This document shows positions 1-64,000 of a stretch of 64,000 nt of DNA, in pieces. The position numbers were made by a program, and so were the translations under genes. The stretch covers positions 1,178,001 to 1,242,000 of the forward strand of contig CAVNZM010000015.1 of assembly GCA_963693365.1 (NCBI GenBank). Reading direction: 5' to 3'. The notes beneath the pieces are model-generated. The model was not told the origin of the DNA, ran no database searches, and saw nothing but the letters and a program-made list of their open reading frames with translations. Source of the DNA: Amoebidium appalachense (taxonomy: Eukaryota; Protista; Ichthyosporea). Position 1 is the first letter of the stretch. Every line of letters begins with the position of its first letter.

Positions 1-20
1 TTTTGTTGTTTTCCTAACAG

Positions 21-1106
21 AGTTCAGGAAAATTGCTTTTGCCACCTTCATCGGGTTCTGCATCATGGGTGGCATTGGCTTCTTTGTCAAGCTCATCCAC
101 ATCCCCATCAACAACATCATTGTGTATGTTACCCCCCCCCCCCCCCCCCCCCCCTTCTCCTTCGTCCCCCGTCCCCCCCACCACACACACAAAACACACG
201 CACATACATACTAATGCACTCGCACACACATACCTACACACACACAGAAAGGGGGGGGAGGGGGAGAGACAGAGAGACCAACCGTCACAAAACATATACA
301 TACACCCATATGTTCATGCACGCACTTGCTCATGTGCACGGGTTTTTCCTACACTTGACTTAATCTATGGGCCGTCAGGGGGGATAGCATACAGATGAGT
401 GTAGGTATGCTTCTGAAGCAGCCGAGTAATGTTTCTTAGTTTCGAGCTCTTCTCTTAGCTTTTTGGGGGTGCCCTCCCTCCATATTTCCAACCCTCTCAT
501 GCATACATCCCCCCTCCCCCCCTGCACACACACACGTGCGCACCCACACACTCCACACGAAACACTTCACACACATACACACACACACACACACTCTCTC
601 TCTCTCTCCTTCTCTCTTCTTCTCTTCTCTAAGGGCATGCCTCTGTGTGTTTTGTATGCATTTCTTCCCTCCACGTGCATGTGTTGTGCACGTGTTGTAG
701 CTGAAGTGCAACTTTCTTTCAGCGCACACGCACACGGGCACACACATGCACACGGTCACACGTGAGTGCAAGTTTAAAGGCGCACACGTCTTGCAGCCTT
801 TGCACAAGGAGGGGGGGGGGGGGGGGGGGGGAGGGGAGGGGGAGGGTCTTTTCGGGGGGGATGCCTGTGCTGCATATGCACAAGATAAAAAAGTAGTGGG
901 AAAGTATTTGGTGTCGTTACTCCCCCCTCCCCCCAAAAAAAGAAACACCACCTTCACCACCACACACGCGTACGTGCACTCGCACGCTCGCTCACACTAC
1001 TCACACACACACACTCACTCTCTCCTTCACACAAACTCACCCCACTGCCACCCTAACGCTAGCATCCTCTCTTCTTTCCCCTTCATCCTTCTTCCTTTAA
1101 CCCCCT

Positions 1107-1139
<33 letters not shown>

Positions 1140-1568
1140 TTTGAGTATTGTCGATCTGTGGTCCCCTCTGTTAGGCTGGGTTCTACTGATAGTGCATGTG
1201 TGTGTGTGTGTTTAGCGACATCTGCATTTTGCTATCCGTTGTTAGGGTGTGTGATGTGCTTCGTACACTGTAATGCCGTCCATCATTCCCCTCCCCCTAT
1301 CACACATTCAAACCCTCCCCCCCCCCCCCCAAAAAAAAAAAAAAAAAAAAAAGAAGAAGAAGAAGAAAGAAAAAGGAGAAAGAAGAAAGAAAAAAATAGG
1401 TGAATTCGGGGCCTTTTTTCTTTCTTGCAAGTGAGCTACGTCATGTGTCTCCCAACCCCTCGCTTACATCCACACCCCTTTGTTTCAACTTTGCATTTTA
1501 TCATTCATACCAAACAAGGCATAATCCCCTACTGATTATGCATGTTTTTCCGCTACAGGGGCGCATAA
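21..1568 (+). CDS. SEC61G: Protein transport protein Sec61 subunit gamma, last two coding exons (21-123, 1559-1568); 5' part is upstream of the window
   Basis: After CTAACAG the exon reads (E)[33 protein letters not shown](V), the conserved Sec61gamma/Sss1 C-terminus. GTATGT donor at 124. Acceptor CTACAG at 1558 gives G GGC GCA TAA, completing VGA*. Confidence 0.95.
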
Positions 1569-2230
1569 GAGTGTCTTCATTTGAAAAACGGCTCCCGTCC
1601 CCACGCCAGCAAAACATGCCGGAAAACACGCCCAATGTTGAAAATGTTCAAGAAAGACAAGCAAAAGTGTGTGGAGGTGTGTGTATGCTGAGAGGGGACG
1701 ACACGGCGTGAGCTTGTTGATGAATCGAAGGTGAATCGACGAAGGGTCTATGTTAGTGCCTGCCTGCCTAGCCTGGGTGCTTGGTGGTGCAGAGTAACAA
1801 AAAAAGAAAGAAAGAAAAACGAAACAAAAATACGGGGAAAGTGAATAAAAAGCGAAGCGAAAATGATGAATGTGGCGCGCCTTTTTTAAACGTGTGCGTC
1901 ACCTGAATGGGGAATCCTTGCAAGTCCGTCCACAACATTGAACTTTCCTAAATTTGAACACACACGACGCGTACACACACACACACTCAAACACACATAT
2001 GCGCGCGCGCACTCACACACACACACACACAAGCAATAGAATTGGCCCTTCTTCTGTTGCATACTATGTAAATTTGTTCCAAAGCTACCCTCTGCAAAAT
2101 CTCCGTGTGACACACATGCATGCACACACCCTTTGCTACAAGTGCAAACAGTGCCTTCCGGCATTGCCGATGGCTCGCATAATGATAAGCTACATACCCC
2201 CCCCCCCCCCCCCCCCCCCCCTTCCCCCCG

Positions 2231-2357
2231 GCTCGTGTAGATGACTTGTGAGCCCTGCCCTGAGGATGAGTTCTGCTCAACATGCATGCTCTTCAATGTG
2301 TCGTTTGCACTCTGCATTGTGTTGTGGATGTGTACTTCGTACTTAATGGCGCATTCT

Positions 2358-2392
<35 letters not shown>

Positions 2393-2745
2393 TCCCCCTT
2401 CCCCACATCCCACCTCCCGAGCGGATAGGGGAGCTTCCCAAAAGCCCCGATTCCTGAGTTCCTATCCATATTTTATCTTTCTTTTCTTACTGCTGCAACC
2501 TCTTGAGTCATCCTCCGGACCGGGTTCTTCGGAATCCCACTGCTCACTTGCATGTGGCGTCTCAGCTGCTTGCAAAAATATTTGTCATAAACCATGCTCG
2601 CCTTTGGTAAATCGGACGACCCACCACTGTTCATATGGAACAGTATCTGAGAAAACGTTGGGAACATGTTTGGGTTACGGTTTACACGCGCGCGTCGACA
2701 AGTGTGTTGAATGGGTCGAAACTGGGGCTCTGTGGATGACGTAAA
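2231..2745 (+). mobile_element. Divergent copy of the poly(C)-ended interspersed repeat: module A (~2236-2360), C-run, structured module C (~2428-2743)
   Basis: Shares GGGGAGCTTCC..AAGCCCC, TCCTGAGTTCCTATC, CTTACTGCTGCAAC, AACAGTATCTGAG, GGTCGAAACT, TGTGGATGACGT and CCCTGAGGATG..TGTGTACTTCGTACTT with the copy at 57356-57710 (-); the 3' blocks are also in 40168-40425. Confidence 0.75.
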
Positions 2746-3081
2746 ACCAACATACACACATGGTATCACACACTGAAACCAACCGAGATAGACACCTGGG
2801 CGCCCCTCTGAACTTCAAGCTCAGGGGAGCGTGACTCTAAGATATGTGCATCGTGTGGATGCCAGCCTGAGGGGGTTTTACCCACAGAAATTTGGTTTGT
2901 TGTACGTGGAGTAACCTGCGCAAGCGGTAGTGGCTAGGTAAATAATGAAAATTAAAAGCAACCTTTTAACATGTTCTTTCCCTCCCTCCCTCCCTCTCTT
3001 TCTTCCTCTCCCTGCCTCAACTCCCCCCTTCCCCCCCCCCCCCCCCCCCTCGGAATCCCCCCCCTGCCCCTAGGCCTCCAT

Positions 3082-3113
<32 letters not shown>

Positions 3114-3549
3114 CACCACCACCCACATCTTCCCTCCTCCCCCCCCCCTCCCCCCACCTCTCCTAAGCCCCCCCCCCCCCCCCCCCCCCCCCACTTTCCC
3201 CTCGGAGTCCCCCCACCGCGGCCCCACCCCGTCCCCCCATCCCCTTCCCCCCCCCCTCCCCCCCCCCCCCCCCAACTAAAGTTTCCCCTCCGTTCCCCTC
3301 CCCCCGTGCCTCCCCCCGCCTGAGCCCCCTAGCCTCTGCCCGCCCGAGACGCCCGGGCCCTCCTCGGCAACTCTCTCCTTCGAAACCTCTCTTCCTCCCA
3401 TTCTTGCCCTGACACCTCTCCTCCTGTAACGTATTTTTTTCCAAAACATCGGTCACAGAGAGACAGATCTGAGGACCCATATGCATGTATCTCTTTCTCT
3501 GTGGGAGACTCGACCCCCCCCCACACCCCACCCCCCCTCAACCCACCCT

Positions 3550-6731
<3,182 letters not shown>

Positions 6732-7859
6732 CTAAAAACAGGATGTGTGTTTTGGGTGTGGGTAGATTTGCGGTTATGTCAGTGCGTAGTTTTTTGTGGT
6801 GGGCGAAGGAATCGAATAAACGGCAGCTATCAAGGACCGCCAGAGAGGAGATTCGGCAGAGAATTACACGGCGTGTGCGGACAAGAGGTGGTGATTCCAC
6901 GTTTGTTTATTTTCAAATCTTTCCCTCCACCGTGATAACACATGTAACATTAGGCTGCAGGTATGTATGTAACTGCTACAAGTGTACCTCGGTAGCGAGG
7001 CCAACTGTTTACCGTCGTGGTATCAAAATTTGAGGTTACCTCTGGTTGACGTGTAAGAACTAAGTTAGATGATTTTACCTTGCAGCAAACTCGCGCTGTG
7101 CACGAAGTAGTGCAACACATATCAAGAAAGTTGTGAGCATTAACACAGTGTGTTACACTATGAACGTATGTACTGCAGTGGAGCTCAACGACTTGGCAGC
7201 CAGGCTATGCAATGTATGCATGTGTATACCTGGATACGTACGTGCTTTCGTTTTATGGCAGTTCTGTGGCAAGTTCCGATTATATTCAACATTCATAGCC
7301 AGGTGTACATAGACGCGTGCAGTGCCTTTGTAGTCTAAGACACCATGAGAACGAGCCTCATCGAGGTTGGCAACGTCAAACATGATTCTCGGTGGAATTC
7401 AATGAATCCAGCGACAATCACGCGTTGTCATCAATGTTGGTTGAATACAGACTTATTATTATTATATAGTGAACCAATCGTGTGAATCATGCATGATAAA
7501 GCGTTTGTCCGTTACGCGTTCTTTCGAAAATTCCCGTGTAAGGGCGAAGCAGCAAATACACAGTGAAACATGAAATACGTACATGTCTCGTTATTGTTTG
7601 ATGTATGCGATTCTGAGCAAGCTACGACCATGCAAGATTTCGGGTTGACCGCGCCGATGTGACTGATACAACTTATGTTCCATATTATTAGCATTCCTAT
7701 TCGTACATTTTAGGAACCCAATCAAAACGTCGTATGCTAATGTCCAATAGGGAGCGGCTAGTCTACCACATGAGTGCGAGCGCACACACACAAATGACAT
7801 ATCAGTGACATGTACTGCAATACTGAATGGGCCCACTCAGTAGTGCCAGATTCTGAGCA

Positions 7860-8372
7860 CGGGAGGGAGGGAGGGAGAGGGGGGGGGGGGGGGGGGGGGG
7901 GGGGGGAGGGGGCGGGGGGGATGGAGCTGGGGGCTGAGAGGGAGGAAGGGAGCTCGAGGCCGAAGGCCGCGGAGGGAGCGGCCGCGGAGGGAGCTGGGGG
8001 AGAGGCCGAGGGGAAGGAGGAAGGGAGGGAGGGAGCTGCGAGGGAGGGGGAGAGGGAGGGAGTGAGGGAATTGGGAGGGAAGGAGGGAGGGAGCTGCGAG
8101 GGAGGGAGAGAGGGAGGGTGTGATCATGCATACGAGTACGAGGGCCGGGATATGGAGCTGGAGGGAGGGCCCCGATCGCGAGGGAGGGGTCCGGGGATAT
8201 TAGGCAGGGAGGGAAGAGGGCCCGAGGGGGGGAGGTAAGGGAGGAAAGGAGCTGGGAGGGATCCCGAGCTCGAGGGAGCGAGGGAGGCCTTTAGTCGAGG
8301 GAGGGGGTATGGGGGGCCGGGGGGAGGGGGGGGGGGGGGGGGGAGGCGGCCCTGGGGCCCAGGGGCCCGGGA

Positions 8373-8416
<44 letters not shown>

Positions 8417-8452
8417 GGAATGGAGAGAGGGGGGAGGGGGAGGCCTAGGGGG
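7860..8452. repeat. G/A-rich degenerate tandem repeat (GGGAGGGAGCTGCGAGGGAG-like) with G-quadruplex potential
   Basis: Recurrent GGAGCTG(C/G)G motifs between G-runs. The irregularity may reflect noisy base-calling. Confidence 0.6.
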
Positions 8453-11400
8453 ATTTATGTAGGTAGGACATGCCGCAGCTGCGCGCGCAGTGTTTCTTTT
8501 GGGGACTACTCGCCGCGGCCAGCGTTAGCGGGTAGCCTAACCTAGGCTTTGCATACGTCGAATTGGCATTCGAATTTCACTAGCTTACCTGCCGTTATCA
8601 CATATGTATGGTAATCCAACATTTACTGCATGCATGTCACGTGTACGCTGCGTGGTGCACGTGATCCGGCTGATTCTGATCTAGTGCGAATGACGTTTGT
8701 GATTGGCTTAATTTGCATCAATCCAATTTTGAATGCAATTGGATTGGCTGACTGGTGCGTGCCAGGAATCCCCCACAACCGTTGATCGTGTGATCCGGTG
8801 CCTTAACTTTCTGTCGGAGCTACCGATGCTAGCATCTGCTTACCCATAATATGTAATAGGGGTGTCAGATACTACGATGGCGCTCATTGTTGCCTAGCAT
8901 GTACATATGTCACTGGCTGCATTTGATTGGCTGTGCTGGAAAACGCAGTAGGCCGTCGAATGTGGCTGGGCCTCCGGCAATGTCCACGCAATAAAAAGTG
9001 TGTAAACCCCCTGAGGTAAGGCGTTCCGCATTCTGATGCCACATTTTCAAAATTCAAATTTGAAATTTCAAGAGCATCGTGTGAATATAGAAAACAGCGC
9101 CTGGTCACTCGTTATTTCATTTATACTAACTATATTCCTATTTTTGTAAATCAATTATCGGTTTCTTCTTAATATTTGAGAAATCGGCCCGAACCCCGAC
9201 TTATATTAGACCCGTAGCCCCTGGTCAGCCGGACTAGGCTGTTAATAATAAAAAAAGAAAATATTGGGAAAATAAATGCACGGGTGTCTGCTACACTGGC
9301 TGGCAATGTGAACACTTTAGACTTTTTCATCACATTGAGTATTTATATGATTTTCACACAGTGCTCAGGTATCTCAGTGTGCACTTGTTACTGGATAACC
9401 CGTGAAGTTTTTATTGTCTTCTCAGTATGCCGTGCATACTTGCATATCTTTCCGTCGAATAAATTCAGTCAAAAGAAAAATAAAATGCAGGTCGTGGGGG
9501 TTCGTGGAGCAAAATTCTCAAGAGCCAAGCGATGCGCATTCGACCAATCCGATGGATGGGAACGACAGAAAGCTCCATGCGAGTCCATTATGTTAGGCAA
9601 AATTGTACAAACAGAGGCAATAAGTTGTGCCAACTTAGCTTGTATATGGCCCCATGTTCAAAAATGGAAACGAAGCTCATGGATTGGGAGGAAGTGCAAA
9701 CATGCATATGTGAGAAACGCAAACATCCGAGTCCTGCGGCCGGTTGTTGTGTACGTACCTGAGGGTGTAGCGTGAACGTGGTGCGCGCATTTATTTGCCC
9801 GAAATTCACGCTAATCATTCCAAATGACTCCAGGCAGCCACTAAGTGCACATTTGCATACAATACGGTAACAATGTTGGCATATCACGGCGTGCGACCAT
9901 GTATATGGTTCATATGCACACATACGTATGTCCAAGTACTCATTTGGCAGATGTGGAATTGTGGATCTGTCAGTCATCTGTGATGAAGAGAGAGTGCATT
10001 TTTTGAGGGTGGGTTCAACTTCTCAGTCTTCCAGAAGCTGTACCTGAATCTTGCGATTACAACGTTTGTTCGTGAGACGTGCGCACGTGTGTGCACACGT
10101 GTGTGTGTGTGCGTGTGTGTGTGTGTTCCTGTGCGTCTGTGCATCTGTGTACGCATGTGTGCCTGTGTAAACGTGTGGTTGTGTGCCACATGTGTATTGT
10201 GTACAGTCATGTGCGAATCGATATGTGGTGCTTCGGAGAACATACCGTAACGTTCATTCCGAAATTGTAGTAGTTAGCTAATTAGTAGCTTAATTATAGT
10301 TCAATCAATAACCCAATTTAATACACATTTCAATCTGCCTCAAAAAGCAAATAAAGATTCACTCTCACCCGGTTCAGATTGCAAGAAAGGCTCATAGAGC
10401 TCGAGTCACTGTACGTGAACACATACGTATGCATTATACCCGCCATGTATTCCAACGCATACCAGCTGCTACAAGCTTAGATACGTGATCATCTAGCTTT
10501 ACAGCTATAGATGGTAGGTGCCGTGACTCGGATCCAAGATCTACTTTTGCTGCCAGTCACTCTAGATCTCCCGGCAGCAACAAACTTGTTTGTGGCTCTC
10601 TACAGCTCGAAGGGTGCAACGTCACGGTTCGTACGGCGCGGAGCACCTCGACGTAGCTCCGTGCACCAAATGTTCCGTTATTATTCTGTGTTTCAAGCAC
10701 ACCTGACTCATGCTACCAGCACACGTTTTGTACATGTCTCGATTATAACATCAGGCAGCCGTGCCAAACTTTTCACGGACTTGTACAGATTAATAATAGT
10801 AGTAGTTTGAAAGTAGCATTATACTAATAATTTAGTATACGAGCTATTTTGGCGACACACCTATATCTTGTTCAAAATTTGAAACTTGGAATTATTCAAT
10901 GGCAGCGGTCCTCCTACTCTTAGAAGCAACGAGCAACAACAAAGGGCATAAAGAAAACTCCGGTGAAGCAATACTATACTACGGAATTAGATCGTACATA
11001 CAAACGACAACCCGGCCGTGAGCTCGATAGTAATAACTTGTCTGTTAGCAAGACATGTGGTGTAAAGTGATACGTTTCGATAGCGGCCTATTGAAGAGTG
11101 CGAAAACGCCACTAGCTACAGAGATACGAGCGCCGAGGAAAAAAAAAACCCACAAAACATATGCGAGTACCACACTTTGGGGACTTTGTGACAATATCCG
11201 AGGTCTTCTTTCCCTGACAATTTGACGAGCATGGCAAAACCGAGTGTCCTTTATGTGCAAGCGTAATTCAGCCGATCGCAAAAAAGAGAGAAAACAAAAC
11301 ACGGTCTGAGCACACTGGGTTATTGGCACGCATCGTATGTATTCGAATACTGACATCTGCAACAACCCGTATTTAGAACTGCAAAGCTTTCATAGGCACT

Positions 11401-11675
11401 ATTTACCATAGTATTCAAAGCAAAACCATAAAGCAACAAAACACGTTTTTTTTTGTTTTTTTTTTGACTTTTTTTTTTTGTGACTGATCACTATAATGAG
11501 CCATGCAGAAACTCATAACGCCGTTCCTCACATGTATTACATCGCTTTATGTTTGATTCCAGTATATGTCTTTGCGTTTTACACAAGGTTGTAATATTTC
11601 CACCAGCCTACATTGCGCCGAAAAAGCGAAACGAAGAGCGAAAACCGTAAAAATTGCCAATTTCCAAACGCCATA

Positions 11676-15684
<4,009 letters not shown>

Positions 15685-15705
<21 letters not shown>

Positions 15706-15930
15706 TGAGATATATTCGGGATAGATGTGCATGGCACGGTTGATAATCTGAAATATCCATGCGATGTCTGGGATTGTTTTGGGATGAATGTTGTGTCATG
15801 GTAGACTATCTGGAATTTCCGTTTATTGAGATATTCGGGATATATGATACGGTTTATAGTCTGGAATATCCATGCAATGGGGCTGTTTTTGGATAAATGC
15901 TGTGTCATAGCAGACTGTATCTGCAATATC
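15685..15930 (+). repeat. ~120-bp diverged tandem duplication overlapping the last codons and stop of the 7TM-RGS gene
   Basis: TATCTGGAATTTC.GTTTA.TGAGATA..TTCGGGATA...AATATCCATGC...TGTGTCAT.G.AGACT occurs at ~15686 and ~15807. Confidence 0.8.
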
Positions 15931-16104
15931 TGTGTGATGAGATAGATTGAGATAATGCCGTGTTGGCAGGCTATAGCTAGATGAAATTCTGGGATATATT
16001 GAACGGTAGGCTAGGACATGCTATGTGGGTTGTAAAGAGTGCGCATGTCATAGATACGCACAAGTCTGCCTCGCGCACACAGAGATACAAAAATTGTGAA
16101 CACG

Positions 16105-16186
<82 letters not shown>

Positions 16187-17019
16187 CACTGCCACGCAGC
16201 GGCTGGAGAGAACGATCGAGTCAAGTGTGTTCATGTGCAAGTACACACGTGCATCACAAAACGTGCTTTAAGCCAAAAATACGAACGGTTTTCCCGTCCA
16301 AAGGCAGGCATTTCAAGCTTTCTCACCGCCACCCTGGTCACCACCTACATGCCAGGCTGCACACACTCAACAACTACAAGCGTCACCTCGTAGTGGCCGA
16401 TATAAGATTACGCGAATTAAAGCCGAAGCCAGGTGGAATCATAAATTTTCCAAACTATAGTGCTAGAATCTTACATTTGGAGAATCTTAAATTAACCCAC
16501 CCCTGTAACTGTTTGTCCTATTCAAAGATATTGAATTGGACACGTTATCAATAAAATGCATACTTTCGAACCGTTTGATTGCAAGTTGAATCGAATACAA
16601 GTTTTCAGCAATAGCGACACAAAAGATACAACACACAAGCGCTGTTTCAAGCACATAAAACACAAAGCTTGGTCCTTTTATGCACATAATTATTGCTGGA
16701 AAACTCTGAACAAGTGTAGATATCCAATGGCACACACTATGAAGAGACTAAAAAAAGCTACGAAACTTTGTCCACTCGTCTTTGTTGTCGATTCAGATCG
16801 AATCCGATCCGATCGGACTAACCATATAAGGTATGTCCGCAAAGTTGTGATCGAAAAGCCGGGTGCTTATACAAATACATAGTGATCTCATAGTGCTTAT
16901 TACGTTATTGTACCCCTTTAAGTCATTCATTCAAAAGACACACAGAAGCATAATATTCTTTACACAAGTAAAATTACAATCAAATTGAATGGGATTTCGG
17001 AATTCATATATTCACAAAT

Positions 17020-19950
<2,931 letters not shown>

Positions 19951-20497
19951 GTTGTCCCAGTGCGATCGATCAAACAGGATTAATGAAAAAAAGAAGAAAT
20001 GAAGATCTATCTTATTATAGTGACGAGCGAAAGGAAAAAGATGAGGAAAACCGAGAAGTCCTAACTGTACTCTCCGGATCTGACTGCCGAATGAACGATC
20101 ATTCGAATGTCGAACTAAGGTCGGGCCTTTTTTACCAGGTAGAAAAGACGGTCGCGCAACACAAAAAAAAAAATTCAAATGCTGTAAATGGAAAAGACCC
20201 TGCTCAAAAATTAACTGTGGTTAAAAGGTGGTAGTTCCGGAAAAGGTACCTTGAGCTAACATGCAGGATGCACGGAAGTCCGAATCCTCGCTGGAAAATG
20301 GATTTGAAAGCGGTGGGGCAAAATTGAAAAGAAAAGATAAAAAAAGACCAAACTTTCGGGGGGGAAAAAAAAGAGGCAAATAAAAAGACACGTTTGATTG
20401 GATCGGAACGCATCTCGTCCTGGAGGAGGGCAAAATCATCGGTGTGTCATGAACACGGCCGCGTGTTCGTTCCGGGAAGATGTACGTATATGTGTGT

Positions 20498-20546
<49 letters not shown>

Positions 20547-21129
20547 GGGGGGGGAGGGGGGGGGGGGGGGGAGGGCACGCTTGCGTGTGTGTGTGTGTAG
20601 GCCTGTGTGTGCGTGTGTGGGTTGTGGGGTGGGGTGGGTGGGGGGATGCGGAAGATGAAAAAGGGTACATACGGCCACCTCGTAAGGGAATTTGTTTACT
20701 TCATGATGCACAGATGCATCACAGAACTACAGAACTACAGATCTACGTATGCATCATGCTGATGCCAAGATTAATATTTATAATGACATTCGAAGCCACT
20801 AGGTCATACGTAGTACTCAAAAGAAATAACAAACAGGAAAGAAAGGAAAGAAAAACGTCATGACACAAAGAATCAGAGTCACCATCTTTCGTGCAAAATT
20901 GCAACAAACACTACCACACCACACTTGCAACTCGATCTTCAACTACGAAAAACACACACACTTTCAATCCTACGTAAACCATCACAGAATGCCGTACAGA
21001 CATACACCCAACCCGAGCATTTTACCACCACCCTATATACACAAAAATTTTCCGTCACAGAACCCCAAACAACAAACTGTCTAGGTCATACACTATGGTC
21101 TATAAACGTACATGCCTTGTTCGTCATAT

Positions 21130-27312
<6,183 letters not shown>

Positions 27313-28537
27313 TTTATTCCCTTCTGACTACTTCTTTGGGAGAGTTTACACCTCTTCATCTCTGCGTGATCACGTTTTTAATGTGTTCTATTGGTGTACG
27401 ATGTTGCCAATGCAGAGACAAACTGCGTGTATGGGCTGGGCGCAAACAGAAAAAGCCGGAAACATGTGCTGTGTGTTGCTATCAGTTCTAGTGATGTTTG
27501 AAAGCTATAAAGCTATAAAAAGGGGTGATGGTTGAAAAAGGCCCTGCATGAAAGGTCCATGAGGCCCGCATCAGAACATATCTCAGTGCTTTTAAATTGG
27601 CGAAAAAAAGACTTCCCCCCACCTTGCCAAGTGCTCATGCCCGCCTTCTAGCTCTGTACTTTCATCTGCCTTACGGAATGCCACGATGAAAAAAAGGAAC
27701 TGTATCTAGTAGAAGCATGAACGGTATGAAATATGTTATAGATGTCAAAAGTTCTTTGCTATCCTCTAATGTCTAAGCAAACGTTCTAAAACGAAAAAAA
27801 AGGTTGCAGGACGTACATCTTATCTTCGCACCTGAACAGGACACAGGCTTCACCAGTGTACACTCAGTTGTTCGTAACCGTCACAACTTGGTTTCAAAGG
27901 AATGTAGCTTCATTAAGTTAGGAAAAATATGATTGGTCGAATAAAACCGCCATAGTTACCGTATTTGGCTAGTTGAAAGTTTACGAATGAACCCCCAAAA
28001 TGCTGTTTGACAAGCACAACAATTTTTCATTTTCTAGTAAACTGACGAAATAAGGGCTTAGTTCATTAATTTGAGATAGAAAATTATTGAATTGTAATTA
28101 ACATCTTGCTATAAAATGCAGATTTATAATGAGGGATAGAGAATAGTTAAAAATAGTGGGGGCGTATAGAAATTGTGAACACAGTGTAAATTACTTTAGG
28201 GTATGTACCTAAGTTTCTGTGAATAGATCTTCAGCTTATCCCAAGATAGATATACCGCTTCTCTTTTTTGCTCGGCATCCCATGGACCGTCGGAGTTTTG
28301 TGTCACGTTTTGTTCTTTTCAACTTATGCATGTTTCCTCTTCATTAATCCTCTTCCAGTATTTCTTCCGCATCACTTATTCTCGACCGCTCTTTGCATTA
28401 TTTCAAACAAGTTAAAACTACTGTGTGCTTGATCTGCACTGTTCCTGAACTCAAAACGTTTCGTCACCAGAGATATTGTTTTTCAGCGTGTGCATAGGAT
28501 TCCTTTCAAGAATATAACAGCTCAAGGCATTTGAAAA
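27313..28537. promoter_or_regulatory. Probable bidirectional promoter and 5' UTR region between head-to-head MPPE1 and VPS25
   Basis: Divergent ATGs 1.2 kb apart. The interval is AT-rich and lacks the C/G runs and microsatellites typical of the introns. Reverse CCAAT (GATTGG) at ~27931. Confidence 0.6.
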
Positions 28538-29319
28538 ATGGCTCAGAAGAAGCCCACCCCTACGTTTACCTGGCCGTCTGTCTACACCTTCCCTCCTTTC
28601 TTCACGTACGTGTTCCTCAACACCGTTACCTTCCAATTTCTCAAGTTTCCCTTCTGCCCCTCCCCCCCCCCCCCCCCCCCCCCCCCCGGGCCTTCCTCCC
28701 GGCCCTCCTCATCACACATGCGCGGTGTCCTTGTAACTTTTTGCTGTACATCTCATGCACATGCAACTACCACCCCCTCCCCCCCCCCCCCCCCCCCCCC
28801 CCCCTTCCCCTTCTCCCCTCCCTCCCTCCCTCCCTCCTTTCTTGTCCACTCTCCCTCCCTCTCTCTCTCTCTCCCTCCCTCCCCTCCCTCCCTTTCTCCC
28901 TCCTCTCTCCCTCGCTCTCCCTCTCGCTCTCTCTCCTCCCCCCCCCCCCCTCTCCCCTCTCATCTCTCTCTCTTTCCCTCTCCACATTCTTCCTCCCTCC
29001 CTCCCTCCACTTCTTCCCTCCCCCCCCCCCCTCGCCCCCCCCCCCCCCCCTCTCCCCCGCCCCCCCCTCTCCCCCCCGCTCTTGCTGTCTCTCCCTCTCT
29101 TTCCTCCTTCCTTTTTACTCTCTTTCCTTCCCCTCTCTCCCTCCCCAACCGCCTCCTTCACTCTTGCATTCCGGTCGACTGCCTCCCCCCTTCCACGCCC
29201 CGTCTCCTACAAAAAGGGGGGAAGGGGGGGGGGAGAGAGAGAGGGAGAAAGTGAGAATAAGGGACGGAGATAGAACGAGAGACAGAGACAGACAGACAGG
29301 GGGAGGGGGAGAGAGAGGT

Positions 29320-29351
<32 letters not shown>

Positions 29352-29444
29352 GGAGGGAGGGAGAGAGAGAGAGAGGGAGGGAGGGGGGAGAGAGAGGGAA
29401 AGGGAGAGAGAGGGAGATAAGAGATGTGGGGAAACACACACATG

Positions 29445-29477
<33 letters not shown>

Positions 29478-29640
29478 TGAGAGTGAGATAAAAAGGTGGG
29501 GGGAAGAACGGGGGGAGGGGGGCTCCCCCTTGATCGTCGCTGCTCACACACAAGTGCACACACACACATACACACACACACTGGCACACACACTTACACA
29601 CACACGCACAAACACAAACACACACACACACACACACACA

Positions 29641-29683
<43 letters not shown>

Positions 29684-30265
29684 CCCCCCCTCCCCCCCCC
29701 CCCCCCTCTCTCTCTTATTTATACACACACTCGCACATCCATCCCCCCAGCCCCCGTCCCCCCCCCTCCCCCCTCCAACACACACACACACACATTGCCC
29801 CCTGTATGGCTTGCATTCTGCATCGTGTTATCCGTTTGTTCTTGTGTACTTCGTACTTTTTGACGCATTCAAACCCCCCCCCCCCCCCCCCCATACACAC
29901 ACACAGACATCCCTCCCAGCCCCCCTCCGCCCCCCTTCTCTCCCCCCCCCCCCCCCCCCCTTTCCCCCCCTCCCCCCCCTCCCCCCTCCCCCCAGCCCCC
30001 CTCCCCCCCCCCCCCCCCCCCCCCCCCCCTTTGTTGTCTCCTCCATATTTCGAACTCTCTAACGCATACATCACCCCCCCCCCCCCCCCACACACACACA
30101 CATACACACAGGTTGCAACCCAATGCAGAGACACGCAGCAAGCAGGTGACTGCGTGGTGTCAGATGATTAAAGACTACTACCGTGCAAAGGGCCTTTATG
30201 AGCTGTCAGTGCAGCAGGCGAGAAATGAGGAACTCTTTAACAATGAGGCTATTGGACGTACGTGT

Positions 30266-30296
<31 letters not shown>

Positions 30297-30317
30297 GGGG
30301 GGAGGGAGTGTGTGGGT

Positions 30318-30349
<32 letters not shown>

Positions 30350-30429
30350 ACCTGTTTTTATGTGTGTGTCTCTGCCTCGACATGTCCGCGTGCCTGTGTA
30401 GGTTGGTGAGTGGGACTGTGCGTGTGTGT

Positions 30430-30460
<31 letters not shown>

Positions 30461-30826
30461 GGGGGGGGGGGGATGGGAGGGGAAGGGGGATCGGGGAAGG
30501 GGGGGGAGGGGGTCGGGGGGCTGACGTGGGACAGGGATTCGATGATCGTGTTTCATGTGGACGAAGGGTGTCAGGTGGTGGGGAGAGAGAGCGGGGGGGG
30601 GGGGGGGGGGGGGGGGGGGTCACCGTTTCAGTGTGATATCATGGGAGGTGGTGTTGGTGTGAACACTATTTTTTGAACAAAGATCACAGCCGTACAACAA
30701 TTAAATGCTATTTTCACTACAAGAACAAACACCAATCAAGCACTTTTTCTACCCCCCACAGGGCGTGCTTCTGATGATCTTATACAGGAGGTCTTGAAAG
30801 AGTTGGTGCAGAAAGGTGAGCCAACC

Positions 30827-30897
<71 letters not shown>

Positions 30898-31484
30898 GGG
30901 GGGGGGGGGGGGGGGGAGGGGAGGAATGGGACTCTTATCATGCATACTCTGTATGTGTGGTCTTCACTCTGCATTGTGTTGTTGTTATGAATGTTAACTT
31001 CATACTTTATAACATATTCTACCCCCCCCCCCCCCCCCTTCCCCCCCGTTGCTGGGGTGCCTTTTTTTTTCTCCCCCTAACGTACCGTCACAAACATACA
31101 CACAAACACAAGCAAACAAAGATTGGAGAAAGAACCACAGAAAAGAAGAAAAGGAAGCTCAGTCTATTGCATTTGCGGTCTGAAACAGAGCGAAAACGCG
31201 GTGTAAGGGGGCCTGGTTTTGGGAGGGCCGGGCAGATTTGCGTTGCCGTTGGTGTTGGTGGTGTTTTTCTCCCTTTTTCTTTTCTTTTTCTTTTTCTTTT
31301 TCTTGTTCTTTTTCTTTTTTCTTTTTCTTTTTCTTTTTTTTTTTTTTTTTTGGTGGTGGTGTGGTAGGTGGGGGGTTTTGGGGAGAGGGAGGGGGGAGGG
31401 GGGGGGGGGCTGTTTGTGTGTGCATGTGTGTACATGTGGGTGTGTGGGTGTGGTGTCGGTGGTGGTGGTGGTGGGGGGGGGGGT

Positions 31485-31536
<52 letters not shown>

Positions 31537-31943
31537 TCGTGAGTGAATACATGACACCTCCCACCCATAAATAAAGTATACATTCATAAAAAGTGAATGA
31601 AAATAGTTAATTAAAGAGGCCGGGGGTTATTTTTAGCTGTATTGACCACTGAAAAGCCTTGGGGGTTGAACGTAGAATAAACATAAAATAGAAGAAAATT
31701 GTAAATTTTGAAAGAGAATTAACCAAATCTTTTTTCACCGCTGACAAATTTCGGGGGGGATTGGTTTTTAGGCAATGCCGAGCTGATGCCCGATGGGCGC
31801 TATATCGTCTACTGGAGGAGTCTGGATGAGTGGGCAAAGATCATTTACGACTATGTACGTAAATATCTACAACACATGCATACATGCACACGTAGACACA
31901 CACGTACAGTCGTACACACATGCACACACATGCCCCCCCCCCC

Positions 31944-32037
<94 letters not shown>

Positions 32038-32813
32038 GAGTATGAGGTCTACACCTAATAATGCATACTGTCTGTGTGGCCTTATGTGGAAATTCTTCCT
32101 TGTGTTCTTTCGTATATGCGTGCTTCGTTCTTTAGCCTCCCTCCCCCCCCCCCCCCCCCCCCCCCCCCCGCGCGGGGACACCCACACCCACACACACACA
32201 CACACACACACACTACACACATACACACACACACCACACTACCCAAGGAGTGCTTATTTTGCATACTTTGGTTCCGGTACAAGGAAAAAATGCGCACATA
32301 AACAGTGACAGCACACACATGATAAACAACCAGCCATCCCATGCAGTGAATTTAGTGAATTTAAAAACATGAAAAAAAAGAATCAGTGAGTGGAAATTGA
32401 AATCAAAGGAAGGAAACGCTAGAACTAAGGAAACGAAGTTTCAACTCCTACTACCCCTATTGTTGTCCTTCATTTTTTGCTCGCGCTGGGTTTCCCCCTC
32501 GTTTCTCTCTTGCTCTCTTTCTCACATATCTTTCTCTGGCTGTCATTGTGTGTGTGTGTGCGTTTGTGTTGGAGCACATGTGTGTGTTGTTTCGGAACTC
32601 TCCTGTTTGTGATGTGTGTTGAACTTTGGTATGTCATATCAATTTTATAGTTTTAAAAACGTCATTATATTCGGCTAACAATTATAATCTCTTCGCCCGC
32701 AGATTGTAAAACGATCGATGACCGACCAAGTGCTAACCATCTACGAGTTGCATTCTGGAGATGAGACAGAAGGAGAGGGTGAGGACAACCCCCCCCCCCC
32801 CCCCCCCCCGGGC

Positions 32814-32875
<62 letters not shown>

Positions 32876-33204
32876 CCGCGGTGCCCACCCCGTTAATTCT
32901 TTGCTCAAAGATTCATCATGCAGTTGACTCCCAAACGCCTTTAATCTAGTGACCCCAATACGCGCACCCACACACATACATACACACGCATGGATATTGA
33001 TGTTCACAAAGCTACTCACAAACCGCTGCCATTCAATGCACCCACGCAACATCCCCCCCCCCCCCCCCCCCTGATGATGGGCTCTGTCCAAGTGTCTTGT
33101 GCCTGCACACTTAAATTGTTTGATTTTGGATTTCCCACTTTTGTGACGTTTGTTGTTGCTCTTTGTTGTCTCTTCCATATTTCCAACCCTCTGACGCATA
33201 CATC

Positions 33205-33242
<38 letters not shown>

Positions 33243-33902
33243 CCCCTCCGCGGTGCAATGTTGCACTTGTGTACACTAAATAGGCAAACAATCACACCCA
33301 CTCACAAAAACACAAAACAGGCACTGTACGCACAAACACTTCAAATTGTTTGATATTCAGTATGAGCCACATCACACAACATCACCTCCCTACCTCTCCT
33401 GACCCTCGTTCATTGTATTTACGGGGGAGAGAGGAGAGGGGGGGGGGGGGGGGGGGGGGGAGGGGGAGAGGGGGGGGAAGGGGGGATTCCCCTTGCTTCA
33501 CTCTCTCTCGCATGTGCCCTTTTACCATCGGTTCTCTCCCCCTCCTCCTCCCTCCCTCCCCCTTCCACCTTATCCTCTCCTCCCGCCCTCCCCCCCCCCC
33601 CCTCCCCCCCCCCCCCCCCCTGTTCTCCTTCCCTCCACCCTCCCCCTCCCCCTCCCCTCGGTCCCACACACCTGAACACACACGTTCGCCCTCCCCCGCC
33701 ACCCCCCCTCTCGTCTAATAATAGTTCCTTTTTGCGAACATACTAACATTCCCACCTCCTCTTGCGAATTTACGCAGAATTCCATGGTATGGATCTTACG
33801 ACGTTTCGTAACGCGATTGAGAGGTTGGAGTACCAAGGAAAGGCAACTGTTTTCCAGGGGAATGAGACGGATGGCGACGGTGTGAAGTTTTTCGGTGCGT
33901 AG
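28538..33902 (+). CDS. VPS25: ESCRT-II subunit VPS25, 183 aa; exons 28538-28605, 30112-30257, 30762-30815, 31772-31854, 32703-32778, 33778-33902
   Basis: In-frame join (552 nt): [77 protein letters not shown] branch point at 33741. Confidence 0.96.
29803..29880 (+). mobile_element. 5'-truncated young module A copy in VPS25 intron 1 (degenerate copies at ~30922-31022 and ~32040-32140)
   Basis: TGTATGGCTTGCATTCTGCATCGTGTTATCCGTTTGTTCTTGTGTACTTCGTACTTTTTGACGCATTCAAACCCC, near-identical to 40351-40425 and to the minus-strand copies. Confidence 0.85.
33070..33210 (+). mobile_element. Module B of the repeat family (others at ~45990-46125 +, ~57168-57330 -; partial at ~465-510 +, ~30035-30075 +, ~41660-41810 +, ~53780-53830 -)
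   Basis: TGATGATGGGC(T/C)CTGT.CAAGTGTC...CTTAAATTGTTTGATTT...CCATATTTCCAACCCT...CATAC then a C-run, shared with 45995-46120. Confidence 0.8.
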
Positions 33903-34298
33903 AATTAAGGTTTTTTTGATCCATAATTTTCCAAACTTCACGTACTCTAAAATGACCGGGCGGGGGGGGGGGGGGGGGGGTTAGTAGTAGTTACAAATGG
34001 CATGCAATGCGACTGTTATGTCATGATGTTGCTTGTATATAATCAGATACCAAGAATAGTTGTAGTAGTTATCCGACTCTTTTAATATTTCAAGCAGGGC
34101 AGATATACGTTTTCTGCCGTCAGCGATCGAAATTGAGTATGGTCGTATACCAACTAGGAGGTTAGAACCAACCAAATTATTGCGTCAATGTGCTGTGCTA
34201 TTATAGACCCACATCCTGTGGAAAAAAAAAAAATTAGAAGAAGAAGAAGGGGAGAAGGGAAACTGAGAATTGATGGATGTGACTGGATGGCATGTGTT

Positions 34299-34393
<95 letters not shown>

Positions 34394-34725
34394 GGGGGGG
34401 GGTTCTATGAGAGCGCATGTGGCTATGAGAGTACAGTACAGGTGTTCCATACGTGTACCGAATCACGTGCATTTTGATAGGAAACCACACAAATTTGAAG
34501 GATGTGAGTTGTATGTATGCATGGTATCATTCGTTGCCATGGAAGACACAAAACCCTACTTGGTCATGGAATAAAATTACGTTGTCGTTCTGTATGAAAC
34601 CTATTTTTTTTATAATGACTTTATTGATGTGCTCATAAAAAGAGAAGCATGCGTGAAACCTATCCTGCACGAGACTTCCTGCAGCTGCACGTAAAGCTTA
34701 CAGGGAATAATAGAGCTAAAATGGC

Positions 34726-34795
<70 letters not shown>

Positions 34796-34909
34796 CACGT
34801 TTGTGCACATACACGTGTACACACGTGTTCCTGGCTGGGTGCACCGTGCATGCACGTGTTTGTTTGTGCACTGAGAAAGAAAGCACTGGCAAACCTGTCA
34901 AAAAAGGGA

Positions 34910-35082
34910 CCCAATCAGAAACGCGCAGAATCCGCCATTCCTATTGGCCGAAGACCAAAGTGGCTCATTGAAGCGCATTGTGATTGGTTGCTTTTTTGGA
35001 CTGTGCACTGATTGGTCGAGATTCGCTCCAGAAAGCAACTTTCCGCAAAACGTCGCCTATCTGTCATCACTCACTGCGTCAC
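34910..35082 (+). promoter_or_regulatory. Cluster of CCAAT boxes plus TGCGTCA, probable promoter of the FBXL gene
   Basis: CCAATCAG at 34911, ATTGG at ~34943, 34984 and 35011, TGCGTCA at ~35075, upstream of putative non-coding exons. Confidence 0.55.
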
Positions 35083-35531
35083 CTAGGACTTGTCAAAACA
35101 ACACTTAACCATAGTGCTCATGAAAGAGTGTGTGTGAGAGAAAAGGGAGAGAGAAAGAGAGAGAGGGGAGAGAGAGAGAGAGAGAGAGAGGTGAGCGAGA
35201 GGGAGATAGGTGTAAGTATAGGTGTAAGTTGTGTAAGTAACCTGAGCGTGGTGTGGGCGGTGCATGCGATGACAGGTCGACAGGCACCATAACGCTCACA
35301 TCACTCAAGCTCCTAAGTACCAGTGTGTTAGGCGAAGAGAGAGGGGATCCTTCTAGTTGCGTGGTCTATACTTGGGGTTCTTTTGAGTACCCGCCCCATG
35401 TTTTATCAACTGAAACAGTGACTTTCAGATTAAGGTTTTGATCTGAGCCGTTACTCGCATGTGGAGCCACGGTTGTTTTGCTTTAGTAAACAAATGATCA
35501 CCGTTTGTACCACTTCCTACTCCCCCACCAG

Positions 35532-35613
35532 GCCTGTTTCCCGCAGTTATTGTTTCTGTCCGACGGATCTGTCCTTTGGGCGACACCGAACCCTTTAAGA
35601 AACCAAAAAACAG
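35532..35613 (+). other. Putative non-coding 5' exon of the FBXL gene
   Basis: Flanked by CCCCACCAG| and CAG|GTGAGC. A matching acceptor CTTTCGCAG (36268) precedes the ATG at 36321. Confidence 0.45.
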
Positions 35614-35662
35614 GTGAGCTTACGGTTTATCTATGTGGGACGGGATGAGGGGTACACGGGGG

Positions 35663-35698
<36 letters not shown>

Positions 35699-36320
35699 GG
35701 AAAGAGGGGCAGGCTGGTTGGAGTGCTTTCAATGCACAAGAACTTGTAGGTACGTGAGCTTTGAGTCGCTAATATAAAGTCTGAACAAGGGCGGTGTATT
35801 TGGACCGATGTTTTCAAAGCCTTGTGGGTATGTCGTAAGTTTACGGACAGTTTGGCTCTGTGGAGATGTGCTCTCGCACTGCTGTGCCACGCATGGTCAC
35901 GCACATCTTCCGCACACAGTCACACGGAAACAGACTGATAATGCGTTTTACAATTTTATATGGATTTCCAATGTAATATGTACATCGTCAGAAAACAATT
36001 CCCATGCTGGATCCCCAACTCAGAGATCCCATTCACACAAGCCCGCACATGGATGCACATTAACACGCCCACACACACCCTCCCTCTTGCCCCTCGCCCC
36101 CTCCCCCCACCCCCCCCCCCCCCCCTTCCCCTCCCCCCTCGTCTCTTCCCCCCTCCCCCCTCCCCCCCTTTCCCCCTGAGGCTCCCCATTCTCCCTCCCC
36201 GTGTTTCTCACCCGCATGACGCACACACATATTCACTTATTCTCACCTCACACGCACTGCTTTCGCAGGCAGCCACACACACACACACACACACACACGT
36301 ACACAGACACACACGGCAAG

Positions 36321-50999
<14,679 letters not shown>

Positions 51000-51031
51000 G
51001 CAGCAGCTGTGGAAGCCGCCATGTCAATAAT

Positions 51032-51068
<37 letters not shown>

Positions 51069-51970
51069 CGCAAGTGCTGTTCTTTCCACGTTTTTCCAAA
51101 CGCTACGTAGCTCCTCAGACAAAAAAGGTCTATCGAGTGTAGACGGTAGGTACTGCGGGTGCTGTGCCTTTATTATTCCTACAGACTGGATTAATGACGT
51201 CACCTGTACGTCGATTGATTCAATATTACTGCCCATTTTTTCTGCAGTGGTATGTCCTTATATGGGCGTCCTTATCCCGATTAAAGAACGGGCAATTTTA
51301 CTATATCCTTCATTCTAAATTTTGCTGCCGGGATAGGCTATCACGAAATTATGCATATCCATGTATTTCGATATATATGTTGACCATCTGAGCTCTTTCA
51401 TATCTCGTGCATATGTTTGCCTTGCTAAAGTGTATCTCGTGCATATATCCACCTTGCTAATGTATATCTCATGTTCCCCGTGGCTGTGTGGTGCCCACAC
51501 AGTTATCTCCCAACAACATATCAATAAACAAGCCAAAAGAACGAAATCAATTTGAAAGCATTCGAAAGCAGCCCCCCCCCCCCCCCCCCCCCCCCTCTCC
51601 CCCCGACACACACTCACACACAGGCATACACATGTATGGGGAATGTTCACCGTTAACAAAAGGGGGGGGGGGGGGGGGGGTGAGGGGGTGGGGGGGGGTT
51701 AGACGGAAATGGAGACGGAAAAAACAATACATGATAGAAGAAAAAAATATAAGCAACGTAACACCTGCCTAACTACTTGGTTAGGCGCCTCGGTGTGTTT
51801 GTACATGTCTTTTTGGATAGCATTCCTTGCTGTGGATCTGTTATTCATTCCCGTAGTTTTGTATAACTGAAACATCGCTCTGGGCCATTTAATTTTTATG
51901 TACTAGTGGTGGATCACATACTGGTGTTGCTCAAAAATAAAGTAAGATTAAAAAATAAAATATCATTCTA

Positions 51971-52327
51971 CTATTTTGACGCCGGGGGTTTCCCAGGGTT
52001 TGCCAAAACATATCTTTGGGCGATTCTCCGCTGGGGGATAGACCCGTCCATATCCTCGTCATCTTGAAATTCAACGAGATAATCGTTTCGTCTCTGTGAG
52101 ATATATCAGTGCCGTGTGAGATTTACAAAGTATATTTCGCCATGGGGTTTGTAGTTTTTAGAGTCATTTTACCGGTTTCATCACCAAAATTGGTCCATGC
52201 CTCCTTTCTTTCTTGCTTCCTTTCATATCTTACTTCCTTTTTCTTCTTCTTTCTTCTATCTTCCTTTCTCTTTCTTTTTTTTTCTTTTCTTTTTTTTTTT
52301 TTTTTTTTTGGGGGGGGGGGAGGGGGA

Positions 52328-52369
<42 letters not shown>

Positions 52370-53741
52370 GACAGCCTGGACGAATTAGAAAAACGAAAGG
52401 AAAGTGGATTATAAGAGAAGGCCAAAAAACACACACACAAAAAAATGAATCAGCAGTTATGTATGAACACGAGGGAAGAACAAAGGTAAAGCTGGAACGA
52501 ATGCTCAAAAACAGCCTATAAATTCCACAATATCGGACACACAAAGGGAGCCCTAAAACCCTGTACATGCACATGTGCAGGCACGGAGCATTTTGAAGAG
52601 ACTTTGATGTGATACTACAATCGGTGTTTTTCACGTTTAAAAAAAGAAAAAGGAAAAGGAAAAAGAAAGAAAGAAAAAAGAAAAAGAAAAAAAAAGGGAA
52701 GGAGGAACAAGCATGTTATGTATGCTCCTTCATTCTCAAGGGGGAGGGGGGGGGGGGGGGGGGATTATGAATATATGAAAGGAACGCCTAGGGTCAATGC
52801 ACACACACCCTTGTGCCTACCACAACGTTGTGGCACACAACAGGAACATATGTATACGAGAGTCGGGGAGATGCGCGTGCATTCGTCCGTGTGTGCGGGC
52901 ATGTGTTCCAAGGGCCCCGGGGGAGGGAGGGAGGGAGGGAGGGAGGGAGGGAGGGGGGGAGGGAGGGAGGGGGGGGGGGGGGGGGGGGGGGTTTGAATGC
53001 GTCAAAAAGTACGAAGTACACAAGAACAAACGGATAACACGATGCAGAATGCAAGCCATACATAAAGAGTATGCATAATAAGCAGAGCCCATCCTCAGGG
53101 GGGGGCCACGTCATGCACAGTACCCGAGTTTGGGGGGGGGGGGGGGGGGGGGGGGACTGCCCAAAAGATTGTAAAGATTGTAACTAGTTTGTGCATGGAC
53201 ATAAACGGACCTAACATACATTCCATTCTATTGCAGTGTATGCAAATGCGAAATGCGAACGAGCCAAAGAAAATACAGCAGTACACCGCCCATCGGGATA
53301 GCTTCACGCCTACCTTATTTGGTGAAGAGACGATGGTACCGGGATAGAAACATGTAGTTTGAGGATATAATGCAAGGATATATGTGCCTGCCGGGTGGTA
53401 AAGGCTGGGGGTGTAGTCGGGTGGGGGCTCCCATAGTGGTAGCGGGATAACCGCCTTGCGTGGAAGCATGTAGTGCCTGGATATACCATATGTGAGATAT
53501 ACATACCGAAGTGGGTTAAGTTGGGATGGTGACAATAAATATATATAATGGATATGCGGATTGTGTACAATGAGACCGTGAGGAGGAGGAGGAGGAGGGG
53601 GGGGGGGGGGGGGGGGGGGGAGGGGGGGACGGGAGCATAACAGAACACACCAAAGACGACAAATGCAGAAAACAAAACCTAAAAAGGTGGTGGTGGTAGT
53701 GGTGTGTGTGAGTGTGTGAGTGAGTGAGTGAGTGTGTGTGT

Positions 53742-53772
<31 letters not shown>

Positions 53773-53880
53773 GGGGGGGGGGTATGCATCAGAGGGCTAC
53801 AATTATGGAAATGGGGACATCTTAAGAAAAACCACACGTCTCAAAAACCCCAAAACCGGACACAGACGAGAAGAAAAAAA

Positions 53881-53913
<33 letters not shown>

Positions 53914-54108
53914 GAGAGAGAGAGAGAGAGGGGGGGGGGGGGGGGGGGGAAATACTTATTTTGCGGCGGGGGAGCATTATCCTCTCCAAAGGCCTCTTCC
54001 TCCATAATATCTTCTACCTCGTATTTGTTTTTGTCTGCATTGAAGCTTATGACTGTTGCGAGGATCCACACTTCCTCCGGGTCACGCGGTTTGGATGTGC
54101 GGGCTGCT

Positions 54109-54188
<80 letters not shown>

Positions 54189-54293
54189 TGTGTGTGGTTA
54201 TCATGCGAGCGTGTAGGTCAAGTAAAATATAAAAATATGAGAACTCCAGGATCCTCAATCGATACCCCACCTCGTTTCCCTTCCATTTCCCAC

Positions 54294-54346
<53 letters not shown>

Positions 54347-54641
54347 ACACGTAGACCACACCACCACCACCTACATACATACACACATCTACGCCCCGTT
54401 TGTGCAAAAGAGTGCTGCTACCTGGCACTCTTCATATCTCAAGTGCTACATGAGATACGACATGCGAGATATATGAAAGCGGAAGAATAAAGCATGTGGG
54501 TGCAATACGTGCCCGGTGGAAAGCGAGTTCGGTAGGCAATGCGAGTATAGATTGGCCTGTACATATCTGCTTTCATCGCCTACATGTTCATAGACCAAAT
54601 GGAAGTGTATGTGCATGTGTGTCTGTGTGTGCATCATGTGG

Positions 54642-54711
<70 letters not shown>

Positions 54712-54812
54712 GTCCGACCTGATGTCCAGAAGGCACAATGTAATTTGCATCAGCCGGCAAAGACCCACACAGAATGGGGGGTTTTCTGAGGGAAGACATG
54801 TCGGTTATGCGC

Positions 54813-54861
<49 letters not shown>

Positions 54862-55264
54862 TGTATGTGTGTGTGTTTTGTGTACGCATGTGGAAGAGAG
54901 AGTGTGAGCATGAGCGTGTGTGCGTACGGGTGTGTGCGTGTGGGCATGTGTGTATGTGTGTGTTTGTGTGCACGCCCGTGCGTGCAGGTGCACATGTTTG
55001 TGTATATATATATGTGTCTGTGCATGTTGACATGCGACCGGGTGTGTGCGTGTGTGCGTCCGCATGTATTCGTGAGCCCGCGCGTACATGTGTGTGGGTG
55101 TTGGGGAGGGGCAGTAGGAGAAGAACCTGAGTGGTAAGGAGTATGAGAGTGAGCTTTCGGCACTTTCGAATTACAGGATAAAGTACACCTATACAACACA
55201 TAACTCATAATTAATTCTCAAAAAAAAAAAGGCAACACACACGAGTATCTAACGTAAGTTGCAC

Positions 55265-55295
<31 letters not shown>

Positions 55296-55380
55296 GGGGA
55301 GTCGGGAGAGGGGGGGAGAGGGGGAGAGGGGAGGAGGGTGTGTATGCGGGGGTGGGTGGCTGGGAGGAGGAAGGGGGGGT

Positions 55381-55419
<39 letters not shown>

Positions 55420-56246
55420 GTTACCCTTTTCCCTTCCACCTAGGCAGGTTCATATCGAGGGAGTTGAGGATGGATGATCTGTGTTTCTTGGCTGGCGGCT
55501 CAGATATGTCGTTCTGGTGGTCCGTGACTGGTAGGGCTACTGCAAGAGAGGGGCGACATGAGAAAACAGCCTTTTTCATTTATTTCTTTTCTTTCTTTCT
55601 GTCTCTCTCTCTGTTTTTTTAATGAATAAACAAACATATAAGATAAATACGACAAAGCACAGGCAATAGCTCGAAGTAACACACAAAAAGCACGTTCGGA
55701 GAATATATTGGGTGAAATAAGGGCAAAAGGTGGAGAGAGGGGGGGGGGGCTGGGGGGGTAGAAGTAGGGGCCGGGGGCAGGCGAGGAAAGGGGCTTCTTG
55801 TTACATACCCGGTTCTGCGGCTTGCCTTTTTTGGTCAATCAGCCGACTGAGTGTTTGGTTTGTGGATGTACACACACTGCAACACATCACCCCCCCCGGT
55901 TACTATTTGGCATGCAACAAACCAAAAAAAAAGCCCCCCCCCCCCCCTCCCCCCCGCCTCCCCCCTCCCCCTCGCCCCTGCTTCCCTATCTCCGCATGCT
56001 CCTCCCCCTCCCCCCCCCCCCCTCCCTCCCCTCCTCCCGGCTCCCCTGCCCTTCCCCTCACAACGCCTTCCGTTTTCTTTCTTCCTTCCCCATCCCCTTT
56101 CCCTCCTCCACATACATGCATCTCCCCCCCCCCCTCCCCCCTCCCCGCGCAGAGATATCCCTGCACCTACCTGAGTTCCTTTTCCGAGCTGCTTATAGCC
56201 TCCTTGTACAATTTTTGCAGTTTCTGATAGAGTTTATCTGGTGCCC
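51971..56246 (-). CDS. SGF29: SAGA-associated factor 29 (tandem Tudor H3K4me reader); exons 56246-56171, 55876-55809, 55539-55425, 54785-54719, 54110-53956, 53476-53314, 52093-51971; N-terminal exons upstream are unresolved (candidates ~58510-58454, ~59313-59304, ~59524-59466)
   Basis: Phases are consistent: KLQKLYKEA, LPRWKGKGKPPILCGSLPAD, GHQVAAR, WILATVISFN..KYEVEDI, VIPLPLW, ILALYPQTTCFYPG, DYLVEFQDD, IAQRYVL, TAG stop. Confidence 0.92.
52990..53132 (-). mobile_element. Young 5'-truncated module A copy in the last SGF29 intron
   Basis: Reverse complement AAACTCGGGTACTGTGCATGACGTGGCCCCCCCCTGAGGATGGG...GACGCATTCAAACCCC, with C-runs on both sides. Confidence 0.9.
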
Positions 56247-56325
56247 CTGTCATGATCATAAACACAGTAAGATATTTTCTCAATGGCAGGGAGAAAATTT
56301 GTGGCCGAGAAACGGGAAAAAACAA

Positions 56326-56367
<42 letters not shown>

Positions 56368-56532
56368 GAGAAAGGCTGAATTAATTTGCATTGGGCCAGT
56401 GAAACTGGGGACAGGTGTGTCGTTGTGTTGGTGGAAGTGTGGTGGGTTGCACACTTTATTTTTTTTTTGTGTTCTCCACTTCAGGGTTTTGGGTTTTTCT
56501 TTAATTTGCTGATATGATTCTATGAAGGTTGT

Positions 56533-56565
<33 letters not shown>

Positions 56566-57068
56566 TAGGGAGGTCCTCCCCCTGAGTGAGGGGGACTGGG
56601 GGGGGGGGGGGGGAGGGGGGGGGGGCTTTGGGGGGATGGGGGGGGGGGGGGGGGGGAGGGGGGGGGGGGGAGGATGGGAAGGGGGGTATGTGGGAAAGAT
56701 GTCGAGATATGTGGGGTGTGGAAACACACTAACATAAAATTGCGGGGGAGGAGGGGAGAGGGGGAGGGAGAGGGGAGAGGGGAGAGGGGGGGGGGGAGAG
56801 GGGGGGGGAAGGGGGGGGGGGGGGGGGGGGGGAGGGAGGGGGGAAGCGAGAGAGAGAGAGGGAGAGAGTATCTAGATACCAACCGACCGGCAGGCCAAAG
56901 GGGGGGGGGCGGGGAGGGGGGAAGGGGGGGGGGGGGAGGGGGGAAGGGGGGAGGGGGGGGGGGGGATTAGAAAGTGTTGCATGGTACGAAGTGGACATTC
57001 ACAACGGGCAACACAAATGCAGAGTGCAAACTACAAACAAGAGTATGCACATTAAGCAGAACCCATTC

Positions 57069-57105
<37 letters not shown>

Positions 57106-57167
57106 ATGTCATCCACAGGGGAGGGAGGGGCGCGCGGAGGAAGGGGGGAGGGGGGGGGGGGGGGGGG

Positions 57168-57710
57168 ATGGATGTATGCATTGAAGGGTTGGAGATATAG
57201 AGGAGAGGCCAAAGGACAAAAATACAAAACGGCACAAAAATAAAAAACACGAAATCAAACCATATATAATGGAACAACAAAAATATAAACGTGCAGGCAG
57301 ATAACACTCAAACAGAGCCCACCAGCAAGGGGGGGGGGGGGGGGGGGGAGGGGGTTTTGAATGCGTCAAAAAGTACGAAGTACACAAGAACAAACGGATA
57401 ACACGATGCAGAATGCAAGCCATGCATAAAGAGTATGCATAATAAGCAGAGCCCATCCTCAGGGGGGGCCCACGTCATCCACAGTACCCGAGTTTCGACC
57501 TATTCCCCTCGTTAACGAAACCCAACTCAGATACTGTTTCACTTGAACATGAGTAGGTCACCCGTCTTGATCAGAGACGAGCAGGGTTGCTTATGCAGGC
57601 AAGGGCAGTGGGAAAGGCCGGGGGTTAAAGTTGCAGCAGTAAGCAGAAGCAAGAAAAATATAGATAGGAACTCAGGAGACGGGGCTTCTAGGAAGCTCCC
57701 CCGTCGATAC
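57168..57710 (-). mobile_element. Longest copy of the repeat family: module C, module A, C-run, module B, C-run; may extend 5' to ~58060
   Basis: Contains in order all blocks seen separately at 2428-2743, 40168-40425 and 33070-33210. No convincing ORF. Confidence 0.85.
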
Positions 57711-58180
57711 CTAAGTCGATACTTCCCTTGCTAACATACTACACCAGCTGAAAAGAACTAAGTCCCGAAGGCCGCAGAATTCGTAATCAGAGGGGAAAAT
57801 ATGAGATTTGACCCACGCCGCAGGGTAGTAACACGCTTACTAGGGCGGAACTTTATCGTCTTCGAACGGAAAGCTATGCCCCCGGATGTCAGCCGGAAAT
57901 ATGGTATCACCCATTGCTTTGGGCTTGAAAAAAGCCAAACCGATAGTCCGAGTTATGTTACGCCGGCGGGTAACATGCCGCATGGGTTCCAAGGGAGCTG
58001 TCGCCAACAGAGCGGTGTGTGCATGCGTGCGCGTAACGCAATGTGTGAAGTGGGGGGAGGGGGGGGGGATCGTCTACCTCCGGCCCTATTTTCCTCCTGT
58101 ATTCGTGCGTGTAGTGCCGATATGCTCACCAGCACACTGCCCGTCTCTTTGCTCAGTCGGTCTACTTGTTGCAGCCCAGA

Positions 58181-58372
58181 GTGCACCTCCCCATATAGCT
58201 CACGCTCCATTTCTGATGTGTAACAGTCAGTTGAAGGGGGTTTTCTTATATCTAGTTTGTATTCTTTTTTACGCAGCATTGATGTATTCATATATCTCCC
58301 TCTTGTGCACCTCCTCATATAGTTCACACTCCACTTCTGATGTAGAACAGTCAGTATAAAGTTCTTATCTTA
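58181..58372. repeat. ~125-bp-period diverged direct duplication
   Basis: GTGCACCTCC.CATATAG.TCAC.CTCCA.TTCTGATGT..AACAGTCAGT at 58181 and ~58305. Confidence 0.8.
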
Positions 58373-58748
58373 TTCAAGATTATATCTTAATTGCTTTCTA
58401 GTGTTTATGTGTCTCTCTCTTTCTGTCCTTCCCCTTTCTCAAAGGGTATCGACCCCTCTTCTTTTCGTTTCTACAGGGTTGAATATTCTCGAGTTCGGGG
58501 CAAGCTCTCCCTGTACGTGATACATTTAAATATCAGACGACTTCAGGTTAGATAATAAAAAGGTAAAACACTGCCACTTACAGCTATGGTGTATTTTTCG
58601 TGAGTCGATTTACACCCTTTTATTCCAACCGCACATGACAAACAGAAGGAAAGAGAGAATAGATAAATGCACGGGAGATCCGAGACAAAGGAAAAAAAGA
58701 GAGAAAAGTCACTGGTGTCTGTACGTATTGCACATGTGTGTCTCTCTC

Positions 58749-58809
<61 letters not shown>

Positions 58810-60467
58810 CAGTGGTAGTAGTGGTTGTAGTTAAGTGGGGTGACGGGGGGGGAAGGGGGGAGGGGGGGGGGGGGGGGGGGGGGGCTCTGAGGGTGTGTGC
58901 ATGCCTGTGCCATGTGCATGCCTGTGCCATGTGCATGTGTGCCTGTGAGTATATGTGTGTGTGCGTGTGTGCTGAGAAGCACAAACAAGGACAAATAAGG
59001 GAGTGTGCGCCTGCGCGCACCTGTGCAAGTTGTGCGTGATTGTGCATGTGTTGTGATGTAAATCGATGAGTAAGCACAGGTACACAGGCATAGTGTGTGT
59101 GTATGCATGTGTATATGTGAATGTGTGCGCGTGGGGATGAGTGCGGACATTTTATTTCATGCTGTTGTGCAAACTCCAATCATCATAGCATCACGATGCA
59201 TGTGACTACAGCATGTTGCAATATCCAGATGGATCTAGGGAGTACAGCCCGGAGGAAACACCGTCGAAAAACCAGCATGCTCATGCAGCATTCAAAGCCT
59301 TACTTTCTTTGCACCTGCTACAGTTAACGTGAGCTCACGGGGATACATTAAAAGAAAAGGAGGAGAGTAGGGAGAAATGAGGGGGGATGCGGGGGGGCAA
59401 GGGGTGCGAGAGGCAAGGGCACAGGAGACGGGGAGGGAGGGAGGGAGGGATGGTCGGAAAGGAAAAAAGGGAGAGGGTTTTTACTTGGCTTTTCACACGT
59501 TGACGAAGTGCCTTATTATATGACGAATATGGCTTCTCGATAACTGTGATGTGCGGGTCCTTTAAATGCCACTGTAAAAGCCTAGCGATCCAACAGGAAC
59601 AGAATTTAAAGGGTGCGTTATTTCAGAACTTTGGCGAGTCTGTATCTACGGTGTGTAGCTTTGACAGAGCTTCCATATATAGAGCTTATATGTGTTAAGA
59701 TTTTTGTGCGCTAGCTTCATACATACGGCCAAATGTGCACAGTTGTAAGAAACATCCAAAAACAACAAAAAGAAAAACACCTTTTACCAGTGCTCCAGCT
59801 CCCTCCCTGGCTACTGCGTGAGTAGTAAGCACAGGGCGCCAACATCAGATATGGGAAACTTTCGGCCAAACTTCGCGGCCAGTCGCATATTGATCGGCAT
59901 TTAAGCTGATTAAACAAGGCGAGAGCTGTTCGAATGCGATTTGTTTATTTGCAAATAGGCGGTATGCACCCACCGAGATACTCGATCAAGATAAGCCTCC
60001 TTTTCTTCTGGTGAACTTCAAAGCGTGACCTTCGCGCCTTGCAGACTCTAAGACATGCTCATTTGGTGCAGAATTAGTCTTATAACTCTTTCTTAGAACT
60101 AATATGTTTGGAACATGAACGGGTGAGGGAGTCTGTCATCCATCACATTACTTCCTTGACAATACCCCTGAGTTATAGGGATTGGTGAGGCAGATTCCTT
60201 CGAACCACAAATATAACTTTGCTACACCAAAAGGGATAGCTCTTTTCTTGTTCAGCCGTCCGAGTGCACACCACATCCTTTCTGGATGCAACATCTACAA
60301 CAAAAACACACTCCATTCATTTTGTACCAACACCCAACCGCTCAGATGGTCTCGTTTTGGGCTACCCAATAGGAACAGTTAACACCAAGAAGAGTACTTT
60401 CTCAGACTCCCTTGCAAGGGCCTTTGTAAATCTAGCGATATATACCCCAGATAAGCAGTCAGAAAAA

Positions 60468-60550
60468 ATGGCAGATGCTGCTTGGGACGACTGGGAGACG
60501 GCAGAAGATGCAGGGGGTATGCTTGGGGTTCGCTCCTCCCCCCCCCCCCC

Positions 60551-60587
<37 letters not shown>

Positions 60588-60774
60588 TCCCTCCCTGTCC
60601 CCTCTCCCCTCGACACACGCAGCAAACCTTTACCTAAGACCTTTCCCCTTATCATTAACAGTATTTTTTGCCTGTTTACTAAAACAGTGGCTCGTGAACC
60701 CGAGGCATCGTGCTGTCGTTGAATACTTCGTCTGTGAGTCCGACTTTGGATTTTCTGACTAAACTGTGCCCCCC

Positions 60775-60809
<35 letters not shown>

Positions 60810-61136
60810 CTCCCCGTCCTCCTCTCCCCACGCGCCACTACACACATAAACGGCGCACGCAAGCACGCAGACATGCATGAGCGTACAGACACACGCACAC
60901 ACAAGCCCACGCACATGCACACAGACACACAGACACAAAACACAAAAACACACACTAACACACACAAAACACAAAGACACACAAACACAGACAAATCTAA
61001 TGCACATACACGCACATGCACATACAACACGCACACACACACATACCCCCCCCACCCCCCCACCCCCCACCCCCACACACACATACCCCCCCCCCCCCCC
61101 CCCCCCCCCCCCACACACACACACATGCCCCCTCCC

Positions 61137-61167
<31 letters not shown>

Positions 61168-62330
61168 ATACCTCTCTTCCGCCTTTTTCCCCTTCCTCGC
61201 TCCAAGGGCTCCCACCTTGTTTTAGCCCCTCCCCCCCCCTCCCCCCCCCCCCCCCCCCCCCCCCGCCCCCGGCCCCTCTCCCCCTCCCCCCCCAACCCCC
61301 CCCCCCACACACACACCATATCAGGTGTACGATAAAGTGAAAGTTAACACAGAGGAGGAGGCCCAGAAACAAAAATCATTACTCAGGTAAGCTCGATTGG
61401 ATTCCTCCCCTCCTCCCCCCTTCCCCCCTCTCCCGCGTGACTGCCCCCCCCTCCCCCCCCCCCCCCCCCCCCCCCCCGAGGTTGGGCTCTGCTTATGATG
61501 CATACTCTCTGTGTGTGCTCTGCAACACGTGTCTATATTGTTTTGTCTTTCGTAAGTGTGTTCATCGCATCCTGTAACCCATCTCTACCCCCCCCCCCCC
61601 CCCCCAAAAAAAAAAAAAAAAAGAAAAAAAAAGAAAGAAAGAAAGAAAGAAAGGCAAGAAATGAAAAAGAAAAACCCTTTTCCCTCTTGTGCAGGGCTGT
61701 CGGTTTTGGCTCAAGAATGCGTTGTGCATTGGTTTTTAGATTTGTCCTGTTTTATTATTGGTAATTTTTTTTTTTTACGATCGTTCTTTGTTTTTTTGTC
61801 TCACTTTGTTTCTTTTCTTTTGTGCATTTTATCCCCCCCCCCCTCTCTAACCCCTAACCCCCATCCCCTTCCCCCTTATTCTGGGTAAATGTTTTATCTG
61901 AAGAACCGGGTATTCAAAAGGTTGGAAGGCAATGGTGAAGCTGCGGGGGGAGGGAGGGGGGGCGGAGGTAGGTCTATACGAGGGAAGCCCTAGGTATAGG
62001 GAGATCGGATGATAACCGGCTAAAAAAATCCAATAATTGATAATAATTTACAAAAATAAAAAACATAAACCCAATAACCATAACCCTATGTGTGTCTGGG
62101 CCCTAAATGGGGGGGCTGCCGCCCCCCCAACCCCCCGCTAAGGGGCCTGACGGCCCCTTTATGTCGCTTGGGGATCGAATCGTTCTCCCCTGATTTTACG
62201 TCATCGGATCGTGTTTTGTCCAATCAGGTGCGCGGGGACTTCCGGCGTATGGACTTAGGTGGGGGGGGGGCGGAAGGAGGTCAACAGAGGATTGTGGGAG
62301 AGAACGCTAGAGGAGGGGAGGGTGTGTGTT

Positions 62331-62361
<31 letters not shown>

Positions 62362-62796
62362 AGGGGGGGGGAGGGGGGGAGGGAGGGGGGGGGACCTCTC
62401 AATTGTATGATGCTGAACCCGACTCTTATCTTTCACGAAAATTCAAAATCTCTCAAGCCATGCTACCTCAACCCCTTTTACTAATTTTCCCTCACGTTTA
62501 AAAACTCATTTACCCTACCCTACTTCCCTCCCCCCCGCCCCACCCCCCTCCCCCCGGTTCTTTTTGCCCTGCACACAACACACCACCAACCAACATAGAA
62601 CTCTTCGTTGATTTGTGTGCATGTGGGCTTCGTGTTTATGATCGTAAGCATGTATTAAATAGTTATTGCAATAAGGAATGCATTTTTGAGAACAAACCCC
62701 CTCTTTTCTCTCATTCATTGCAACTTTTTTGTTCTCTCCGCCTCTTCCCCCCTTCCCCCCCTCCCCCTCCCCCCCCCCCCCCCCCCGGATATTTAC

Positions 62797-62839
<43 letters not shown>

Positions 62840-63371
62840 CAGTAAGTTTGACCCAAATGCCAAAGTCTTTGTGATGAAAACGGAAGATCAGGCTTCACAG
62901 TTTGTTCCTCAGGTATAAAACGAACCCCCCCCCCCCCCCCCCCCCCCCCCCAAGAAAACACTTTACTGCTGGCAGAGGCTGAAGTGGAGGGGGTAGAGTT
63001 TGGGGAGGGGGGAAGGGGGTGGGTGGGTGGTGGGGGGGGGGGGGGAGGGGGGAAGTGTGGGAGGTGGGCGCCGGGGGGAGGGGGGGGGGAGGGGGGGGGG
63101 GGTATACAGGAGGAAACACGGGAACACAGTATTTGGTGTAAACGCGCGTGAATCCCTGATGACGGGTTCGGTTCTGAGTCACTTTTTTGCCTTCTTCCTC
63201 CTTTTTCTTTTAGACCGAAAGCCTGAAATATTATCTGCGTGTCTTTCCGATTCTCTGACACCCTCTATTTAAATCCTCGGGAGTACCTCCACCCACCTCA
63301 CATATACCTGCCCACATCTCAAACCTCTCGTCTCAATTCGAATCATCCGCTCATTTTGCACCCGCCCCTCC

Positions 63372-63415
<44 letters not shown>

Positions 63416-63419
63416 CAAC

Positions 63420-63493
<74 letters not shown>

Positions 63494-63518
63494 CACACAC
63501 ACACACACACACACACAA

Positions 63519-63554
<36 letters not shown>

Positions 63555-63976
63555 ACACACGCACGCACCAAACCACCACCACCCCACCACCCCCACCCCT
63601 GGCACCACCACCGCCAACTTCTCTGCTTGTCCCTACATCCCACTGAGATTGCCACCACTCACATTATAAAGTTTTATATATTGCAAAACACCACTCACAC
63701 CACCGCCACCACAGGTTAAAATCTTAAAGCGCCAATCACCATCGTCGCCAGGCAGTAGCACCGCAGCCACCGTGAGAAACATTGTGGGTGCCGTGACGTC
63801 ATCACCATCCGCCAACGCCCAAAAAACGCTAGAACAGAGGGAGCAGGATTACGCAAAGGCCCGCGCGCGAATTTTCGGCGAAAATTCAAACACCACGGGG
63901 GGCCCCAAGACTATGCAAGAGAAGGAGGAGGCTTATGCGGCGGCGAGAGCGAGAATTTTCGCTGATAGTCAACCAG
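60468..63976 (+). CDS. SZRD1: SUZ-domain protein SZRD1-like, 5' part; exons 60468-~60516, 61325-61386, 62843-62912, 63715-63976; continues beyond the window
   Basis: [16 protein letters not shown] start, [27 protein letters not shown]. The exon 1/2 junction is off by one base as sequenced (G5 run), or uses the AAG at 61337. Confidence 0.85.
61995..62215. mobile_element. Possible non-autonomous DNA element (Helentron/MITE-like) in an SZRD1 intron
   Basis: Two adjacent 8-bp hairpins (62109-62128, 62140-62159), an AACCATAACCCT motif, and an imperfect inverted repeat GATCGGATGA (~62003) / TCATCGGATC (62201). Confidence 0.35.
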
Positions 63977-64000
63977 GTATGTTGGGGACAGAACCCTCCC

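Follow-up and report, generated by a model that had tools for sequence, protein, structure and literature searches.

The window, by which we mean the whole 64-kb stretch of Amoebidium DNA that was analysed, is gene-rich, and all the copy counts given here refer to this single window and not to the genome. SGF29, VPS25 (ESCRT-II), an RGS gene and a hydrolase were confirmed by Pfam. Over an intronless part of the hydrolase gene (17851-18219), the translation shares 98% identity with a protein attributed by its source to Amoebidium parasiticum, the next relatives being at about 50%, which places the window in Amoebidium; word-index protein searches with a hydrolase exon and an RGS exon gave no match. 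The names SEC61G, MPPE1, FBXL and SZRD1 are those of a preliminary description and were tentatively matched to the translations; only the strand of these genes matters in what follows. The exon translations and GT donors served to delimit the gene spans manually. Intron 1 of SGF29 contains the longest copy of the young subfamily of the repeats that interest us (57355..58052, minus strand), which is 698 bp long, has no ORF, is truncated at its 5' end and lies between C-runs. The host is an ichthyosporean kept in culture, with a chromosome-scale genome of 202 Mb, about half of which corresponds to transposons (PMC11244446).

Profile searches retrieved 13 A-type and 7 B-type copies from the window and none from the reversed window or the reversed and complemented windows used as controls. 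Together with a single C-type copy, which is a weak profile match (E = 0.059), they make up 21 related copies with a median length of 124 bp, in agreement with the roughly 20 occurrences that had been described. When each copy was left out of its own profile, 18 of the 20 were still recovered with E <= 2e-4, the weak ones being those at about 41658-41808 (E = 0.0064) and 53781-53860 (E = 0.011). The motif TGA(G/T)GATGGGCTCTG occurs 9 times in the window versus 0.24 expected; motif scans of metagenome contigs and viral contigs gave no matches. The three kinds of module share this start motif and have similar ends, and they align to the young A module at 56-73%.

The copies are distributed over the introns of six genes. 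SEC61G carries an older B fragment (420..509) and an older A copy (1153..1276), both on the plus strand, and MPPE1 two older A copies on the minus strand (22838..22951 and 23990..24086). The VPS25 introns contain, all on the plus strand, a young 5'-truncated copy of 71 bp (29803..29873), a short B 3' fragment between C-runs (30030..30073), older A copies at 30923..31022 and 32034..32134 and a B copy between C-runs (33072..33205). In FBXL, also on the plus strand, a young 5'-truncated copy of 263 bp between C-runs (40160..40422) is accompanied by the weak B copy (41660..41808), an older A copy absent from the preliminary description (44275..44366) and a B copy that extends into the upstream core (45965..46121). 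The SGF29 introns carry, on the minus strand and besides the long copy, a young 5'-truncated copy of 140 bp flanked by C24 and C23 (52992..53131), the weak B fragment (53781..53860), an older A copy (56966..57120) and a B module (57168..57328) that follows the long copy head-to-tail, with a C-run in between. SZRD1 has an older A copy between C-runs (61478..61587, plus strand). The host gene could not be assigned for an older A copy at 2233..2358 (plus strand), behind which a diverged core, X2, lies head-to-tail (2418..2745, plus strand), nor for the C module, again between C-runs, at 5570..5698 (minus strand).

The four young copies (698, 263, 140 and 71 bp) are 97-100% alike, with 258/262, 137/140, 136/140, 70/71, 70/71 and 71/71 identical positions in the pairwise comparisons. 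They share a single 3' end and differ in their 5' ends. The near-identical foursome is thus confirmed, and the recent activity that had been proposed for it is supported: the family is retroposon-like, 5'-truncated and recently multiplied. The long copy can be divided, on the minus strand, into a 3' module A (57355-57461), a core X (57462-57712) and an upstream part Y (57713-58052). No long ORF and no Pfam match were detected in its 698 bp. Likewise, the window has no Rfam match at the gathering score, the element itself yields one match at chance level (E = 1.3), and no tRNA was found in the element. The element contains short hairpins in its core, and its folding is no better than that of shuffled sequences (z = -0.24; z = -2.2 to 1.2 in 100-nt windows). 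The core X2 is an exception to the fixed 3' end, as it stops without a 3' module and without a C-run behind it.

Contigs from several sequencing runs were compared with these copies. They include two DNA runs from two studies, one of which is possibly the source of the window itself, and a run guessed to be RNA, whose contigs cover the element and show neither strand, ends nor level. A 956-bp stretch containing the long copy was matched by 3,365 and 9,364 contigs in the two DNA runs, in each of which the listed exon flank corresponds to a single piece. The summed contig depth on the element is far above that on the exon, although such depth is no copy number. In three runs (X14, X16 and X9) the unique flank was without contig cover. 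The high cover ends at 58052 in the two DNA runs, and loose ends in all four runs show that the element extends further upstream, by 111-132 nt in two contigs. This continuation has no match within the window. Inspected by eye, it ends like a B or C module followed by a run of five C and then joins part Y, an arrangement that hints at composite or circularly permuted units. The modules are the 3' ends of a longer ORF-less element, whose longest copy in the window is itself cut at the 5' end. Modules A and B had been described as related and recurring, which they are; they correspond to the variable 3' ends of this element.

The contigs also revealed a sister subfamily that keeps the blocks corresponding to 40174-40218 and 40299-40346 but has another spacer and a C-type 3' module. 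Since the blocks are shared and the ends differ, these sequences make up a family whose subfamilies have a core in common but diverge in the last 110-160 nt. In contigs from two runs, G-rich spacers link the 3' end of one copy to the truncated start of another. Head-to-tail neighbours are found in the window as well (56966-58052 and 2233-2745), always across a C-run, so that repeated insertion into the C-run of a previous copy explains them too. True pseudo-LTRs, in which a truncated copy precedes a full one, were not seen, nor was any tail extension of 30-40 bp among the four young copies, which are few. Self-comparison of the window detected no repeat joining both ends of the 698-bp copy, the true 5' end of the element lying outside the window. 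Some contigs of 0.5-2.8 kb (records 24, 28 and 29 of run X9, 26, 28 and 30 of run X8 and 13 of run X16) combine a piece of the family with hundreds to thousands of letters of unlike sequence; they are candidates for longer subfamilies or for an autonomous partner.

A C-run of at least 5 nt is present within 25 nt downstream of all 21 copies (background 10.6%), and 15 of the 21 also have one upstream. Since C-runs precede copies that start at arbitrary points of the element, insertion into a C-tract is what would be expected, and not the addition of a C-tail. The C-runs on both flanks support the targeting of C-tracts by the element. The preliminary description had left the choice between a C-tailed element and one aimed at C-tracts: the second possibility is supported, and a C-tailed RNA was rejected as the sole explanation on account of the C-runs that also lie 5' of the copies.

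The 5' ends are not scattered evenly. In run X7, whose joints were read outside the repeat at 40419-40510, 15 joints were inspected, 54 others being outside the listing; in 14 of these 15 the upstream C-run, or the bases that immediately follow it, is connected to a start at 40299-40323. A poly-C loose end precedes 40310 in 60 contigs. Further starts lie at 40227, 40240, 40245, 40337 and 40367, and a 5' junction identical to that of the window is also present; no empty site was seen among the contigs read. Most of these joints have nothing but the C-run on their short side, so they report other loci of the family. The matching positions of the long copy contain an internal C7 tract that immediately precedes module A (57461..57468, minus strand), as is apparent from the sequence itself and from the joints and the poly-C loose end at the matching 40310-40323. 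The shared start of the modules is a hot spot of 5' truncation behind this tract. The motif TGA(G/T)GATGGGCTCTG, which had been taken for the start of the element, thus occupies an internal position, as the element reaches 58052 in this copy and goes further elsewhere.

Several steps may account for this structure. The endonuclease of an unseen partner would nick the G strand of a C/G tract, and the RNA would then be copied from a fixed site by target-primed reverse transcription. In the simplest reading, synthesis would often end with the cDNA copy of this internal C7 tract paired to the target tract, and the outcome of such a stop would be a module of 110-160 nt left between two C-runs. A Penelope-like reverse transcriptase can start at a fixed internal site of the RNA without homology to the target, according to the text of PMC11167929; no tail is thus needed to obtain a fixed 3' end. 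It seems rather probable that the repeats are 5'-truncated copies of a multi-copy element without ORF, inserted in C-runs likely by target priming and most likely with the help of an unseen Penelope-like partner of the Chlamys type.

The Chlamys elements are the closest known system in behaviour. They are described as Penelope-like elements (PLEs) that target (CA)n and (C)n and are frequently 5'-truncated, that include non-autonomous head-to-tail families and that mostly lack a canonical hammerhead (PMC8557442). A preference for (C)n is reported for 13 of the 49 listed Chlamys families, all from Chlamydomonas or Edaphochlamys (PMC8557442). Thus, poly(C) ends in place of poly(A) are not new, since (C)n targeting was already described for Chlamys of Chlamydomonas. 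In mutation-accumulation lines, insertions of Chlamys-9 and of the non-autonomous Chlamys-N4 had a median length of 128 bp and were all intronic, a share above that predicted from the (C)n targets (10.1101/2022.05.23.493040). The family resembles the non-autonomous Chlamys elements of Chlamydomonas (Chlamys-N4_cRei with Chlamys-9_cRei; MRC1) in its (C)n target, its intronic position, the lack of an ORF and its very short 5'-truncated copies (median 128 bp there versus 124 bp here), and also in its head-to-tail copies and the lack of a canonical hammerhead. It differs from them in its ichthyosporean host and in that no sequence likeness was seen; the internal C7 truncation hot spot and the AG-poor 3' modules have no counterpart in the Chlamys descriptions. 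Six core motifs compared with the published Chlamys and Naiad consensus files gave four single scattered matches, none of them telling, and the 3' ends showed no likeness to these consensi by eye. Among 146 frames of the window, Pfam recognized neither a reverse transcriptase nor a GIY-YIG protein. A likeness of one frame in part Y to a motif of the Penelope thumb region was dropped, as the frame had no protein match at E = 10. The element works like a non-autonomous Chlamys, and its putative link to Penelope-like elements is by behaviour only.

Some further likenesses concern ribozymes. Strict and relaxed scans of both strands revealed no canonical hammerhead, in keeping with Rfam, but the long copy contains GAAA and, 34 nt on, CTGANGA (57456..57496, minus strand), which correspond to both halves of a hammerhead core but do not form its fold. 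CTGANGA lies 108 nt from the 3' end and this 7-mer is expected 0.02 times per 110 nt. It is exact in only 5 of the 14 copies that cover the place, which makes the half-core likeness weak. Hammerhead half cores with a spacing of 35-50 nt are reported in some Naiads (PMC8557442), which likewise have CUGANGA near the 3' end and GAAA tens of nucleotides away without a hammerhead fold; the spacing here, 34 nt from start to start, is just under theirs. Unlike this family, Naiads are autonomous, metazoan and prefer (TA)n. The animal non-LTR retrozymes, described as non-autonomous Penelope-like derivatives that are short, non-coding and prone to tandem arrangement, are comparable in being short and non-coding. 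Nevertheless, they have a working hammerhead and are excluded from introns, whereas here no hammerhead folds and the copies are intronic. Given that neither the scans nor Rfam detected a self-cleaving hammerhead, the family was not assigned to the retrozymes.

No work on Penelope-like elements in Amoebidium was found by title among the matches listed in the literature search, and PMC13159263, which concerns Coprina elements, adds nothing here. In the Amoebidium genome paper, the main text holds no word starting with "PLE" and the supplement text no "Penelope", the repeat figure and library being outside these texts. The family may already be present, as unclassified, in the Amoebidium repeat library, Repbase or Dfam. 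The literature found mentions neither this host lineage nor the truncation hot spot nor the strict sense orientation with AG-poor modules.

The orientation of the copies is uniform. All 19 that lie inside the hand-set gene spans are sense to their host gene, which extends the 17 of the preliminary description; 2233-2358 and 5570-5698 were left out of this count for want of an assignable host gene. Sense C-runs outnumber sense G-runs (122:46, and 97:45, about 2:1, away from the copies), so the null expectation is not 50:50. With gene-specific C:G ratios, the probability that all copies are sense is 0.0003 for the 19 copies and 0.001 for the 15 hand-counted introns, but six out of six genes corresponds to p = 0.06, which is not significant. 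Thus, once the frequency of C-runs and G-runs in the window is controlled for, the proposed bias still exceeds the background per intron, and a sense bias beyond the target skew is likely real in this one window.

The modules are poor in AG. Over the 21 copies there are 38 AG on the sense strand and 201 on the antisense strand, and the 18 non-redundant modules hold 31, versus 68 in shuffled sequences, none of 2000 shuffles being as low. The ratio of observed to expected AG is 0.46 in the modules, as compared with 0.85 for the introns that host them and 0.8-1.0 for the parts of the element that lie upstream. The deficit is found in the old A copies (p < 0.0005), in B (p = 0.011) and in C (p = 0.039) and is borderline in the single young A (p = 0.06); X2, the diverged core, shows it too (p = 0.011). 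These values overstate the significance, as the copies are related and not independent. The long sense copy has 26 AG in its upstream part, yet it persists. About two thirds of the targets would already be in the sense orientation. Since a module inserted in sense brings in almost no AG acceptor, and one inserted in antisense about five times as much AG, selection through splicing is the preferred cause, and the rest of the bias likely derives from it. Alternatively, it could arise if the template G strand became accessible during transcription. The Chlamys texts available from PMC8557442 and 10.1101/2022.05.23.493040 do not say on which strand of the host genes the copies lie; in mammals, literature abstracts describe an antisense lean of intronic transposons.

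Other origins can be envisaged for the element. Under the same target-primed mechanism, the mobiliser could be a sequence-specific non-LTR retrotransposon of the LINE type (RLE or APE), the repeat being a SINE-like passenger or a truncated 3' UTR. LINEs that target microsatellites exist, and these LINEs and the SINEs of this kind also combine a fixed 3' end and 5' truncation with a simple repeat on both flanks, so that the structure of the copies fits LINEs equally well. LINE passengers usually keep the recognised tail, whereas the subfamilies described here differ most in their last 110-160 nt. No tRNA head and no Rfam head were detected; more precisely, the 698 bp contain no polymerase III head (tRNA, 7SL or 5S), the element extending at least 111-132 nt upstream and its true 5' end lying outside the window. 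A host genome of which some 50% is transposons (PMC11244446) could offer such a mobiliser, but the literature search for poly(C)-targeting retrotransposons listed no paper, whereas (C)n targeting is documented for Chlamys. A LINE-type mobiliser is thus unlikely, if worth keeping in mind. A rolling-circle HUH element of the Helitron or Replitron type, which would have one fixed and one variable end and enter a C/G tract in a set orientation, seems very improbable. HUH transposons do insert at their targets in a specific orientation (PMC10288648) and the core has short hairpins, but the C-runs are at both ends, neither a terminal direct repeat nor a conserved terminal hairpin is present (folding z = -0.24, -2.2 to 1.2 in 100-nt windows) and Replitron insertions in Chlamydomonas avoid introns (10.1101/2022.05.23.493040). 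The least probable reading, which can almost be set aside, is that the modules are snoRNA-like host intronic RNAs or their retrocopies, sense because they are processed from introns. The strict sense orientation would suit them and the B copy at 33072-33205 starts with TGATGA and carries CTGA close to its other end, but only one of the 7 B copies (one of 9 copies examined) has both boxes, Rfam gives no match, the copies are cut at many 5' positions and the element measures at least 700 bp. The modules were accordingly not classified as box C/D snoRNAs.

The orientation might also be questioned while the element is accepted, if the all-sense pattern had arisen locally by accident, through target skew and re-insertion in clusters. 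The 97:45 lead of sense C-runs, the adjacency of several copies and their restriction to six genes (p = 0.06) speak for such an accident. Yet sense G-runs and C-runs stand at 12:7 in MPPE1 and 8:10 in VPS25, all 7 copies in these two genes are sense, and the probability per intron is 0.001. We thus regard a local accident as fairly improbable and retain as likely a sense bias that goes beyond the targets.

The preferred Chlamys-like reading can be carried further, although what follows is put forward tentatively and is more doubtful than the mechanism itself. The element could be an intron specialist that aims at intronic poly(C), breaks at its own C7 tract and leaves an AG-free, U-rich module invisible to the spliceosome in one direction, so that copies persist almost exclusively in sense; it would then be the first poly(C)-targeting holozoan PLE, possibly with tens of thousands of copies, each duplicating a C-run. 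If a Chlamys-type partner is found, (C)n-targeting PLEs would be distributed from green algae to the unicellular lineages nearest to animals. A near-total sense bias, if true, would be the reverse of the mammalian antisense lean. Extrapolated from the density in this one gene-rich window to 202 Mb, the family would amount to some 66,000 fragments, and the young copies to 12,600; thousands of copies of differing ages would allow insertion preference to be separated from splicing selection.

The contribution of the family to the poly(C) landscape of the introns is limited. Only 25 of the 122 sense C-runs touch a detected copy; the other 97 are more than 30 nt away from any, and the RGS gene, where no copy was detected, still has 14 sense C-runs. 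The family is consequently unlikely to have seeded most of the intronic poly(C), unless very old copies have decayed. The family would nevertheless add to the C-runs through target duplication and through growth of the internal tract, which reaches 34 C in the older A copy of SGF29 (57071-57104). In many introns a C-run lies no more than about 20 nt from the GT donor, which suggests a host role for sense C-runs or a mutational source independent of the element. In a VPS25 intron, 68 C abut 21 G directly ahead of an old A copy (30828-30916).

Some other features of the window can be mentioned. The minus strand of 4340-6732 may hold a small gene, with a frame of 80 codons (6492-6731), a donor-like site behind it and C-rich, intron-like sequence; if this gene is real, the C module at 5570-5698 is sense as well. 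Three local tandem arrays lie at 49354-50157, 46908-47222 and 43634-44062, with units of about 52, 32 and 26-27 bp respectively, judging from self-match offsets. In SGF29, the start of exon 1 is duplicated just upstream (58181-58262 and 58305-58385, 79% identity), and several degenerate repeats of a piece of the Tudor exon precede the real exon on the minus strand (53313-53530), the frame at 53173-53562 matching the Tudor profile with E = 5e-13.
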